Source: Thermoplasmata archaeon (GTDB taxonomy: Archaea; Thermoplasmatota; Thermoplasmata; Lutacidiplasmatales; UBA184). From it: a DNA stretch of 64,000 bases. The translations under genes and the position numbers were made by a program. Shown one piece after another: positions 1 through 64,000 of the stretch. How positions within the stretch are numbered: position 1 is the first letter of the stretch; every line of letters starts with the position of its first letter. Where the stretch lies: contig JAGWLG010000003.1 in NCBI GenBank assembly GCA_028864975.1, positions 32,001 through 96,000 of the forward strand. Direction: 5' to 3'. Below the pieces are notes generated by a model. The model did no database searches. It worked only from the letters and a program-made list of their open reading frames with translations, and was not told the origin of the DNA.

Positions 1-130
1 AAGCGGAGCCTGCCCCGGGCGCGAGGGCCCCTCCGCCGAGCCAGGCCACGAGGCCCAACAGGGTCACGAGGAGGATCGGTCCCCGAAGGACGTTCGTTCG
101 GTGGCGGCCTGGTTCGCGTTGCGTCTTCAT
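1..130 (-). CDS. Partial: N-terminus (signal peptide) of a secreted or surface protein running off the window start
   Basis: Manual translation from ATG at 130: MKTQREPGRHRTNVLRGPILLVTLLGLVAWLGGGALAPGAGSA; basic n-region then hydrophobic h-region; open to the window edge. Confidence 0.5.
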   Translation of the reverse strand, partial: MKTQREPGRHRTNVLRGPILLVTLLGLVAWLGGGALAPGAGSA

Positions 131-560
131 GTTCTTACGGGGTCGGGGCGGCGAGAAGGAAGTGTGAGGGGAGCCCGGACCTGGTCCACCACTGGGAATC
201 CAAGCTCCTACCAAGGTCGACCGCGCCGATGGGCGCTCGACCGCAGGGGATCGACATCGCTTCAGCGGACTCCAGGGGAATCGTAAGAGAGGGGCCCGAG
301 TCCATTACCGTTTGGTAACGTGGGATGGCGTGCGATGTCTTGGCATGCGCACGGCCCCGTATGAGAGCCTGGGAAAGGCCCGAACCGCAGTGGCAGGCGG
401 CTCTTGCAGCCGGTGGGGGGTGGGAGGCCCAGGTCCCGACTCCGCATAGGGTGTTGCCGCCCCCGACCGGGGTAGGACGAGAACCCCTGAGGCAACCGAT
501 AACCGCTCCGAGCGCTCTTCTCCAGTCTCCCGAGACGAGGGGGAGAAGGAGCGGGGTCTC

Positions 561-962
561 GTGGCGAACGGTGTCCTTCAGTGCCCCGGCTGCGACTGCC
601 GATTCAACTACCTCTACACCCCGGGCGGTTCCTTTCATGCGCTGCGGCTCGGAGTTCGACGGAGCTTCAAGTGCCCTCGGTGCAGGAGGCGACAAACCTT
701 CGACCTCGGTCCTGACAAGATCGATCCGACGCTGAGCTCGTACGATGATCGGGTCGGGTGGAGGGACCTCGTCCTGGCCCTGGGACCGCTTGCCGCGGGC
801 GTCGCCGCGACCCTGGTTCTCCGTTCGATGGTATCGCCGGAGCTCTGGGTCGCTCTTCCCTCCCTGCTGGGCACGGCGTGGCTGATCGGGTTCGCGACGC
901 TGACGATCGCCATGGGTTCCCCTCCCCAGTTCGAGGGCCCTCTTCCCTCGCCGCGACCCTGA
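561..962 (+). CDS. Small Zn-ribbon membrane protein
   Basis: CPGC...CPRC pairs followed by two hydrophobic helices; purine-rich GGAGAAGGA upstream of GTG. Confidence 0.6.
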   Translation: MANGVLQCPGCDCRFNYLYTPGGSFHALRLGVRRSFKCPRCRRRQTFDLGPDKIDPTLSSYDDRVGWRDLVLALGPLAAGVAATLVLRSMVSPELWVALPSLLGTAWLIGFATLTIAMGSPPQFEGPLPSPRP

Positions 963-981
963 GCGGCCACGGTCCAAGGGC

Positions 982-1593
982 ATGGGCCCGGGGCACGTCC
1001 GGAGCCTGGACCTAGAAGAGGACGCGAAGGCTGGAGACGCTGTGGAGTCCGGCGATAGGTCGAACCGACATGTGCGCCCCGCGCGCCCCGAGGACCGGGA
1101 AGGCATGGCCCGAGTGCATGTCGAGACCTGGAAGACGACCTACCGAGGCATCGTTCCCGACGAGCACCTGGACCGGCTCACCGTGGAGAGCGACCTTCGG
1201 CGAGGGTTCGGTTCCTGGTTGGGCGCCCCCCCTCCAGAGGTCGCGGCGTTCGTCGCCGAGGCCCGGGAACCGGGTGTCGTGGGGTTCGCCGTGGGAGGGC
1301 CCAATCGTGACGAGGACCTCAGGTTCACGGGAGAACTCGGGGCGATCTATGTGCTGAAGGAGCACCAAGGGCGGGGACTGGGACGCGAGCTCGTTTCGCA
1401 CGTTGCTCGACACCTGCTCGACCACGGCCACACCTCGATGTTGTGCTGGGTCCTCGAGGCGAACACCTCCCGGGGATTCTACGAGCGGCTCGGGGGGAAG
1501 GTCGTGCGCCGAGAGGTCCGTCCCGCGGCCGGCACCCGCCTCCCCGAGGTCGCCTACGGCTGGGATGATCTCTCTAGGCTCTTGTCCCGATGA
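982..1593 (+). CDS. GNAT N-acetyltransferase
   Basis: VRPARPED start motif, AIYVLKEHQGRGLG acetyl-CoA loop, N...FYERLGG. True start may be slightly downstream. Confidence 0.85.
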   Translation: MGPGHVRSLDLEEDAKAGDAVESGDRSNRHVRPARPEDREGMARVHVETWKTTYRGIVPDEHLDRLTVESDLRRGFGSWLGAPPPEVAAFVAEAREPGVVGFAVGGPNRDEDLRFTGELGAIYVLKEHQGRGLGRELVSHVARHLLDHGHTSMLCWVLEANTSRGFYERLGGKVVRREVRPAAGTRLPEVAYGWDDLSRLLSR

Positions 1594-1665
1594 CCTGGCC
1601 GGCCCGCGCGCGGCGGGAGCGGCGAAGCGGAGGGGCAAGAGGGCCGCCCTTCGCCCCCCTCGTTG

Positions 1666-2268
1666 TCACTTCACTTTCTCGTAGTCGATCGCGACGGCGA
1701 AGATCAAAGGGAAGATCGGGTCGATGGGCGCGAGCATGTCGATGTTGTACGTGTCGCGGATCGCCACCCACGCCTCGTGGACCTTCGCGCAGTCCTGGCC
1801 CTGAGCGTTCTTGATGAAGAAGTTGTGACGCATCAAGTTCCCTGAGGTCGAGAGGAGCGGCTGTCCGTTCGGGTAGACCGCGCTGGCCTGCATCCCCGCC
1901 ATGAGCCCCCGGTTGAGGGTGATGAGGACGTGGGGAGCCCCCGCGTTGTCCACCAGCGTGAAGGTGGAAGAGTTCGACCCCCCTTCCTTCTTCAGCGTCG
2001 CGCAACGCTGTCCCGATCCGTTGTTGAGCGCGTAGGTCATGTTCACGCTCCGGGTGGCCATTCTCCCCAGGTAGCCGCCGCCCAGGGCGGACCCGAGGAG
2101 GTTCCCTCCGATGTTCTGTCCCGCGTCCCCTTGCACCATGAAGAGGGTCGACTTGTTCGAGTCCATCACCCGATAGCTGTGCCCCAGGCTCAGCATCTGG
2201 TGCTGCACCAGGAAGTTCTGTTGGCCGTGGAGTCCCAACATTTGGCTCAAGGTGGGTGGCGCTGCCAT
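1666..2268 (-). CDS. LURP-one/phospholipid scramblase (tubby C-terminal-like) family protein
   Basis: Repeated beta-hairpin pattern ending RDTYNID...DPIFPLIFAVAID, typical of the central helix of this fold; start placed at MAAPPTL (ATG 2268). Confidence 0.65.
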   Translation of the reverse strand: MAAPPTLSQMLGLHGQQNFLVQHQMLSLGHSYRVMDSNKSTLFMVQGDAGQNIGGNLLGSALGGGYLGRMATRSVNMTYALNNGSGQRCATLKKEGGSNSSTFTLVDNAGAPHVLITLNRGLMAGMQASAVYPNGQPLLSTSGNLMRHNFFIKNAQGQDCAKVHEAWVAIRDTYNIDMLAPIDPIFPLIFAVAIDYEKVK

Positions 2269-2411
2269 GTTCCTCGGTTCCCGATGCTCCGAGACCCGCA
2301 TGAATCCTTCGGTCACCTTTCCCCGCTGCACCGGCTCTTGCCCCGGCCCTAGGGTCGGCTTGCCTTCCCCCGGGGGATGCCACACCCCCGGATTCGAGAG
2401 CGAGAAACACC

Positions 2412-2418
2412 TTTAAGC
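2412..2418 (+). promoter_or_regulatory. TATA box of PCNA gene
   Basis: TTTAAG in a GC-rich background about 30-40 nt upstream of ATG 2446/2452. Confidence 0.55.
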
Positions 2419-2451
2419 GGGGCTTCGTGTGCGGAACCCCGTCCTATGCCG

Positions 2452-3192
2452 ATGTTCCGGGCCCGGGTCCGCATGGAAGTCCTGCGCGAGCTCGTCGGGG
2501 TCGTTTCGACCCTGGTCCCGGAGATGAAGCTCGTCGTCTCCAAGGACGGCGTCGAGGTCAAGGCCGTCGACCCTTCCCACGTCGCGATGCTGGTCGCGAA
2601 GCTCAAGAAGGAGGCGTTCGAGGAGTTCCAGGGCGACACGACGGAGATCGGGCTCGACCTGGAGAAGGTCCGCGAGGTCCTGGCGCTCGCCCGCCCGGGC
2701 GATGTCCTTGACGTGACCTTCGACGCGGGAAAGGGCAAGCTCGTGGTCTCGGTGGGGAAGCTCTCGCGGATGATGTCGGTCGTCGACCCCGCGGGGATCA
2801 GCCAGCCCAAGGTCCCTTCGGTGAATCCCACGGCCAAGGTCGTGCTCAAGATCGACGAGCTCCGCCAAGGGATCCGCGGGTCGGAGTCCATCAGCGACCA
2901 CGTGACCTTGAGCCTCGACCATGAGAACTTCACGCTCCACTCGGAAGGCGAGAACGACCAGGTCAACCTCAAGATCGGCAAGGAGGCGTTGACGCTGCTC
3001 GACGCGAAGGAGCCGGTGAAGAGCATGTACCCGCTCGATTTCTTCTCCAACATGGTGAAGTCCATCACCAGCGCCGAGGAGGTCACGATGGCCCTAGGCA
3101 CGCAGTACCCGCTCCGGCTCGACTTCTCGCTTGCCGGGGGCCGCGGGGACGCGCAGTTCCTCCTCGCTCCTCGCGTCGAGGACTCGGACTGA
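2452..3192 (+). CDS. pcn: DNA polymerase sliding clamp PCNA
   Basis: MFRARV..., AVDPSHVAM, YPLDFF, QFLLAPRVE; alternative start at 2446. Confidence 0.95.
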   Translation: MFRARVRMEVLRELVGVVSTLVPEMKLVVSKDGVEVKAVDPSHVAMLVAKLKKEAFEEFQGDTTEIGLDLEKVREVLALARPGDVLDVTFDAGKGKLVVSVGKLSRMMSVVDPAGISQPKVPSVNPTAKVVLKIDELRQGIRGSESISDHVTLSLDHENFTLHSEGENDQVNLKIGKEALTLLDAKEPVKSMYPLDFFSNMVKSITSAEEVTMALGTQYPLRLDFSLAGGRGDAQFLLAPRVEDSD

Positions 3193-3240
3193 ACGCCCTC
3201 CAGCGCGGACCTCCCTCGCGCCGTTGCTCGGTCGGGCTGT

Positions 3241-3744
3241 ATGGTCGAAGTGCGACGAGTGCGGCTCTCGGACACTTCCGCGTTGAAGGACCTCCGACTG
3301 GAAGCCCTCAGGACCGACCGAATGGCGTTCGGGAGCACGGTCGAGCGGGAGCAGGCTTTTCCCCCCGAGCGATGGAAGGAGCGTACGCGTCAGGGCTCGG
3401 TGGATGAGCGCTGGGCGACCTTCATCGCCGAGGAGGCGAACGGGACCCTCGTCGGGATGGTCACCGTCGGTGCGCCGAAGGAAGCGACCTCGTTCAACAT
3501 CTTCGGGATGTGGGTCCGTCCCTCGCATCGAGGACGGGGGCTGGGCGGCCGGCTCTTGGACGCGGCCCTCGAGTTCGCCGAGCGCGCCTCCCCGGGCGCG
3601 ACCGTGGAGCTCGAGGTCGTGAGGACGCAGGAAGCGGCGGTCCGAACCTACGAGAGCCGAGGGTTCCGTTTCACGGGCGCGACCGAGCCGCTGGGGCACA
3701 GCGCACCCGCGGTCTGCCACCTCATGATCCGACCGGGACGCTGA
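3241..3744 (+). CDS. GNAT N-acetyltransferase
   Basis: LRLEALRTD..AFGST, GMWVRPSHRGRGLG, A..TYESRGF. Confidence 0.85.
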   Translation: MVEVRRVRLSDTSALKDLRLEALRTDRMAFGSTVEREQAFPPERWKERTRQGSVDERWATFIAEEANGTLVGMVTVGAPKEATSFNIFGMWVRPSHRGRGLGGRLLDAALEFAERASPGATVELEVVRTQEAAVRTYESRGFRFTGATEPLGHSAPAVCHLMIRPGR

Positions 3745-3815
3745 GCGCGCTCGATGGACAGCGCCGGCCGGGAGCGGCCGTTGCGTTATATCCCGGGAAC
3801 CAAGTCCCCCCACTC

Positions 3816-5006
3816 GTGCCTTCCTCCCCCCCTCGTATCGCGATCGTCGGCGCTGCCCGAACGCCGATCGGGAAGTTCGGCGGGGGCCTTTCGAAGGTCC
3901 CCTCCCCTAGGTTGGGGCAGATCGCTGTGAGGGAAGCGCTGCGCCGTGCGAGCGTTGCGCCGACGGAGGTGGACGACCTCCTCTTTGGTTGCTCGCTGGA
4001 GGCCGGCCTCGGGCAGAACCCCGCCCGCCAGGTGCTGCTGGGGTGCGACATCCCGGTGCACGTTGGGGCCACGACGATCAACAAGGTCTGCGGCTCGGGG
4101 ATGAAGAGCCTGATGTTCGGGGCGAGCGAGGTGCGAGCGGGGGACGCTTCCCTGGTGGTCGTCGGCGGGATGGAGAGCATGGACCTTGCTCCCTACCTCC
4201 TCCCGAAGGTCCGATGGGGGATGCGCTACGGGGAAGGGGCCCTCCTCGATGCGATGCTGACCGACTCCCTGCTCGATGCCTACGACCACGAGCACATGGG
4301 CATGACCGGGGAGGCGGTCGCCCGGAAGTTCAAGATCACCCGGGAAGAGGCCGACGCCTTCTCGCTCCGAAGCCACCAGAAGGCGATCGCGGCCTGGAAC
4401 GAGGGGCGGCTCCAGGAGGAGGTCGTCCCCGTCCCCGCCGAGGTGACCGGCGGCGCGGCGGTGGAGCGCGACGAAGGCCCTAGGGCCGACACCAGCCTCG
4501 AGAAGCTCGCGAAGCTCAAGCCCGCGTTCTCCCCGAAGGGCGTCCTCACGCCGGGGAACTCCTCCCAGATCTCGGACGGGGCCGCGGCGCTCGTGTTGGC
4601 CAGCGAGGAGAAGGTCGCGAAGCTCTCTCTGAAGCCCCTTGCGTGGATCCGTTCCTACCATGTGAGCGGGGTCCCCCCGCCACGGGTGATGGAGTCCCCG
4701 ATCCCGGCGGTGAAGGAGCACCTGAAGAAGGAGAAGCTCACGGTCGCGGACCTGGACCTCTTCGAGCACAACGAGGCCTTCTCCACGGCTTCCATTGCTG
4801 TGCAGAGGACCTTCCAGGTCCCGGAGGAGAAGTTCAACGTCAACGGGGGGGCCGTAGCCCTGGGACATCCCATCGGGTGTTCGGGGGCACGGATCGTGGT
4901 CACCCTGCTCCACGAGATGCTCCGCCGCAAGTCCCACCGAGGGCTCGCCACCCTGTGCATGGGCGGCGGGAACGGCACTTCTGTGATCCTTGAAAGCGCC
5001 TCGTAG
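3816..5006 (+). CDS. Acetyl-CoA C-acetyltransferase (bacterial AtoB/FadA-type thiolase), catalytically intact
   Basis: ARTPIGKFGG, NKVCGSG (nucleophile), NEAF, NGGAVALGHPIG, LCMGGG. Start set at GTG 3816, about 25 nt after GTTATAT (3785-3791). Confidence 0.92.
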   Translation: MPSSPPRIAIVGAARTPIGKFGGGLSKVPSPRLGQIAVREALRRASVAPTEVDDLLFGCSLEAGLGQNPARQVLLGCDIPVHVGATTINKVCGSGMKSLMFGASEVRAGDASLVVVGGMESMDLAPYLLPKVRWGMRYGEGALLDAMLTDSLLDAYDHEHMGMTGEAVARKFKITREEADAFSLRSHQKAIAAWNEGRLQEEVVPVPAEVTGGAAVERDEGPRADTSLEKLAKLKPAFSPKGVLTPGNSSQISDGAAALVLASEEKVAKLSLKPLAWIRSYHVSGVPPPRVMESPIPAVKEHLKKEKLTVADLDLFEHNEAFSTASIAVQRTFQVPEEKFNVNGGAVALGHPIGCSGARIVVTLLHEMLRRKSHRGLATLCMGGGNGTSVILESAS

Positions 5007-5268
5007 GGTCCCAAGGGCGTCGCGGGGCCGCAGAGAACGACAGGAAGCGGCGATGCGACCGGTCCGCGACGAAGCGAGGCCAACCCTGAAACCTGGTACT
5101 TCCCCGGCCAACTCCGAACCGAGTTCCCCGCCGTCCCCCGATCCGCCGCTCCCGCCTCCTCCCTGAACGTCGAACCATCGCGTCCCCCCGGTGGACAGGG
5201 TCGCAGGTCCCGTGGGCGCCGGGGGAGGGACCTCCGCGGGAGTCTGCTGCCAGGCTTTAGCGCGATTT

Positions 5269-5727
5269 CTATAGTTCGTCGTCAGGGCCCTCCTCGGACC
5301 ATTCCGGGGGGGGCGGCGGGCGCGGGGCGAGCCCCTGAGCGCGGGGGGCGGGACCCACCCCCATCTCGAGAAGCTCGCGGGCGCTCAGGCGGATGAGATA
5401 GGCACCCGAGGCGAACCGCCGGATGAACCGCCGCTGGGGATCGCCCTCGAGCGCGAGGGTGTAGCCTCCGGTGCGTTCACGTGAACGGGTCCAGGCGAGA
5501 CCTGTGGTGCTCCAGCGCTCCAGGACCCCTCGAAGGAAGGTCTCGAGCCCTTCCCCCGGACCCTTGCTGAGCAGCGCGCAACGGTTCACACCGTCCCCGT
5601 CCGGCTCGAGGAAGGTGACGGACGCCCACCTCGACGGGGGGGAAACGGGAGCCGTGGGGCGGATCCGGACCCGGGGGCTCTGAGCGACCACGGTCCAGGC
5701 GACGGTAGGTGGGGCCCCGCCGGTCAT
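5269..5727 (-). CDS. Hypothetical protein
   Basis: ATG 5727 overlaps the upstream stop (ATGA) and has GGAGG upstream. Confidence 0.55.
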   Translation of the reverse strand: MTGGAPPTVAWTVVAQSPRVRIRPTAPVSPPSRWASVTFLEPDGDGVNRCALLSKGPGEGLETFLRGVLERWSTTGLAWTRSRERTGGYTLALEGDPQRRFIRRFASGAYLIRLSARELLEMGVGPAPRAQGLAPRPPPPPEWSEEGPDDEL

Positions 5728-6119
5728 GGTGCCTGCCTCCCTCGACCTCCAAGGTCCCCCGAGCGCTCGACAGCGTTCGCGAGGGCGAGGCGCACGAGAC
5801 CCAGGGTCCGCATGTACGCAGGGAGGACCTTCCCGTCGACCGCGCCCGCCCTCCATGTCCGGACCATGTGGTCCAACTGCTCATGGAGGAATGGAGAGAC
5901 CGTCCTCGCCCGGCAGACGGAGGTCTCGGGGTCCTCCCCATCCATCGGGCGAGAGCAGGTCGGGCAGAGGACCTGGAAGGCGACCTGGGGGACCGCGGGT
6001 CGAGAGGTCTCACGCTCCTCCGGTCGGGTCCCGTAGTGGGCCGCGTGCATGTTGCGAAACTTCCGCAGCCGCTCCGACTGCGATTCCCGGTCCGGGGGGG
6101 ACCGGATCCAGAACGACAT
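5724..6119 (-). CDS. Hypothetical protein with CxxC (possible Zn-binding)
   Basis: ATG 6119 preceded by GGGGAGGGGAG; CPTC motif; stop coupled to the next start. Confidence 0.55.
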   Translation of the reverse strand: MSFWIRSPPDRESQSERLRKFRNMHAAHYGTRPEERETSRPAVPQVAFQVLCPTCSRPMDGEDPETSVCRARTVSPFLHEQLDHMVRTWRAGAVDGKVLPAYMRTLGLVRLALANAVERSGDLGGRGRQAP

Positions 6120-6402
6120 GCTACTCCCCTCCCCAGGGGTAGTTCGGGGATGGGGGTCCCCGCGGAGCTCGGACCTCCTCCGCGCAGGGACCGTCCAGGG
6201 GCTCCCTGGCGGCGTGGTCGTCGAGCTTGGTTCCGCATGTCGCGTTCGTCGCGCTCCACATGCGGAGGGACTTCTCGAGGCGGGGGATAAGCCGCGCCCG
6301 CAGGTATGCACGCGGGCGGTGTTCGGCGGGCGCGCCAAGGTCTAATTACGGGGCTTCCGAATACCATCGCCAGGGGAACGCACCCCGGAGAGGGGCGAGC
6401 GG

Positions 6403-9400
6403 ATGGGCGAAGGGCCGAGGGTGCGAGGCGCGACACCGGGCCTCCCCCTCGTCGGAAGACGGGAGGAGAGGGAACGGCTCACGGAGGCCCTGAGCTCGGC
6501 GAAGGAAGGTCTGGGGGGAGTTCTGGCCGTCGGGGGCCCTGCCGGGATTGGGAAGACCCGGCTACTGCGCTGGATGGAAGGGGAGGCGAGCCGGCTCGGT
6601 TTCGAGGTTCTCTGGGGGTACGGCATGCAGGAGTCGCCCGTGCCGCTGTTCCCCCTGGACCAGATGTTCCAGCGAGGAGGGAACGACCGGGCCCTGCCGC
6701 TTGAGGGAAGCTCGAGGAGCCCTCCCGCGGAGGCGGAACCTCTCCCCCTTGCGGCCCCTTTGGCGTTCTCGGCATCGCCGGCCGACCTGGCCTGGGGGGC
6801 GGCCACATGGGTGGGGCTCGCCGCGGTCGGTGCGGGGGGTACGGCACGACCCCACGACGACCCTTCGGCCGAGCCCTACACGAGCCGCGTGCTCCGCTAC
6901 TTGGAACGCCTCCAACGGGAAAGCCCGCAGCGACCCATGCTGCTGCTCCTGGACGACATGCAGTGGGCCGATGCGGAGACCCTCGTCGCCTTCCAGTTCC
7001 TGGGACGCAGCCTGAGGAAGCTCTCGGTCCTGCTCGTGGCGGCCTACCGCGATGACGAGGCGGCTCCGCCGGGGACCGACGGGGTCGCCCTGGTGGACGT
7101 GCTGGACCGGCTGGAGCGCGAGGGCCATCTGCGCCCCCTGGCCTTGAAGGGGCTCACGTTCTCGGAAGGGCGGAAGCTTGTCGAGGACCTCGTCGGGAGA
7201 CCGCTCGCGGACTCGCAACGGGGGGCCCTGCAGCTCCTGATGCGCCGTTCCAACGGCAATCCCTACTTCCTGCTGGAGATGGTACGTTCGCTCCAATCGG
7301 AAGGCCGGGTGCGGGTCCAAGGGCCCAAGGCGCTTCTCCGCCTCCCCGCCACGACGGACGAGGACGCCGCGGGGACGCCACGCCCGGACAGCGTTCCCCC
7401 CGCGATCGCGAGGCTCCTCCGCTCCCGTCTCGCCTCCGAGCGGCCGGAGCTCCGGGAGGTCATCGATGCGGCGGCCGTCCTGGGTTCGGAGTTCGAGGTC
7501 GCGCCGCTCGCTCATGGTCTTGGGACGAGCCGCGAGTCGGTGGGCACGGTTCTCCTCCAGCTCCATCGCGCCGGGCGCCTCGTGCTGCAGCGACCCGGCG
7601 ACCCCGATAGGTACGCGTTCCAGCACGCTCTGCTCTGGGAGGTGAGCCGTGACGAAGTTCCCTCGGACCGGGCACGCGCGCTCTCCCGCGCGTACGCTGA
7701 CTGGTGGGCGCAGTTCCGCAGCCGTGAGCTCGAGACCATCGCCCGGCTCTACCACGCCGCGGGGGAGCGGACGCCCGGGCTCCCTTGGATCGAGCGGGCG
7801 CTGCGACGTTCGTTCGACGCGGGGACGATGGAGACGACACGTCGGCTCCTCCGTTGGGCCCAGGACCTCTTTCGTGGGGATCCCCAGGGGACCGACGGGT
7901 ACGCTCGGCTCGTCCTCGCGACCGTCCGCCAGCTCTACTTCCGTGGCTCCCTCTGGCAGTGCAGCGACCTCCTCAAGGGCGTGCTCGCCACCGAGCTCTC
8001 GGGCGAGCTTCGCCTCTGGGCCGAGCGATACCTCTCCGAGGCCATCCAGACGACCGACTTCCACGAGGCCCGACGTATCTTGGAGGAGCTCCAGGAAGCT
8101 CAGCTCCGGTCCCCGGAACGCTTCTCCCGTGAGCTCGAGGCCGAGGTCCGGCTCGTGGAAGCGAGCCTCCTCTACCATGAGGACCGCCTGGAGGAAGCCT
8201 CGGCGGCCGCCGAAGCGGCGCTCGAGCGGTTGGGGACCCGGGGAGATGCCTTCCACCGCGCCAAGGCCCTGGAGCACCTCGCGAAGGCCGACATCTACCG
8301 CGGCCGCTACGCGGAAGGGCAGCGACGGCTCGACCAGGCGATCACGCTCGCGGCCGAGTCGGCGGTGCCGCAGTTGCGGATCCGTCTCGCCGGGACCCAG
8401 GGGTCGTTCTTCATGCGGGAGGGGCGGCTCGTGGAGGCGCAGAACGCTTTCGAGCTTCAAGTGGCCCAAGCCCGCGTGCTGGGCCATCTGCCATCCCTCG
8501 TGCAGGCGCTCAACAGCCTCTCCCACGTCCTGGAGAACCGGGCCGACTGGGATGGGGCCTGGAAGGCCGCGGAGGAGGCCCGGCAGCTCGCCGAGCGGCT
8601 CGGCCTCACCCGAGCGGGGGTGGAGGCCCGGGCGAGCCAGGCCGTCGTGCTCGTCGAGATGGGGCGGTGGAGCGAGGCCCTGCCCCGTCTCTCGGACGTC
8701 CGGGACCGAGCGAGCCAGGTCGGCGTCCCCCAGTACGTCACGATCGCGGACCTCCTCGCGCTCGAGGCCCGCGGTGCTCTGGGTGAGGCCAAGGGAGCGT
8801 TGCAGGAGCTCGCGGCCCGAGAGCCCTCGGTCGACCTGACGCTCCCCGACAACCGTGCCCTTTTCCTTCGGATCCGAGGGTTCCTGAGGGTCCAAGTGGG
8901 GGACCGCGAGGGCTCGGAGGAGGACCTCAAGGAAGCTCTCGAGATCTCGGAGCGGGTCCCCCTCAGGATCTCGAGGGCGGGCACGCTCGACGTGATGGTC
9001 CAATGGCAGAGCCGGTTCGGCGATGCGAGGTCCCTGGTGGAGGCACGCGAAAGGGCGGACCGTGCCTTCGCCGAGATCGGGAGCCGCAGGGTCGACCGTT
9101 TCAGCGCCGCCGGCGGGCCACCGCCCGGCCGACACCCGCTCACGCGGCCCGGCCCTTGGGGGGCCCGTGCACGAACGCGAGCGGAGGCTCCGCCCACTCC
9201 CACGCTTTCGACCGCGGCCCCGCTATCTCACCGGATCCTGCAACACCTGGCCGGTCAGGGGGCATGGGCCGGGGCGATCGAGCATGCCCCCCGGGTCCCG
9301 CCGTCGATCACCCAGGAGGGGTTCGGCCAAGCGCTGGGAGTGTCCCAGGGCAGCTTCGCGAAGGCCTTGGTCCGCCTGGAGGAGCGAGGGCTCGTACGCC

Positions 9401-9528
9401 ATCTCTCGGCCCACGTGGAAGGGGGAGGTCGTCGGAGGCTGGCCTACTACCTCACGCCGCAGGGGGAGAGCGTCGCTCGAGAGATCCAGCCCGACCTCTC
9501 CGAGGTGCGGGCATCGCTCCCCCGATAG
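6403..9528 (+). CDS. STAND/AAA_16-type ATPase with TPR region and C-terminal winged HTH
   Basis: Walker A GPAGIGKT, Walker B LLLLDDMQWAD, GNPYF motif, TPR-like helices, C-terminal ITQEG...L.RLEERGLV...YYLTPQG. Confidence 0.85.
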   Translation: MGEGPRVRGATPGLPLVGRREERERLTEALSSAKEGLGGVLAVGGPAGIGKTRLLRWMEGEASRLGFEVLWGYGMQESPVPLFPLDQMFQRGGNDRALPLEGSSRSPPAEAEPLPLAAPLAFSASPADLAWGAATWVGLAAVGAGGTARPHDDPSAEPYTSRVLRYLERLQRESPQRPMLLLLDDMQWADAETLVAFQFLGRSLRKLSVLLVAAYRDDEAAPPGTDGVALVDVLDRLEREGHLRPLALKGLTFSEGRKLVEDLVGRPLADSQRGALQLLMRRSNGNPYFLLEMVRSLQSEGRVRVQGPKALLRLPATTDEDAAGTPRPDSVPPAIARLLRSRLASERPELREVIDAAAVLGSEFEVAPLAHGLGTSRESVGTVLLQLHRAGRLVLQRPGDPDRYAFQHALLWEVSRDEVPSDRARALSRAYADWWAQFRSRELETIARLYHAAGERTPGLPWIERALRRSFDAGTMETTRRLLRWAQDLFRGDPQGTDGYARLVLATVRQLYFRGSLWQCSDLLKGVLATELSGELRLWAERYLSEAIQTTDFHEARRILEELQEAQLRSPERFSRELEAEVRLVEASLLYHEDRLEEASAAAEAALERLGTRGDAFHRAKALEHLAKADIYRGRYAEGQRRLDQAITLAAESAVPQLRIRLAGTQGSFFMREGRLVEAQNAFELQVAQARVLGHLPSLVQALNSLSHVLENRADWDGAWKAAEEARQLAERLGLTRAGVEARASQAVVLVEMGRWSEALPRLSDVRDRASQVGVPQYVTIADLLALEARGALGEAKGALQELAAREPSVDLTLPDNRALFLRIRGFLRVQVGDREGSEEDLKEALEISERVPLRISRAGTLDVMVQWQSRFGDARSLVEARERADRAFAEIGSRRVDRFSAAGGPPPGRHPLTRPGPWGARARTRAEAPPTPTLSTAAPLSHRILQHLAGQGAWAGAIEHAPRVPPSITQEGFGQALGVSQGSFAKALVRLEERGLVRHLSAHVEGGGRRRLAYYLTPQGESVAREIQPDLSEVRASLPR

Positions 9529-10084
9529 CTGGGGTCGGGCCCTGGAAACCTCCGACGGACCTTCCCTCCGACGAGGCTCCCGCCCCCCGTGAGGCCGCAT
9601 ATCTGCGGTCTCCGTTGAACTCCCGCTCCGCCGTTGGGAGGACCGATGATGTGGTCGGCAGGAGACGCTTTCGCCACCGACGGTCCTCACGTTCCCGACG
9701 GCGCTCCCGAGGGCGCGGGCTCTCCCAAGGAGGCGGCAGGTGCCAAATACCGGGTCAGCGGTTCCTATACGGGGGTGGGAAGCCTGCACTCGTGTGCGCG
9801 TGCGCCCGACCTGCGGGTGCACTTCGCCCAACCCCACCGAAGGAAGGACCGCGAAATCTCTTGGCGCCGCGTGAACCGGTGCTACGTGAGACCGGGATCC
9901 CGAAGCCGAGCTCGGGAAGGTCCCCACCGCGTCGGAACGGACCCTCCGGCGCGAGCGCCCTCGTGAAGTCCCACTCACATCGTTCCAGGGTGAGAACATG
10001 AGCAGACCGAGTCCGTGTGCAGCCTTCGAGGGGTCGATCCGATCGTCAGGTCCGAGAAGGGGGGCGACCGAGCGGTCGCCCGGC

Positions 10085-13000
10085 ATGATCCTCGCCCTGG
10101 GACTGGCGCTCCTTCCCCTTCTCGGCCAACCGCTCTTCCCTGCCGCTCAGTCCCCGCCTGCGGAGGTGGCCCATGACCTGCCCACGGTAGGGTCGGACCC
10201 ACCCTCCGCTAGGGCGGCAGCGCAGGGGTCCACGGTTCCGTCCCTCCCGAGCGGCCCAGGGTCCGAGGTGGGGCCAGGGAACGGTACGCAGCGCAACCTC
10301 GCCCCCGGAGGGAACATGGGGGGAGAAGGTCGCGGGACCTCCCCGCTCGTTCCGGGAGCGACCCCGATCTCGGCGAAGGCCCCTCCCGCCCGGTCTTCTC
10401 CGAAGGCGGGGACCGTGCGAGGCCCGCTGACCGTGCCGGACGGGGCCTCGCTCCTCGCCCAGGCCGAGAGCTCTCTGGGCGGGGGCGCAGGCCCGGCCCA
10501 AGGTCAGACCCTCTCCTGCGAGCCCGTCCACGTCGGAGGGAGCGCAGCCTGCTCCTCCTCCCGAGCCGTCCTCTCCCCCAAGCTCCCCGACGGCGCGAGC
10601 ACCCCCTCCTGGACCGAGACCGTGGTGCCGCCTCAGCGCAGCGGCGCGGCGATGGTGTACGACGCGGCCGACGGTTACGTCCTGCTCTACGGCGGGTCGA
10701 ACGCCCAGTCCTCGACCTTGACCGACACCTGGAAGTTCCTGGGCGGGGTCTGGACCCCCCTGTCCCCCTCGACCTACCCCTCTGCGAGGACGGAGGAGAG
10801 CATGACCTATGACAGTGTGGACGGGTACGTCCTGCTGTTCGGGGGGCTCTACGGGAGCTCGACCTACCTCGGGGATACGTGGAAGTTCGTGGGAGGCAGC
10901 TGGACGCAGTTGTGCTCGAGCTGCACCATCACCGCGAGGGAGGGAGCGGCGATGGCGAACGACACGGCCGATGGCTATGTCGTGCTCTTTGGGGGATACA
11001 ACGGGGGATACCTCGCGGACACCTGGAAGTTCACTGGGGTTTCCTGGACGGCGCTCTCGCCACCGACCTCGCCCCCGGCCCGGGCGTACGCCGCCATCAC
11101 CTACGATGAGGGCGACAAGTACGTGGTCGCGTACGGAGGGTACGGCCCAAGTCTCCTCGGTGACACCTGGGAGTTCTTCGGGGGTTCCTGGACGGAGATC
11201 TGCAGCGGCCTGACCTGCCCGCTCACGGCGCGCGCCGCTCCCGGCATGGCGTACGATGAGGTCGATCGCCATGTGGTACTGTTCGGGGGCTCACGGGGAG
11301 GCGCGATCTCCGAGACCTGGACGTATGCGGCGGGGACCTGGACCCAGATCTCTCCTGCGACACCGCCCCCGCCCCGGTACCAGATGGGAGCCGCCTACGA
11401 CGCCCAGGACGGCTACGTCCTGCTGTTCGCTGGTGGGGGTCCCCCGGGCTACTTGGGGGACACTTGGACGTTCGCCTCCGGGAGCTGGACGACGCTCCCG
11501 GCCGAGAGTTCCCCTTCGCAGCGCCAGGACGCGAGCTTGACGTACGACGCGGCGGACGGGTACGTCCTGCTCTTCGGGGGGTACACCCGCGTGGACGGCA
11601 TGGGAGGATACAACTTCGTTCTGAGCGACACCTGGAAGTTCGTCGCCGGGGGATGGACCGAGCTCTACCCCACGAGCTGGCCGGCGGGGCGTTGGGGCGC
11701 CGCCATGGCGTACGATGCGGCGGATGGATACGTGGTCCTGTACGGGGGTTACAACAGCAGCGGCCTCGGAATGTACTACGATGACACCTGGAAGTACCTC
11801 GCGGGATCCTGGACCCAGCTCTGCCTAGGCTGCGGACCCCGTGACGAGTACAGCTCGTTCACGTTCGATACCATCGACAACTACCTGGTGGCGTTCGGTG
11901 GCACCACGGGGGGACCCCTCCAGGGGACCTGGAAGTTCTCGGGGGGTGTGTGGAGCACGCTCGGCCCTGCATCCTCCCCTACAGCCCGCTGGGGGGCGGC
12001 GATGGCCTACGACCCCGTGGACCACTACGTCCTCCTTTTCGGAGGGTACGATGGCACCACCTACGACGGTGACACCTGGAAGTTCCTCGGTGGGCAGTGG
12101 ACCTCGCTCGGGCCTTCCCCGGTCCCCTCCGCGCGTCAAGGAGCGAGCATGGTCGGCGATCCGGCCGATGAGTACGTGGTGCTCTTCGGGGGGACGACAG
12201 GCGCGGGACCTCTCAGCGACACCTGGAAGTGGGCCGGGAACGCCTGGACCGCCTGGTCGCCCTCCACCTCCCCGCCTCCGCGGTTCAACGGCGCGATCGC
12301 CGACGATGTGGCGGACGGGTACGTCGTACTCTTCTCGGGGGACGACGGGACGACCCTGGGTGACACGTGGGAGCTCACCCTCCCGCCGCCCACCGTCTCG
12401 GCGCCTACGCCCAGCCAGGCCGCGGCGGACGTGGGCCAGACCTTCTCCTTCAGCGCGACAGCGAACGGCGGGACGGGGACCTACCCCACCTACACGTGGA
12501 CCCAATCCTCGGTGAACCTTGGCTGCACGCTCGTTAGCGCGCCCTCCATATCATGCACGCCCACCGTCGTCGGCACCTCCTACACCGTCTCGGTCTCCGT
12601 GACCGACTCCGCCGGACGCAGCTCGAGCGTTGCGACCTCGGCCGCTTACACCGTGGACGCCGACCCGACAGTGAGCGTTCCGACAGGAAGCCCCTCCTCG
12701 GGGGGGATCGACAGCGGCGAGACCGTCACCTTCAGCGCCACCTCCACCCCCGGATCGGGCGGGGACACCTATGTCTGGAACAATCTGCCTACGGGGTGTC
12801 TTTCCTCGAGCACGCTCTCGCTGCCCTGCGATCCCGGCACCATGGCCGCGAACGCCACGTTCCTAGTCTCCGTCACGATCAAGGACTCGAACGGCTTCTC
12901 CGTCACGGGGGGGCAGCTCAGCTACCTCGTCCACCCGGCCCCTTCGCCGAGGGTCCCCCTGGCCTCTCCTGGGAGCGGGGGCGTGGACGATGGACAGACG

Positions 13001-16000
13001 GTCACGTTCAGCACGGGCGCGACGCTCGGCACCGGGAGCTACACCCTCTGGTCCTGGTCCGGCCTTCCCGGTTGCACGGGGGCGAACGCCCCCGTGCTGA
13101 GCTGCCCGACGAGCGGGGTCGTGACGAACACCACGTTCACGGTCGCGGTCACGGTCACGGACTCGAACGGGGCCACCGGGACGGCGAGCCTGTCGTACCT
13201 GGTCCATCCGGACCCGGCCGTTACCGTCCCTGCGGGCACCCCGAGCTCGGTCGACAGCGGAGGGACGGTCTCCTTCAGCGAGGTCGCCACCTTAGGGAGC
13301 GGGAGCTACTCGTGGGCCTGGTCGGGCCTGCCGTCCTCTTGCACTTCCCAGGACCTCCGGGTCCTCCCGTGCACCCCCACCGGGGTCGTCGCGAACACCA
13401 CCTTCACAATCACGGCAACCGTGACGGACTCGAACGGGGGGAGCGCGACTAGCTCATCGCTCCTTTACACGGTGGACGCCGACCCTGCGGCGAAGGTCCC
13501 GGTCGCCTCCTCCGCCAGCGGGGCGGTGGACAGCGGCCAGGCGGTCGTCTTCAGCACCGGAGCGACGCTCGGGACGGGGTCGTACACCACGTGGGGATGG
13601 AGCGGGCTACCGGGATGCCCGTCGTCCAACACGCCGGTGTTGAGCTGCCTGACGGGTGGGGTCATTTCGAACACGACCTTCACGGTCACCGTCACGGTCA
13701 CCGACTCGAACGGAGGGAGCGGAAGCGCCTCCCTCTCCTACCTCGTCCACCCCGCACCGGTCCCGAGCGGGATCTCCGCGTCCCCCACGAGCGGGGGCGT
13801 GGACAACGGCCAGACCTTGACCTTGAGCAGCGGGGCCTCTCTGGGCACAGGCAGCTACACGACGTGGACATGGTCGGGGCTTCCCGGGTGCGCCCCCGCG
13901 AACTCCCCGGTGCTGAGCTGTTCGGCGAGCGGCGTGGTCGCGAACACCTCCTACACGATCTCGCTCGTGGTGACGGACTCGAACGGCGGGACGGGAACGA
14001 CCTCGCTCGTGTACGTGGTGCATCCGGACCCCTCGGTCTCCGCCCCTGTGGGGTCCACGTCGTCGGTCGATAGTGGCCAATCGGTCGCGTTCAGCGCTCT
14101 GGCGACCTTGGGCACGGGGAGCTACACGTGGAGCTGGTCGGGGCTCCCGACCTCCTGCTCGTCCCAGGACCTCCGGGTCCTCCCCTGCGTCCCCACAGGG
14201 CTCGCCGTGAACACCACGTTCTCCATCACGGTCTCGGTCCGGGACTCGAACGGGGGGGGCGCCTCGAGCACCTCGTTGTCCTACACCGTGGAGGCCGACC
14301 CCTCTCCCCAGGGCCCGGTCGCCGCCCCCGTCAGTGGGGGGGTCGACAGCGGTCAGACGGTCGTCTTCAGTTCCGGGGGGACCCTGGGGACGGGTTCCTA
14401 CTCCTCGTGGAGCTGGTCCGGTCTCCCGGGATGTCCGAGCTCGAGCTCGCCGGTCCTCTCCTGCACCACCAGCGGGGTGGTGGCGAACACCTCCTACACG
14501 GTGGTCGTGACCGTGACCGACTCGAACGGAGGGAGCGGAATGGCCTCCCTCGTCTATCTTGTCCTTGCGGCCCCGCTCCCGAAGGTCCCCTCGGCCTCCC
14601 CGTCGAGCGGTGGCGTGGACGACGGCCAGACCGTGACCTTCAGCACGGGGGCCACGCTGGGCACGGGGAGCTACTCGTTCTCCTGGTCCGGGCTCCCAGG
14701 GTGCGCGAGCGCGAACACCCCGGTGCTGACGTGCACCACGAGCGGTGTCGCGTTGAACACCACGTTCAGCATCGTGGTCGTCGCGACCGATACGAACGGA
14801 GGGTCGGGAAGCGCCTCGCTCTTCTACCTGGTGCACCCGGACCCCGTGGCGAGGGCCCCCTCGGCGACGCCTCCGAGCGGAGGCGCGGATGAGGGGCAGA
14901 CCGTGACGTTCGACTCGGGGGCCACGCTAGGCACCGGCGTCTACTCGTCGTGGAGCTGGTCGGGCCTTCCCGGATGCGCGAGCGCGAACGCTCCCGTCGT
15001 GACCTGCGCGGTGAGCGGCGTCTCCGCCAACACGACCTTCACGGTCGCCGTGACGGTGGTCGATTCGGACGGAGGGAGCGCTACGGCCTCCCTTTCGTAC
15101 CTGGTACACGCCCTCCCGGTGGCCGCGGTGCCGGTGGCCTCTCCCGGCAGCGGCGCGGTGGACGACGGGCAGACCCTCGTGTTGACCACGGGCGCGACGC
15201 AGGGTACGGGGGCCTACTCCCTGTGGAGCTGGTCGGGGCTTCCCGGGTGCGCGAGCGTGAACGCTCCGACGCTCAGCTGCACCACGGCCGGCGTCTCGGC
15301 GAACACCACGTACACCATCTCGGTCACCGTCACGGATTCGAACGGGGGGTCGGGGAGTGCTTCGCTCTCTTACCTGGTCCACCCCGCCCCGGCTCCGAAG
15401 GCGATCTCGGCCTCCCCGGCCAGCGGAGGCGTGGACGCGGGGCAGACGGTGGTGTTCGGCTCGGGCGCTTCGCTGGGTACGGGGGCCTACACGGCGTGGA
15501 CGTGGTCAGGGCTCCCGGGCTGCACGAGCGCGAACCTCCCCGTGCTCAGCTGCACGACCGGAGGTCTCGCCGTGAACACCAGCTACACGGTCCAGATCTC
15601 CGTCCTGGACTCCAACGGCGGCTCGGGCGTGGCCACACTGGTCTATCTCGTCCTGGCGGACCCGGTGGCGAAGGTCCCGGTCGCCGCCCCCGTCAGCGGG
15701 GGGGTGGACAACGGGCAGACCGTGACTTTCAACGCAGGGGCCACGCAGGGCTCGGGGAGCTACACGACCTGGTCGTGGTCCGGTCTCCCCGGTTGCTCCG
15801 GGGCGAACTCCCCCGTGCTGAGCTGCGCGACCGCAGGGGTCGCCTCGAACACGACCTTCACCGTCGCGGTCACCGTCTCGGACTCCAACGGCGGGTCCGG
15901 GACCGCGAGCCTCTCGTACCTGGTGCACCCCGACCCCGCCATCACGCTTCCCACCGGTTCCCCGTCGGTGATCGACAACGGGGGGACGGTCCAGTTCAGC

Positions 16001-18370
16001 GCCTTGGCGACGCTCGGCTCCGGCGGGTACGTCTGGAGCTGGTCGGGGCTTCCCTCGTCGTGCACCTCCCACGACCTCCGGGTCCTTCCGTGCACTCCCA
16101 CCGGGATCCTGGCGAACACGACCTTCTCGATCACGGCCACGGCGACCGACTCCAACGGCAACAGCGTTACCGGCGCGCCGTTCGCCTACACCGTGGACTC
16201 GGACCCTTCCATCGCGGGCGCGAGCGCTTCCCCCGACCCGACGGACGTCGGGGTGGCTGTCCAGCTCTCGGCCTCCGGCGGGGGCGGCACACCGGCGTAC
16301 CTCTTCCTCTGGAGGTGCACCGACGGGTTCGTCGCCTCCCTTCAGCAAGCGTCCCACTCCTTCTCGACGCCAGGCTCTCCCTCCTGCGAGATCTGGTGGA
16401 ACGACTCGGTGGGTGGGAGCGCGAGCCAGACGCTATCGGTAACTGTGGGGAGTGGGCCGGCGATCGCCCTGGCCGCGACCACGCCCCAGGTCGACGTGGG
16501 CGAGACCGCGAGCGTGGGCGGGACCGTCTCGGGCGGCCTGGGGCCGTTCGTCTGCACCTGGTACGTGAACGGCGTTGCCCAAGGCGGCACGGGCTGCGCG
16601 GGGATGAGCGCTCTCGCCTCTTCCGCCGGGTGGCTCAACTTCACCGCGACCGTCGCGGACTCGCTCGGAGCCATCGGCACCTCCGCCCTTCTCGCGATCC
16701 CTGTCGCGGTGCGGCCCTCCGTCTCGGTCTCGCCCACCGGGGGAGCCTTGGACGTGGGTCAGTCCTTCGTCCTGACCTCGTCCGTCGCCGGAGGCAGCTC
16801 CCCCGTCGCCTGCCAGTGGCTCCTCAACGGGAGCGCCATCGCCTCGGCCACGAGCTGCGTTGGCTACACCTTCCTTCCGTCCCATGGGGGAAGCTACCTC
16901 CTGGGCATCGTCGCCATGGACTCGGCAGCCCCGCCCCGCTCCGGGTGGTCGAACGTCTCGATCAACGTGTCCGCGCCGTTGCTCCTCGCGTTGACCCCCT
17001 CCTCGGGGGTGATGGACCTAGGTCAATCGCTCCTCTTCGTCGTCGCGGCCGCGGGAGGTCGCGCTCCGTATGCCCAGCAGTGGTACCTCAACGGGACCGC
17101 CATCAGCGGGGCAGCCGGTCCTTCCTACCTCTTCACACCCTCGGGGGCGGGGGCCTCCTACCTCCTCGGAGTGGTCGTCGGGGATGCCAATGGGGCCCAG
17201 GTGTGGGCGAACACCTCGATCGCGGTCGACCCCAAGCTCTCGGTCGGGTCCACCCCCGCCGGCCCGCTGGAGGTCGTGGTTGGTTCCTCGGTCGCCTTCC
17301 GCGCCACCACGGCGGGAGGGGACCTTCCCATCTCGTACCGCTGGTACGTGAACGGGGGGTTGCAAGCCGGGGCACCGACCGCCACGTTCACCTTCTCCTC
17401 CGCGAGCCCCGGGGTCTTCGTGGTGAACGTGTCGGTCGCGGACGCCCTCGGGTCCCAAGCGACCTCGACGAGCACGACCGTGGACGTCGTCGCGATCCTC
17501 GTCGCGGTCTCCGGCCCTGCGATGGCCGAGGTCGGGGTCCCGTCGATCTTCATGGCGAGCGTCGAGGGTGGCGTGGGAACGCTCTCCTACCAATGGTCGG
17601 TCGATGGGACGCCCCTCGCCGGGGCGTCGACGAGCAACCTCTCCTTCACGCCGACCACCCCCGGAGCGCACACCCTCACCGTCCTGGTCCGGGATGCCGG
17701 TGGGCTCACCGCCACGAACTCGACCACCGTGCAGACGGTCTCGCGGCTCGCGGTCGCTCTGAGCACCAATACGTCGTCGGCCTTCGTCAGGTGGACGGTC
17801 CATCTAGCGGCCCTGGTCACCGGGGGCACCGGGCCTTACCACTTCCTTTGGACGCTCAACGGGTCCTCGATCCCGGGGGCGACCGGAGCGCTCTACAACT
17901 TCACCGCGCGTGGAGCCGGGAACTACTCGTTCCAGGTCAGCGCGACCGACGCCCAAGGAGTGGGAGCGACCTCGCCCATCCTCGTCCTCACCGTGGCGCC
18001 GATCCCGGGGCCGAGCGGCGGCAAGACCAAGGGGCCCACGGGCTCGGAAGGCCCGCTGTCGCTTCCCGCCCTTCTGGGCATCCTCGGAGGGATCGCGGCG
18101 GTGGTGCTCGCCCTCCTGGTCCTCCTGCGGCGCCGACGCTCCTCCACCCCGCCTCCGTCGCCCGACGAGTTCGCGGATGCTCTCCCGACCGCGCCGATGG
18201 TGGACGCACGGATGCCGACGGGGGAGGACACGCAGGCCCCGACCCCGGGTGGGGACCCCTCGGAGTCGCCGGATGATTTCGACCCGACCCGGCCCCCTCT
18301 GCCCAAGAACCAGACGCTCCCCGCGGTCGGCCCGCCAGGGATCTCGCGGAGCGCGGCGGCGGGTCTCTAG
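10085..18370 (+). CDS. Giant membrane-anchored surface protein: signal peptide, 12 Kelch repeats, about 21 Ig/PKD-like repeats, TM anchor, Pro/acidic tail
   Basis: MILALGLALLPLLGQ signal; repeats read from translation; C-terminal LLGILGGIAAVVLALLVLLRRRR. Upstream ATG 9998 also possible. Confidence 0.88.
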   Translation: MILALGLALLPLLGQPLFPAAQSPPAEVAHDLPTVGSDPPSARAAAQGSTVPSLPSGPGSEVGPGNGTQRNLAPGGNMGGEGRGTSPLVPGATPISAKAPPARSSPKAGTVRGPLTVPDGASLLAQAESSLGGGAGPAQGQTLSCEPVHVGGSAACSSSRAVLSPKLPDGASTPSWTETVVPPQRSGAAMVYDAADGYVLLYGGSNAQSSTLTDTWKFLGGVWTPLSPSTYPSARTEESMTYDSVDGYVLLFGGLYGSSTYLGDTWKFVGGSWTQLCSSCTITAREGAAMANDTADGYVVLFGGYNGGYLADTWKFTGVSWTALSPPTSPPARAYAAITYDEGDKYVVAYGGYGPSLLGDTWEFFGGSWTEICSGLTCPLTARAAPGMAYDEVDRHVVLFGGSRGGAISETWTYAAGTWTQISPATPPPPRYQMGAAYDAQDGYVLLFAGGGPPGYLGDTWTFASGSWTTLPAESSPSQRQDASLTYDAADGYVLLFGGYTRVDGMGGYNFVLSDTWKFVAGGWTELYPTSWPAGRWGAAMAYDAADGYVVLYGGYNSSGLGMYYDDTWKYLAGSWTQLCLGCGPRDEYSSFTFDTIDNYLVAFGGTTGGPLQGTWKFSGGVWSTLGPASSPTARWGAAMAYDPVDHYVLLFGGYDGTTYDGDTWKFLGGQWTSLGPSPVPSARQGASMVGDPADEYVVLFGGTTGAGPLSDTWKWAGNAWTAWSPSTSPPPRFNGAIADDVADGYVVLFSGDDGTTLGDTWELTLPPPTVSAPTPSQAAADVGQTFSFSATANGGTGTYPTYTWTQSSVNLGCTLVSAPSISCTPTVVGTSYTVSVSVTDSAGRSSSVATSAAYTVDADPTVSVPTGSPSSGGIDSGETVTFSATSTPGSGGDTYVWNNLPTGCLSSSTLSLPCDPGTMAANATFLVSVTIKDSNGFSVTGGQLSYLVHPAPSPRVPLASPGSGGVDDGQTVTFSTGATLGTGSYTLWSWSGLPGCTGANAPVLSCPTSGVVTNTTFTVAVTVTDSNGATGTASLSYLVHPDPAVTVPAGTPSSVDSGGTVSFSEVATLGSGSYSWAWSGLPSSCTSQDLRVLPCTPTGVVANTTFTITATVTDSNGGSATSSSLLYTVDADPAAKVPVASSASGAVDSGQAVVFSTGATLGTGSYTTWGWSGLPGCPSSNTPVLSCLTGGVISNTTFTVTVTVTDSNGGSGSASLSYLVHPAPVPSGISASPTSGGVDNGQTLTLSSGASLGTGSYTTWTWSGLPGCAPANSPVLSCSASGVVANTSYTISLVVTDSNGGTGTTSLVYVVHPDPSVSAPVGSTSSVDSGQSVAFSALATLGTGSYTWSWSGLPTSCSSQDLRVLPCVPTGLAVNTTFSITVSVRDSNGGGASSTSLSYTVEADPSPQGPVAAPVSGGVDSGQTVVFSSGGTLGTGSYSSWSWSGLPGCPSSSSPVLSCTTSGVVANTSYTVVVTVTDSNGGSGMASLVYLVLAAPLPKVPSASPSSGGVDDGQTVTFSTGATLGTGSYSFSWSGLPGCASANTPVLTCTTSGVALNTTFSIVVVATDTNGGSGSASLFYLVHPDPVARAPSATPPSGGADEGQTVTFDSGATLGTGVYSSWSWSGLPGCASANAPVVTCAVSGVSANTTFTVAVTVVDSDGGSATASLSYLVHALPVAAVPVASPGSGAVDDGQTLVLTTGATQGTGAYSLWSWSGLPGCASVNAPTLSCTTAGVSANTTYTISVTVTDSNGGSGSASLSYLVHPAPAPKAISASPASGGVDAGQTVVFGSGASLGTGAYTAWTWSGLPGCTSANLPVLSCTTGGLAVNTSYTVQISVLDSNGGSGVATLVYLVLADPVAKVPVAAPVSGGVDNGQTVTFNAGATQGSGSYTTWSWSGLPGCSGANSPVLSCATAGVASNTTFTVAVTVSDSNGGSGTASLSYLVHPDPAITLPTGSPSVIDNGGTVQFSALATLGSGGYVWSWSGLPSSCTSHDLRVLPCTPTGILANTTFSITATATDSNGNSVTGAPFAYTVDSDPSIAGASASPDPTDVGVAVQLSASGGGGTPAYLFLWRCTDGFVASLQQASHSFSTPGSPSCEIWWNDSVGGSASQTLSVTVGSGPAIALAATTPQVDVGETASVGGTVSGGLGPFVCTWYVNGVAQGGTGCAGMSALASSAGWLNFTATVADSLGAIGTSALLAIPVAVRPSVSVSPTGGALDVGQSFVLTSSVAGGSSPVACQWLLNGSAIASATSCVGYTFLPSHGGSYLLGIVAMDSAAPPRSGWSNVSINVSAPLLLALTPSSGVMDLGQSLLFVVAAAGGRAPYAQQWYLNGTAISGAAGPSYLFTPSGAGASYLLGVVVGDANGAQVWANTSIAVDPKLSVGSTPAGPLEVVVGSSVAFRATTAGGDLPISYRWYVNGGLQAGAPTATFTFSSASPGVFVVNVSVADALGSQATSTSTTVDVVAILVAVSGPAMAEVGVPSIFMASVEGGVGTLSYQWSVDGTPLAGASTSNLSFTPTTPGAHTLTVLVRDAGGLTATNSTTVQTVSRLAVALSTNTSSAFVRWTVHLAALVTGGTGPYHFLWTLNGSSIPGATGALYNFTARGAGNYSFQVSATDAQGVGATSPILVLTVAPIPGPSGGKTKGPTGSEGPLSLPALLGILGGIAAVVLALLVLLRRRRSSTPPPSPDEFADALPTAPMVDARMPTGEDTQAPTPGGDPSESPDDFDPTRPPLPKNQTLPAVGPPGISRSAAAGL
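10625..12378 (+). repeat. 12 Kelch repeats (two 6-bladed propellers)
   Basis: Consensus R.GAAMAYD..DGYVLLFGG.....DTWKF.GG.WT, counted 12 times. Confidence 0.85.
12380..18000 (+). repeat. Tandem ~85-92 aa Ig/PKD-like repeats
   Basis: Consensus VD.GQTVTFS.GATLGTGSY..WSWSGLPGC...N.PVLSC...NTTFT..VTDSNGGSG.ASLSYLVHP.P (about 14 copies), then about 7 PKD-like units with W..NG. Confidence 0.85.
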
Positions 18371-18395
18371 CCATCAGCGCTGGCCGAACGGCGCC

Positions 18396-19637
18396 TTACG
18401 CGGGAGCCCCGGCGTGACCCATCAACGGCAGGCCCAGCAGGTCCTGCATCCGGAGCAGGACCTTGCGGCCCCGTGCGCGGTCCCCCGCATCCAGCCCCCC
18501 CCGTCCAAACGCTTGGATGTCCGCCGCCGTCGCCTGCAGCGCGCTCAGGGCCTGAGGGATGTCGAGGTCCAGGGCCAGCGCTCGGGGGATCTTGGCGAAG
18601 CTCCTCTCTAGCCGTTCGACAGGGTACCCCTCGGCCTCGGTCCCGTCCAGGAGCCCGTGGAACGTCCTCTGGAGGTCGTGCCACATCGCGTCGGTCGATC
18701 GGGCGTCCATCTCCAGGTACTCGATCCCGTCCCGATAGGACTTGGAGAGGACGTACCAGCGCAAGGCCGGGGCACAGATCTCGTCCAAGGCCTCGCGGAT
18801 GGTGATGAGGTTCCCCAGGGACTTCGACATCTTCCGCTCCCCCATGGTGACGAACCCTCCGTGCAGGAAGCCCTTCGAGAAGGGGCTACGTCGCAGGCCG
18901 TAGGAGATCAGGTTCTCGGCGTAGTGGTGGGGGAACATGAGATCCAGCCCTCCGCCGTGCAGGTCGAGGGGGAGCGGCAGGAAGCTCGAAGCCATGACGT
19001 AGCACTCGAGGTGCCACCCCGGCATCCCCTTCCCCCAGGGGCTGGGCCAGACGGGCGAAGGGGGGGAGGAGGGCTTCCAGAGGACAAAGTCCCGGGGGTC
19101 CTCCGCCTCGGGCTCCGCGCTCTGCCCGGGTTCCGGGACCGCGTGGGCGCTCAGCATCGCATCCGCGGAGAAGTTCCCTCCGCTCGCCGGCACCGCGCTC
19201 GCGTCGAAGTAGACCGAGCGGCCCTTCCGATAGGCGATCTTCCTCTTCTCGAGCGTCCGGATCGCCTCGATGATCCCCGAGACGTAGTCGCTGGACCTAG
19301 GGCTCCAGCCAGGGGGGATGACCCCCAACGAGGCCATGTCGTGGACGAAGGAGCGTTCCTCTCTTCGCGCCAGCTCCTTCCAGCTCACCCCGAGCTTGAG
19401 GGCCCGACGCGTGAGCTTGTCCTCGAAGTCGGTGATGTTCTGAACGTGGCCGACCCGCGCGCCTTGGGCGAGGAAGAAGCGCTTGACGGTGTCGAAGAGA
19501 AGGTAGGTCCGCGCGTGCCCCACGTGGGCCTGGTCGTACACCGTGGGACCGCAGACGTAGAGCGCAAGGGGACGCCCCCGGGGGGGGCCCAGGACCTGCC
19601 ACCGCCGGGCGAGGGAATCGAGGTATTGGAGGTCCAT
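18396..19637 (-). CDS. cysS: Cysteine--tRNA ligase family protein (short, 413 aa)
   Basis: YVCGPTVYD, HVGH, DFVLWK, GWHLEC, DLHGGGLDLMFPHH..E, KMSKSLGN. Confidence 0.85.
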   Translation of the reverse strand: MDLQYLDSLARRWQVLGPPRGRPLALYVCGPTVYDQAHVGHARTYLLFDTVKRFFLAQGARVGHVQNITDFEDKLTRRALKLGVSWKELARREERSFVHDMASLGVIPPGWSPRSSDYVSGIIEAIRTLEKRKIAYRKGRSVYFDASAVPASGGNFSADAMLSAHAVPEPGQSAEPEAEDPRDFVLWKPSSPPSPVWPSPWGKGMPGWHLECYVMASSFLPLPLDLHGGGLDLMFPHHYAENLISYGLRRSPFSKGFLHGGFVTMGERKMSKSLGNLITIREALDEICAPALRWYVLSKSYRDGIEYLEMDARSTDAMWHDLQRTFHGLLDGTEAEGYPVERLERSFAKIPRALALDLDIPQALSALQATAADIQAFGRGGLDAGDRARGRKVLLRMQDLLGLPLMGHAGAPA

Positions 19638-19757
19638 GGGGGGGCCTCGACACGGCTCGACCGAAAAAGACGAGGGGGGGACCTTCAGGGACTTCGAGAC
19701 CCTAGGGCACGTCGCAGGAGCGCTCCAAGCGCGAAGGCACGGGCCGCACTCCCGTCC

Positions 19758-20144
19758 TCAATAGCGGCTCACGAGGAGGCCCGGGACACGACCGAAGTCC
19801 GGATCTCGGGAGACCACGAAGTCGTGCCGACGGACCGCCAGGGCCGCCACGGCGAGGTCCACCGCTCCTAGCGAGGCGCCGACCCGAAGCGCGTCCCCGC
19901 CCAGGCGGGCGGCCTCGTCGGCCAGATCTCGGTCCACTGTAACCACTTCCAGGGTATCGAACATCCGGGCGGTTCGGTCGAGGTACTTGCCCCCTTTGAG
20001 ATAGGCCCCGGCCATCACCTCGGTGAACACGGGGGCAACGGTCCGCAGGGGTCGGTTCTCGCTTTCGAGGGCCCGGGAGCGCTCCACGGCCTCCGCGACG
20101 TCCTTCGAGACGTCGATGAGGAAGGTGGCATCCAGGACCGGCAT
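19758..20144 (-). CDS. vapC: VapC PIN-domain toxin
   Basis: VLDATFLID, VFTEV, DLAVAALA...VVSRDPDF. Confidence 0.88.
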   Translation of the reverse strand: MPVLDATFLIDVSKDVAEAVERSRALESENRPLRTVAPVFTEVMAGAYLKGGKYLDRTARMFDTLEVVTVDRDLADEAARLGGDALRVGASLGAVDLAVAALAVRRHDFVVSRDPDFGRVPGLLVSRY

Positions 20145-20153
20145 GGGAGTCCT

Positions 20154-20402
20154 CTAGAGGCCCGCGAGCCGACGGATCCGGGCCCTTTCTTTGACCTTTC
20201 CGCGGGCCAGGGCCTCCTCGACCTTACGGAGATCCTTCGCCGACATGTCCGACCAGATCCCTGCAAAGTCGGAGAGACGGCCTCGGGGGCGGGCGAGACG
20301 GCGTACCACGTCGTTAAAGGTCTCGTCCCCCCGGCGGGCCTGCCGCAGCAGGTCGTAGGTGTCAGGGTCCAAGGCGACCGTCTTCACGCGGACCTCGGGC
20401 AT
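20154..20402 (-). CDS. vapB: VapB-type antitoxin (DUF217-like)
   Basis: KTVALD.DTYDLL....RGDETFNDVVRRL...LSDFAGIW; directly upstream of the PIN gene. Confidence 0.82.
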   Translation of the reverse strand: MPEVRVKTVALDPDTYDLLRQARRGDETFNDVVRRLARPRGRLSDFAGIWSDMSAKDLRKVEEALARGKVKERARIRRLAGL

Positions 20403-20406
20403 GACA

Positions 20407-20432
20407 TATAGTGAATGTTTACATTTAGTATA
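20407..20432. promoter_or_regulatory. AT-rich inverted repeat (probable vapBC promoter/operator)
   Basis: TATAGTGAATGT-TT-ACATTTAGTATA: 10 of 12 arm positions complementary, immediately upstream of the antitoxin ATG. Confidence 0.65.
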
Positions 20433-20655
20433 ACGCTTGCGACGCTGCCGCGCCCTGTAGGAAAGCCAGGGTCCGATCCCCTCCTAGAGAAAGGAACGAG
20501 GACCACGGGATCGAACCAGCGCAAGGGCGAGCGGGGGACCTTCTCGGGAGGAGAGGGGCGCGGGACGGCGTGGAGGCTCTTCCCCCTCGGAAGGCGGGGT
20601 CGAACTCGCGGAAGTGGCCCGCCGTCGCGCCGATGGACACCGCCTGAACGGGCCA

Positions 20656-21669
20656 CTACAGGGGCGGCCGCTCCGCCAACGAGGGGGCTGTCGCGCGCGG
20701 GGCATACTTCCCGGGCTCCATGAAGACCTGCTGGGCATCGATGACCCAGCCGTCCTTGCTCTTCGCGATCTTCGGGCTGTCTAGGAGCGCGCGTCCCAAA
20801 GCCACCAGCTCCCCGTGTCGGGTGACGAGGACGACCCGCTGCCCCTCCATGAACGCCCCCACGATCTTCAGGATCCCCCCGGCCGCGAGGTCGGCCCCAT
20901 GCGCTAGCGCATCGACGGCGCTGTCCTTGATCACGACCTGAGGGAACCTTCCCCACACCTTGATGGGCGGCTGAAGGCAGGCGAGCAGACCCTGCGGGGA
21001 CCCCTCGCGCGCCGCGGCGACCAGGTCCGCGAGCGAGGAGAGGGAGAGGATCTCGCCCTCGGTGAAGGGCCCGGTCGCGGTCCTTCGGAGCTCCACCATG
21101 TTCGCCCCCGGGCCGAGCGCCTCGCCCAGGTCGACGGCGAGGGTCCGGATGTACGTCCCCGAGTCGCACTGGATGTCGAGGAGGACCTCCAGCCCCCTGC
21201 GCTCCAGGAGGGTCAGCTTGTGGATGACGCGGACCCGGCGCTCCCGACGGACCGCCGAGCGGACCGGAGGAAGCTGGAAGATGGGCCCCTGGAACTCCTT
21301 CAGGACGCGCTCCAGCTCCGCGTTGGGGACCGGACCGTGGAAGCGGAAGACGGCGACGTAACGCTTCGGGAACTCGAGGATGAGCGGGAGGAGACGCAGC
21401 GCCTTCCCGACGGAGATCACGAGGACCCCGCTCACCCCGGGATCGAGCGTCCCCGCGTGGCCCGCACGCGCGACCCCCAGGAGGTCGCGGACCCAGGCGG
21501 TGACCTGGTGGGAGGTCGGTCCCCTCGGCTTGTCGATGATGAGGAAACCCCCTTCGGGCGGCAGGGGCAGGTCGACCTTCGGGGGAGAGGGGGCGAGCGG
21601 GGCCTTGGGGGGCTCGGGCGCGGCTCGAGCCGGTGGAGCGGTCGCGGCGCGCTCCGCCGGGGGGGTCAG
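20656..21669 (-). CDS. cbf5: Cbf5/TruB-family RNA pseudouridine synthase (probable CTG start)
   Basis: Open frame upstream of the listed ORF gives FLIIDKPRGPTSHQV...AGHAGTLDPGVSG, then SGTYIRTL, ELRRT, PUA domain (KDSAVDALAHGADL). Start inferred. Confidence 0.88.
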   Translation of the reverse strand: MTPPAERAATAPPARAAPEPPKAPLAPSPPKVDLPLPPEGGFLIIDKPRGPTSHQVTAWVRDLLGVARAGHAGTLDPGVSGVLVISVGKALRLLPLILEFPKRYVAVFRFHGPVPNAELERVLKEFQGPIFQLPPVRSAVRRERRVRVIHKLTLLERRGLEVLLDIQCDSGTYIRTLAVDLGEALGPGANMVELRRTATGPFTEGEILSLSSLADLVAAAREGSPQGLLACLQPPIKVWGRFPQVVIKDSAVDALAHGADLAAGGILKIVGAFMEGQRVVLVTRHGELVALGRALLDSPKIAKSKDGWVIDAQQVFMEPGKYAPRATAPSLAERPPL

Positions 21670-22223
21670 GCGGGTGCGGGCTCCGCGAGCCGTACGTCCT
21701 CCGGGAGCCTTTCGTAGATGGTCTGGACGACCTGGCGGGCGTCCAGTCGGGTCGAGTCGATGCCGACCTCGTAGTGAAGTTCGTTGAGCTCGATCCCGTA
21801 GTACTTGCGGTACCGCGCCGCCTCGCTCGCCTCCCGCACGCGCATCGCCGGCAGAACGAGGTCCGCGGGCACGCCCTCGCGTCGTCCGATGCGCTGGGCC
21901 CGGGTGAACTCCGCTGCGGTGATGTAGATCCGGATCACGGGGATGAAGCGCCGGACCAAGAGCTCGCCGATGATCCGCCCTTCGAGGATGCGGTGCGGCG
22001 AGGCCAGCCCCACCATGGTCTCGTCGAGCGTCTTGTCGATGCGGTCATCCCGCAGGGCCATCTCCCCGAAGGTACGGAGGTCGACGCCCCTTCGGCTCGC
22101 CTCGCTGCGGAAGATCTCCCCGGCGCTCACGTACTCCCGGTGGAGGAGGTCCGCCAGCTTGCGCCCCGCGGTCGACTTCCCGCTACCGGGGGGGCCCCCC
22201 ACCGTCAACACGGAGCCCTTCAT
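21666..22223 (-). CDS. cmk: Cytidylate kinase (archaeal)
   Basis: GGPPGSGKST P-loop, SAGEIFR, D..ID, RA.RI..RE, RY.KYYGI. Confidence 0.9.
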   Translation of the reverse strand: MKGSVLTVGGPPGSGKSTAGRKLADLLHREYVSAGEIFRSEASRRGVDLRTFGEMALRDDRIDKTLDETMVGLASPHRILEGRIIGELLVRRFIPVIRIYITAAEFTRAQRIGRREGVPADLVLPAMRVREASEAARYRKYYGIELNELHYEVGIDSTRLDARQVVQTIYERLPEDVRLAEPAPA

Positions 22224-23542
22224 GCGCCTCCCAGGGGAGGTTCGACCGGCACAAGAGGCGCCGGCTCGGCATCGGGGAGCTTCTGCGCGAGCGCGGCGTG
22301 CTTGAGGTACCGACGGAAGATCAGGTTCAGCGGCACGGTGTACAGGCTGAAGGCCGCGAACCAGAGCGGGAAAGGCCCGAACTGTCCGAGCAGGTTCGCG
22401 GGGTCACCGAACATCAGGACAGAACTCCCCTTGCAGGCGAAGGGCGGGACGGGCACCGAGGGGGGGGAGACGGTCGTGGTCCCGTACTGGAGGCCCTGGA
22501 ACCCCCAGCCCACGGACCCCCGCGCGTCGATGATCAGCAGGGTGATGGTGTAGGCTCCCACAGCCTGGGGTTTGAAGCTCCACGTGCTGAACGTACTGCC
22601 CTTCCCGTGGGGGCCGCTAGCATTCTCGATCGCCCCGCCCGTCGAAAGCCCGGTGGCCCACCAGGTGTAGTTGTAGGGGGCATATCCGCCCGGCGGGGCC
22701 CCCGCAACGGGCCCCAGGACCGACGCGGTCAAATTGAACGAGGCCGGGCTGCCCACCGGGAGCACGGTCGCCGACGGCCCGATGGCCGGGCGCGGGCATT
22801 GTTCCGCGATGTAGAGCCCCATCCAGGTGTAGATGGCGATCAGCAGGACCCAAGTGATGACCATTCCCTTGAACTGTGCGATGGTCACCTTGCTCTGGCG
22901 GACCTGGATCGCGTCCATGTGAGGCTTCAGCGCCTCCATGTGCTCCTTCTTCTGGCTCCGAACGGCCTTCATCCAGAGCGGGCGGATGGCGGCCTGGTGG
23001 TGCGCCACCGTGGCGGACTCGATCCAATCGGTGGTGAAGTGGTAGGCGACCGCCGAGAGCCCCATCTCGAGCGCAGCGGCGAAGAACATCGTGGCGAGTA
23101 GGGCGTGTCCCCCGAAGCCGAAGGCGGGCGCGAGGAGGCCGCCGAACGCGAGGGCGATGGAATTCCTCGCGCTGTTGTCGATGAGCATGTAGAGGCCCAT
23201 GAATCCGAGGAAGAACAGAATGAACCGGCTCACGCCCTTGCGGAGCTCGCCCTTCGCCTTCGCCGCCTGTTCCTTGCGGCGAGCGGCCTCCTCCTGGGAG
23301 ACCTCTGGCTCTTCCTCTTCGTCCTCCTCGTCCTCCTCCTCGCCCTTCCCAGCGCCCTTGGCTTCCACCTTCCCCGCGGGAAGGGGGGACGTCGACGCCG
23401 CAGGCTCGGGGGTCGAGGAGGGGAGGGGCGCGTCCTGAGAGGGGAGCGGCTCGTTGGAAGAGGACGGGCTGGCCACCGGCTCGTCAGACTTCGCGGGACC
23501 CGTCCCCCCCGAGGGGAAGAACGGGTCGATGGACGGGCTCAC
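22220..23542 (-). CDS. DUF106/EMC3-TMCO1-like (Oxa1 superfamily) membrane protein with inserted Ig/PKD-like domain
   Basis: Conserved position between secY and cmk; TM-coiled coil-TM topology (QFKGMVITW) and final PFPLWF..FSLYT.PL helix. Confidence 0.75.
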   Translation of the reverse strand: MSPSIDPFFPSGGTGPAKSDEPVASPSSSNEPLPSQDAPLPSSTPEPAASTSPLPAGKVEAKGAGKGEEEDEEDEEEEPEVSQEEAARRKEQAAKAKGELRKGVSRFILFFLGFMGLYMLIDNSARNSIALAFGGLLAPAFGFGGHALLATMFFAAALEMGLSAVAYHFTTDWIESATVAHHQAAIRPLWMKAVRSQKKEHMEALKPHMDAIQVRQSKVTIAQFKGMVITWVLLIAIYTWMGLYIAEQCPRPAIGPSATVLPVGSPASFNLTASVLGPVAGAPPGGYAPYNYTWWATGLSTGGAIENASGPHGKGSTFSTWSFKPQAVGAYTITLLIIDARGSVGWGFQGLQYGTTTVSPPSVPVPPFACKGSSVLMFGDPANLLGQFGPFPLWFAAFSLYTVPLNLIFRRYLKHAALAQKLPDAEPAPLVPVEPPLGGA

Positions 23543-23545
23543 GCC

Positions 23546-25309
23546 TCACTCCCCGCCCAAGAAGCGCCTCAGGAGCGGGTTCATCTCCATCAACTGTTCG
23601 CGCCCCATCGCCTCGTAGAGATTGATGATGATCCCTACGGTGAGCAGCACGCCCGTCCCCGAGGCGTTCCCGACCGTCCCGATAAGGTCCGCCCCCGCGG
23701 CGAGCGCGCCCACCGCGGCCCCCGAGAGGACCGTGATCACGGGGATGTAACGCTCGAGCACACGTCGGAGGACGCGCGGGTCCCGGCGGAACCCGGGGAT
23801 CTGCATCCCGCTGGCCTCGATCTGGCGGGCCACGGCCTCGGGCCCCATGTTCGTCGTCTGGATCCAGAACTTGGCGAACATGATCGACCCACCGACCATG
23901 AGCGAGAAGTAGACCAGGATGTGGATCAGGTCCTGGAATGCCGTATGGCCCGTGAGGAAGTTCCCATAGATCGAGGGGTTCAGGATGGGCAGCAGCCAGC
24001 TCTCGAGACCGTTCGGTGTGGAGACGTAGTACGCCCCACCCGTGAGCGGCGTCGAGGTCGAGATCCCTAACGCCTGGGCCTGCGTCTGCGAAGCGTAGCT
24101 TCCGATCCACCACTGGTGTCCCACGCCCGGGAAGTTCATCAGCGTCGGGTTCGACCAGAGCAGGATCGAGAACATGGAGACGTTGGCCAGCAGGGCGGCC
24201 ATCAAGATCACGGGGATGTTCGAAGCGTAGATCAACCGCAGCGGATAGCGCCCGCGCGCCCCGCGCGCCTCGGCGTGCGAAAGCGGCAGCTCGATGCGGG
24301 TCGACTCCGTCCAGGCGACCAGAAAGAAGATGGAAGCGGTCCCCGCTAAGGCGATGATCGGGTTAGGATAGCGCAGCAGGATCTCCTCGATCCCGCCTCC
24401 CGCGAGCTGTCCCGCATTGAGGTGCGTCAGGAAGAACCAGGTCTTGAAGATGGTCCCGGCCGGCGGGTTGCTGACGGAGACCGGCTGCTGCGGGTTCGTG
24501 GGCAGCCAGTTCACGGTCCCCGTGAAGATGGCCTGGGAGACGCCCGCGGCGATGAAGAGCGAGATCCCGCTGCCGATGCCCCACTTGCTCACGACCTCGT
24601 CCATCAGGAAGACGAGGTAGCTCCCGAAGGCGAGCTGGGCGATGATGATGGTGTCGGCGATGATCTGCCCGTTCCCTGGAGAGAACTGGTCGAGCGTCGC
24701 GACCAGGGAGGAGGAAGGGAAGAGGTAGCCGTAGACCTGAGGGATCGCCTCGGTCAGGATCATCGCGACGACCAGGATCTTCTGCGCCCCCTGGTACATC
24801 CCCTTGTCCTCGTCGTCGGTGAGGTCGAGGTTGATGATCTTCGCCCCGACGAAGAGCTGCATGATGATCGAGCCCGTAACGATGGGTCCGATACCCAGGT
24901 GCATGAGCGTGCCCTGGGCCCCGGCCAGGATGGCCCGGTAGCTGGCGAACAGGTCGATCGTCTGTGTTGGGTCGATCCCGTAGATGAAGATGTTCGTCAG
25001 GACGAAGTAGAGCAGCAGGACCGTCGTCGTCCAGAAGAGCTTGGTCCGGAAGTGGACATGGCCGCTGGATTTCGAGACCGCAGGGAGGCGCGAGGTGATG
25101 GGCTTCCAGCCGTAGAGCTTGGACTTGTCGCCATCGTAGCTGACGATCAGAAGGGCGAGCCCCTCGACGAAGAAGAGGAGCAGTCCGAGGAGAGCGACCC
25201 CGAGGTAGGTGGGATGGGCCCAGATCCAGTCCAGGTAGAGGATCAGCGCGCCGAACGCGATGAAGACCGGCGCGCTGCGCCAGTCCCGGGGGGTCTCCTC
25301 CTCGGCCAC
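23546..25309 (-). CDS. secY: Preprotein translocase SecY with N-terminal extra TM helices
   Basis: GTLMHLGIGPIVTGSII, DEVVSKWGIGSGISLFI, YPLRLIYASNIP, QIPGFRRDPR, GTGVLLTVGI; GTG 25309 with GGAGG upstream. Confidence 0.95.
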   Translation of the reverse strand: MAEEETPRDWRSAPVFIAFGALILYLDWIWAHPTYLGVALLGLLLFFVEGLALLIVSYDGDKSKLYGWKPITSRLPAVSKSSGHVHFRTKLFWTTTVLLLYFVLTNIFIYGIDPTQTIDLFASYRAILAGAQGTLMHLGIGPIVTGSIIMQLFVGAKIINLDLTDDEDKGMYQGAQKILVVAMILTEAIPQVYGYLFPSSSLVATLDQFSPGNGQIIADTIIIAQLAFGSYLVFLMDEVVSKWGIGSGISLFIAAGVSQAIFTGTVNWLPTNPQQPVSVSNPPAGTIFKTWFFLTHLNAGQLAGGGIEEILLRYPNPIIALAGTASIFFLVAWTESTRIELPLSHAEARGARGRYPLRLIYASNIPVILMAALLANVSMFSILLWSNPTLMNFPGVGHQWWIGSYASQTQAQALGISTSTPLTGGAYYVSTPNGLESWLLPILNPSIYGNFLTGHTAFQDLIHILVYFSLMVGGSIMFAKFWIQTTNMGPEAVARQIEASGMQIPGFRRDPRVLRRVLERYIPVITVLSGAAVGALAAGADLIGTVGNASGTGVLLTVGIIINLYEAMGREQLMEMNPLLRRFLGGE

Positions 25310-25350
25310 TTGAGCCTCCGCTGAGCTTCGCAAAGAGCTCCGGCTGGAGG

Positions 25351-25357
25351 TATATAT
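25351..25357. promoter_or_regulatory. TATA box between divergent secY and DNA methyltransferase
   Basis: TATATAT about 40-45 nt from both starts. Confidence 0.55.
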
Positions 25358-25400
25358 GCTCTACCGATAGCCGGCCCTCGAGGGAACGCCCGTTCGGGAC

Positions 25401-26426
25401 ATGCCTCGCCGGGAACAGGGTTCGGTCGTCCGGCCTCCCCTGTCGACCCCCACCCCCGGGGAGGGTCGGACGCATCATCGACCGGAGGGTCCGCGGGAGT
25501 TCTTGATCGGGCACCGCGAAGAGATACTTCAGGCGCTCTCGGGCCGGGACCTGACACCGCTCCACTTTGCTCAGGACTCGGGGGAGCCCGTCCCCCTTCC
25601 CGATGGCTCGGTCCAACTGGTGGTCACCTCTCCTCCCTACCCCTACATCGAGATGTGGGACCGATCGTTCGAGCGGGCGCTCCGATGGGAGCCGGGAACC
25701 CTGGCGAACGACCCCGATCGGCTCGAGGCGATCCATCACTACCTTGCCCGGACCTGGCGCGAGTGCTACCGCCTCCTACAGGAGGGAGGTCTCCTCTGCG
25801 TCAACATCGGGGATGCGACGCGTTCGGTCGGAGGGGAGTTCCGCCTCTTCCCGAACCACGCTCACGTGATCCGCGAGTGCGAGGAGTTGGGGCTGCGCTC
25901 GCTCGTCCCGATCCTGTGGAAAAAGCCGACGAACAAGCCCAACAGCTTCCTGGGAAGCGGCTTCGCGCCCCCGAACGCCTACGTGACGCTGGACTGCGAG
26001 AGCATCCTCATCTTCCGGAAGGGGGGACGACGCCTCCTCCCACCGCACGACGTGCTTCGAGCCGCCTCGCAGTTCTCCAAGGCAGAACGCGACCTGTGGT
26101 TCTCCCAGGTCTGGACGGTCCGGGGGGCGCCGCAGCGGGATGGGGCTGCCTCGTTCCCCGAGGAGATCCCGTACCGTCTGGTCCGGATGTTCTCGCTCCT
26201 GGGCGACACGGTCCTCGACCCGTTCGCGGGGAGCGGGAGCACGCTTCTGGCCGCCTGGCGCCTTGGCCGACGTCCGGTCGGGATCGAGCTCGCCTCCCCT
26301 CGACAGAGGAGGCTCGAGCCCCATGTCCCTACGGAGGGTATCGACCCCCGAAGGGTCCTGGGGCACCTCCTCGAGCTCTACCCGGACCGACCGACGGGAA
26401 CTTTGGGACCGCCGGGGCGCGGATAG
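25401..26426 (+). CDS. Orphan N4-cytosine/N6-adenine DNA methyltransferase (beta class)
   Basis: Motif IV VVTSPPY precedes motif I DPFAGSGST; also NIGDATR, PNH, ILWKKPTN, PPNAYVTL. Confidence 0.88.
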   Translation: MPRREQGSVVRPPLSTPTPGEGRTHHRPEGPREFLIGHREEILQALSGRDLTPLHFAQDSGEPVPLPDGSVQLVVTSPPYPYIEMWDRSFERALRWEPGTLANDPDRLEAIHHYLARTWRECYRLLQEGGLLCVNIGDATRSVGGEFRLFPNHAHVIRECEELGLRSLVPILWKKPTNKPNSFLGSGFAPPNAYVTLDCESILIFRKGGRRLLPPHDVLRAASQFSKAERDLWFSQVWTVRGAPQRDGAASFPEEIPYRLVRMFSLLGDTVLDPFAGSGSTLLAAWRLGRRPVGIELASPRQRRLEPHVPTEGIDPRRVLGHLLELYPDRPTGTLGPPGRG

Positions 26427-26479
26427 GGTGACGGCCCTACCCCGTCCGCGAGGAGGTGGTCGTCAGGCGGTTCCTCCGA

Positions 26480-27922
26480 TTAGAGGCTGCACGAGGTCCC
26501 CGTCGGCCAGACATGGAGGGCTCCTTGGTTGGGGTCCTGGTACACCGAGAAGTCGATGCATCCGGATCCGGTCGGATTGTTCACGCTCACGGACCAGGAG
26601 TGGTCGGTCTGGATCTGGTAGTCCAAGCTCCCGGAGATCCCCAACGACACCTCGACACCGGCATAGGGCACCCTGAAGCTCAGCGAAAGACCGAGGCTCT
26701 CGGAAATGTCGGAGGCGGTGGAGTGACTGGCGTCGCAGCTCACCGTCTGATCGGTGTCCTGAGCCGTCAGAGAGCAAACAAGATTGGCCCCCCCGTTCTG
26801 GGCCCACGATAGGCTCTCCGGGTCGATCTGGAGAGGGGCCGATGTGACCCTGTAGTAGCCGTCGTTCGAAGAGGGGTTGCCATGAATCACATTCTGCAGA
26901 ATGTACTCGCAGCAATAGGCGGAGCCCTCCGTGAACGTGTAGAACTGGCTCGTCATCTCGTCGACGAGCTCGAGCCCCGCGTAACAGCTCCCCTGACTGT
27001 AGGGACTCTGCTTGACCACACCCAGGCAGTTGTTCTCCGTGGGAGTCTCGGTCGTCTGACCGGAGCTCTGGCTCTCGGTGTTGGACCAGGTGGCCGAGCC
27101 CTGGGCGATGCCCACGCTCGCGGAGAGGGTCAGCGACTGGGTGGTCGACACCGTGCTGGAATAGCTGACGCTGGCAGCGCCTTCGGACAGCCACTGGGTA
27201 CCCGTCCAGGCCCCAGGGTCGTTAAAGAACGCTACGCCGGCCACGGAAGGTATCGGTACCTGGGCGGTGTCCGTGATCAAGAGCCCGGTGAAGGTGTTCG
27301 TCCAGAAGGTCTGGTCGAAGTAGGGCGCGGTGTCGGGCAGAAGGCCGTAGCAGGCGCCATCTTCCCAAGGATCCACGTCGATGCTGAGATAGTAGTAGTT
27401 CCCGTCGATGGCATGGTACTGGTCGAGCCAGGAGGGGTATCTCGCCTCGCCCGGCGGGATGTCCACCGCGAAGTTCCCGTTCGACCCCGTGGTCGTGCAA
27501 GCGAACCCCGTCGTCATCGCGCCGCCGTACCACCACTTCACGAGGACCACGACCCCGGTGGGGAAGGAGGCGGACCACGACATGTAGTTGTTCTGAGTGT
27601 CGAGGGACGGCGTCTCGATCGCGACCTGGCCGCTGACGAGAACAGGATTGCTCCCTCCGCTGCCACCTCCCGAACCTCCGCTGCCACCCGAACCCCCTGT
27701 CCCCCCGCTCCCTCCCCCACCACCATAGGCGATCATCCCGGAGGCGAGCGGAGCCATGGGACCGATGACCACAGCGAGGCTCGCGGCCAGGAGCAAGAGT
27801 GGCACGACCCGCGGCCCTCTCCGCGCGAGGGGCGATCCGTTCGAGCGCGAGCCTCGGTGGACCGACTTGGGGGCGTCTGGCAACAAGGGGAGCGCTTGGG
27901 TTGGGACGTCGTTCGGAGACAT
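26480..27922 (-). CDS. Secreted Cys-containing, Ser/Thr-rich beta protein with Gly/Ser linker
   Basis: Signal-like VVPLLLLAASLAVVIG, GGS linker, no C-terminal TM; TTTTGAAA about 25-30 nt upstream of ATG 27922. Confidence 0.7.
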   Translation of the reverse strand: MSPNDVPTQALPLLPDAPKSVHRGSRSNGSPLARRGPRVVPLLLLAASLAVVIGPMAPLASGMIAYGGGGGSGGTGGSGGSGGSGGGSGGSNPVLVSGQVAIETPSLDTQNNYMSWSASFPTGVVVLVKWWYGGAMTTGFACTTTGSNGNFAVDIPPGEARYPSWLDQYHAIDGNYYYLSIDVDPWEDGACYGLLPDTAPYFDQTFWTNTFTGLLITDTAQVPIPSVAGVAFFNDPGAWTGTQWLSEGAASVSYSSTVSTTQSLTLSASVGIAQGSATWSNTESQSSGQTTETPTENNCLGVVKQSPYSQGSCYAGLELVDEMTSQFYTFTEGSAYCCEYILQNVIHGNPSSNDGYYRVTSAPLQIDPESLSWAQNGGANLVCSLTAQDTDQTVSCDASHSTASDISESLGLSLSFRVPYAGVEVSLGISGSLDYQIQTDHSWSVSVNNPTGSGCIDFSVYQDPNQGALHVWPTGTSCSL

Positions 27923-28506
27923 CGCGTAAAAGTCCCCCGCCTCGGATTTCAAAAGGGCGGCAACAGATCTCCTCCAAACCGGCAGCACTTGCTCGCCCAT
28001 GTCACTGCATGGATACGCAGCGGAGGGGTGAGCCTTCACGAACCTGGTCCTGACGCCTGGCTAGCACCAGGGCTTGCGGTCCCGGTGTGACCTTCACTCT
28101 GGTGCTGGACCTGGGTGCCCACAGTTCCCGCCGCGGAGAAAGAGGGTCCGGGCCCCCTCGCAACGAACGGTGACCGACCTCCCGGAGCGTCCTCGAGCAC
28201 GTCTTCTGCGCATCCTGCACGCTCGCCATGGACGCCGTCCTCATCACCCGGTCCAGCGTGCGGCTCCCTAGGATCAGTCTGCGCTTCTCCGGAGCGGAGA
28301 ACGGGACCCCCGGCTCCGCCGCGTCGCTGTCAGCTCGACTCCCGGCCCGGGTCCTTGACCAGTGCTCCTCGCGTCTCGTCAGCAGAGAGGTCCTCGGCTC
28401 CCGTACCGAGTGCGTCTACACCTCTCGACGAAGGACTTCCTCCACTCCGGGCGGGCACGAGTGGCCTTCGGGTCCCGCACCTTCCTACTCGGGAGCGGGG
28501 CTCCCC

Positions 28507-28550
28507 TGAGCGCCTTCTCGGCCTGGAGGAGCGAGGAGAGCTCGCCTACG
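28507..28550 (-). repeat. Degenerate copy of an internal rpl15 segment (matches 29983-30035)
   Basis: 19-nt identity TGAGCGCCTTCTCGGCCTG plus near-identical GAGGAG.GAGGAGAGCTC.CC.ACG; encodes VGELSSLLQAEKAL vs VGELSSLLPLLQAEKAL. Confidence 0.7.
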
Positions 28551-28819
28551 GCGCGGCCTCGGAGTAAGCGACCGCCGCGTCCTAGAGGGCGGTCGGACAC
28601 CGTATCAAGGGACCGGCGAGATCGGGGCCGCCCCGTGGCCCCGGCTGAGAGGGTGGCGCGAATCAAGCATGCGCTTCGGTGCCATTCACCCGAAGACGCT
28701 CATCCTTGGCCACCGGATGATTTCAGGTCCCTGCAGCTCTCACCGATGCCCCACTTATCACCCGCGGCTCCCCGCGTCTTCCTCCGTCCCCCCTGACCTG
28801 GGGGCGGCGCTTGCCAGGC

Positions 28820-29217
28820 TCACTTCCAGACGGTCCTGAGGGACGGGAGCCCAGTGAGCACCTCATCGTTCGTCACCAAGACAAGGCCCATGGAGAGGGC
28901 GTCCGCCGCAATCGTCCTGTCGTGAAGCTCGGGACCGCGCAACCTGCGGAACCAGGCCCAACCGGTTTCAGAGAGATGCGACCTTACCAAGTACCCGGTC
29001 GATCGTAGGGCCTCGAAGACCTCCTCCACACCTGCGGGAGACCGTAGACGGACCCTCCCGTGTTCGACCAGCCACCGGAGCTCGGCAAGTGCGACCTCTG
29101 GGAGGAAGAGGCTCCCACGCCCTCTTCCGCGTCCCGGAAGGTGCCCAGGGCCCGAGAGGGGAGCGACCCTTCCAAGAGGCGTACCACCGCGAGGCTGTCA
29201 ACGACCGCGTAGGTCAC
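28820..29217 (-). pseudogene. vapC: VapC PIN toxin split by a 1-nt frameshift
   Basis: MTYAVVDSLAVV... in one frame; LFLPEVALAELRWL...HDRTIAADALSMGLVLVTND in another; shift near 29112-29120. Confidence 0.75.
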
Positions 29218-29444
29218 GCATTCGACCCGTGCCGCAGCTGGCGGATTGCCTTCTCCACGCCCGCCGAGTCCATCCTTCCCTTGAACAGCCTGTAGAGGCT
29301 CCTCTTCGGGCGAGGCCGAATGAGGATCCCGGCCTCGGTATCCACGACCATGGCCTCCTCGCCCTCGCCAGGGTGATGCTTCTCGCGTAGCTCCTTCGGC
29401 AGCGTGATCTGCCCCTTGGAACTGATCTTGACCGTGCTGGCCAT
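29214..29444 (-). CDS. AbrB/MazE/SpoVT-family antitoxin
   Basis: VKISSKGQITLPKELRE; stop overlaps the GTG of the PIN gene; imperfect palindrome AAGTAA-TCT-TTACCT at 29467-29481. Confidence 0.85.
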   Translation of the reverse strand: MASTVKISSKGQITLPKELREKHHPGEGEEAMVVDTEAGILIRPRPKRSLYRLFKGRMDSAGVEKAIRQLRHGSNA

Positions 29445-29659
29445 GTCCCTATCAAGGCGGCTTTGCAAGTAATCTTTACCTCACGTTCCGAACACGTCCG
29501 TCTCCCTGGCCCAACGTGTCGGGAGAATTTGCGCCGAGAACGGCCTCTCGGGCTCTGGTCCAGGGTCCCGTGCCTCTCGGGGGACATCCGCCTCGTCCGC
29601 GCACCGTCGCTGGACGGTGCCCTACTCGACCTCGGACTTCGAGGCGCACTGCCCCGCCG

Positions 29660-30244
29660 TTACGCCGCTGTCTTGGAAGAGCCCGCAGGGGTCGCCGCGG
29701 GCTTCGTGGCTGGCGCGCGCGGCTGCGAGCCGCCCGTCGCGGGAGGAGCCCCCTTGGCGGTCGTGGCCGGGGCCCCTGGTCTTGCGGGTGGGGTCTTCGG
29801 TAGGGAGGGGGTCGCCGCCGCGGGAGCCCCCGGAGGGGACGAGAGCACCTCGACCTTTTCCTTTGCATGGTCGCTCGCGTGCTCGACGTAGACCTTCCAC
29901 TTCCCCGAGGGCTTGCCACCGCCTAGGAGGCGGTCGATCCCGATGGCGGAGAGGTCCGCGACCCGGGCGTCCCCCTCCATCTTGAGCGCCTTCTCGGCCT
30001 GCAGGAGCGGGAGGAGGGAGGAGAGCTCTCCCACGTTCACCGCTTCGGGGTGGGCGACGGCGGCCGCCGGGCGCTTGAACCCGTGCCGCCCGAAGTGGTC
30101 GGGCGCGTAGATGAGCATCGACTTGAACTTGTATTTGTGGAGACCCGCGTTCCCGCGTCCGCCCTGCTTGCCGGCGCCACGTCCCGCCTTGATCCCCCGC
30201 CCGTGGGTCCTCGACCCCCGGAACTTCCTCGTGCGCGATGGCAT
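29660..30244 (-). CDS. rpl15: 50S ribosomal protein uL15 with Pro/Ala-rich C-terminal tail
   Basis: RKFRGSRTHGRG, GGRGNAG, FGRHGF, DRLLGGG. Confidence 0.93.
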   Translation of the reverse strand: MPSRTRKFRGSRTHGRGIKAGRGAGKQGGRGNAGLHKYKFKSMLIYAPDHFGRHGFKRPAAAVAHPEAVNVGELSSLLPLLQAEKALKMEGDARVADLSAIGIDRLLGGGKPSGKWKVYVEHASDHAKEKVEVLSSPPGAPAAATPSLPKTPPARPGAPATTAKGAPPATGGSQPRAPATKPAATPAGSSKTAA

Positions 30245-30266
30245 CTCTTCTCCCTCCCCTCGTCCC

Positions 30267-30737
30267 TCAGATCATCCGCGCGATGAGCTTGTCCATGTCT
30301 ATCTTTGTGCCGGGCTCGCGGTAACCGAGGGCGCCGCCCAGGGTGTAGGGCTTCTTCGTCGAACGCCAGCCGCCCTTCGGAGGGTGGAGACGGAAGAGGG
30401 GCTTCACGCCCGGGATGTGGAGCGAGCCTTCCTTGTGGACCCGCTCTGCGAGACCTTTCAGGTCCTTCGCGCCGGAGACGGGAGGGAGCTTCGCGGCATC
30501 GAGGAGGTGGCCGTCCTCCGTGAGCGCGCGGGCCTTGACCAGCGCCTCGACCGTAGGTGCGCTCACCGGACCCCAGGTGACGTACCCCTGGACCTTGTTG
30601 ACCATCCCGCGCAGCTCGTTCTTCTCGGGGAGGATCACGAGGTGGTTCTGTCGGGTCAGATGCAGGTGCCTCATCGTCTCGTTGAGCGAGGCTTCGGCGT
30701 GGACCCCGCCCCGCACCCGGACGACCGCCCACGTCAT
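30267..30737 (-). CDS. rpl30: 50S ribosomal protein uL30
   Basis: AVVRVRG, GMVNKVQGYVTWG, FRLHPPKGG. Confidence 0.93.
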   Translation of the reverse strand: MTWAVVRVRGGVHAEASLNETMRHLHLTRQNHLVILPEKNELRGMVNKVQGYVTWGPVSAPTVEALVKARALTEDGHLLDAAKLPPVSGAKDLKGLAERVHKEGSLHIPGVKPLFRLHPPKGGWRSTKKPYTLGGALGYREPGTKIDMDKLIARMI

Positions 30738-30739
30738 GG

Positions 30740-31651
30740 TCAGGGCCCTCCCGGTCGCGGCCCGGTGGGCCGGGGCGTACGATGACCCCCGCCGCCTGGA
30801 CGAGCGCCCGGACGTCCCCGCCCCCCGCCTCGTCCGCCGGGACGACCGCCGCCACGTCCCCCAGGCCCTCCGCGCGGACCGCCACCGGGCGGGGCCGCTT
30901 CCTTCGGGGGCAGGATCGAGGTGCCCGTGGCTCCGCGCACGATCTTCAGACGGTCGCGGTCGGCCTCGGGGACCTTGACCATGGAGAGCTGACGGAGCGC
31001 CTCGAAGGCCGCCTGGGCGTAGTTCACGGTGGTCTTCGTGTGCCCCTCAGTGAACGCCCACGCGTCCACGATGCCGGCGAAACGCAGGACCGGCTTCGCG
31101 ATGTCGCCCACCGCGAGCGAGACGCCGCGGGGGGCGGGCTTGAACGTGACGCGGACGCTCCCCGTGCGTCCCACGATCTGGAACGGGAGGGTGTGGGGCT
31201 TGTAGCAGCCGCACTCCCAGCTGCCGCATCCCCGCGGGACCTCGATGAGATGGAGCTTCGCGTGGTCGATCGCCCGTCGGATCGTCGGGCCGACCTCGCG
31301 TCCCCTGGCGCGGCCCAGGCCGACGAACCCGTCGCCGTTACCGACGACCACGGTGACCGCGAACTTGAACCGGCGGCCCGAGTCGGTCATGCGCTGGACC
31401 ATGTTCACGTCCAGTACCTCGTCGTGGAGGTTCGGGAGCAGAGCGTCCGCGATCTGGACCTCCTTGAGCGGGAGGCCGGTGTGCAGCGCCTGGGTCATCG
31501 TCGTGATCTCTCCCGAGAGGACGCGTCGGCCCAGTTCGGTACGAGGAACCCAGGGCGCGGCCGGTGCCGAGCGTTCACCGGGACCGCCAGGACCTGCTCC
31601 GCCGCTGGGGGGTGGGGGGGCGGTCGAGGCAGCGGGGGTTGCGGGGCTCAT
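30740..31651 (-). CDS. rps5: 30S ribosomal protein uS5 with RGG-rich C-terminal tail
   Basis: WVPRTELGR, MVQRMTDSGRR, GCGSWEC, PAPRGVSL. Confidence 0.95.
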   Translation of the reverse strand: MSPATPAASTAPPPPSGGAGPGGPGERSAPAAPWVPRTELGRRVLSGEITTMTQALHTGLPLKEVQIADALLPNLHDEVLDVNMVQRMTDSGRRFKFAVTVVVGNGDGFVGLGRARGREVGPTIRRAIDHAKLHLIEVPRGCGSWECGCYKPHTLPFQIVGRTGSVRVTFKPAPRGVSLAVGDIAKPVLRFAGIVDAWAFTEGHTKTTVNYAQAAFEALRQLSMVKVPEADRDRLKIVRGATGTSILPPKEAAPPGGGPRGGPGGRGGGRPGGRGGGRGRPGARPGGGGHRTPRPTGPRPGGP

Positions 31652-32187
31652 GGCTTAGCTCCAGGGGCGGCGGCCTTCGTCACCAAGGTAGATGAGACCT
31701 TCTGACGCAGTTGGTCGAGGGGTACCGACAGCGGGGACTTGAGATGCGCTCCGCCCAGGCGCTCCTTGGGGGGCATGCCCTCCTTCGAGTGCGGGATCTC
31801 CACGCCGGCGTCGAGGAGCCCTTGGAGGGCCCCCAGGATGCGTCCTCCCTTCGAGGGGCGGAGCACGCCCGCGTCCAGGACCGCTTCCTTCTCCCCCTTC
31901 GCTGCAAGGCGAAGCCCGGCGAGGTACCCCGTGAGGTAGGCGGCCGGGGTCGACGTGAGACTTGTGGTCGGGAAGCCCACGTCGACGAGCTCAGGGCTTT
32001 CGGCGAAAGCCAGGACCTTGTCGCCGGCGGGGTCGAACTCCTCCAGAGAGACCAGGATCCTACGGTTGGTGAGACGCACGACCGCCCGGGGCATCTCGCT
32101 CTTGAGCTGACGGAGTCGGTAACGGTAGTCCGTCTTGCCTTCGCGCTGGCGGCGGAACTTCACGCGGTAGCGAGGACCATGCGCCAT
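31648..32187 (-). CDS. rpl18: 50S ribosomal protein uL18
   Basis: GPRYRVKFRRQREGKTDY, PAAYLTG. Confidence 0.95.
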   Translation of the reverse strand: MAHGPRYRVKFRRQREGKTDYRYRLRQLKSEMPRAVVRLTNRRILVSLEEFDPAGDKVLAFAESPELVDVGFPTTSLTSTPAAYLTGYLAGLRLAAKGEKEAVLDAGVLRPSKGGRILGALQGLLDAGVEIPHSKEGMPPKERLGGAHLKSPLSVPLDQLRQKVSSTLVTKAAAPGAKP

Positions 32188-32646
32188 CTACGCAGCCTCC
32201 TTGAGCGCGCCCGCGAGCCGCAGGTTCATGAGCAGGTGGGAACGGCTGCGGAACATCCCGCCCTTCGCCTTGCGGTAGTACTCCCGGTAGACCTTGGGGG
32301 TGATCTTCTTCGAGGTGCGGAGCTCCGCGAGCAGCTCGCGCTGCGGGCGGATGCGGTGGATCCAGCGCTCCTTGCCGGTGAGTCGGGAGGTGGGCGGACC
32401 CTTGCGCGAGCCCACGCCCTGATGGCGGCCGCGGTCGAGCTCCTCCTGGTGCTTGCGAGCGCGGACGCGCGAGACCCCCTTCACGGCCTTGCGTTGGATG
32501 ACCCCCGTCGCGATCGCGCGCCGGATGTCCTGGCGCGTCACCTGGTCCGAGAGGTCCTCGATGCTCGCAGGGTCGATCCAGACGCGGCCCTCCCCGCACT
32601 TGAGGAGCGAGGCGGCCATCCGACGTTGGTTGCGAAGGTCGGTCAC
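32188..32646 (-). CDS. rpl19e: 50S ribosomal protein eL19
   Basis: QRRMAA.LLKCGEGRVWIDP, GSRKG, YRKAKGG. Confidence 0.95.
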   Translation of the reverse strand: MTDLRNQRRMAASLLKCGEGRVWIDPASIEDLSDQVTRQDIRRAIATGVIQRKAVKGVSRVRARKHQEELDRGRHQGVGSRKGPPTSRLTGKERWIHRIRPQRELLAELRTSKKITPKVYREYYRKAKGGMFRSRSHLLMNLRLAGALKEAA

Positions 32647-33284
32647 TGGTTCCCCTCCTCCTTCAGGATCGGGTTCAGCACGTGGATGCCCTTCTTGCGG
32701 GCGATCTCTTCGAGAAGCAACCGCTTGCGTACGCCCACGCCGTGGGCGATGACCGCGGCCTCCCGCTTCGGGTCGATCCCCTCGAGCTCCTTCGAGTTCC
32801 AGACCACCTGGGGACGGAATCCCGTCGGGGTGAGCCCACGGACCTTCGCCGGCGTCCGATAGCCGATGGACACGATGTTCGCACGGTACCCGTAGTGGCG
32901 GCGCTGCTTCGACTGAAGTCCGCGAGGGCGGCGCCAGCTGCCCCAGCGACCGATCCGCACGTAGCGGTTCGCCGCCTGGCGGCCGAAGATCGGCCGTCGG
33001 CGGTCGACGGAGCGTCGCAGGTGCAGGAGCCGACGTTCCTCCCCTTCGAGCGTGGCACGCTTCGGCGCGAGCGGGCCGTCCTCCTTCTCCTTCCCTTCGC
33101 GCTCAGACTTCTCGCCCTTGGCGGCCTTGTCCTCGCCGGCCTTCGGCTTTTCCACCTTGGCCGCGGACGAAGGTGCAGGGGCCGCGAGCTTGGCCACAGG
33201 CTTCGCGATGGGCTTCTTCACGGGGGTCGCCGCGGTGGTCGTGGTCGCAGGGGCGGCCGAGGGCGACTTCGTCTCGTCGGACAT
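32643..33284 (-). CDS. rpl32e: 50S ribosomal protein eL32 with Ala/Lys/Pro-rich N-terminal extension
   Basis: WRRPRGLQSK, IGYRTPAKVRGLTPTG; start MSDETK at 33284. Confidence 0.92.
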   Translation of the reverse strand: MSDETKSPSAAPATTTTAATPVKKPIAKPVAKLAAPAPSSAAKVEKPKAGEDKAAKGEKSEREGKEKEDGPLAPKRATLEGEERRLLHLRRSVDRRRPIFGRQAANRYVRIGRWGSWRRPRGLQSKQRRHYGYRANIVSIGYRTPAKVRGLTPTGFRPQVVWNSKELEGIDPKREAAVIAHGVGVRKRLLLEEIARKKGIHVLNPILKEEGNQ

Positions 33285-33288
33285 CGGC

Positions 33289-33858
33289 CTACTCGCCTCC
33301 CATCGGGTGCGCCTTGACGATGATGTAGACACCGTCCTGGAAGACGCGCGGGTCGTAGTTGCGGATGCGGGTCGCTCGCTCGAGGTTCGCGGCGGACTGC
33401 CCCACCGCCTCGATGTCGTTCCCCTTGAGCACGACCACGTCGCCCTCGATCGCGGCCTTCGTCGCTCCGAGCAGCTTCGAGCGGCGCGGCATCTTCTCGT
33501 TCAGGAAGTTCTCGATGAGCACCGTGTCCTCGCGCGAGGAGAGCTTCATTGGGAAGTGAGCGGAGACCGCCTTGCAGCGGGCCTCGAACCCCAGGGTGAC
33601 CCCTGTGAGGAGGTTCGCCACGTGGCGCTCCCACGTGAGCAGGAGCGCACGGCTGCGCTTTCGCGGGGGGAGCAGGAGCGTGAGCACCGCCTGCCCGCCC
33701 TTCGTGCTGAGAGCGAGGGCGCCCACGGGGAAGCTCCGTGCGACCTTGCCCAGCTTGCCCTCGGCGACGATGGACGCGCCGTCCAAGCGAAGCTTCGCGC
33801 CTTGGGGAAGGGCGACCTCGACGGAGGGGCGCGCGGGGCCCTGGGTCTCAGTAGACAT
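33289..33858 (-). CDS. rpl6: 50S ribosomal protein uL6
   Basis: HFPM, IENFL, VGQSAANLE, DPRVFQDGVYI. Confidence 0.93.
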   Translation of the reverse strand: MSTETQGPARPSVEVALPQGAKLRLDGASIVAEGKLGKVARSFPVGALALSTKGGQAVLTLLLPPRKRSRALLLTWERHVANLLTGVTLGFEARCKAVSAHFPMKLSSREDTVLIENFLNEKMPRRSKLLGATKAAIEGDVVVLKGNDIEAVGQSAANLERATRIRNYDPRVFQDGVYIIVKAHPMGGE

Positions 33859-34237
33859 AGGCGAGAAGCTTCCCTCCGATGCCGAGCTCCCGCGCCTTCG
33901 TCTGGCTCACCACGCCGCGGGAGGTGGTGAGGATCAGCAGGCCGAAGTCCTGGGCGGGCAGGTAGCGCGACTCGTAGCGCTCAAGCTCGCGCACCCCGAC
34001 CGAGAGACGGGGCTTGAGCACGCCGCAGGAGTTGATCCTCCGGCTGAGCGCGACGGCGTAGGCGCCGCCCTGGCCGTTCTCCTCGTAGTGAAACTCTCCG
34101 ATGTAGCCATGCTCCCGAAGGATCCCCAGGACGTTCCCCACCAGGCGGGAAATGGGGCGGAGCGTCACGGTCTCCTGGCCGCGGAGGTCGGCATGGCGCA
34201 GCGCGAGGAGGGCGTCGTTGAGCAGGTCCTGTCGCAT
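33848..34237 (-). CDS. rps8: 30S ribosomal protein uS8
   Basis: GYIGEF, INSCG..KPR, YLPAQDFG, GGKLLAYVY. Confidence 0.95.
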   Translation of the reverse strand: MRQDLLNDALLALRHADLRGQETVTLRPISRLVGNVLGILREHGYIGEFHYEENGQGGAYAVALSRRINSCGVLKPRLSVGVRELERYESRYLPAQDFGLLILTTSRGVVSQTKARELGIGGKLLAYVY

Positions 34238-34255
34238 GGTCTCTTCTCCTCCCTC

Positions 34256-34402
34256 CTACTGGTACTTGCGGAACCCCAGGTCCCGCGCCACTTCGCGGAA
34301 GCACTGACGGCAGAAGTGGAGCCCGTACCGTCGGACGATCCCCCGCTTGCGCCCGCAGCGGCTGCAGCCGATCTTGCGACCGAAGAACTTCTTGGGCTTC
34401 AT
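34256..34402 (-). CDS. rps14: 30S ribosomal protein uS14 (48 aa, absent from ORF track)
   Basis: Manual translation [48 protein letters not shown]. Confidence 0.95.
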
Positions 34403-34424
34403 GTCGACCGCTCCTTCCTCCGTC

Positions 34425-35015
34425 CTATTCGATGAAGATGACGCCGAAGGCCTCGGCGAGGAACTTGCGGGTCTCGTCGGGGGTGGGTCGGTTGTGGATG
34501 CCCAGGGAACGGTGGGCCCTCGCGCGGTGCCGGACGCGCCAACCCGCGCGGCCGACCTCGACGCAGACGTCCATGCCGTAGATCCCGATCTGGGGGTCGT
34601 ACTTCATCCCGGCAAAGTCCGTGTAGTCGGGCACGCCGAAGGCGAGGTTCCCGACCTTGTCGACGGAGAGGGGGTCCATCCGGTTCTCGCGCGTCGCAAG
34701 CGCCCGCTTGAGGAAGTCGATCGCGACCTCCCCCCGTAGCGTGACCTTGGTCCCGAGCTCCTGGCCCTCGCGGATGCCCAGGTCGCGGTTCGTGCTGTGC
34801 GCCCGCGTCGCGATGGGCTTCTGATGGGTGATCATCTGGAGGACCTTCTCGGCCTTCGTCCTGCGCTCTCCCGCCTCGCCCACGCCGATGTTCACGACGA
34901 CCTTCTCGACGCGCAGCGCGCGCATCGGGTTCGCGCCCGCGGGGGCCTTGGGGGCGGACGGGGTCGAAGGGGAGGGGGAAGAGGCGGGCACGCTCGTCTT
35001 GGCCGGGGCGCTCAT
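34425..35015 (-). CDS. rpl5: 50S ribosomal protein uL5
   Basis: [30 protein letters not shown]. Confidence 0.95.
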
Positions 35016-35728
35016 GGGCTAAGACCTCCCGGGAGCGTGACGAGGGCGGTCTCCGTGCCGACAATGAAGACATAGTCCTTCACGGTCGAGAATCCCTCCT
35101 TGAAGTGGACGCGGTTGGGCTGCGACGAGGGGATCACCTCGACCTTGTCGACGCGGGCCAGCTCGCCGACGTGGCTCCCGCCGGAGATGAACGCGAGCGC
35201 GTTCGACCCGAGGGCGATCCGCTGCAGGACCTTCTGCCCCGGCAGCTCGACGCGCAGGGTGTCCCCCACTTTGATCTCGGTCGGGGCGCCGACTAGGAGG
35301 TTCCGGCCGTCGTGGAGCGTGAGTGCGATCTTGCCGCCGGCGACCGTGTGCTTGAAGCGGACCCGTCCGAGCTTGAACTTCGCGTCCGGGGGGGGGATCG
35401 GCAGGAGCGTGAGGCGGCCTCGCCGGTCCCTCAGCATCCGGTAGTCCTTCGCGAGCGGAGCGGCGATGGAAACGACGTCCATGAGCCCGATGCCCCGGGC
35501 GACGTCCTTGACGACCTTCCCGTCGACCCGGACCTTCCCCTCTCGGAGCAGGATGCGCGCTTCCCGCGCGGTGTTCGCGAGGTGGAGGATGTCCCGCAGG
35601 ACCATCACGAGCGGCATCGAGTCGTTCTGGCCGTGCGGGCCAGGGGAAGGGCGCTGCACCCACTTCCGCCCCTTGCGAGCGATCGGCCAGCTGCGCGGGG
35701 AAGCCCTTCTCTTCAACCGGAACGGCAT
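35012..35728 (-). CDS. rps4e: 30S ribosomal protein eS4
   Basis: LKRRASPRSWPI.RK, PGPH, VRVDGKV, GGSHVG. Confidence 0.95.
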   Translation of the reverse strand: MPFRLKRRASPRSWPIARKGRKWVQRPSPGPHGQNDSMPLVMVLRDILHLANTAREARILLREGKVRVDGKVVKDVARGIGLMDVVSIAAPLAKDYRMLRDRRGRLTLLPIPPPDAKFKLGRVRFKHTVAGGKIALTLHDGRNLLVGAPTEIKVGDTLRVELPGQKVLQRIALGSNALAFISGGSHVGELARVDKVEVIPSSQPNRVHFKEGFSTVKDYVFIVGTETALVTLPGGLSP

Positions 35729-35730
35729 GT

Positions 35731-36246
35731 CTACTCCTCTCCGTCGTCCTGGGCCTCATCGCCCTTCGGCCCGGCGGGTTCCTTCTTCTCGGTCTCCGGC
35801 TCCGACTTCGACCCCGACTCCTCGGCCGCCTCGTCGGAGGAGACCTCCTCCGCTTCCTCCTCGGCCGCCTCTTCGGGGGCCTTGAGCACGCGGCGCCGCC
35901 AGGGGTCGGCCAGGTTGAGCTTGGTGATCATGAGGTGGCCGATGGGGAGCGGGAGCTGCTTCAGCTTCTTGTCCGCCTTCTGCAACGTCACGTTGTCCAG
36001 GACCACGGCGTAGTGGCGGTAGTCGACCTTGGCGACGCGCTCCTCTCGTCCGATGTAGTTACCGGCAAGGACGCGGACCGTGTCCCCCTTGCGGACCGGG
36101 ATCCTGCGTCTGCCGTAGCGCGAGCGGAGCTCGCGGGAGAGCGGCAGCGCGAGGCGCTTCCGCCGCAAATGATGGGGCGCTCGGTAGAGCGCCTTGCGTT
36201 GGGCCCGGGGGTGGTAGGAGGTCGTCCCCTTCACGCTCGGCTGCAT
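35731..36246 (-). CDS. rpl24: 50S ribosomal protein uL24 with acidic C-terminal tail
   Basis: PRAQRK.LY.APHH, PVRKGDTV.V. Confidence 0.95.
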   Translation of the reverse strand: MQPSVKGTTSYHPRAQRKALYRAPHHLRRKRLALPLSRELRSRYGRRRIPVRKGDTVRVLAGNYIGREERVAKVDYRHYAVVLDNVTLQKADKKLKQLPLPIGHLMITKLNLADPWRRRVLKAPEEAAEEEAEEVSSDEAAEESGSKSEPETEKKEPAGPKGDEAQDDGEE

Positions 36247-36271
36247 TCGAACGCCCTCCTCCTCCTCGGTC

Positions 36272-36670
36272 CTAAACGATCATGGAGGCCGCGGCGGCGA
36301 TCCTCGGCCATCGTTCAGCCGCCTCTTTGGCCACAGGGCCTTTGATCTGGGAACCTTTGGTCTCGCCGGTCTCGGTGGTGATCACCGCGGCGTTGTCTTC
36401 GAACATCAGGCGCGTCCCGTCGGCCCGGCGCACGGCCGCCTTCTGTCGGATGATCACGGCGTGCATGACCTTCCGACGGAGGTCGGGGGGGCCCTTCTTG
36501 ACCGAGACGATCACCAGGTCGCCGATGGCGGCTTTCGGGTAGCGTCGGTGGTGACCATGCCAGTTGCGGACGGAGATGATCTCGACGACCTTCGCGCCGG
36601 TGTTGTCCGCGCACTCGAGGCGGGCGCCCTTCGGCAGGGCCCGGGTCCTGGCTCCCGCGAGGCCCTTCAT
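36272..36670 (-). CDS. rpl14: 50S ribosomal protein uL14
   Basis: [30 protein letters not shown]. Confidence 0.97.
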
Positions 36671-37275
36671 GCCTCCCCCTTCGTCGGAGCGCTCGCGGCC
36701 TCCAGCTTCTCCTGGGCCGTCTTCGCCTCGACGGCGCTCTCGGCGGCGACCTGGCTCTTCTCGGCGCGGGCGGCCGCGGCCTCCTCGCCGTGGATCTCGC
36801 GGCGCGCATCCCCCAGGTCCTCGACGACGACGAAGCTCACGTTCTTCGCGAGCGGGCGCGTCTCCGCGATGCGCACGCGGCGACCCGACCTCACCCCGAG
36901 GCAGGGAGGGGCGTGGACGAGGTAGCGACGACGCCGCTTCTCGTACCGCTCGAACTTGGAGACGTAGCGGAGCACGGTCCGGCTCACGACGACCGTCCCC
37001 TGCATGTGGTCGGAGACGACCTCGCCCTCGATCACCTGGCCGCGGACCTTGAGGTGGCCATGGAAAGGACAGTTCAGGTCGTGGCAGGCGGTCTTAGGAA
37101 GCCGCACGTCGAGCCCGATGTCGCGGGCCGCCTTGGTCGCTGGAGCGCGGGGGACGGCGGGGGAAGCGGCCCCGACCGCCGCGAGCTTGGTGGCCGGGCG
37201 GGGCTTCTTGGGAGCGGGCGCGCTCGCCGGACGGGGCGAGGGCGTTCGCGGAGCTCGTGGGGTGCTTCCCGTCAT
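36667..37275 (-). CDS. rps17: 30S ribosomal protein uS17 with N- and C-terminal extensions
   Basis: DIGLDV, CPFHG.L.VRG, RYEKR, ETRPLAK; ATG 37275 overlaps the upstream stop. Confidence 0.93.
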
Positions 37276-37625
37276 GGTCGACGCGACCTCCCCTTCGGGG
37301 CCAGTCGCTTGATCCGGTCTTCGGGGCGGTGGCGTAGCTCGTCCCCTATAAAGTGTACCGCCTTCCCATCCCGGGTGACCAGCGCCTCCAATCCCCCCTT
37401 CGGGAGCGTGCGCTCGTGACCCCCGGTCGTCGGCACCACACGGAAGGTGTTCCGTGTCTCGTCGACGACGACGCCCTCCCAGGGGAGGCGTTGCCACCCT
37501 GGGGCGTGCAAGATCGTGAGATGGGCACCTAGGAACTCGCCCATCAGGTCGAGGGGAGTGGCTTCGGCGACCTGGGGGCGCTCGAGGAGCGTGGCGCTCG
37601 CGACCGGTCGCGCACCTTCCCCCAT
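37272..37625 (-). CDS. rnp1: RNase P protein component 1 (Rpp29/Pop4)
   Basis: EFLG, GVVVDETRNTF, PK, RPEDRIK; conserved position between rpl29 and rps17. Confidence 0.85.
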   Translation of the reverse strand: MGEGARPVASATLLERPQVAEATPLDLMGEFLGAHLTILHAPGWQRLPWEGVVVDETRNTFRVVPTTGGHERTLPKGGLEALVTRDGKAVHFIGDELRHRPEDRIKRLAPKGRSRRP

Positions 37626-37655
37626 CGTCGTCCTCCGATCCTCTCAGGAGCCTGA

Positions 37656-37913
37656 TCACGAGGCGGCGCCCGCCTCGCTCGCGGTGGAGGACGAGCGGCC
37701 GCCCATGGCGGAGGCCCGTCGGCGCTCGGACTTCACGGTGAGCGCTCGGGCCAGGTCGGTCCTCAGCGCGCGGAGGTGTCCCGGCGATGCGGGAGCGCCT
37801 CCCATCGCGGCGATGCCGCGCTCTCGCAGGAGGTCGGACTCGATCTCGCCGATCTTGCGGTCCAGGTCCTCTTCCGGGAGCTGGCGCAGCTCTCTCATGC
37901 GCAGGAGCGTCAC
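37656..37913 (-). CDS. rpl29: 50S ribosomal protein uL29
   Basis: ELRQL, GGAPASPG.LR.LRTDLARALT. Confidence 0.9.
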   Translation of the reverse strand: MTLLRMRELRQLPEEDLDRKIGEIESDLLRERGIAAMGGAPASPGHLRALRTDLARALTVKSERRRASAMGGRSSSTASEAGAAS

Positions 37914-38647
37914 TTCGCACCTCGATCGCCTGCGGGTGCCAGCTCGACGGGGGCGGCCGCGGCCGTCTCCTCAGGGACCGAGGGGGCCGTGACGGTCGGA
38001 GCGTTGGTCCCGGTCGCGAGCGCTTGGGCCGTGGCGCTTCCCGCGGGGGCCGCCGCGCCCTTAACTTGGATCTCGTCAGGCATCCGCGCCGACGGGTGCA
38101 TGATCCAGACGTTGACCCCGATGACGCCGGGCTTCAGCTTCGCCTGGGCGAAGCCCTTGTCCATGTCGTAGAGGGAGGCCTGTCCGCAGTACTTGATCAT
38201 CCCGGCCTTGAACCGCTCCGTCCGGTGGCGCTCGCCGGTGAGCTTCCCGGAGAGGATGACCTGGGTACCCCGCGCACCGCTCTCCATGATGCGGCGGACG
38301 GTGGAGTGGCCCGCGCGACGGAAGTGCCAACCGCGCTCCAGCGTCGCGGCCAACTTCTCCGCCATGAGCTGGGCGTTCAGGTTGGGCTGGCGTTCCTCGA
38401 CGACCTCGATCTTCGGGTTGTCGACCTGGAACCGCTCGGCCAGGGTCTGGGTCAGGCGGTTGATGAACTCGCCCCTCCGCCCGATGATGATCCCGGGACG
38501 TTCGCAGATGAGCGTGATGCGCGTCCCCATCGGGGTACGCTGGATGTCGAGGCCGCCGAAGCCGGCCCGCTCGGACTCGTGGACCAGGTAGTCCTTGAGC
38601 AGGACGCGCCGGACCCCTTCCTGGATGAACTTCCGTTCGTTCGCCAT
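37910..38647 (-). CDS. rps3: 30S ribosomal protein uS3
   Basis: RTPMGTRI...ERPGIIIGRRG, GWHFRRAG, LSGKLTGER, KPGVIGV. Confidence 0.97.
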   Translation of the reverse strand: MANERKFIQEGVRRVLLKDYLVHESERAGFGGLDIQRTPMGTRITLICERPGIIIGRRGEFINRLTQTLAERFQVDNPKIEVVEERQPNLNAQLMAEKLAATLERGWHFRRAGHSTVRRIMESGARGTQVILSGKLTGERHRTERFKAGMIKYCGQASLYDMDKGFAQAKLKPGVIGVNVWIMHPSARMPDEIQVKGAAAPAGSATAQALATGTNAPTVTAPSVPEETAAAAPVELAPAGDRGAK

Positions 38648-38653
38648 GTCTCC

Positions 38654-39103
38654 CTAGTCCTCCTCGGTCAGCACGATCTCGACGTTCGTGGTCTGCTCGT
38701 TCCACGCGCTCGACCGTCCGTGGGCGCGGGGCATGTAGCTCTTGAGGATCCGGCCGCGGGCGCAGGAGGCCACCGTGACCCTGAGGTTGTCGGTGTCCAT
38801 CCCCTCGTAGTCCGCGTTCGCCTCCGCGTTCGCGAGCACTTTGAGGACCTCCTTCGCGACCTTCACGGGGTAGCGGCCGGGGCCGGACTCCTTGTGATGG
38901 GCCGTCTCCTGGTTGTAGCGGCGGAAGGGCACAGCGCTCTTCAGGTCGCGGACGCGCTCGAGGAACGAGCGTGCGTCGTCCAGGGGGAGGCCCCGGATGG
39001 CGTTCATGACCTCGTAGGTTTTCTTCGGGGAGATGTGCAGCTCGGCCCCCAGGGCCCGTGCGACGACCTTCCCGCGGGGAGGGTTGTAGGTGTAGCCGCG
39101 CAT
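38654..39103 (-). CDS. rpl22: 50S ribosomal protein uL22
   Basis: ISPKK.YE, VPFRRYN, GRYPVK, PRAHGR. Confidence 0.95.
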   Translation of the reverse strand: MRGYTYNPPRGKVVARALGAELHISPKKTYEVMNAIRGLPLDDARSFLERVRDLKSAVPFRRYNQETAHHKESGPGRYPVKVAKEVLKVLANAEANADYEGMDTDNLRVTVASCARGRILKSYMPRAHGRSSAWNEQTTNVEIVLTEED

Positions 39104-39133
39104 CGTTCCTTCCACCCTCCTTCCTGACCCGAC

Positions 39134-39559
39134 CTACTTCAGCGGCATGAACTTCGAGCTGCGCGTGGCCCCGACACCGGGACCGGAGTGCTTCTCGAAG
39201 CGGCGCGTGAGACAGAACTCGCCCAGGTAGTGGCCGATCATCTCCGGGCGGATCTCCACTTCCTTGAACTCCTTCCCCGAAAAGACCGCGACCTTCTGGC
39301 CCACGAACCGGGGGAGGACGATGACGTCGCGGCAGTGCGTGCGGACGGGCTTCCCCTTGGGGGGGAGGGAGAGCTTCTCGACGAGGATCTGCTGCTCCGC
39401 GTTGAAGCCGCGCCGCAGGGTCCGACGGATGCGGGAGGGGAGGAGCTTCGCGAGCTCGGGGAGCGGGAGCGCCTTCAGCTCCTCGAGGGACTTGCCCCGG
39501 AGCGCGTACTCCTTCTTCTTGCGCAGCTCGACACCCTTCTTCTTCGTGCGTTTCGCCAT
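39134..39559 (-). CDS. rps19: 30S ribosomal protein uS19
   Basis: RTHCRD, MIGHYLGEF, GVGATRSSKFMPLK. Confidence 0.97.
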   Translation of the reverse strand: MAKRTKKKGVELRKKKEYALRGKSLEELKALPLPELAKLLPSRIRRTLRRGFNAEQQILVEKLSLPPKGKPVRTHCRDVIVLPRFVGQKVAVFSGKEFKEVEIRPEMIGHYLGEFCLTRRFEKHSGPGVGATRSSKFMPLK

Positions 39560-39567
39560 GGGTCCTC

Positions 39568-40287
39568 CTACGCGGCTCCTGGACGCTTGGCGCGCTTACG
39601 GCGAGGGGAGAAGCGTCCGACCTTCGCCCCCGGCCAGGTACCGGAGGAGACGGTCGAGGGACGCCCCACGTGCTGGTGCGCGCCGCCGCCGAAGGGATGG
39701 TTCACGGGGTTCATCGCGACCCCCCGGACCTTGAACGGGGCCTTCGCGAGCGACTGGTAGGCGTAGACCTTCTTGCCCGCCTTGGTGAACGGGCGGTCGC
39801 CACGGCCACCGCCGGCGACGGGACCGATCTGCGCGCGGCAGGTCGGGTGGAGGCGCTTGAACGCGCCGCTGGGGAGCTGGAGCGTCACGGTCTTCGGGTC
39901 GTGGGCGACGATGAGGGCGCTCGTCCCGGCGGCCCGGATCATCTTCCCGCCGTCGTTGGGCTGGATCTCGATGTTCGAGACGAGCGTCCCGTCGGGGATC
40001 TGCTCGAGCGGCAGGACCGATCCGCGCGCGAGCGGACCTGCCCCCAGGGCGACCCGGTCGCCCGTGGCGGCTCCCGCCGGGGCGACGAGCCGGAAGACCT
40101 TCCCGTCATCCGAGCGGACCTCGGCGACGGGGGAGGAACGGCCGGGGGCGTGGACGAGGGCTTCGACGGTCCCCTCGACGCGCAGCGAGATGTCGGGCAG
40201 GCGCACCGGGCCGTGATGCCGGTGGCTGGGGGAGCGGTAGGTGAAGGTCCCGGCGCCGCGACGCCGGGAGATGATGCGTTTTCCCAT
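39568..40287 (-). CDS. rpl2: 50S ribosomal protein uL2
   Basis: MGKRI...RRG.G, VRGVAMNPVNHPFGGG.HQH.G. Confidence 0.97.
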   Translation of the reverse strand: MGKRIISRRRGAGTFTYRSPSHRHHGPVRLPDISLRVEGTVEALVHAPGRSSPVAEVRSDDGKVFRLVAPAGAATGDRVALGAGPLARGSVLPLEQIPDGTLVSNIEIQPNDGGKMIRAAGTSALIVAHDPKTVTLQLPSGAFKRLHPTCRAQIGPVAGGGRGDRPFTKAGKKVYAYQSLAKAPFKVRGVAMNPVNHPFGGGAHQHVGRPSTVSSGTWPGAKVGRFSPRRKRAKRPGAA

Positions 40288-40553
40288 CAGAACACCCCGG
40301 CCCGAGAGCCGATGTCCTCGGACGAATAGTCCTTGGTGAAGCGGACCGTGGCGATCTTCCCCGGGCGTCCCACCTTGATCGTGACCTTGGCGACCTTCGC
40401 CTTGTAGAGGTCCTCGACGGCCCTCTTGACGTCACCGCGCGTCGCGCGCCGCTCGACGACGAACTCGAGCTTGTTCTGCCGCTCCATCTCGTCCATGGCC
40501 TTCTCCGTCACGTAGGCATGGAGGAGGACCCTGGGCTTCTCCCCGGTCGTCAT
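40287..40553 (-). CDS. rpl23: 50S ribosomal protein uL23
   Basis: TEKAM...N.LEFVV, VK.AVE.LY; ATG 40553 overlaps the rpl4 stop. Confidence 0.93.
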   Translation of the reverse strand: MTTGEKPRVLLHAYVTEKAMDEMERQNKLEFVVERRATRGDVKRAVEDLYKAKVAKVTIKVGRPGKIATVRFTKDYSSEDIGSRAGVF

Positions 40554-41494
40554 GCGGCACCCCCCTTGGGGGTGGGTGCGGGCGTGGGGGACGTCGTCGT
40601 GGACGGGGAGCGGGCCGGGAGCGAGGAGATCCCGGTCTTCGGGAACCGGCCCCGGATCTTCTCCAGCGACGCGGGAGTGTAGATCGTGAGGCGTCCGGGG
40701 ACGCCGCCTGGGGCGAGGTGCTCCGTGCCCAGGGAATCGAGGGGGATGACGTCGACCCCGGGGAAGTTGCGGAAGCCCCGGGCCTTGCCCGAAGCGCTCA
40801 CGACGAGGAGGAGGCTTAGGGGATGGCGTCGGACCCGACCTCGCATCTTGCCCTTGCCGGCGCGGACATGGACCCCGTCGCGGGCCCGCTCCACGTCGCT
40901 CCAGAGACCTACGGCCTCCAGGACCTCGCGGGCCCTGGCCGCGCTCTCGACCTCTTCCAGGGCGTTCTCGAAGACGAAGGGAAGGTGGGCGTGCGTCGGG
41001 AGGTCGTGCCCCCGCTCGAGGATATAGCGAGCCTCGCGGGTCGCGGCCAGGGCGGCGGCGAGGGCCCTCTGACGCTCCTTGACGTTCATCTTGCGGGCCC
41101 AGATCGCATCGGCGCGCGGAGGGTGCGCAGCCCGGCCCCCGACGGTGTTCGGGGACTGGGCCCCGGTGTTGCCGTCCATCAGGCGGGGCGTCCGCGCGAC
41201 ACCGTGACCCTTCCCGGACCACTCGACGCTGTGCCGCATGCCGGCCTTTCGGCTGGGGCCGTAAGGCTGGCGGCGATTCGCCTGAGCGGACCGCACAGCC
41301 CGCAGGACGAGGTCCGGGCGGACCGGCGCGGAGAATATCTCGGGCAAGGCGAGCTGCTCGCCAGCCTTTCCCTCCAGAGAGAGCACGGGGGCTCGGTGGA
41401 CGTGGGCCGAGGGAGCGGTCGGCTTCGCGGCGGGAGCGGCGCTCTTCACCGGGGCGCCCGACTTCGGGGTGAAGGGGGAAGCGGGCGTGGACAT
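40550..41494 (-). CDS. rpl4: 50S ribosomal protein uL4
   Basis: VRPDLV.RAV, SGKGHG.ARTPR, GGRAAHPP, HLAPGG.PGRLT. Confidence 0.95.
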   Translation of the reverse strand: MSTPASPFTPKSGAPVKSAAPAAKPTAPSAHVHRAPVLSLEGKAGEQLALPEIFSAPVRPDLVLRAVRSAQANRRQPYGPSRKAGMRHSVEWSGKGHGVARTPRLMDGNTGAQSPNTVGGRAAHPPRADAIWARKMNVKERQRALAAALAATREARYILERGHDLPTHAHLPFVFENALEEVESAARAREVLEAVGLWSDVERARDGVHVRAGKGKMRGRVRRHPLSLLLVVSASGKARGFRNFPGVDVIPLDSLGTEHLAPGGVPGRLTIYTPASLEKIRGRFPKTGISSLPARSPSTTTSPTPAPTPKGGAA

Positions 41495-41498
41495 CGCT

Positions 41499-42503
41499 CT
41501 ATGACCCCTGCTTGCTGTGCGTCGAGAGATAGCGGACCTCGATCTTCTCGGGCACCGCCCCGCGGAACCGGATGGGCATCCGCAGACGGACCAGGCGCTT
41601 CGAGGGGCCCGGGAGCGACCCGTGGAGCACCGTGTAGCCGTTGCGGACCTCGCCGTAACGTAGGAACCCTCCGACCATCTTGATCGGGTCGCTCTTGCCG
41701 TCCGGGACGACCTTCAGGATCCGCTTGTTGAACTCGGTGCGCCGGTGGTACCCCATCTGTCCCGCCTGGGGGATACGGTAGGTCACGAAGCTCGGGTTGT
41801 GGGGGCCCAGCGTTCCAATCATTCTTCGGTGCTTGGAGTTCTTGCGGGGCTGGAGCTTGACGTGGAAGCGCTTGATGTGACCCTGGAAGCCCTTCCCTCG
41901 GGAGACGGCGATCACATCGACCATGTCGCCCGCCTTCGCGAAGGAGGGGAATTCGATCTCCTTCCCGAGGTGGTCGACCGCCCACTTCTTCCGCTCCGCA
42001 AAGTTCTCGCCCGAGACGCGGACCTCGAACAGGTCGGGGACCTTTCGGGGGATCCCGGAGACCAAGTGGGGCTGGGTGTGGACGAGGACCCGGACCTCCT
42101 CGCCCGGGGCCTTCGAGAACGCGCCCTTGCTCACGTCGGAGGGGGCGCTGTTCGGCATCGGACGGCGGCCTGCAAGCCGCTCGTCGAGCTCGTCGGCCCA
42201 CAGCTCGCCGGAGACATGCCATCCGTTGGGGGAACCCTGGTAGAGGCGTGCGGCGGCAATCTTGAGCGGCGGGGTCTCGACGACGGTCACGGGGACAGCG
42301 ACCTCTTGTCCGGCGGTGGTGGAACGCTTGCGGAAGTCCACTACGAAGGCGTGGGTCATACCCACTTTCCATCCGGCGAAGTCCTCGAGGTGGGGCTTCG
42401 CGGGCCCGCGCGGCCAGGTCTTGAGGCGCGGGACCGGGCTCATGGCCCGCTTCCTGGGCCAATAGCCCAGGGATCCGCGTCGTGGTTTGTGCCTGCGTCC
42501 CAT
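41499..42503 (-). CDS. rpl3: 50S ribosomal protein uL3
   Basis: PRRGSLGYWPRKRA, GWKVGMTH, GKGFQG, GQMGYHRRTE.NK; start MGRRHK at 42503. Confidence 0.97.
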   Translation of the reverse strand: MGRRHKPRRGSLGYWPRKRAMSPVPRLKTWPRGPAKPHLEDFAGWKVGMTHAFVVDFRKRSTTAGQEVAVPVTVVETPPLKIAAARLYQGSPNGWHVSGELWADELDERLAGRRPMPNSAPSDVSKGAFSKAPGEEVRVLVHTQPHLVSGIPRKVPDLFEVRVSGENFAERKKWAVDHLGKEIEFPSFAKAGDMVDVIAVSRGKGFQGHIKRFHVKLQPRKNSKHRRMIGTLGPHNPSFVTYRIPQAGQMGYHRRTEFNKRILKVVPDGKSDPIKMVGGFLRYGEVRNGYTVLHGSLPGPSKRLVRLRMPIRFRGAVPEKIEVRYLSTHSKQGS

Positions 42504-42552
42504 GTGCGGTCGATACCTCTCGGTGGGGGTGAACGCGGTCGAACAAGGTGAC

Positions 42553-42562
42553 CTATATAAAA
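42553..42562 (-). promoter_or_regulatory. TATA box of the S10/spc superoperon
   Basis: TTTTATATAG on the minus strand about 50 nt upstream of the rpl3 ATG. Confidence 0.7.
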
Positions 42563-42789
42563 GCGGGGGACCAGATTTCCGGATGTCCAGGCTCCTGAGA
42601 GGAAACGGCAGGGTCTTCGAACGCGCGCGTTCAGGAGCGGGGGGCCGGGGAGGGGGCGCGGCGACTCGCGCCCTGCCCCCGAACCCTTCCCGGGTGGTGG
42701 CGCCCGCGTCCGTGCGCGTCCCCTCGAGAGAACGGAGTTCACCACCGGTCCGGTAAACAAGATAGGTCGAGGCGAGTTGTGGAGGGGCG

Positions 42790-43329
42790 ATGACCAGCGT
42801 GGGCGAGGGGCGGAGGAGCTCTCGGGAGCCGGAGGAGGATCTCCGGCCTGGGAGGTTCTGGCAGGTCCCAGAGGCCGAGGAGGCGTTGACCGAGCTCGCC
42901 CCGCGTTTCCGGGTCCTTCGCGTGAAGGTCGCCCGGATGGCGGAAGTGCTCGAGGAACTGGACCGGCTCCAGAAGGTCTGGGGGGAGGAGTTCGACGCAC
43001 CGGACCAACCGGACGCGTCGCGCAAGCACGAGCTGGAGGCGCAGGCCCGGGCGTTCGAGCTCGAGGTGGAGAGCGAGCTCGAGGGGTGGAAGAGCCGAGG
43101 GATCGAGGTCAAGGACCTCGCCTCGGGGCTCATCGACTTCTATGCGCTGCGGCACGGAGAAGTGATCTTCCTCTGCTGGAGGGCCGGGGAAGAGGGCATC
43201 CGGTTCTGGCACCCGCTCCAGGGAGGCTATCGGGCCCGCCGCCCCCTGACCTCGCGCGAGAGGGCGGGTGGGCTCGGCCAGGTCCCGTTCGCTCGAGGCT
43301 CGACATCGGGGAGCGAGCCAATCGCGTGA
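42790..43329 (+). CDS. DUF2203 family protein
   Basis: KDL..GLIDF......IFLCW..GE..I.FWH....GY..R.P. Confidence 0.8.
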   Translation: MTSVGEGRRSSREPEEDLRPGRFWQVPEAEEALTELAPRFRVLRVKVARMAEVLEELDRLQKVWGEEFDAPDQPDASRKHELEAQARAFELEVESELEGWKSRGIEVKDLASGLIDFYALRHGEVIFLCWRAGEEGIRFWHPLQGGYRARRPLTSRERAGGLGQVPFARGSTSGSEPIA

Positions 43330-43360
43330 CCCACCGAAGTCTGGGTCCCAGCTCGATCCG

Positions 43361-43825
43361 ATGGCGTTCGTCTTCGACGGCCCTCCCCGTCTCTCCGACG
43401 GGGTGATCGACCTCGTGCTGGTCGCCACGGACCCCGCGGATCCCTCCAAGGACTACGTTCCTGAGTATCGATACCGGATCGAGATCCACGGCGGGGGTCC
43501 TGTGGTCGGGGAGGTGCGACTCCGCGTGGGGAGGACCCGAGGTCTGCTCACAGGGGGCCACATCGGCTATGGTGTGGAAGCGGCCCATCGCGGCCACCAT
43601 TTTGCAGAGAGGGCCTGTCGACTGGTCGGTCAGGTCGCCCTCCATCACGGTCTCGACCCCCTCATCATCACCTGCGCCCCCGAGAACATCTCCTCGCGAA
43701 GGACCTGCGAGCGTCTGGGCGCGAAATTGCTGGGCGAATTCGATGTACCTCCCGACCACGACATGTACCAACGGGGCCGGCGCAAGGTACTTCGTTACGA
43801 GTGGCGCCTGACTTCCCTGCGCTGA
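43361..43825 (+). CDS. GNAT N-acetyltransferase (RimJ/RimL-like)
   Basis: GHIGYGV...HRGHHFA, ITC.PEN.SSRRT.E.LG. Confidence 0.8.
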   Translation: MAFVFDGPPRLSDGVIDLVLVATDPADPSKDYVPEYRYRIEIHGGGPVVGEVRLRVGRTRGLLTGGHIGYGVEAAHRGHHFAERACRLVGQVALHHGLDPLIITCAPENISSRRTCERLGAKLLGEFDVPPDHDMYQRGRRKVLRYEWRLTSLR

Positions 43826-43851
43826 ACTTCCAGCGTGGCGCCGCACGCCGC

Positions 43852-44970
43852 CTATGGGGGCGGCGGCGTTGGAGGGAGGGCGACCCCGTCGAGCGGCCGC
43901 TGCGTCGAGAGCAGCAGGACCAGGGCAGAACCCGCGAAGAGGGCGGCAAACGTCGCGCCCAAGAGCACCGCCACGGGGGCCACCTGGAAGAACAGGATAT
44001 CGTAACCGGAAACCGAGGCGAGGAAGGGGGCGAGGAGGCCCCCCATCGTCCCGACGACGCCCCTCGCCATGTGCCGCTCGCTCCGGATGGCGAACGCCGC
44101 CCAAAGGGCCGCCGCCCCGGCCAGCAGTTCGATGACCGAGGCCGACAATAGGTACGAGGCGTAGGTCTCGACGTCCGGATACGGGGCGAAGGCCTGGTCG
44201 TAGGTGCTCGTGGAGCTCCCGTTGAGCAGGTTCACGTGGAGCGCGCTCACGTTCGATGGTGCGTCCAAGAGGGGCGCGAGGAAGAACTCCATCTGGGAGA
44301 GGCGGTATCCCGGAAAGGAGACCTGGAGCTGGTGCTCTCCAGAGGGCACGGAGGAGAACCGGAAGTTGCCCCCACTGTCCGTCACTTGAACCTCGGTAGA
44401 GCCGTTAGGGGAGAGCCTCAGTGTGACGAGCGCGCCCACGGCAAGGACCGCCGGCCTCGAGCCGTTCCAGGCCTGGACCACGCCCGCCACGACCCGGGAG
44501 TGGGTGGCCGTGATCGAGATGGCGCCGAAGTATCCGAAGGCTCCCCCGACGGCGAGCAGGAGCACGCCCGCGACCAGGGCGAGTACGACCATCGCCTGAC
44601 GCACTTGTCGGGTCGGGCTCCGCGGCCAAGAGGGCTCCGGATAGAAGTGACGGTACACTTCCCAGGAGAAGAGCGGGGGACGGACCCGTGGGGGGAGGCT
44701 GGGGTTCGGCTGGCCGCACCGCGGACAGAAGGCCCAGCCCACCTCGTTCCGCACGATGCCGTGCGCGGCCCAGAAGGAAGTTCCGCAGCGAAGACACTTG
44801 GCCGGGACCGTCACCGGAGCGACGGAGAAGTAGGGGGGAGGGGGTAAGGGAGGGGGGGTAGGAGGGGCAGCGGCCGGCGGCGGAGGCACGGGCGGCAACG
44901 GCGGAAGTGGGGGGAACGATGGTGGAGGCGGTGGCGGTTCGGAGGGCTGGGCGGTCACTGGCGGCTCCAT
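43852..44970 (-). CDS. Membrane protein: Pro-rich, Zn ribbon, carboxypeptidase-regulatory-like beta domain, several TMs
   Basis: CLRC...CPRC; TDSGGNFRFSSVPSG.H.L.V.FPGY; hydrophobic C-terminal helices. Confidence 0.65.
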   Translation of the reverse strand: MEPPVTAQPSEPPPPPPSFPPLPPLPPVPPPPAAAPPTPPPLPPPPYFSVAPVTVPAKCLRCGTSFWAAHGIVRNEVGWAFCPRCGQPNPSLPPRVRPPLFSWEVYRHFYPEPSWPRSPTRQVRQAMVVLALVAGVLLLAVGGAFGYFGAISITATHSRVVAGVVQAWNGSRPAVLAVGALVTLRLSPNGSTEVQVTDSGGNFRFSSVPSGEHQLQVSFPGYRLSQMEFFLAPLLDAPSNVSALHVNLLNGSSTSTYDQAFAPYPDVETYASYLLSASVIELLAGAAALWAAFAIRSERHMARGVVGTMGGLLAPFLASVSGYDILFFQVAPVAVLLGATFAALFAGSALVLLLSTQRPLDGVALPPTPPPP

Positions 44971-44989
44971 CCGCGGGAGAGAGATAACC

Positions 44990-45628
44990 TTGGACGGCGA
45001 CGCGTCACCGGCCCGCTCGGGGGCCCGTCCCCTGCCGAAGCGCTCCCCCGCCGCCAAGCCTCACCCCCGGGTCTACGCGTTCGACGACGCGCCCTTCGCT
45101 TTCGAGCAGGAGCGGACCCCGGTCGTGGGCCTGGTCGTGGTGCTGCCGTCCTACGTCGAGGGCGTGCTCCGCGACGAGGTCATGGTCGACGGCCCCGACG
45201 CTACGGAGGTGCTCCTGAGGATGGTCGGGTCCTCCTCCCACCGGGCGGCGACCCGCGCGATCATGCTGGGGGGTATCACCCTGGGCGGGTTCAACATGGT
45301 CGACCTGACACGGTTGAACGAAGCATCGGGGCTCCCGGTCCTCACCGTCACCCGTGCCGCGCCCGACTTCGATGCGATGGAGAGGGCCCTGCGAAAGTAC
45401 CTGCCAGACCGTCCGGAGCTCTTGAGGCTCCTCAGAGCCCACCCGCTCTTCACCGTCCCGATGCGTCCGCGTCCGCTCTGGGTGGCCGTGGTCGGGATGC
45501 CGAAGGAGGAGGCGACCCGCCTCGTCCTTCGTAGCATCGTTCGGGGCTCCTACCCCGAGCCCCTTCGCCTTGCGCACCTCTTCGCGTCCGCGATCCCCAA
45601 GGGGCCCGTTTCACGGTCGCGCGCATGA
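44990..45628 (+). CDS. DUF99 family (endonuclease V-like) protein
   Basis: FDDAPF, VDG.DAT, GITLGGFNMVD, PEPLRLAH. Confidence 0.82.
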   Translation: MDGDASPARSGARPLPKRSPAAKPHPRVYAFDDAPFAFEQERTPVVGLVVVLPSYVEGVLRDEVMVDGPDATEVLLRMVGSSSHRAATRAIMLGGITLGGFNMVDLTRLNEASGLPVLTVTRAAPDFDAMERALRKYLPDRPELLRLLRAHPLFTVPMRPRPLWVAVVGMPKEEATRLVLRSIVRGSYPEPLRLAHLFASAIPKGPVSRSRA

Positions 45629-45719
45629 GCTGGCTCGGGACAGGGTCTGCGACAAGCGAACCGCCGCACCTAGAGCGTTATCTCCCTTGTCCGACGTCCC
45701 GCGACCGGAGGCGGGAGCG

Positions 45720-45761
45720 ATGTGCAACACCTGTGGCTGTAAGTCGAAGAAGAAGCCGTGA
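45720..45761 (+). CDS. Candidate 13-aa microprotein MCNTCGCKSKKKP
   Basis: GGAGG 8 nt upstream of ATG; CxxCGC motif; followed by a strong hairpin. Confidence 0.45.
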   Translation: MCNTCGCKSKKKP

Positions 45762-45788
45762 TCCTGAGCTGTCTCTTCGTCCTTTGTC

Positions 45789-45817
45789 CGGGAGGAGGGG
45801 TTGCTCTCCTCCTCCCG
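45789..45817. terminator. Stem-loop (possible terminator or processing site)
   Basis: CGGGAGGAGG (45789-45798) pairs with CCTCCTCCCG (45808-45817); pyrimidine-rich flanks. Confidence 0.5.
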
Positions 45818-45876
45818 AACTCTTCTCCTTCGACTCGCACGAAACGTTCTTCCTCGGAGCCCCCCCTGCGCCTTCG

Positions 45877-45951
45877 GGGCGCGTAGCATAGCCCGGACGA
45901 TGCGCCGGCCTTCTAAGCCGGAGAACCGGGGTTCGAATCCCCGCGCGCCCG
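45877..45951 (+). tRNA. tRNA-Arg (TCT), no intron, CCA not encoded
   Basis: Acceptor GGGCGCG/CGCGCCC, anticodon arm CCGGC-CTTCTAA-GCCGG, T arm CGGGG-TTCGAAT-CCCCG. Confidence 0.95.
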
Positions 45952-45984
45952 TCGAGCCCGCCGGGGGGAGGTTCTCCTGCGTCG

Positions 45985-46842
45985 CTACGCCGTGACATTG
46001 AGCCAGATGATCTCCCCGTCGAAGGTCGTCCCGCTCTGGCCGTTCCCGTACTGGCCGTTCCAGATCAGGGAGGGGGGGATGGAGTACGGGTTGGAGGTCG
46101 GGCCCCCCGGGGGTTGGTAGAAGGGCATCGCGCCAGGGTCGCCCGAGTAACTGGTCGTCGAGCCCATGTCCATGTCGTGCATCTGGGCGCTCACCGTCCC
46201 CGAGAAGGTCCAGACCCCGCCGGAGGAAAGCGGCTCGCCCCAGATCTGAAAGAAGTCCCCTAGCGTGGGCGTCCCCGAGAGACCTCCGGGCATCTCCACG
46301 TGGATGATGCCGGAGCCATCGTGGGTGTGGAGGAGATGGAGCTCCCCCGACGGACAATAGAGGCTGGGGTTGGTGTACCCGGATTGGTCGAGGACCCCGA
46401 TGTCCCCTCCCGCCCCGGGTTGGTACGGGAGCGCCTGCTGGGTCCCGCCGTCGTAGATGAGGAGCAGGACATGGTAGTGCACGTCGGTCGCTTCCGCGCT
46501 ACAGTAGGCGGGAAAGGGGTCGTTGTGGGACGGAGGAAGGACGAGGAGGTAGAGCAGCGAGGCGACCAGGACAGCCAGCAGGGCGAGCCCAAGGACCCGG
46601 TAGGGGTGACGGCGGAGCGCCGAGGAGATCCTGCGTGAAGGGGGTCTCGAGAGAGGAGACGAGCCTTCGTTCGAGGAGGCGGCGGGGCGCTGGCGGGACC
46701 TCCGCGCCAGCCAAGCGCCCTTGAGCGCACGTCCCGCATCGATCCCCTCGGGAGGGTGGAACCCCACCTTCTCGTCCTCTGCGATCTCCGCCCACGCCCG
46801 GCCCTTGGTCCGAAGGCGAGCGACGCGTTCCCAATCGGTCAC
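45985..46842 (-). CDS. Bitopic protein: N-terminal HTH-like segment, TM, His-rich extracellular domain
   Basis: WERVARLR.KG.AWAEIA; LGLALLAVLVASLLYLLV; HYH...HLLHTHDGSGIIHVE...TLGDFF.IWG. Confidence 0.7.
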   Translation of the reverse strand: MTDWERVARLRTKGRAWAEIAEDEKVGFHPPEGIDAGRALKGAWLARRSRQRPAASSNEGSSPLSRPPSRRISSALRRHPYRVLGLALLAVLVASLLYLLVLPPSHNDPFPAYCSAEATDVHYHVLLLIYDGGTQQALPYQPGAGGDIGVLDQSGYTNPSLYCPSGELHLLHTHDGSGIIHVEMPGGLSGTPTLGDFFQIWGEPLSSGGVWTFSGTVSAQMHDMDMGSTTSYSGDPGAMPFYQPPGGPTSNPYSIPPSLIWNGQYGNGQSGTTFDGEIIWLNVTA

Positions 46843-46912
46843 GGCGGTGCCCTGTTCGCGGTGCCAGGCGTTGCACTCGGCTTAAGTCCGGAAAGGGCGG
46901 CGACGGTTGAGG

Positions 46913-48139
46913 TCAGGGCCCTGGGGGGCCCGGGAGGGTCGAGGACCCTGCTTCCTCTCCCGGCCCGTCCCCCTCCTCCGGCGGCATCTCCTGCTCGACA
47001 GCCGCCATGCAGTCGTCGCATAGGAGCTCGGGGGAGCCTGCGGGCATCGGGCCGCCGCAGAGTGGGCAGCCGGCCTTCGCCTCGACCTCGGCCAAGAGCT
47101 CCTGCACGGAGGCCTTCAGGGTCTCCGAGCGGGGGCCGTGCTTCTTCCGCTCCTCCTCGTCGCGCTGCTCGCGCTCCGCTTCGGCCCTCGTGAGGAAGAC
47201 CTGCGGAAGCGGCAGGTACATCTGCGTCCGCTGGTCGAAGGCCGCGAACTGGCGTCCCACGAGGCTCTGCAGGGCGGCCGTCGCCAGCTCCTGGGAGACG
47301 CCGAGGATCACCGAGACGTCCTGGACCGAGAGCCCCTTCGATTCGAACAGGAGCTCGAGCACCCGACGTGGGAGGAGCGGCAGGGCGCCCCGAGCGACGA
47401 ACCGGTCGAGGCCGTGGCAGATCCTCGAGGACCGCTCGACCCGGTCCTCGATCGAGAAGCGTCCGGCGCGGGGGTCGGCCAGAAGGTGGTTGTGGAGGAG
47501 GTCGAGGTCGTACCGGAGCCGGGTACGGCTCGTGTACAGGTGGAGGGCCGCACGGAAAGGGACGACGCCGCTCGAGTGGACGAACCGTGAGAAGTCCGCG
47601 ATCGAGAAGAGCTCGAAGCCGGGGGGGAGCGGAGGTCGCCCCTCGTTCGTCGCGTGCTCCTGCTGGATCGAGCGGGGGATGTAGCTCTCCCGCACGGAGA
47701 AGCGGACCACGCAGGTCTCCTCCTTGCCCGGATCGTGCGGGTCCCAGGGCGAGAGCGCGTGAGGGTTGTACCGGAAGGTGAGCACCCGCCCGCTCCCGGC
47801 CGAATCCGAGTCGACGAGGGCCGTGGGCGTCGTGAACTCCCACGCCTGGGGGTCCGGCTTGGGCTCGTAGATGACGAGGCTCACCCGCTCCGGAGGGGTC
47901 TTCTCGGCGAGGATCGCGGCGAACGAGGGGGAGGGCTGGCCGTTCGCCGTCCAGCGCAGGCGGGCGATCGAGGGCGGCTGACGCTGCGCGTAGTCGAAGA
48001 GGGTCTTGCGGAAGTTCTTCTGGGAGTAACCGTCGTGCACTTCGCGCGGTGCGAAGGCGGAAAGCCGCTCGAAATCCGAGAGAGGTAGAGGACCCGAACC
48101 CCCCTTCGGGGGAGCGCTCCCACCTCCCTCCGGTACCAT
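46913..48139 (-). CDS. Hypothetical protein with wHTH-like region and C-terminal Zn finger
   Basis: GLSVQDVSVILGVSQELA..ALQSLV; CPLCG...CDDC; divergent from the glycosyltransferase. Confidence 0.65.
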   Translation of the reverse strand: MVPEGGGSAPPKGGSGPLPLSDFERLSAFAPREVHDGYSQKNFRKTLFDYAQRQPPSIARLRWTANGQPSPSFAAILAEKTPPERVSLVIYEPKPDPQAWEFTTPTALVDSDSAGSGRVLTFRYNPHALSPWDPHDPGKEETCVVRFSVRESYIPRSIQQEHATNEGRPPLPPGFELFSIADFSRFVHSSGVVPFRAALHLYTSRTRLRYDLDLLHNHLLADPRAGRFSIEDRVERSSRICHGLDRFVARGALPLLPRRVLELLFESKGLSVQDVSVILGVSQELATAALQSLVGRQFAAFDQRTQMYLPLPQVFLTRAEAEREQRDEEERKKHGPRSETLKASVQELLAEVEAKAGCPLCGGPMPAGSPELLCDDCMAAVEQEMPPEEGDGPGEEAGSSTLPGPPGP

Positions 48140-48279
48140 CTGCGGCCCACCTGGGAAGAAGGAAGGGGTCGTGGCCCGCTTAAAGGGGCGGGGTTGAGGC
48201 TGCCGACGGCCCTCCCCCCCCCGCGGGGCCCCAGCCTTTTCTCCAAGAAGGGTACCCCTCCAGGCGGCGAAGCTCGCTC

Positions 48280-49509
48280 ATGCGGATCGCGTTCTTCAGC
48301 GAGACCTTTCTCCCCGTGCACGACGGCGTGGGCCACGTGCTCGAGGACCTAGGCACTTCTCTCGTTCGGCGGGGAAACGAGGTCACGCTCTACACGACCC
48401 GGCGGCCCGGGCAGCCCCGCGAAGAGCTCTGGCCGGGGGGGATGCGCGTCGTTCGCTGCCGCTCTTTCCCCCTCCCGCACTACCCTCAATACCGGTTCGC
48501 GACCTTTCCCTACCTCCTGGCGCTCGCCCCGGGGTTCGCGCGCCGCACGGACATCGTACACGTCCACACCCCTTTCGCGATGGGAGTGACAGGCCTCCTC
48601 GCCTCCCGACGCGACCATCTTCCCATCGTCGGGACCTTCCACACGGACTTCCGGGGCATGCAAGGGAGCTTCCCGCAGAACCTCGGGATCCGGGTCTTCT
48701 TCCCGCTCGGGGGGTTCTTCAGCGAAGGGATCTACTTCCGTTGCGATACGACGACGGCCCCGACGCCGGAAGCGCTGAGGACGTTGCGCGAGCGGTTCAC
48801 CAAGCCCCCGCACTGCGACCTCGCGGTCGTGCCGAACGGCATCGACATCGTTCGTTTCCGACCGGGGTTAGGTTCGCCCGACTGGTCGTCCCGCCTCCGG
48901 TCGGAGGGGCGACCCCTGGTGACCTTCCTGGGGCGCCTCACGGCCGACAAGGGGGTCCACCGGTTCCTCGATGCCCTTCGGGAGATCCCGGAGGACCTCT
49001 CCTTCCAGGGCGTGGTGGGTGGTTCAGGGGTTGAGGAGCCCGAGGTCCGTCGCAGGATCGAGAGCGAGCGCGGTCTCCGGGGCCGCGTGGTCGCCGTCGG
49101 GTTCGTGAAGGACGACGAGAAGCCTGCCCTCCTCGCCCAGAGCCGGGTGTTCGTGCTTCCCTCCCTCGCGGACACCTCGTCGGTGTCGACCCTGGAGGCG
49201 ATGGCGTCGGGGTGCGCGTGCGTGGTCACCGACCGCGGGGGACCCCGGGAGCTCGTCATGGACGGACGGAACGCGCTCCTCGCGGACCCGACCGACCCGA
49301 CGGCGATCCGCGGGGCCGTGGAACGGCTCCTCCGGGACCCCGAGCGCGCTCGCTGGCTCGGGAGCAACGCCGTGGAGTATGTCCGCGCTCACGCCTCGGT
49401 CGAGCACATGGCCGAGCAGTACCTCGAGATCTACGAGCGGTGCCTGGGACGCGGGAGCTCAGCGCAAGCACGACCTGGGACTCCGGTGCTTACGCGTGGC
49501 ATACCGTGA
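48280..49509 (+). CDS. Glycosyltransferase family 4 (GT-B)
   Basis: RIAFFSETFLP..DGV, VHVHTPF, GRLT.DKG, VFVLPS.ADT.S...LEAMASG. Confidence 0.9.
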   Translation: MRIAFFSETFLPVHDGVGHVLEDLGTSLVRRGNEVTLYTTRRPGQPREELWPGGMRVVRCRSFPLPHYPQYRFATFPYLLALAPGFARRTDIVHVHTPFAMGVTGLLASRRDHLPIVGTFHTDFRGMQGSFPQNLGIRVFFPLGGFFSEGIYFRCDTTTAPTPEALRTLRERFTKPPHCDLAVVPNGIDIVRFRPGLGSPDWSSRLRSEGRPLVTFLGRLTADKGVHRFLDALREIPEDLSFQGVVGGSGVEEPEVRRRIESERGLRGRVVAVGFVKDDEKPALLAQSRVFVLPSLADTSSVSTLEAMASGCACVVTDRGGPRELVMDGRNALLADPTDPTAIRGAVERLLRDPERARWLGSNAVEYVRAHASVEHMAEQYLEIYERCLGRGSSAQARPGTPVLTRGIP

Positions 49510-49868
49510 TCCCTGCGCACTACTCGGCCGACGTGTTCCTCTCCGGCTTCGCGTACATGGTCCCTGAGGGGGGCCTCCCGGCGGGGACCCGTGTGACGTG
49601 GCAGGCGCACTTCTCCACGAGCGAGAATTGTCTCTCGGTGAATTGGAAGTGGGCGGCGGCCGTCTGCACCAGTTCCGGGGAGAATGCCCACATCGGTGTG
49701 AAGCCGGTGGACGACAATCAGCTCAGCCTGTACAAGAACAGCGACCACGCCGGCACCCCCGAGTACGAGAAGGCCTACCTCACCCGGGGAGCGAGGGGGG
49801 GTGGCGGGTCGAACTACACAGGGTCCTACAGCGGTACCTTGGGTATCCGGGGAGGGAGCTGCCCGTAG
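49467..49868 (+). pseudogene. Probable C-terminal remnant of a secreted protein overlapping the glycosyltransferase end
   Basis: Protein-like frame STTWDSGAYAWHTVIP...VNWKWAAAV...GVKPVDDN...NSDHAGTPE...GARGGGGSNYTGSYSG with no signal peptide or convincing own start. Confidence 0.45.
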
Positions 49869-50080
49869 GTTAGGGTCGGCGCCCCTCCCCGCGCCGTCGA
49901 GGCGCTTCGGACCGCTGGGCCCGGCGTTGGGGGCCAGCATGGGATTCCAGACACTCGGGCGAGTCGCTAGACCTCGTCGGCAAGAAAGAGGCCCATGATG
50001 GCCCGGACCTAGGAAGTATATCCGATGCTCAGCGATCGACCGACTCGCCGGCTACCGGGCGTTGCGAGGAGGAACCGAAG

Positions 50081-51109
50081 ATGCCGACCCAGACGAATCG
50101 GAGATGGCTCATTGCGAAACCCCTAGAGGGGAAGCTTTCGCAGGCCAACTTCCGCTGGATGGAGTCCACCGTTCCCTCGGTGGCCGACGGTCAGTTCCTG
50201 GTCCACAATCGGTGGCTCTCTGTCGACCCGACCCAGGTCCTCGTCTTCAACAGCGGGGACCCTCCCGGGAGTGCCGTCCCCATCGGGGAGGCCCCTTGGT
50301 CGCTGGCGGTGTCCGAGGTTGTCGAGTCCCGCCACCCGGCTTTCTCGCGAGGAGACATCGTGCACGGTCAGATGGCCTGGGAGGACTACACCCTCACAGA
50401 TGGGACAGGATTCAACCCTGCTTTCCCGGTGCCGGCGGGGATCCCGCTCGACTGGGCGGCCGGAGCTCTGGGGCTCACAGGACTCGTGGCGTACTTCGGC
50501 CTCCACGAGGTGGCCCGGCCAAAGCCTGGAGAAACCTTCGTCATCTCCGGCGCGGCGGGAGGGGTCGGATCGATCGCGTCCCAGTTGGCCAAGATCCACG
50601 GGCTTCGGGTCATCGGTATCGCCGGAAGTCCGGCCAAGTGTGATTGGCTTGTTCGGGAGGCCGGTGTCGACGCCGCCATCAACTATCACCAAGAGGATGT
50701 CGGCAAGCGGCTGACCGAGCTCTGTCCTCAGGGCATCGACATCTTCTTCGACACCGTGGGTGGGCCAACCCTCGAGCTCGCGCTGCATCGACTGCGAACG
50801 CGCGGTCGCGTGGTCCTTTGCGGGATAACCTCGCAGTACCTCGCGGATCCTCCCGCGCCAGGTCCGGCGAACTTGGTCCAGCTCATCATGGTCAACGGGC
50901 GTATGGAGGGATTCCTGGGAAGGGACTTCATCCCACGGCGGTCCGAAGCGTTCGACGCCATGCTGCCGCTCCTTCGATCGGGACGCCTGAAGTCCAAGGA
51001 GGATGTGCTGGTGGGGCTGCGAGAGGCGCCGAAAGCTCTCGCACGTCTTCTCTCGGGGGAGAACGTCGGGAAGCAGCTCGTGCGTATGGACGAACCCCCC
51101 GGGAGTTGA
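50081..51109 (+). CDS. NADP-dependent alkenal/enone oxidoreductase (PTGR/CurA-like MDR)
   Basis: WLSVDP, LGLTGLVAYFGL, ISGAAGGVGS, GIAGS..KC, GRVVLCG, GENVGK. Confidence 0.92.
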   Translation: MPTQTNRRWLIAKPLEGKLSQANFRWMESTVPSVADGQFLVHNRWLSVDPTQVLVFNSGDPPGSAVPIGEAPWSLAVSEVVESRHPAFSRGDIVHGQMAWEDYTLTDGTGFNPAFPVPAGIPLDWAAGALGLTGLVAYFGLHEVARPKPGETFVISGAAGGVGSIASQLAKIHGLRVIGIAGSPAKCDWLVREAGVDAAINYHQEDVGKRLTELCPQGIDIFFDTVGGPTLELALHRLRTRGRVVLCGITSQYLADPPAPGPANLVQLIMVNGRMEGFLGRDFIPRRSEAFDAMLPLLRSGRLKSKEDVLVGLREAPKALARLLSGENVGKQLVRMDEPPGS

Positions 51110-51216
51110 GGCCCTCGGTCGCCCCGGAGCTGGCGGTCGGCGATCTCCCTCTGGGCTACTGAGGCCGGAGGGAGGGGTCTCGAGGGCCGCGTTGGTCCGT
51201 GTCGAACGTCGCTCGA

Positions 51217-51305
51217 GGAGGACTCGGCCGCCTCGACCCCCTCCTCCGCCCCCCGACGACCACATAGAGACTCACCAGGTCCTCCACGGGGGCCCTGCGG
51301 CGAAG
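51217..51305 (-). repeat. Decayed copy of an internal segment of the DUF835 gene (matches 54463-54555)
   Basis: 30-nt perfect repeat GGAGGACTCGGCCGCCTCGACCCCCTCCTC (51217-51246 = 54463-54492) plus a second near-identical block (51272-51305 vs 54522-54555). Confidence 0.8.
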
Positions 51306-51338
51306 GGCGTCCCGGGAGCGGACGAGTTGCCGGCGCTT

Positions 51339-53951
51339 TCAACCCTGGGGCGGAAACCCCGGAGGCGGGCCGGGTTGGACTGGCCAAGGCGGGGGCGTTG
51401 GCGGTCGTCTCCTTCGCTGCACGAGAACGACCGCGGGTACGGAGATCGCGAGTGCGATGACCACGACGATCAGCACCAGGCTCATCGTGGTGCTGAGCCC
51501 GAGCAGGCTGAAGCCGGGGGCCTGCTGCGTGTCGCAGGGCGGCTGGGCGGGGCCGACGACCGTGACGGAAGTGTTCGACCACGCGTGCGTGCTGCGCGTG
51601 TCCGTTACCTCCAAGCTCACCGAGTAGGAGCCCACGGAGCCGAACGAGTGGGAGACATTTCGCCCGGTCTGGGGAGAGGAGCCATCGCCGAAGGTCCACG
51701 AGAAGGCGTAGGCCGGAGCACCGCCCCTCGCAGAACCCTCGAAAGAGTCGACGAACGGACTGAGAGCGCCCCCATTGCATGACCCCGTCAGGCTCCCGGA
51801 CGTGGCACTCGCGTTCCCGAAGGCGACGAGCTGAGGCGGCTGGCCTCCCGAGCTCGCGGCGACCGTGATCGCGACCGAGTTGCTCCCCGCGACGGTCGAC
51901 GACGCGTCGGTCGCCCAAACGCGGTAAGTGTAAGTGCCCGGGTGGGCGAAGGACAGGGCCGAGCCGCCGCAGCCAATTAGGGATGTGTTGGTCCCATTGA
52001 GGGACCACGCGCAGGTGTACGGGGAGACCCCGCCGGAGACGGTAGGGGTCAGGGTCACGGATTGCCCCACGGTGGCCGAGACGGAGGAGGGCGTCAGCCC
52101 CACCGAGAGCGGCGTGCTGGGGGTGGTGTAATTGACCCACAGACTGCCGTTGGTGCTGACCGAGACGTTCCCCCACGAGTTCGTGAGGATCTGGGACCGG
52201 CCCGCCGGCATCTGGAAGGTCGTCTGCGAGAAGGTCTCTCCGGTGCAGGGGAGGGCGTGCACGGGGTATCTCCCGCCCAAGAAGGTGGCAACGCTGCCCG
52301 TTGCCTGGGTCGTCCCGTTGAAGCTCACCGGGGAGCATGCTGCGGGAGAGACCTGGAAGGAGATCGTGTAATGTGCGGGCGGAGGGACCCAGGTGTAGGA
52401 GGCGGTGAGCGTCCCGTTCCCCCAGACCCCGACCGTCGTCGGGTTGCCCCCTAGGCTGGGGAGGGTCAGGGAGCCCGTAGCGGTCCACTTGGAGAAGGAA
52501 TATCCCAGGCAAGTCAGAGCGTTGGCTGAGTAGTTGCCGTCGGTGAACTGGACCCGTGCCCCATTGTTCTCGTTGAGCCCCCCGAAGATGACCGGGCCGC
52601 AGGCAGGGGGAGAGATCACGAACGTCACATTCCCCGCGTGCAGGGTCTTGCCGCTCCACGTGTAGTAGGCGGTCAGGCTCCCCGTCCCGGTGACGTTCGC
52701 GAAACCGCCGGCCGAGGTCGGCCTCTGGACCGTGACCCCACCGGTGGAGTTCCATTGCTGGAAGGAGAAGTCGGTGCAGGGGTTCGCGACGATGGAGTAG
52801 GTCCCGGCGACATAGGAGCCGGTGGAGCCGCTCCCTTGGGACGTACCGTTGAAGGCGATGGGGCAGGTGGCAGGATGGACGAAGAAGGAGATGGTCGGAG
52901 GGGATGTCGTCAAGTTCCCGAAGACGTATCCTGAGGCAAGTTGGGCCGTGTCTCCCTGGAAGTAGTCCAGGTCGACGTTCGAGGTCCCACTGATCCCAGG
53001 TACGGTACCCGTGGCCGAGTGCTGCCAGAAAGTCCAAGTGGGCCAGATCCCGGTGTTGGGGCTGCTCACGCCCCAGTTGGCGATCCAGAGGGGCCAGGTC
53101 GTGAGGTAGGGGTCGAGACAGCCTGTGACCTCGCTGACCCCGGTGTAGAGGACAGGGGTGACCCCGGTATACCCGTCATGGGCGGCGATGTACTGCTGAA
53201 CCGTGGACATCCACATGTCGACCCACGTCGACATGGCGTTGTTGCTGATGGTCCCGCATCCTTCCTCCAGATCAAGGGCGGGGTAGAGGTAGCCGGAGGA
53301 GAAGTACGGCGCGGCGATGGACAAGTAGTGGTTGGCTTCCGTCGTGGCATTGGTCGCGATACAACCGACGGAGCTGTCCGTCGCAGGGCAGGCGAAGTCG
53401 TATCCCGCCATCCAGAGACCCGCGGCTTTTCCGGCGGGCATGTAGGTCGTGAAGGTAGGGTCGACAAAGCTCGCCCCCTGCGTGGCCTTGGTGAAGTCGA
53501 ACTTGTATCCCGCGCTCAGAACATTCGTCCAGTTCGTCACGGTCTCGTAGTGGGACGTATCGACCCCGTTCACTTCTGCTACGAACGGGCGAGAAGGGTT
53601 CGGGCCCCCGGCCGGGAAACCCGACGGCGTCGCGGTGCCCCCCGAGAAGCGTGTCGGACCTTGGACGGAACCGAGGAGCAGAAGGACAAGGAGCGCAGCC
53701 ACCCAGATGAGGCGTCCCCCGGGGCGATGCGCAGAGAGACCGAGCCGCGTCCCAAGCGACGATCCTCGAGCGGAAGGCCCGGGGCCCTCGGGAGTCCCCC
53801 TCCAAGGGATGGACCGACGGAACGCTCCCGGGGCAAGTTGGCCGGACCCACCTGGGGCGCCGGGCCCGAGGGGGAGTGCGGGCAGGGGGCGCAGCACCGT
53901 AGCGACGAGCGCGAACGCGGCCGAAGGCCGTGCCGGAGGCCGCCGCGACAT
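51339..53951 (-). CDS. Membrane-anchored GH25 muramidase (lysozyme) with beta-repeat/PKD stalk
   Basis: GVDTSHY, KATQG, GYDF, PALDLEE, LWIANW, FWQHS..G.VPGI...VDLD at about 52955-53575; PKD WTFGDGS; TM plus RRRR. Exact start uncertain. Confidence 0.85.
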   Translation of the reverse strand: MSRRPPARPSAAFALVATVLRPLPALPLGPGAPGGSGQLAPGAFRRSIPWRGTPEGPGPSARGSSLGTRLGLSAHRPGGRLIWVAALLVLLLLGSVQGPTRFSGGTATPSGFPAGGPNPSRPFVAEVNGVDTSHYETVTNWTNVLSAGYKFDFTKATQGASFVDPTFTTYMPAGKAAGLWMAGYDFACPATDSSVGCIATNATTEANHYLSIAAPYFSSGYLYPALDLEEGCGTISNNAMSTWVDMWMSTVQQYIAAHDGYTGVTPVLYTGVSEVTGCLDPYLTTWPLWIANWGVSSPNTGIWPTWTFWQHSATGTVPGISGTSNVDLDYFQGDTAQLASGYVFGNLTTSPPTISFFVHPATCPIAFNGTSQGSGSTGSYVAGTYSIVANPCTDFSFQQWNSTGGVTVQRPTSAGGFANVTGTGSLTAYYTWSGKTLHAGNVTFVISPPACGPVIFGGLNENNGARVQFTDGNYSANALTCLGYSFSKWTATGSLTLPSLGGNPTTVGVWGNGTLTASYTWVPPPAHYTISFQVSPAACSPVSFNGTTQATGSVATFLGGRYPVHALPCTGETFSQTTFQMPAGRSQILTNSWGNVSVSTNGSLWVNYTTPSTPLSVGLTPSSVSATVGQSVTLTPTVSGGVSPYTCAWSLNGTNTSLIGCGGSALSFAHPGTYTYRVWATDASSTVAGSNSVAITVAASSGGQPPQLVAFGNASATSGSLTGSCNGGALSPFVDSFEGSARGGAPAYAFSWTFGDGSSPQTGRNVSHSFGSVGSYSVSLEVTDTRSTHAWSNTSVTVVGPAQPPCDTQQAPGFSLLGLSTTMSLVLIVVVIALAISVPAVVLVQRRRRPPTPPPWPVQPGPPPGFPPQG

Positions 53952-54207
53952 CCTGAGCCCGATACCCGTCCCCCGCTATTTGGCCCCTTTCACCGACGAC
54001 CGGACCGGACCCTGGGCCGGACCCCCCCTTTCTGTCCCGGCACACGCGACCGCGCGTGCCGCTCGAGCACGACCCGCCCACGACCCCCCGGCCTGCGTCT
54101 CGATGAACGGCTCACCGATCGCGAGAACCAAGTCCGCTCCCACCTCGAGGTTGCGGGGTGACGGGGCGAGAGCAAGCTTGGCGGTCTCGGTGGGGTCCGC
54201 GGTTCCG

Positions 54208-55053
54208 CTACGTGGCCCGCACGACGTGGTTAAAGTCCCGTTCCAGCGTCGCGACCTGCGAGCGGCTGAACGCGCCGGGATCGACCGACAGCACGAGCAG
54301 CCCGTGGTGCTGCTGGACCTTGCTGTGCAGCCAGTAGACGAACTTCGTCGTGAGGTCGAAGGAGTTCTGCGTGTTGAGGAACTCGACCGCCTCGAGGTAG
54401 ACGAGCGCGGGCTCGGGCGTTCCGTTGAGGAAGTTGTCGACGCGCCCCGTGAGCTGCGTCGGGGAGGACTCGGCCGCCTCGACCCCCTCCTCGGTGGTCC
54501 CTTCGACACCCAGGTGGAGGATCACCAGGTCCTCGACAGGGGCCATGCGACGCAGTTCGTTCGGAAGTCTGGTGATGGCGAGCCCTCTTCCTACCCGGGG
54601 GAGGAGTTCGCGGAGGAACGAGCGCGCGACCTGGCGGGTCTCCTCCAGGAAGAGGTAGTTGTACCCTGGGACCGCCGGGGGGAAAGCGGGCGCGCTCGAG
54701 GAGCCCCGCGGCTGGACGCGCACGAGGCTCTCGACGGGGATGCCGACCGGGGTCGAGAGCAGGGTCTTCCGCTTGAGGCGCACTTCCTCGTCGAGGTGCC
54801 CGAGCCGGCTCTCGACGAAGACCCGGATCTCGGAAGGGGTGTGGCCCCTCGCGACCAGACGGGTCACGAAGTGGAGCGCGTCGCGGGCCCCATCGCCCCA
54901 GCCTCGGGCGTAGGAGGTCGGTCCGTCCCCCCTGGAGGAGGAAGTGTCCGAGTCGTCCAGGGCTTGGGGCTCCGTGTCGGTGCCCTCCTCTTCGTTCGCT
55001 CGTCGAGGGGCGGGGGACGCGGCCGGGGGAAGGCCTCCCGTTCGGCCGGTCAC
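54208..55053 (-). CDS. DUF835 domain protein
   Basis: GLAITR.P, VYLEAVEFL...NSF....KF..WL, LVLSVDP.AF...VA.LE. Confidence 0.72.
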   Translation of the reverse strand: MTGRTGGLPPAASPAPRRANEEEGTDTEPQALDDSDTSSSRGDGPTSYARGWGDGARDALHFVTRLVARGHTPSEIRVFVESRLGHLDEEVRLKRKTLLSTPVGIPVESLVRVQPRGSSSAPAFPPAVPGYNYLFLEETRQVARSFLRELLPRVGRGLAITRLPNELRRMAPVEDLVILHLGVEGTTEEGVEAAESSPTQLTGRVDNFLNGTPEPALVYLEAVEFLNTQNSFDLTTKFVYWLHSKVQQHHGLLVLSVDPGAFSRSQVATLERDFNHVVRAT

Positions 55054-55538
55054 GTGCGCGCGGTCCGGGCCGCGGCCCGGGCGAGAGCCTCCTGAGAGGC
55101 CGGGGAGGCTGTAGGTTCGCTCGCTCCGCTCTCGCGCGAGGGGGCGAACTTGTAGCCGTAGTGGATCACGCCGGCGCGCCCGTCCTCCCGGAGCTTGCGG
55201 AAGGCGGCGTGCACCCTCATCCCGATGTGCACGTCCGCGGGGGTGATGTCGACGACCTGCCCCGTGAGGAGCGGGCCCTCGGGGGTCTTGATGAGGGCCA
55301 GCACGTAGGGGACCTGCATCTCGAAACCCTCCGCCCCCTCGTGGACGACCGAGAAGGAGTAGACCTCCCCGTCCCCCGAGAGGGTGAAGGGCTCCATCTT
55401 GCCCAACGACTGGCGGTGCGTCTGGCAGGTCGGGCAGACGGCCCTCGGCGGGAAGTAGACGGTCGAGCAGGCGCTGCAGCGGTTCCCACCCAGGTTGTAG
55501 CGGCGGGGCGTCTCTCTCCAGAATCTCGCAACGGTCAT
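55050..55538 (-). CDS. DUF35 Zn-ribbon/OB-fold protein (thiolase-HMGCS scaffold subunit)
   Basis: RFWR, CSAC..VYFPPRAVC..C, GEVYSFSVV, PYVLALI, IGMRV...FRK...G.IHYGYKF. Confidence 0.88.
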   Translation of the reverse strand: MTVARFWRETPRRYNLGGNRCSACSTVYFPPRAVCPTCQTHRQSLGKMEPFTLSGDGEVYSFSVVHEGAEGFEMQVPYVLALIKTPEGPLLTGQVVDITPADVHIGMRVHAAFRKLREDGRAGVIHYGYKFAPSRESGASEPTASPASQEALARAAARTART

Positions 55539-55563
55539 GTTCTTGCTTCCTCCTTCCTGGGCT

Positions 55564-56736
55564 TCAGGTCGCCCTCTCCAAGAGATGGACGACGCTCGTG
55601 GCGCCCGTGCCTCCCAGGTTGTGGGTGAGACCGACCTGGGCCCCCGCGACCTGCCGCTCCTTCGCCTCGCCCCGGAGCTGTCGGACGACCTCGGCCACCT
55701 GGGCGACCCCCACCGCGCCGAAGGGCTGTCCTTGGGCCTTGAGCCCGCCGGAGGAGTTGATGGCGAGCCGGGCCCCGGGAGGGCCGACGGTGCCCTCGGC
55801 GAGGGCCTTGCCGACGCCCCCCTTCGGACAGAATCCCAGGTCCTCGAGGGCGAGGAGGGCACTGATCGAGTAGGCGTCGTGGATCTCGGCGACCTGGACG
55901 TCCGCCGGGGTCCTCTTCGCGTGGCGGAACGCCACCTGGGCGGCGAGACGGGTCGCCTCCACCGTCGTGATGTCCTTGCGGTGCTGCAGCGCGAGCGTGT
56001 CGCAGGCGACCTGGCTCGCGCAGATGCGGATGGGGGTGTCCGTGTGCTCTCTCGCCTTCTCGAGCGGGCCCAGGACCAGCGCGGAGGCCCCGTCGGAAGC
56101 GGGGGCACAGTCCATGACCCCCAGAGGTTGAGCGACGGGCGAGCCTTCCAGCACTTGGTCGAGGGAGACCTTGTTGCGGAAGTGCGCTAGGGGGTTCTTC
56201 GAGCCCATCTCGTGGGCGAGCACGGGGAAGCGCGCGAAGTCCTCTCTCCGAGTCCCGTGGTCGTGCATGTGCCGCCGGGCGATGAGCGCCCACAGCGAGG
56301 GGAGCGTCGCGCCGAAGACCGTCTCCCACTCCTGGTCCGCGCTCGCGTTCGCGATGTCCGTCTGGACATCCTCCGGGACGTCCGTCATCTTCTCGGCCCC
56401 GCCCACGACGACGTAGTCGTGCGCGCCGCTGGCGACGGCGAGGTAGGCCTGGTGCAGCGCGACCGCTCCGCTCGCTCCTCCCGCTTCGACGCGGATCGCG
56501 GGGAGATGATGGCCCGCGAGCCCCGCGTAGTCGAGGATCAGGGGGGCGATGTGCTCCTGCTCGATGAAGCTCCCCGAGGCCATGTTCCCCAGGTAGAGCG
56601 CGCTGATGTCCTTGGAGGAAAGCTTCGCCTCCTGGAGCGCGGCGAATCCCGCCTCGATCCCGATCTCCCGGAACGAGCGGTCCCAGAGCTCGCCGAACTT
56701 CGTCTGCCCGATGCCCAGGATCGCGACCTCCCGCAT
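55564..56736 (-). CDS. Archaeal acetoacetyl-CoA thiolase homolog with substituted catalytic residues
   Basis: MREVAILGIGQTKFGELW, QEHIA, GGAEKMTD, SDGASA, INSSGGLK; EAGGASG and GQP replace EAACASG and GH. Confidence 0.88.
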   Translation of the reverse strand: MREVAILGIGQTKFGELWDRSFREIGIEAGFAALQEAKLSSKDISALYLGNMASGSFIEQEHIAPLILDYAGLAGHHLPAIRVEAGGASGAVALHQAYLAVASGAHDYVVVGGAEKMTDVPEDVQTDIANASADQEWETVFGATLPSLWALIARRHMHDHGTRREDFARFPVLAHEMGSKNPLAHFRNKVSLDQVLEGSPVAQPLGVMDCAPASDGASALVLGPLEKAREHTDTPIRICASQVACDTLALQHRKDITTVEATRLAAQVAFRHAKRTPADVQVAEIHDAYSISALLALEDLGFCPKGGVGKALAEGTVGPPGARLAINSSGGLKAQGQPFGAVGVAQVAEVVRQLRGEAKERQVAGAQVGLTHNLGGTGATSVVHLLERAT

Positions 56737-56738
56737 GG

Positions 56739-57800
56739 TCAGCTCCCTCCCAGGTGGATCTTCCCGCGGAACTTCGCGTACATGGCGTAGGAGAGGGGAA
56801 CTCCCCCGTCGAGGAACTCCTGGACCGGGGGGCCGTGCTGCCGGTCGAAGCCCTCGATCCGGTCGGTGACCGTGAGGTCGAACGCGTCGGAGCCCGCGCC
56901 GCTGCCGTACCCGACGACCAACACACGGTCGCCGGCCTTGGCGTGGTCGAGCACGTTCGCGAGCCCGAGGAGCGCGGCACCGGAGTAGGTGTTGCCCACC
57001 CACGGGGTCACGAGACCGTACTTCATCTGCTGGTCGGAGAACCCCATGGACTTCCCGATGCGCTGAGGGAACTTCCCGTTGGGCTGGTGGAAAACGACGT
57101 GCTGGTAGTTCTGAGGAGAGGTCTGCGCCCGCTCCATCATGCGCCGCCCGCACTCTCCCACATGGCGGAAGTAGGCCGGCTCGCCCGTGAACCTTCCTCC
57201 GTGGCTCGGGTAGCGCTGGCCCTCCCGACGCCAGAAGTCGGGGGTGTCCGTGGTGAAGCTCTCCGTCGCGTTGATCTCCGCGATCAGGTTCTCGCGGCCG
57301 ATCACCAGCGCGGCCCCGCCAGCGCTCGCCGAGTACTCGAGAGCGTCACCGGGGGCGCCCTGGGAGGTGTCCGCGCCGATCGCGACACCGTAGGTGATCA
57401 TCTTGCTCGCCACCATCCCCATGCAGGTCTGGATGGCCGCCGTTCCCGCCTTGCAGGCGAACTCGAAGTCCGCCGCGGTGAGGTAGGGGGTCGCGCCGAC
57501 AGCCTGGGCGACGACCGTGGCCGTGGGCTTCACGGCGTACGGGTGGCTCTCGCTCCCGACGTAGAGCGCCCCGATGTCCCGGGGATTGATCTTGCCGCGG
57601 GTGAGCGCGATGCGCAGCGCCTCGGTCGAGATGGTGATGGTGTCCTCGTCCGGGGAGGGGACGCTCTTGCGGACGACGTTCAGCCCCTTTCCCATGGCGG
57701 CCCCATCGGTCCCCCAGACCTGCCCGATCTCCTGGGGCGTGATCCGGTAGCGCGGGACGTAAGCGCCGTAGCTCACGATGCCGACCTTCTCTTCGGTCAT
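56739..57800 (-). CDS. Hydroxymethylglutaryl-CoA synthase (archaeal)
   Basis: [49 protein letters not shown]; GGAG 7 nt before ATG 57800. Confidence 0.93.
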
Positions 57801-57840
57801 GTCCATTCTCCTTGCTCCTGCTCTTCGATACGGTGTCGGG

Positions 57841-58518
57841 TCAGATCTCCTCGAGACGCTTCAGGACCTCCTTCGGTCCGTACGGGGTCGTGAGGAGCGG
57901 GATGTTCTCCACCTCGGAGAGGCGGACCGCCAGAGGGTCGACGCGGCCGGGGGCGGAGTAGATGACGGCGGCGGGTTTGAGCGGGTGCGCGCGGATCGCG
58001 ACCATCGGGGAGCGACCGTACTTGACGCCGCAGAAGAGGAGGGCCCGCTGGGTCGTCCAGCCGTAGACCTGGACGAACTCCTGGGCCCCCAACGACAGGA
58101 TCGCCCGCGGGGCGTCGAGGAGGGTGAACCCGTGCAGGTCCCGGTGGAGGTCGACCCGGCTCGCGGGCTTCGCGTCCAGGAGCGAGGCGAGGGTCGTGAG
58201 GGGCACCGCGATGGAGAACTCCCGCATCGCGAGGATCCCCTCGGCGGGGGAGGGGAACCCCATCCGCTGGATGACGCGGCCTCCGTGCGACTTGTCGACG
58301 GCGACCAGCCCTTCCACGTAGCGTCGGATGAACCCGGCACCAGGGCTCTGACGCCGCTCGGCCTCGTAGTCCGCGATCACGGAGGGGACGGTCTCGAGCT
58401 GATGGGCGAGCTCCGTTTGCGAGATGCCGAAGTCCTCGCGCCATTTGCGCAACGTCCGCCCGGGATGGGGGGATAGGACTACCTCGCCCGCGATCTTCTC
58501 GCGGATCTCGACCGGCAC
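57841..58518 (-). CDS. XRE/cHTH transcriptional regulator (COG1709-like)
   Basis: [26 protein letters not shown]...PSVI.DYE..RR.SPG; GRSPMVAIR. Confidence 0.82.
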
Positions 58519-58655
58519 GGAGGTGAGGGAGGGGGCGGGGTACTAAAGCCTCACGCTACTTGTCGAATTGCGTATTCGACAGTTCGTGTGTCCCCTGACG
58601 GTGCGGTGGCGGGAGAAGGACCTGCAGCACCGGACCGGACGATAAGGAGGGGGAG

Positions 58656-58758
58656 TGGACTGGGCGAGATGCTCAGGAGGGAGGGGGGTCCTCTCCTCCG
58701 TTTGAACTCGCGGCCTCTACCTTGCCAAGGTAGCGATCTTCCACTGATCTACCAGCCC
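58656..58758 (-). tRNA. tRNA-Ala (GGC) with a 31-nt intron at position 59/60 (intron 58670-58700)
   Basis: Exon 1 (58758-58701) GGGCTGG...CTACC-TTGGCAA-GGTAG...GCGAG-TTCAAA; exon 2 (58669-58656) TCTCGCCCAGTCCA; G3:U70 pair; complete BHB at the junctions. Confidence 0.92.
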
Positions 58759-58826
58759 GTCTCCCCGCCGAGAGCGCGCAGACCACGGGAGTTATACCCT
58801 TTCGCTGGACTCCTCCCTCGACCTCC

Positions 58827-59792
58827 GTGCAGCTCCTCGTTTACGACGACCTCAAGCCGGAGATGGAGGCGAGCCGGGCGGCGACCCACCTCGGAGCCTT
58901 CGGCGGCTTCCTCTCGCCCTCCGAGGTCGCCATCTGGAGGAGGCTTGGGTCCTTCTCTGACTACGTCGGGGTCTTTGCGGTCGAAGCAGGGCAGGTCCTT
59001 GGCCACGCGTACGCGTTGAGGCTTCCCTACACGTACCCGGACGGCCGCGTCGAACGCGTGAGCGGGGTCGCGGGGGTGGGCTCACGACCGGACCATCGTG
59101 GGCGAGGCCTCGCGCGTCGGATGCTCGAAGAGATCCATCGAAGGGAGAGGAAGGAAGGGATCGACCACATCGCGCTCTGGACGAACCGTTCCTGGGGGGC
59201 CCACGGCATCTACGAGAGGTTGGGCTACCAGGACGTGTATGGGATCCCGCTCGCGGTCCGCGCGGTGCCGCGGACCATGCGGCCCGCCTCCAACACGGTC
59301 CGCGTTCGACACGGAAGGGTGACCGACCTACCCCGGCTCGAGGAGGTCCACGTTCGGGCGACCCGAGGGAGGATCGGGTTCACCCCCCGCCTTCCCCGGA
59401 GCCTCGTTGCCGAGCACAAGGCCCGCGCCCTCGACCCACCGAAGGACCTGCTCGTCGCCACCGACGGCGGTCGCCCGGTGGGGTATGCCCGGGTCGAGGA
59501 AGATCCCTCGCGCGTGCGATGTCCCGAGCTCCTTACCGAAGGGCCAGGGGCCGCCCTTGCCCTCATCGAAGCCATGGAACGACGTGGGCGCGGAAGGATG
59601 TGCACATGGTGCCTCTCGGCCGTTGCGGACCAGGGAGCGGAGCTCCGCCGGCGAGGGTACCTGTTCGTCCCCACCGGGTGGTACGGGATGATGGCGTGCC
59701 GGTTGCGCGGAGAAGCGAACGCTTCCCAGGTCCGGGCGGAGCTGGGGGTGGACCAGCCGCGGTGGGTCGTCCACCGCGGGGACCAGTTCTGA
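58827..59792 (+). CDS. Tandem GNAT (Eis-like) acetyltransferase
   Basis: VAGVGSRPDHRGRGLARRM, A.GIYERLGY, second GNAT-like half. Confidence 0.78.
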   Translation: MQLLVYDDLKPEMEASRAATHLGAFGGFLSPSEVAIWRRLGSFSDYVGVFAVEAGQVLGHAYALRLPYTYPDGRVERVSGVAGVGSRPDHRGRGLARRMLEEIHRRERKEGIDHIALWTNRSWGAHGIYERLGYQDVYGIPLAVRAVPRTMRPASNTVRVRHGRVTDLPRLEEVHVRATRGRIGFTPRLPRSLVAEHKARALDPPKDLLVATDGGRPVGYARVEEDPSRVRCPELLTEGPGAALALIEAMERRGRGRMCTWCLSAVADQGAELRRRGYLFVPTGWYGMMACRLRGEANASQVRAELGVDQPRWVVHRGDQF

Positions 59793-60306
59793 GCTCTCCG
59801 AGGTCCGTCGCGACGAAGGGGGGAGGTGGTCGCACCCAGGTCGTCCCGAACCGGTCGGGGTGTTGGATGCGCATGCATCCGTGCTATGCCGTATCATGCG
59901 CTGCAAGTTCTGGTCCGTGAACCTGCCGCCCCGTTGAAGTAGCCGCTTCGCCGAATCCTTCGTTCGAGGGGGATGACGGCCACGATCGTCTGGGGAACGA
60001 ACCTCGGGTTGTTCCTTGGACACGTGAGGAGGGGGATCGATCTACGGCCGAACAAGGCTCGAGCGTTGGCGCTCGACACGTCGCCCCCTGGACCCCCTTT
60101 TGGTGTGCTCCCCCCGGACAGCCTGGGCGAGGTGGATCGACCACGGAGAGCCCCGTGCGGACGCTGGCATCCCCCTCAAGAGCCGGCATCCCCTCCGGAT
60201 GCCGCTCGGGGCCCGTGATGGTCGGCCCAGGCTGTCCCCGAGTTGGCGGGCCGTAGCTCCGGTCCTCCTCGCCAAGTCCCATATACCCCAGCCTGGTCGG
60301 CGCTCC

Positions 60307-60663
60307 GTGGCCGAGAACGAGCGTCGCGACGACCCGGTCGACCTGCTCCTCCGAGGGTCGAGGGAACTGCTCCATCCCGAGGCGCTGGTCGCCGAAGCGA
60401 CCAAGGACCTGGTGAAGGAGGAGATCCGCCACCTGCTCGAGCGCAAGCTCAAGGAGAACCCGGAGCTCGCGAAGGAGCTGCGCGACGCCGTCCACGACCT
60501 CCTCGAGGCGCGGGCGAGGGAGTACGCGGCGCTGCTCCGGGTGACGGCCGCCTCGGCGCGGCTCGGTTTCGCGGCGGCCCCGGATTCGGTCAAGGGGGTC
60601 CTGGCCCGCGACGTCGCGTCCCTCCTGACGCGGGAGCTCGGGACCCTCGTCGACAAGATCTGA
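60307..60663 (+). CDS. Helical hypothetical protein
   Basis: GTG 60307 about 25 nt after CATATA; charged amphipathic helices; upstream of the PAC2 gene. Confidence 0.6.
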   Translation: MAENERRDDPVDLLLRGSRELLHPEALVAEATKDLVKEEIRHLLERKLKENPELAKELRDAVHDLLEARAREYAALLRVTAASARLGFAAAPDSVKGVLARDVASLLTRELGTLVDKI

Positions 60664-60679
60664 ACGGGGGGAGAACGGC

Positions 60680-61522
60680 ATGCCCTCCTGGCGAACCCCC
60701 ACGCCCCCCATGGCCCCGGACGAGGTCCGGATCTACGAGGTGAAGCGGACGGACCTCACCGACGCGGTGGTCATCGACGGGTTCCCCTCGGTGGGTCTGG
60801 TCTCCTCGATCGTGGCGAACTATCTCATCGATGCCCTTCACATGGAACAGATCGGGATCGTGGACTCTCCCGCGTTCCCGACCGTGTCGCTGGTGCGCGA
60901 GGGGGAGCCGCAGCACCCGGTGAGGATCTACGCGGGGCAACCCCCCGACAAGCGACCGGGGAGCGCGGCCCAGAAGGTGGTGGCGTTCATCAGCGAGTTC
61001 CAGCCGCCCGCGAACGTGGTGAACAACCTCGCGCATACGGTCCTAGATTGGGCGCAGGAGCAGCGCTGCTCGCTCCTGGTCTCCCCCGAAGGGCTGGTCA
61101 TCGAACGTGGAGAGGGGGAGGAGGCCCACGTCGGCACCGTCCCTCCCACGGTCCGCGTCTACGGGGTCGCTTCGTCGCGTCGCGCTCGGGAGCTCTTCAT
61201 CGAGCCGAACGTCGCCTCGTTCCAGGAAGGGGTCGTGACCGGGGTCGCGGGGGTCCTTCTGAACGAAGGGCGCCGACGCGGGTTCGATGTCCTCACATTC
61301 CTTGCCGAGGCCCACCCGGACTACCCGGACGCCCGGGCGGCCGCGAAGGTCATCGAGACCATCGACCACGTGCTCCTGGGGACCATCATCGACCCCGGGC
61401 CGCTCTACACCGAGGCGGAGCGCATCGAGCAGCAGCTCCTCACCATCCAGAGATCGGCGGCGGAGCGCGCAGCCTCCAAGGACCGGGCCGTCCCCACGCC
61501 CTCGATGTCGATGTACGGGTGA
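60680..61522 (+). CDS. Proteasome assembly chaperone (PAC2/PbaA-B family)
   Basis: GFPSVGLVSSI..NYLI, PVRIY, G.VTGVAG.LL, A.PDYPD..AA. Confidence 0.85.
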   Translation: MPSWRTPTPPMAPDEVRIYEVKRTDLTDAVVIDGFPSVGLVSSIVANYLIDALHMEQIGIVDSPAFPTVSLVREGEPQHPVRIYAGQPPDKRPGSAAQKVVAFISEFQPPANVVNNLAHTVLDWAQEQRCSLLVSPEGLVIERGEGEEAHVGTVPPTVRVYGVASSRRARELFIEPNVASFQEGVVTGVAGVLLNEGRRRGFDVLTFLAEAHPDYPDARAAAKVIETIDHVLLGTIIDPGPLYTEAERIEQQLLTIQRSAAERAASKDRAVPTPSMSMYG

Positions 61523-61607
61523 GGCCCGGGGATCCTCGGCCCCCGTGGGAGAGGGGAGCGGCGGCGCCGGGGGGGGAGGTCCCCCTGGACGATGCGAGCT
61601 TCTCAGC

Positions 61608-61994
61608 TCAGCTGTCGGGGGCAACCGGGGGCTCTTGGCTCTCGTCCCCGTCTTCCCCGTCCCCGGACCCGTCCTTCTCGGTCTCCTCGGACCCTTCCTC
61701 GTCGGGGGGCGGCGCGGCGGCCTTGCGCCGGCGGAGCAAGAAGAGCAGCAGGAGCGCGATCAAGACCACGCCCACGATCCCTCCGATGGCCGCGTACCCG
61801 AGCGGGCTCGACCAGAAGCTGGAGCTGTTGTTCTGAGGGGTGACGTACTGGCGCGGCGGAGGGATCGCGCTGGCGGGGGCGCTGCTTCCCTCGAGGATGG
61901 AGACCCCGACCAGGAGGACCATGCCGATGGCGATCAACACAGGGACGGTCTTCTGGAGAAGGCCTGACGTCCGCGCATCTGAGTTCGAGGTCAC
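61608..61994 (-). CDS. Small membrane protein (two hydrophobic segments, RRRK, acidic tail)
   Basis: VPVLIAIGMVLLVGVSIL and YAAIGGIVGVVLIALLLLFLLRRRK. Confidence 0.6.
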   Translation of the reverse strand: MTSNSDARTSGLLQKTVPVLIAIGMVLLVGVSILEGSSAPASAIPPPRQYVTPQNNSSSFWSSPLGYAAIGGIVGVVLIALLLLFLLRRRKAAAPPPDEEGSEETEKDGSGDGEDGDESQEPPVAPDS

Positions 61995-62300
61995 TGTCTC
62001 GCCTAACGGTCAGATAGGCACTGTCGGACCCGCTATTTGAACGAATTGCCCAATTCGCACTCGGGTTCCGGCTCCTTTTGCGCGTAAACCTGCTCGAGTA
62101 TGGCCGTTTCGAGAGATCTCAAGCGTGCCCCGGTCCCGCGTTGCGACGAACCGAGACCCATGCTGCCCCCATCGGCCCGGTGGAGGTGGAGGCCCGTCCT
62201 CCGACCGAGAGAACGGCGTCTCACGGCCACGACGGACCTCTCCCCCCGGGGCGGCGCGGCGTCGCTCAAGCTTAAGAGGTGGAAACCAAGTCGGTCGCGC

Positions 62301-63566
62301 ATGAAAGTCCTCATCACGGGGGTCGACGGGTATTCCGGATGGCCGCTTGCGCTGCACCTGCTCCAGCGGGGCCACGAGGTCGTCGGGCTCGACAACTTCG
62401 TGACGCGCCAGCGCGTGGCCGAGGTCGGGAGCTGGTCGGCCACCCCGGTCCTCGACATGCACGAGAGGATCGCGGCGCTCCAGTCGCACGGGGTCCAGGG
62501 GTTCCGGTTCTACGAGGGGGACCTGTGCGATTTCACCACGGTGAAGAAGACCCTGCACAAGGAGAAGCCCGAGGTCATCGTCCATCTCGGGGAGCAGCGC
62601 AGCGCGCCCTACTCGATGATCGACGTCCACCACGCGGTGGCGACCCAGTGCCAGAACCTCACGTCGACCCTCCATATTGTCTATGCCATGCGGGACGAGT
62701 GCCCGAAGGCCCACCTCGTAAAGATGGGCACGATGGGCGAATACGGGACGCCCAACCTCGACATCGCTGAGGGGTTCTTCGAGGTCGAGTTCCGCGGGAG
62801 GAAGGACCGTGTGCCGTTCCCCCGGCAGGCCTCGAGCTGGTACCACTGGTCGAAGGTCTTCGACACGGGGGACGTGATGCTCGCGAACAAGCTCTGGGGG
62901 CTCGCGACCACCGACGTCATGCAGGGCGTCATCTACGGGACCCGCACCCCCGAGATCACCCAGGACTGGCAGTTGACCCGCTTCGACTTCGACGAGGTCT
63001 GGGGGACCGCGCTCAACCGATTCTGCGTCCAGGCGGTCCTGGGGTTGCCGCTCACGCCCTACGGGAAGGGAGGGCAGAAGAGGGGGTTCATCGCGCTCGA
63101 GGACTCGATGCAGAGCCTGCGTCTCGCCGTCGAACACCCTGCGGACCCCGGGGAGTACCGGGTGTTCAACCAGTTCGACGAGGCCTACTCGGTGGGGGAC
63201 CTCGCGAAGCTCGTGCTGAAGGTGGGGGAGAAGCTCGGGATCAAAGGGGAGATCCACAACTCCTACAACCCCCGGGTGGAGCTCGAGGAGCACTACTACC
63301 ACCCGCTCCACGACAATCTGCTGAAGTTGGGCTACCAGCACCAGAGGACGCTGGAGGAGGCTCTCGAGTGGATGCTCTCCGACCTCCAGCGCTTCCGCGC
63401 CCGTCTCGAAGAGAAGCGTGCGGTGGTCCTGCCGCGGATGGACTTCCGCGTGGGGGACAACAAGTCGCGCCTCCACATCGAGAAGGTGGCGAAGGAGGCG
63501 GTCGCGCTGCCCAAGGCGATGCGCAAGGTGCCGAGCAGCGGCTCGGCCTCGGTCTCCGAGGGGTAG
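62301..63566 (+). CDS. agl3: UDP-sulfoquinovose synthase (SqdB/Agl3)
   Basis: GVDGY.GWP.ALHL, HLGEQRSAPYSM, KMGTMGEYGTP, YHWSK, QGVIYG, FGT/WGT-ALNRFC; CTTAAG TATA at about 62270. Confidence 0.92.
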   Translation: MKVLITGVDGYSGWPLALHLLQRGHEVVGLDNFVTRQRVAEVGSWSATPVLDMHERIAALQSHGVQGFRFYEGDLCDFTTVKKTLHKEKPEVIVHLGEQRSAPYSMIDVHHAVATQCQNLTSTLHIVYAMRDECPKAHLVKMGTMGEYGTPNLDIAEGFFEVEFRGRKDRVPFPRQASSWYHWSKVFDTGDVMLANKLWGLATTDVMQGVIYGTRTPEITQDWQLTRFDFDEVWGTALNRFCVQAVLGLPLTPYGKGGQKRGFIALEDSMQSLRLAVEHPADPGEYRVFNQFDEAYSVGDLAKLVLKVGEKLGIKGEIHNSYNPRVELEEHYYHPLHDNLLKLGYQHQRTLEEALEWMLSDLQRFRARLEEKRAVVLPRMDFRVGDNKSRLHIEKVAKEAVALPKAMRKVPSSGSASVSEG

Positions 63567-63618
63567 CCTCGCGCTTCGTTCGATAAGGTCGAGAGCGAGA
63601 TCGTGAAGGGGGTCTTCC

Positions 63619-64000
63619 GTGCGAGCGGTCATCACCATGGCCGGGGAGGGGACCCGGATGCTCCCCGCGACGCGGGGACTTCGCAAGGAGATGCTGCCCC
63701 TCTTCTACCGCGGGCGACAGGGGAACCCCACGCTCGCTCCGGTCGCCCATCTCGTGGTGCGCACGCTCCACGCCGCCGGTGTGGACGACCTCACGGTCAT
63801 CGTGGGCCCTGACCAGGAGGCGGTCGTTCGGTACTTCCAACCGGACGACGCGTTCATCGCCCGGCATCTCCACCACCCCGAGCGCCTCGTGGAGACCCTC
63901 GCGCTCCACCACCTGCTCTCCGAGGTCGACTTCCATTGGGTGACCCAGAGGTCGCCGAAGGGGTTCGGCGACGCTCTCCTCAAGGCCCGCGAACGGATCG
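63619..64000 (+). CDS. Partial: sugar-phosphate nucleotidyltransferase (GalU-like)
   Basis: Manual translation from GTG 63619: MRAVITMAGEGTRMLPATRGLRKEMLP...Q..PKGFGDALL; open at window end. Confidence 0.82.
   Translation, partial: MRAVITMAGEGTRMLPATRGLRKEMLPLFYRGRQGNPTLAPVAHLVVRTLHAAGVDDLTVIVGPDQEAVVRYFQPDDAFIARHLHHPERLVETLALHHLLSEVDFHWVTQRSPKGFGDALLKARERI

Follow-up and report, generated by a model that had tools for sequence, protein, structure and literature searches.

In 2014 Metcalf et al. described a GH25 muramidase of the archaeon Aciduliprofundum boonei that kills Bacillaceae. The gene came from bacteria and has since been passed on vertically; for the enzyme, an antibacterial and a nutritive role were both put forward (Metcalf et al., 2014, eLife, PMC4241558). 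An earlier note on the DNA analysed here had named this antibacterial GH25 as a precedent, and the precedent is real. In a recent survey, peptidoglycan hydrolases are placed in about 5% of archaeal genomes, with patchy distribution and predicted export, and Thermoplasmatota are among the prominent phyla. To be counted there, a protein needed a Pfam cell-wall-binding domain beside the catalytic one, and the enzymes tested were soluble M23 peptidases (Strock et al., 2025, PLoS Biol, PMC12352652).

The window examined here, a stretch of 64,000 nucleotides from a Thermoplasmata metagenome-assembled genome (MAG), contains an intact open reading frame of 870 aa (stop codon included in the count) for a GH25 surface protein, P0001. 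We propose that it is probably a type I membrane glycoprotein, in which a competent GH25 domain is carried on an anchored stalk of five domains and most likely serves to digest material of bacterial walls at the cell surface. Its features are collected in Table 1.

Table 1. Features of the GH25 gene and its surroundings, by position in the window
Feature	Position	Strand	Basis
GH25 gene, longest ORF (P0001)	51339..53951	-	ORF list
AAATAG, TATA-like box	53976..53981	-	27-28 nt 5' of ATG 53951; read by eye only
N-terminal hydrophobic segment, aa 78-97	53661..53708 (aa 82-97)	-	Kyte-Doolittle peak 2.1
GH25 muramidase domain, aa ~126-339	52935..53576	-	Pfam, 1JFX alignment, AF2, Foldseek
D131, Cellosyl D9 equivalent	53559..53561	-	alignment
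D227-L-E229, DxE catalytic pair, Cellosyl D98/E100 equivalent	53265..53273	-	alignment
D327, Cellosyl D198 equivalent	52971..52973	-	alignment
Three Cys-paired beta-sandwich repeats, aa 349-615	52107..52907	-	homolog alignment, AF2, fold search
Ig-like / PKD-like domain, aa ~616-700	51852..52106	-	sub-threshold Pfam scores
PKD domain, Pfam match aa 740-796	51552..51809	-	Pfam
C-terminal transmembrane segment, aa ~814-844	51420..51512	-	Kyte-Doolittle peak 3.24
RRRR stop-transfer cluster (aa 846-849) and Pro-rich cytoplasmic tail (aa 850-870)	51342..51416	-	sequence
Intact DUF835 gene, upstream of GH25	54208..55053	-	last gene of block syntenic with same-genus genomes
Decayed partial DUF835 copy	51213..51310		direct repeat of 54459-54560
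Segment of ~4.77 kb: GH25, DUF835 fragment, CurA-like reductase	49446..54211		comparison with same-genus genomes

The GH25 head matches the Pfam family PF01183 over its full length (aa 130-320, profile positions 1-180 of 180, 98.7 bits, E 6.7e-28, cut-off 27). Its best solved relative is Cellosyl, muramidase M1 of Streptomyces coelicolor (PDB 1JFX, 87.6 bits), with which all four active-site acids align. Among 30 aligned homologs the DxE pair is invariant, and D131 and D327 are kept in at least 90%. The AF2 model of the head (pLDDT 95.3, pTM 0.92) was matched by Foldseek to 1JFX with TM scores of 0.79/0.82 and an rmsd of 2.3 Å, and the top 22 matches were all GH25 structures, which identifies the GH25 barrel fold. 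Taken together, alignment and model indicate a head that is catalytically competent and apparently active. Compared with Cellosyl, it adds two N-glycosylation sequons, a clade-conserved Cys pair (C232/C278) and a Cys-bracketed loop at aa 188-197. No cell-wall-binding domain (LysM, SH3, PG_binding or similar) was found in P0001 by Pfam at E ≤ 1.

The choice of start codon is uncertain, the candidates being ATG 53951, GTG 53897 and GTG 53702. The last of these is the start used in the public annotation (P0002, 787 aa), and codons 1-83 of the long frame show no third-position GC excess. However, the TATA-like box lies before ATG 53951 at a distance that would fit a leaderless mRNA. Compared as a possible sign of recent transfer of the head, third-position GC is 0.82 in the head and 0.87 in the stalk; it is 0.88-0.92 in housekeeping genes and also 0.79-0.82 in other surface genes. 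The N-terminal hydrophobic segment, which has counterparts in the paralogs, would be either a signal peptide or a signal anchor. It ends in ...GSVQG followed directly by Pro, and because of this Pro its cleavage is doubtful. If uncleaved, it would hold the GH25 head close to the membrane instead of at the tip of the stalk.

A Ser/Thr/Pro-rich linker (aa ~341-348) joins the head to three repeats of about 88 aa (aa ~350-613), whose Cys pairs (363/392, 451/481 and 539/569) are invariant or nearly so among 13 homologs. The repeats were modelled by AF2 as all-beta (pLDDT 91.7). A fold search (VIA) gave Z up to 7.4 to CnaB-type domains and Z 5.4 to the InlB B-repeat 2y5p; matches of this strength (Z < 8) show only a common arrangement. 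They were generic stalk-domain matches, with no hint of a murein-binding module in the fold searches. PF18998 (Flg_new_2) has no match in P0001 at E ≤ 1; for paralogous repeats of this genome the scores are 26-62 bits. The unit that follows (aa 619-697) falls below the Pfam thresholds for Ig_3 (19.2 bits) and K319L-like PKD (13.6 bits); the homologous part of the related protein P0003 matches K319L-like PKD with E 1.4e-4. The last stalk domain is above threshold for PKD (PF18911 and PF00801, 47.9 and 39.3 bits). The cytoplasmic tail of 21 aa is of a type found in at least 16 stalk proteins of the genome and in most members of the GH25 clade described below.

The ectodomain, which would be exposed and glycosylated, holds 18 N-x-S/T sequons, against 8.6 ± 2.5 in shuffled sequences (none of 2000 reached 18). 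Charged residues make up just 6% of it, a composition expected of surface proteins in contact with acid. Anchoring by the archaeosortase/PGF-CTERM route was considered and rejected. A PGF tripeptide occurs at aa 812-814, but it is not a conserved motif in homologs or paralogs, 21 residues follow the RRRR cluster, and no NCBIfam sorting signal matched at E ≤ 1. The archaeosortase family PF09721 has no match in this genome, which is 89.6% complete, nor in a Haloferax control genome.

The earlier note, made from the letters of this stretch, had read a signal-like segment, a GH25 domain with intact DxE (ALDLEE) and flanking Asp residues, Cys-paired beta repeats, PKD units and a transmembrane segment with RRRR, and had proposed display on a stalk. 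These readings agree with the results given above, and the hydrophobic segments, the AF2 model of the repeats and the layouts of clade members fit display on a membrane-anchored stalk. The PKD units hold in part: the C-terminal one is secure, and the one before it stays under threshold.

The note had placed the protein in an archaeon, and had named a chimeric or bacterial contig as the finding that would overturn this. The archaeal host is confirmed. The window carries an archaeal ribosomal protein L3 (TIGR03626) and an archaeal HMG-CoA synthase (TIGR00748), with archaeal markers on both sides of the gene, and both flanks are collinear with three genomes of the same genus at 75-83% nucleotide identity. 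The 150-kb contig has a GC content of 0.682, like the rest of the genome, and the nearest GH25 heads are all in named Thermoplasmata MAGs. Markers, synteny and composition thus rule out a chimeric or bacterial contig. A prophage or endolysin origin was rejected as well: identity to phage GH25 proteins does not exceed 33% even in the best match, and the neighbourhood is free of phage genes. That a bacterial or phage fragment was mis-binned or mis-assembled into an archaeal MAG is suggested by the state of the genome, 124 contigs with an estimated contamination of 1.9%, and by the absence of the segment from sister genomes. This explanation is largely refuted by the evidence just given, and by the stalk half of the gene, which is 74% identical at the DNA level to a gene of the same genus; we regard it as extremely improbable.

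The gene sits in a strain-specific insertion absent from sister species. At the same site the three same-genus genomes carry about 1.2 kb with an aldo-keto reductase instead. Directly downstream of the GH25 stop codon lies a fragment that repeats part of the intact DUF835 gene upstream, with a 34-nt core matching at 33 of 34 positions and 79% identity overall across 97 nt (E 5e-20). No DUF835 gene was found beside related GH25 genes from which the fragment might have come. The stalk of P0001 is orthologous to those of the propeller proteins P0003, P0004 and P0005, and the identity of 74% is to the stalk of a beta-propeller protein in a same-genus genome. The site that would correspond to P0003 appears empty on contig C98, close to a contig end. 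By its sequence, P0001 is a head-swap chimera, a lysozyme head on a stalk that bears another head in a sister species. At least 16 proteins of the genome have this stalk, with heads that include GH57 and Kelch/NHL propellers; the GH57 head is a glucanase, and in a relative the same stalk type carries a sedolisin protease.

Four GH25 paralogs were found in the genome, on three contigs. GH25 is present in all three same-genus genomes and in all five genomes of a sister genus, and in 15 of 401 Thermoplasmatota genomes and 4 of 20 genera among the relatives. A scan of named genomes for GH25 relatives returned almost only Thermoplasmata. In quick trees of 100 rows, with moderate support, P0001 falls in a family-specific Thermoplasmata clade of 31 rows (SH-aLRT 90-99). 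The GH25 proteins of a DHVE2 MAG (L028) and of two genomes of another family (f14) lie outside it; a complete genome of 1,486,778 bp from another family, whose GH25 is also outside the clade, is presumably that of A. boonei. The common ancestor of the clade and the DHVE2/f14 proteins spans 65 of the 100 rows. The clade thus appears separate from the DHVE2/Aciduliprofundum lineage, and the trees do not join the two by common descent. GH25 here would be an old multi-copy archaeal family, inherited within genera. Most clade members share the layout from signal to transmembrane anchor: a C-terminal hydrophobic, transmembrane-like peak occurs in at least 17 of 22 archaeal proteins of the clade, and in most of them a cluster of basic residues and a Pro-rich tail come after it. 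P0001 has the longest branch of the clade (0.48) and is its most divergent member, which leaves room for relaxed constraint.

To our knowledge, Thermoplasmata make neither murein nor pseudomurein. In the mechanism that we favor, Sec export would place the GH25 head some 15-20 nm off the membrane. The stalk would consist of five beta-sandwich domains, namely the three Cys-paired repeats, one Ig-like and one PKD domain, and would be held by a C-terminal transmembrane helix, behind which come the basic stop-transfer residues and, in the cytoplasm, the Pro-rich tail. The head would cut the MurNAc-GlcNAc bonds of peptidoglycan within reach, in intact Gram-positive neighbours or in wall debris, and since the producer is free of murein no immunity protein would be needed. 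P0001 would then be one of a set of tethered hydrolases that digest bacterial wall material at the surface, for food or for antagonism; bacteria that touch the cell might be killed as a result, and this would need no mechanism of its own. Against wall digestion it may be said that the murein of Gram-negative cells is out of reach for a tethered enzyme.

The earlier note had gone further, to an antibacterial or scavenging enzyme that implies predation or competition. Predation or competition would be a step beyond the intact GH25 domain and the stalk layout, and amino-sugar scavenging is unsupported: searches of the genome for MurQ, NagA, Amidase_2 and Amidase_3 gave no match, so that a complete catabolic route for murein sugars is not evident. 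At the genome's level of completeness, these absences merely fail to support scavenging.

A dedicated contact-dependent weapon, whose stalk presents the lysozyme to Gram-positive competitors or prey and for which nutrition is secondary or irrelevant, is possible but in our judgement doubtful. It draws on the A. boonei enzyme, which is bactericidal and induced in co-culture (Metcalf et al., 2014), and on the patchy occurrence of GH25, a pattern read by Strock et al. (2025) as a sign of an arms race. The several paralogs, the second hydrolase type in the genome (an anchored LysM-NlpC/P60 protein) and the position of the gene in a strain-specific insertion also speak for it. The reach of a tethered enzyme is very short, however, there is no delivery device, and P0001 has no domain to bind the cell wall. 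The clade is an old one whose genes have been inherited within genera, a pattern that does not resemble fast turnover of weapons. The same stalk also bears ordinary polymer-degrading heads, GH57 and sedolisin, which suits a weapon no better than it suits tethered enzymes for foraging. Sedolisins enter a second alternative, in which the anchored protein is a precursor and the head or the whole ectodomain is shed by proteolysis as a soluble secreted lysozyme, like the A. boonei and Halogranum enzymes. Surface proteases of this type are present in the lineage, a Ser/Thr/Pro-rich linker lies between head and stalk, and the known active archaeal peptidoglycan hydrolases are soluble (Metcalf et al., 2014; Strock et al., 2025). 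Shedding is nevertheless unlikely. A stalk of five domains would be wasteful for a shed enzyme, and the C-terminal anchor has been kept across clade members with differing stalks, which argues that tethering itself is selected.

Still less probable is a GH25 fold that acts on or binds a target other than murein, such as a glycan of the cell's own envelope or fungal or chitin-like polymers, or that serves as a non-catalytic adhesin head. GH25-fold proteins with no lysozyme activity exist, Rv2525c being among the fold matches of the head; sister stalks bear beta-propellers of the binding type, and P0001 has diverged furthest in its clade. On the other side, all four active-site acids are kept in P0001 and in the clade, its host makes neither wall polymer, and we know of no recorded GH25 activity other than lysozyme/muramidase. 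Digestion of bacterial walls by a tethered enzyme remains the reading that we prefer.

Beyond the single protein, we would tentatively picture these Thermoplasmata as surface 'grazers' on bacteria, equipped with an anchored murein-degrading kit on interchangeable stalks: four GH25 proteins, GH18-like hydrolases, and the LysM-NlpC/P60 protein, which has 1089 aa and three LysM domains. Head swaps would make new tools, and P0001 would be an example caught in the act, with a lysozyme in place of a beta-propeller head, at a new locus that still shows the scar of recombination. The isolate names of the high-GC MAGs in the family suggest mine-drainage sites, and with so few charged residues in the ectodomain of P0001 these enzymes may interest practice as acid-stable muramidases.

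Lysozymes of archaea are relevant to competition between archaea and bacteria and to the use of bacteria as food, and few cases have been tested. Like the A. boonei enzyme, P0001 is a bacterial-type lysozyme of a murein-free member of the Thermoplasmatota, but it belongs to a separate lineage from high-GC MAGs, with four copies per genome, a long beta-sandwich stalk and a C-terminal anchor. With the modular hydrolases of the survey it shares a murein-cleaving domain, patchy distribution and predicted export. It has no cell-wall-binding domain, and the survey's domain list does not include PKD as far as the supplement shows; since the survey required such a domain, the P0001 family would not have been counted, and an old multi-copy family of one Thermoplasmata lineage would have been missed by a domain-based search (Strock et al., 2025). 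Cellosyl has the same active-site acids and fold, but is a single-domain secreted bacterial enzyme, whereas the archaeal head would stay permanently on the surface of the cell that makes it, an arrangement that the absence of murein in archaea allows. The spacer design is familiar from archaeal proteins with a head, a PKD/Ig-like stalk and a C-terminal transmembrane anchor (for example YVTN-propeller/PKD proteins), and the CnaB and B-repeat stalks of Gram-positive bacteria are likewise tandem beta-sandwich spacers. P0001 differs from both in its lysozyme head and in repeats with a conserved Cys pair. Lysozymes were already known in archaea; what is new here is a lysozyme head on a stalk that carries another head in a sister species, and this exchange of heads between surface-protein stalks offers a simple route to new functions at the cell surface.

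The GH25 surface-protein gene of the window is a real, intact feature. Pfam matches its GH25 domain (aa 130-320) over the complete profile, positions 1-180 of 180, and scores it at 98.7 bits, the cut-off being 27. A Kyte-Doolittle scan marks hydrophobic segments at aa 78-97 and aa ~814-844; after the latter come RRRR and a Pro-rich tail of 21 residues. Three ~88-residue repeats separate the GH25 domain from an Ig-like domain and were modelled with AlphaFold2 as three beta-sandwiches (mean pLDDT 91.7); their Cys pairs (363/392, 451/481 and 539/569) show little or no variation across 13 homologs. The GH25 domain, the hydrophobic ends with RRRR and the Cys-paired beta repeats, which the earlier note had recognised from the sequence, were thus all confirmed by Pfam, Kyte-Doolittle and AlphaFold2. 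The note had also spoken of PKD units in the plural. One, at aa 740-796, is recognised by Pfam with 47.9 bits, whereas aa 619-697 is Ig/PKD-like and falls below the Pfam threshold.

The ORF has three in-frame start candidates, ATG 53951, GTG 53897 and GTG 53702, the last of which is used in the public gene call and gives 787 aa. Codons 1-83 (53703-53951) have a flat GC content by codon position (0.77/0.76/0.73), as in the upstream spacer, with no third-position excess. In favour of ATG 53951, a TATA-like AAATAG, read by eye 27-28 nt upstream of it, has a position that would fit the archaeal TATA box of a leaderless transcript. The mature protein is identical whichever start codon applies.

The closest solved relative of the GH25 head is Cellosyl, the muramidase of Streptomyces coelicolor (PDB 1JFX; 87.6 bits). 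In the alignment D9, D98, E100 and D198 of Cellosyl correspond to D131, D227, E229 and D327 of the window protein. Across 12 archaeal GH25 domains there is no variation at the first Asp or at the DxE pair; in a wider set, all 30 homologs have D227 and E229, and 90% or more have D131 and D327. The intact DxE and flanking Asp motifs noticed earlier are borne out by this alignment and conservation. The AlphaFold2 model of aa 120-345 has a pLDDT of 95.3 and a pTM of 0.92. Its first 22 Foldseek matches are GH25 structures throughout, with 1JFX superposed at TM 0.79/0.82 and an rmsd of 2.3 Å. Within the archaeal GH25 set C232 and C278 are nearly invariant, and an extra Cys-bracketed loop (aa 188-197) is found in the window copy and other members of an archaeal subset. 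To judge from alignment and model, the enzyme looks catalytically competent.

That the host is archaeal and the contig sound is indicated by archaeal markers, two-sided synteny and matching GC. The window encodes an archaeal-type ribosomal protein L3 (TIGR03626) and an archaeal HMG-CoA synthase (TIGR00748) with its thiolase and DUF35 partners. The contig is 150 kb long with a GC content of 0.682, in an assembly of 3.6 Mb (89.6% complete, 1.9% contamination, GC 0.674). Three same-genus genomes are collinear with the window on both sides of the gene, at a nucleotide identity of 83% for the mevalonate operon and DUF835 flank and 75% for the glycosyltransferase side. Named relatives of the GH25 domain are nearly all "Thermoplasmata archaeon" MAGs, and no phage GH25 match exceeds 33% identity. 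Elsewhere in the window, an Rfam tRNA match at 58703-58758 (-) is weak (30.7 bits, just over the gathering score), and ARAGORN makes no call.

Four GH25 genes, spread over three contigs, occur in the same genome, and each encodes a long protein with a hydrophobic segment in its N-terminal part. In a set of 40 relatives, GH25 is present in 3/3 genomes of the same genus, 5/5 of one sister genus and 1/3 of another, and in all four genomes of a second family of the order; it was not found in the 10 other families of the class searched. A survey of the phylum found GH25 in 15 of 401 genomes. Outside the family to which the window belongs it was single-copy, and the window's genome had the highest copy number.

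Quick trees were built from the archaeal loci and the best 150 of ~29,700 GH25 representatives. All four paralogs lie in one 31-row clade (SH-aLRT 90-99) whose rows, in this sample, are all either labelled Thermoplasmata or unlabelled proteins that share the same architecture. GH25 genes from seven other families of the phylum (Thermoplasmatota), including a DHVE2 MAG, were placed elsewhere, among unnamed sequences. One complete genome with GH25 outside the clade is presumably that of Aciduliprofundum boonei. Since this and the DHVE2 sequence both lie outside, the family was, on these quick trees, acquired separately from the published Aciduliprofundum case and then duplicated. Within the clade the longest branch (0.48) is that of the window copy, whose placement is unstable, beside P0010/L018 (a protein and its locus) with FastTree and basal with IQ-TREE. 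At least 17 of 22 clade proteins have a C-terminal hydrophobic (TM-like) peak; in most of these a basic cluster and a Pro-rich tail come next. Most of the 22 have many sequons and few charged residues. No cell-wall-binding domain above threshold was recognised in the clade proteins.

In a sister-genus genome (G005, contig C11) two GH25 genes, at 8114-8683 and 11817-12386, lie 3.7 kb apart on one strand. This tandem pair suggests that the paralogs arose in part by local duplication. Another Thermoplasmata GH25 group lies outside the core clade and comprises proteins of 1,057-1,258 aa (sister-genus loci L008 and L009, with P0022, P0189 and P0164). It adjoins unnamed proteins, one of which has autotransporter-type repeats and is probably bacterial; this hints at a further GH25 transfer, in either direction.

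The Cys-paired repeats are absent from all related GH25 loci examined. The repeats, Ig-like domain, PKD domain and anchor are 55-62% identical over ~460 residues to three proteins with beta-propeller heads (P0003, P0004 and P0005), the repeat part alone reaching 74%, and the repeats are 55% identical to those of a sedolisin-headed relative, P0006. The similarity starts at aa 349, a few residues past the ...GYVFG motif that closes the GH25 domain in all paralogs. Even the closest GH25 heads share just 55-59% identity with that of the window. P0003 comes from GCA_027314165.1, MAG "clean3262", whose GH25 loci co-cluster with same-genus ones in the trees, and the DNA of its stalk is 74% identical to the window gene. 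The best match to this stalk in the window's genome is the GH25 gene itself, on contig C97. A P0003-type propeller and stalk gene is absent from the syntenic site (C98:48311-50236, compared with L065), which is near a contig end and bounded by a DEAD helicase and a small ORF. Read most simply, these alignments reflect the fusion, at a linker, of a GH25 head to the stalk half of the P0003 ortholog.

The hybrid occupies a strain-specific insertion, a slot of 4.77 kb that it shares with a CurA-like reductase. In the three same-genus genomes the corresponding slot is ~1.2 kb and holds an aldo-keto reductase. The sequence directly after the GH25 stop codon forms a direct repeat with 54459-54560 (34-nt core 33/34, overall 79%, E 5e-20), within the DUF835 gene upstream of the GH25 gene, and is a copy of that part. 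This repeat is a recombination scar.

Features of the GH25 locus and of related genes in the same genome (G000); positions are those of the window unless a locus (L number) is named
Feature	Position	Strand	Remarks
GH25 surface-protein ORF	51339-53951	-	870 codons, uninterrupted
Variable slot between DUF835 gene and GT4 glycosyltransferase	49446-54211		~4.77 kb; compared with L062, L063, L064
CurA-like NADPH reductase	50081-51109		same slot as GH25 hybrid
Decayed copy of internal part of DUF835 gene	51213-51310		~97 nt; directly after GH25 stop codon
P0194, LysM x3 + NlpC/P60 / Amidase_6	L071:3364-6630, contig C64	-	1089 aa
Secreted protein adjoining GH25 paralog	L004:2-1489, contig C15	-	divergently placed

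The Cys-paired repeat type occurs in at least 16 ORFs of this genome, L037-L051 together with the window gene. Among the heads that they carry are Kelch, NHL and YNCE propellers and, in L047, a GH57 glucanase. Most end in a TM segment and a basic cluster, after which comes a cytoplasmic tail of 20-90 residues that is rich in Pro; the conservation of these tails suggests a possible cytoplasmic partner. P0194 also has an N-terminal hydrophobic segment, long linkers of poly-Gly and a TM anchor at its C-terminus, and its N-terminal part gives sub-threshold SLT_3 (SLT-like) and phage-lysozyme hints (E ~0.1). Its domains mark it as a second, peptide-cutting type of murein hydrolase in this archaeon. 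The central part shares the core motifs FMPWVCQFC... and ...DWEPD with the secreted protein of L004, which has no Pfam match and whose sole matches are GH18 chitinases and B. subtilis YdhD (E 0.2-0.4); the L004 protein is a tentative GH18-like candidate.

Homology and modelling show a predicted muramidase head that is intact, a beta-sandwich stalk and a C-terminal anchor, with archaeal ownership and family conservation. Sec export would place the head outside the cell, on an ectodomain that is probably N-glycosylated (18 sequons, compared with 8.6 +/- 2.5 in shuffles). Its reach, estimated from five domains, would be ~15-20 nm. It is possible that the head is held near the membrane if the N-terminal segment stays uncleaved, as it may because Pro comes after the ...VQG site. 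To our knowledge murein is the only substrate known for GH25, and bacterial murein would be the substrate here. Since this archaeon is without murein, the enzyme could be displayed without harm to its producer. The tether would keep both the enzyme and what it releases close to the cell. This retention agrees with foraging on material from bacterial walls, and so does the use of the stalk by GH57 and protease heads as well; Gram-positive cells that touch the archaeon would be lysed through the same chemistry. MurQ, NagA, Amidase_2, Amidase_3 and a route for MurNAc or GlcNAc use were not found in this 89.6% complete genome. For the GH25 of A. boonei, both antibacterial and nutritive roles were proposed by Metcalf et al. 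(PMC4241558).

Pfam labels the repeats of several stalk proteins of this genome Flg_new_2 (divergent InlB B-repeat). The window stalk resembles CnaB-type pilin domains (Z up to 7.4) and the InlB B-repeat (Z 5.4) only as generic stalk modules. Archaeal GH25 lysozymes were already known (PMC4241558), and about 5% of archaeal genomes are reported to encode peptidoglycan hydrolases, Thermoplasmatota being a prominent phylum among them (PMC12352652). That survey had PF01183 on its catalytic list and required a Pfam cell-wall-binding domain; PKD accessions are absent from the parts of its supplements available to us, so GH25 proteins of the window type would be missed. A literature search found no description of a membrane-anchored GH25 in Thermoplasmata. 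To these known systems the window gene adds a head swap between stalks and an insertion scar.

What the first reader, a model, noticed from the sequence alone, without database searches (positions are those of the whole stretch)
58656..58758. tRNA-Ala(GGC) with a T-loop (59/60) intron and a complete bulge-helix-bulge
Sequence: the 31-nt insert CGGAGGAGAGGACCCCCCTCCCTCCTGAGCA sits between A59 and U60. It folds as T-stem GCGAG/CTCGC, central helix TTCA/TGAG, bulges AA|C and CA|T, and outer helix GGAGG/CCTCC. Removal restores TTCAAAT and a G3:U70 acceptor. Established: euryarchaeal-type tRNA introns are mostly at 37/38; non-canonical positions are typical of Thermoproteales and some DPANN. Inference: unexpected intron mobility or endonuclease breadth in this lineage; standard tools may miscall the gene as a pseudogene.
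Basis: partly seen in the sequence, partly recalled or inferred. Interest (0 to 1): 0.8.

Follow-up and report, generated by a model that had tools for sequence, protein, structure and literature searches.

The report
Alanine tRNA gene with T-loop intron
This is a real, probably essential alanine tRNA gene of an uncultured soil archaeon (Thermoplasmata), split in its T-loop by a 31-base intron of a known protein-spliced kind; one whole family has kept this intron since its common ancestor and carries unusually many such introns.

Summary
Window 58656-58758 (minus strand) encodes tRNA-Ala(GGC) with G3:U70 and A73. A 31-nt insert (58670-58700) lies between A59 and U60 and folds into a strict 3-4-3 hBHBh' motif.

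It is an ordinary archaeal EndA/RtcB-spliced intron at a known non-canonical site, not a pseudogene. The same interrupted T-arm occurs in 59/59 other genomes of the host family and in 0/341 genomes of 34 other Thermoplasmata families. Exons are nearly invariant. The intron helix covaries at 6/6 pairs. A BRE/TATA-like box is conserved upstream. In four near-complete relatives it is the only Ala(GGC) gene found.

- The intron is old and vertically inherited.
- It resembles no other intron in the genome.
- EndA is an ordinary alpha'2 type, collinear with EndAs of families that lack the intron.

The lineage context is unusual. This genome has at least 9 T-loop introns. A covariance-model census gives 5-13 per genome in the family against 0-5 elsewhere. 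Only the window's genus has a fully paired central helix; 30 of 33 relatives have an A.G mismatch.

This scan found the orthologous intron before on other genomes.

The parts
58656..58758 (-). Whole pre-tRNA-Ala(GGC) gene, 103 nt (mature 72 nt; no CCA encoded)
   Evidence: the spliced form is called tRNA-Ala(ggc) by ARAGORN
58701..58758 (-). 5' exon, tRNA positions 1-59 (58 nt; D-loop lacks one position). Anticodon GGC at 58724-58726.
58670..58700 (-). 31-nt intron between A59 and U60
   Evidence: Orthologous 27-34 nt introns at the same site across the family.
58656..58669 (-). 3' exon: U60, T-stem 3' strand CTCGC, acceptor 3' strand CCAGTCC, discriminator A73
58703..58711 (-). T-stem 5' strand GCGAG (helix h, 58707-58711) plus T-loop UUCA (5' strand of central helix H, 58703-58706)
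   Evidence: fold. T-stem invariant in 33/33 sequences; H pairs counted.
58700..58702 (-). 5' bulge A58-A59|C. Predicted 5' cut after A59.
   Evidence: the cut rule comes from established knowledge of BHB cleavage
58676..58699 (-). Intron hairpin. The outer helix h' is GGAGG (58695-58699) paired with CCTCC (58676-58680); an inner stem-loop lies between them.
   Evidence: All 6 h' pairs show double (compensatory) changes across 33 relatives.
58669..58675 (-). 3' strand of H, UGAG (58672-58675), plus 3' bulge C-A|U60 (58669-58671). Predicted 3' cut before U60.
   Evidence: The U that pairs with A57 is found only in the window's genus (3/33); elsewhere it is an A.G mismatch.
58792..58804 (-). BRE/TATA-like promoter box (cgaaag-ggtataa), about 36 nt upstream of the mature 5' end, in roughly 68% GC DNA
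   Evidence: A purine run followed by a TTTAT/CTTAT/TATAA box lies at the same distance upstream of all 23 orthologues printed. Its promoter function is inferred.

Best explanation
This is a functional tRNA-Ala(GGC) gene, the only conserved one and the decoder of GCC/GCU. It is transcribed as a 103-nt precursor whose T-loop carries a 31-nt archaeal bulge-helix-bulge intron at 59/60. The T-stem acts as helix h. T-loop bases U54-A57 pair with the intron's UGAG to form the 4-bp central helix, and the intron hairpin supplies h'. This copies the geometry of a canonical 37/38 intron, which also lies between loop positions 6 and 7 on a 5-bp stem. The genome's single homodimeric alpha'2 EndA recognises the motif independently of its position and cuts after the second base of each 3-nt bulge. 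RtcB then joins the exons, restoring UUCAAAU. The intron was gained once in the ancestor of this Thermoplasmata family, as part of a family-specific build-up of T-loop introns, and has been inherited vertically since. Shown here: the gene, the motif, conservation, covariation, the enzyme genes and the phyletic pattern. Inferred: transcription, cleavage and ligation.
For: Cloverleaf, G3:U70 and the strict 3-4-3 BHB appear in an unconstrained fold. The spliced form is recognised as tRNA-Ala(ggc). The interrupted T-arm pattern is in 59/59 other f1 genomes across 7 genera and in 0/341 genomes of 34 other families. About 20 out-of-family Ala(GGC) genes read directly have no 59/60 intron. Among 33 relatives there are only 9 exon variants, G3:U70 is invariant and acceptor pair 5:68 covaries CG<->UA. 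The intron sequence is free, but all 6 h' pairs carry double changes; 94% of cells are paired against 32-52% when the partner is slid, and 0/500 shuffles reach the observed score. In four near-complete relatives the only Ala genes found are GGC (with intron), CGC and UGC. A BRE/TATA-like box is conserved upstream. EndA is one 374-aa gene with two N+C repeats. It aligns full-length to A. fulgidus alpha'2 EndA, and the positions I take to be the catalytic Tyr/His/Lys (Y304/H319/K350) are invariant. RtcB is present.
Against: There are no RNA data, so splicing is inferred. G000 also holds an intronless Ala(GGC)-like gene on contig C2. That copy has C33, abuts the end of an ORF and was not found in three congeners and one other family member, so it is unlikely to be the housekeeping copy. 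Genomes are MAGs (G000 is 89.6% complete), so absence claims apply only to the genomes searched.
Confidence: 0.9

Rival explanations
1. One reading: the intron reflects current intron mobility and/or an EndA with broadened specificity in this lineage.
For: The genome has at least 9 T-loop introns, and the family has 5-13 covariance-model hits per genome against 0-5 elsewhere. Because U54-U55-C56-R57 is near-universal, one intron 3' end could fit any tRNA (inference). In 30/33 relatives the central helix has an A57.G mismatch, which is not strictly the 3-4-3 motif that alpha'2 enzymes are said to require (PMC3239211).
Against: The Ala intron is fixed family-wide and was not found outside the family. 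It shows no significant similarity to the other introns once constrained ends are removed and hairpin-preserving shuffles are used (best of 36 pairs p = 0.026; Ala pairs p >= 0.17). EndA is alpha'2, has no insert near the catalytic His compared with A. fulgidus, and is collinear between 8 in-family and 4 out-of-family enzymes. The window's own motif is strict.
Confidence: 0.1
2. The gene is a pseudogene: a tRNA-Ala gene disabled by a 31-nt insertion.
For: ARAGORN does not call it, the Rfam score is borderline, and a second Ala(GGC)-like gene exists on C2.
Against: The exons are under strong purifying selection across 7 genera, the intron helix shows compensatory changes and the promoter box is conserved. 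It is the only GGC gene found in near-complete relatives. The C2 copy is unique to G000 and atypical.
Confidence: 0.03
3. The insert is not removed; the tRNA functions with an enlarged T-loop or extra arm.
For: No direct evidence. It is simply not excluded without RNA data.
Against: The insert keeps exact BHB spacing (3-nt bulges, a 4-position central helix) while its sequence and length (27-34 nt) drift. That pattern is the signature of selection for EndA recognition, not for a structural arm. A retained insert would also disrupt T-loop/D-loop contacts (established tRNA knowledge).
Confidence: 0.02
4. The insert is an assembly or binning artefact.
For: The genome is a 124-contig MAG.
Against: The same architecture was assembled independently in 59 other genomes, and it lies inside a 150-kb contig.
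Confidence: 0.01

Closest known systems
59/60 introns of Candidatus Micrarchaeum acidiphilum ARMAN-2: pre-tRNA-Pro(GGG), strict hBHBh' at 53/54 plus 59/60, and pre-tRNA-Cys(GCA), relaxed hBH at 59/60 (Fujishima et al. 2011, PMC3239211)
   Same: Same insertion point in the T-loop, same protein-spliced BHB logic and short hairpin introns. The Cys intron was cleaved in vitro.
   Different: ARMAN-2 is a DPANN archaeon with a three-unit epsilon2 EndA that carries a specificity loop. Here the host is Thermoplasmata with an ordinary alpha'2 EndA, the motif is strict, and the intron is a family-wide conserved character.
Non-canonical-position BHB introns of Crenarchaeota/Thermoproteales, listed at 20/21 ... 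53/54, 56/57, 59/60 (Marck & Grosjean 2003 and Sugahara 2008, as summarised in PMC4090602)
   Same: Same kind of 'transplantable' splice motif, including position 59/60. Many tRNA genes per genome are interrupted.
   Different: Those hosts have (alpha-beta)2 EndA with the Crenarchaea-specific loop, introns at many positions, often relaxed motifs, and sequence-similar introns that suggest transposition. Here the extra introns found by my scan and model, both of which looked only at this site, are at 59/60, and no similarity between introns was detected.
Canonical 37/38 euryarchaeal tRNA introns cleaved by alpha'2 EndA (A. fulgidus, H. volcanii; PDB 1R0V/2GJW)
   Same: Identical motif geometry: a 5-bp stem, a 7-nt loop split between loop positions 6 and 7, 3-4-3 hBHBh', and the same enzyme class.
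   Different: The motif is built on the T-arm rather than the anticodon arm, so the central helix uses the invariant UUCR of the T-loop instead of anticodon-loop bases.

Membership tests
Archaeal EndA-spliced (BHB) tRNA intron, non-canonical position 59/60 | hBHBh' motif: two 3-nt bulges on opposite strands, separated by a 4-bp helix and flanked by helices | tested here: met
   The unconstrained MFE fold gives a 5-bp T-stem, CAU, UUCA:UGAG, AAC and GGAGG:CCUCC.
Archaeal EndA-spliced (BHB) tRNA intron, non-canonical position 59/60 | Excision at the bulges restores a standard cloverleaf | tested here: met
   ARAGORN calls the spliced sequence tRNA-Ala(ggc); the T-loop becomes TTCAAAT.
Archaeal EndA-spliced (BHB) tRNA intron, non-canonical position 59/60 | The structure, not the sequence, of the intron is conserved among relatives | tested here: met
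   There are 33 distinct introns of 27-34 nt. All 6 h' pairs show double changes and the bulge lengths are constant.
Archaeal EndA-spliced (BHB) tRNA intron, non-canonical position 59/60 | The host encodes the splicing endonuclease and RtcB ligase | tested here: met
   EndA on C53; RtcB on C104.
Archaeal EndA-spliced (BHB) tRNA intron, non-canonical position 59/60 | A spliced mature tRNA or excised intron is observed | not testable with these tools
   No RNA data are available.
tRNA-Ala | G3:U70 identity pair, Ala anticodon, A73 | tested here: met
   G3:T70, GGC and A73. G3:U70 is invariant in 33/33 relatives.
Strict 3-4-3 BHB across the host family | All four central-helix positions form standard pairs | tested here: not met
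   This is met in the window and its genus (3/33). In the other 30/33 sequences A57 faces a non-pairing base, mostly G.
Broad-specificity EndA: (alpha-beta)2 or epsilon2 with CSL/ASL-type loops | Heteromeric or three-unit architecture and an inserted loop near the catalytic His | tested here: not met
   It is a single two-repeat alpha'2 gene. The Tyr-to-His segment is 3 residues shorter than in A. fulgidus, and the enzyme is collinear with out-of-family EndAs.
Self-splicing group I/II intron | A ribozyme core of hundreds of nucleotides | tested here: not met
   The intron is 31 nt, and Rfam reports no match here apart from the tRNA model.

The most novel reading that the evidence does not exclude
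One family of soil and peat Thermoplasmata went through a burst of intron gain at the T-loop 59/60 site (5-13 per genome, about 9 of roughly 47 tRNA genes here). It did so while keeping a plain alpha'2 EndA without any known specificity loop, and most of these introns carry a purine.purine mismatch in the central helix. If this enzyme really cleaves them, the textbook link between EndA architecture and the diversity of intron position and motif fails for this lineage. The invariance of the T-loop (UUCR) may explain why this one site is a universal landing pad.
Probability: 0.4. Interest if true: 0.6.

Novelty: new member of a known kind. Interest (0 to 1): 0.42.

Why it matters
There are two practical points. 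First, the only conserved gene for the tRNA that reads GCC/GCU in a 67% GC genome is invisible to ARAGORN and marginal for Rfam. Annotations of this lineage will therefore report a missing tRNA-Ala, or call spurious ORFs across it. Second, reviews state that Euryarchaeota with alpha4/alpha'2 endonucleases have few introns, all at 37/38. This family is a clean counter-example, with a dated single origin for the Ala intron. It is also a natural test set of strict versus A.G-mismatched motifs for asking what an alpha'2 enzyme really tolerates. The intron type itself is well known, and this scan has already met the orthologue in other genomes.

Tried and rejected
- **ARAGORN with unlimited intron length on the whole genome.** It produced mostly false 'introns' and was discarded in favour of a custom 59/60 scan checked by ARAGORN on spliced candidates.
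- **Intron transposition.** Naive shuffles suggested His-Asp and His-Ser similarity (z about 5). This disappeared once the pairing-constrained ends were removed and hairpin-preserving shuffles were used. No Ala pair was significant.
- **A family-specific EndA feature.** An 11-residue segment missing from A. fulgidus EndA (N-terminal repeat) is also present in out-of-family Thermoplasmata, so it does not track the intron.
- **The second Ala(GGC)-like gene on C2 as a possible functional back-up.** It is unique to G000, has C33, and its neighbours have no Pfam hits, including no integrase.
- **A weak covariance-model hit at C81:10640-10703 (E 0.48).** It is an intronless T-arm plus its trailer, so it is a false positive.
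- **Literature.** Two full-text searches found no paper reporting T-loop introns in Thermoplasmata. The 2026 Asgard intron census does not cover them.

Full report
**Observation**

Read on the minus strand from 58758 to 58656, the sequence is a complete tRNA:
- Acceptor GGGCTGG/CCAGTCC, with G3 opposite T70.
- D arm GATC-AGTGGAA-GATC.
- Anticodon arm CTACC-TTGGCAA-GGTAG, giving anticodon GGC.
- Variable loop AGGCC.
- T-stem GCGAG, then TTCAAA, a 31-nt insert, T, CTCGC, and discriminator A.

No CCA is encoded.
- 5-bp T-stem.
- 3' bulge CAU.
- 4-bp helix UUCA:UGAG, including one G.U pair.
- 5' bulge AAC.
- Helix GGAGG:CCUCC, closing a small hairpin.

The fold has an energy of -45.6 kcal/mol and z = -2.9, and none of 200 dinucleotide shuffles was as stable. 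This is a strict 3-4-3 hBHBh' motif. Cutting after the second base of each bulge removes window 58670-58700 and restores TTCAAAT. ARAGORN calls the spliced sequence tRNA-Ala(ggc).

ARAGORN does not see the unspliced gene. Rfam's tRNA model scores it 30.7 bits against a threshold of 29, with the T-arm left unaligned. Because A59 and the last intron base are both A, sequence alone allows 58/59 as well. The bulge geometry selects 59/60.

**Host**

- The window lies in a 3.6-Mb, 124-contig, 67% GC assembly that is 89.6% complete.
- Contigs that encode the closest EndA relatives are all titled as uncultured Thermoplasmata MAGs, many from soil and peat surveys.

**Evidence that it is a working gene**

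A BLAST search of 60 relatives found full-length matches, intron included, in all seven genera of the host family f1. Outside the family only the 5' exon matched.

Reading the loci directly showed the following:
- Every family member examined has a 27-34 nt insert at the same site.
- About 20 out-of-family Ala(GGC) genes have an uninterrupted T-loop.
- One out-of-family genome, G044, has a 37/38 intron instead.

A class-wide exact pattern (the GCGAG T-stem and first six T-loop bases, a gap of 15-45 nt, then U60, the 3' T-stem and the start of the acceptor strand) matched 59 of 59 other f1 genomes. It matched 0 of 341 genomes from 34 other families. The pattern depends on this T-stem sequence. 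The direct reads cover that weakness for about 20 outgroups.

Three of the matching genomes (G028, G236, G323) are flagged unpublished. Without them the tally is 56/56. G028 was left out of my alignments.

Across 33 distinct relatives:
- Exons fall into only nine variants.
- G3:U70 is invariant.
- Acceptor pair 5:68 switches CG<->UA (17 vs 16).
- Intron sequences nearly all differ.
- All six tested pairs of the intron helix show double compensatory changes.
- 94% of cells are paired, against 32-52% when the 3' partner is slid by 1-3 columns. No shuffle out of 500 reached the observed covariation.

In four near-complete relatives (G006, G008, G018, G031) the three tRNA-Ala genes found are GGC (with intron), CGC and UGC.

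Upstream of all 23 orthologues printed, a purine run followed by a TTTAT/CTTAT/TATAA box sits about 30-36 nt before the mature 5' end, in otherwise GC-rich DNA. In the window this box is at 58792-58804. It has the look of an archaeal BRE/TATA promoter. That function is inferred.

**Splicing machinery**

The genome has one EndA gene (C53, 374 aa) with two N-terminal plus C-terminal domain repeats. It aligns end to end with the A. fulgidus alpha'2 enzyme, PDB 1R0V/2GJW.

The residues I take to be the catalytic triad (Y304, H319, K350) lie in the second repeat and are invariant. The segment between the Tyr and the His, where the Crenarchaea-specific and ARMAN loops are inserted (PMC5829648), is three residues shorter than in A. 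fulgidus. EndA is single-copy in 59 of 61 relatives.

An alignment of eight in-family and four out-of-family enzymes is collinear, with no indel that tracks the intron. RtcB is present.

A strict BHB needs no special enzyme. Reviews describe the motif as transplantable and list 59/60 among known positions (PMC4090602).

**Lineage context**

My own scan for T-stem / TTCRAN / insert / T-stem candidates, validated by ARAGORN on the spliced products, found true 59/60 introns in eight tRNAs of this genome:
- Ser-GCU
- Gly-UCC
- Arg-UCG
- His
- Ala-GGC
- Asn
- Ser-GGA
- Asp

A covariance model of the T-arm plus intron (A3/R1) recovered seven of these. It added tRNA-Lys(UUU) on C38, which also has a D-loop intron. 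At E < 0.01 it hit nothing else.

Six further Rfam tRNA hits are 103-117 nt long, which is consistent with anticodon-arm introns. I did not dissect these.

The model was run on 151 Thermoplasmata genomes at least 85% complete:
- All 18 other f1 genomes matched, with 5-13 hits each. This count includes the unpublished G028.
- Other families had 0-5 hits, mostly 0 or 1. Examples are f2 (same order) 0/2, f8 0/17, f20 0/15, and f27 up to 5.

The model was trained on f1 sequences only, so outgroup counts are lower bounds.

Reviews say Euryarchaeota with alpha4/alpha'2 enzymes have fewer than 10% intron-bearing tRNA genes, all at 37/38. They also say these enzymes need the strict 3-4-3 motif. This family departs from the first statement.

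One further detail came out of the pair counts. The base opposite A57 is U only in the window's genus (3/33). In the other 30 sequences it cannot pair and is mostly G, which leaves three pairs plus an A.G mismatch. Several other T-loop introns of this genome show the same purine.purine mismatch when the intron sequences are read directly. Whether the alpha'2 enzyme tolerates this mismatch is the open biochemical question.

**Intron mobility**

The Ala intron shows no similarity to the other eight introns. Apparent similarity among His, Asp and Ser introns disappears once the pairing-constrained ends are removed and hairpin-preserving shuffles are used.

The near-universal UUCR of the T-loop would let one intron 3' end fit any tRNA. 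This could explain why gains concentrated at this site, but it is only an inference.

**Comparison and verdict**

The closest documented cases are the 59/60 introns of ARMAN-2 (PMC3239211) and of Crenarchaeota. They share the site and the mechanism. They differ in host clade, EndA type and motif strictness.

I found no paper reporting T-loop introns in Thermoplasmata. tRNAscan-SE 2 searches for such introns by default, so they may already sit unremarked in databases.

Earlier notes of this scan describe the same orthologue in other genomes and other T-loop introns in this genome. I re-derived those claims independently here.

Verdict: this is a real, ordinary-mechanism intron. It is a new member of a known kind in an under-described lineage.

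Noticed in passing
G000 contig C2:71816-71888 (locus L145:1501-1573), outside the window: A second, intronless tRNA-Ala(GGC)-like gene (Rfam 56.5 bits). It has G3:U70 but C33 instead of U33, and a TTCGATT T-loop. It overlaps the end of an ORF and has no promoter-like box. It was not found in three congeners or one other family member, and its neighbours have no Pfam hits. It may be an acquired or decaying copy.
   Followed up: partly
G000 contig C38: about 9218-9363, outside the window: tRNA-Lys(UUU) with two introns, one in the D-loop and a 41-nt one at 59/60. My covariance model found it at 34.5 bits.
   Followed up: partly
window 58588-59019 (+) and 58749-59006 (-): Open frames of 143 and 85 aa run across the tRNA gene in this GC-rich DNA. 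A gene caller that misses the tRNA could annotate a spurious protein here.
   Followed up: no
Family f27 genomes G132, G156, G190, G196: A second Thermoplasmata family shows 3-5 T-arm-intron model hits per genome, against 0-1 in most families. This may be an independent, smaller expansion.
   Followed up: no
L052 (G044:C268:4315-4680): An out-of-family tRNA-Ala(GGC) carries an insert after the anticodon loop's position 37 (canonical site) rather than in the T-loop.
   Followed up: no
G019 contigs C140 and C223 (L006, L062): This genome, flagged 7% contaminated, holds two interrupted Ala(GGC) genes. One is 95% identical to the window's genus and the other is typical of its own genus, so C140 probably belongs to another organism.
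   Followed up: no
window 56739-57806 (-) and 58827-59792 (+): The flanking genes are an HMG-CoA synthase/thiolase-like protein and a GNAT acetyltransferase. The frames at 57778-58476 (+) and 57797-58444 (-) have no Pfam match.
   Followed up: partly
window 45877-45951 (+): An ordinary, uninterrupted tRNA-Arg(TCT) (66 bits). It is the only tRNA in the window that ARAGORN reports.
   Followed up: yes
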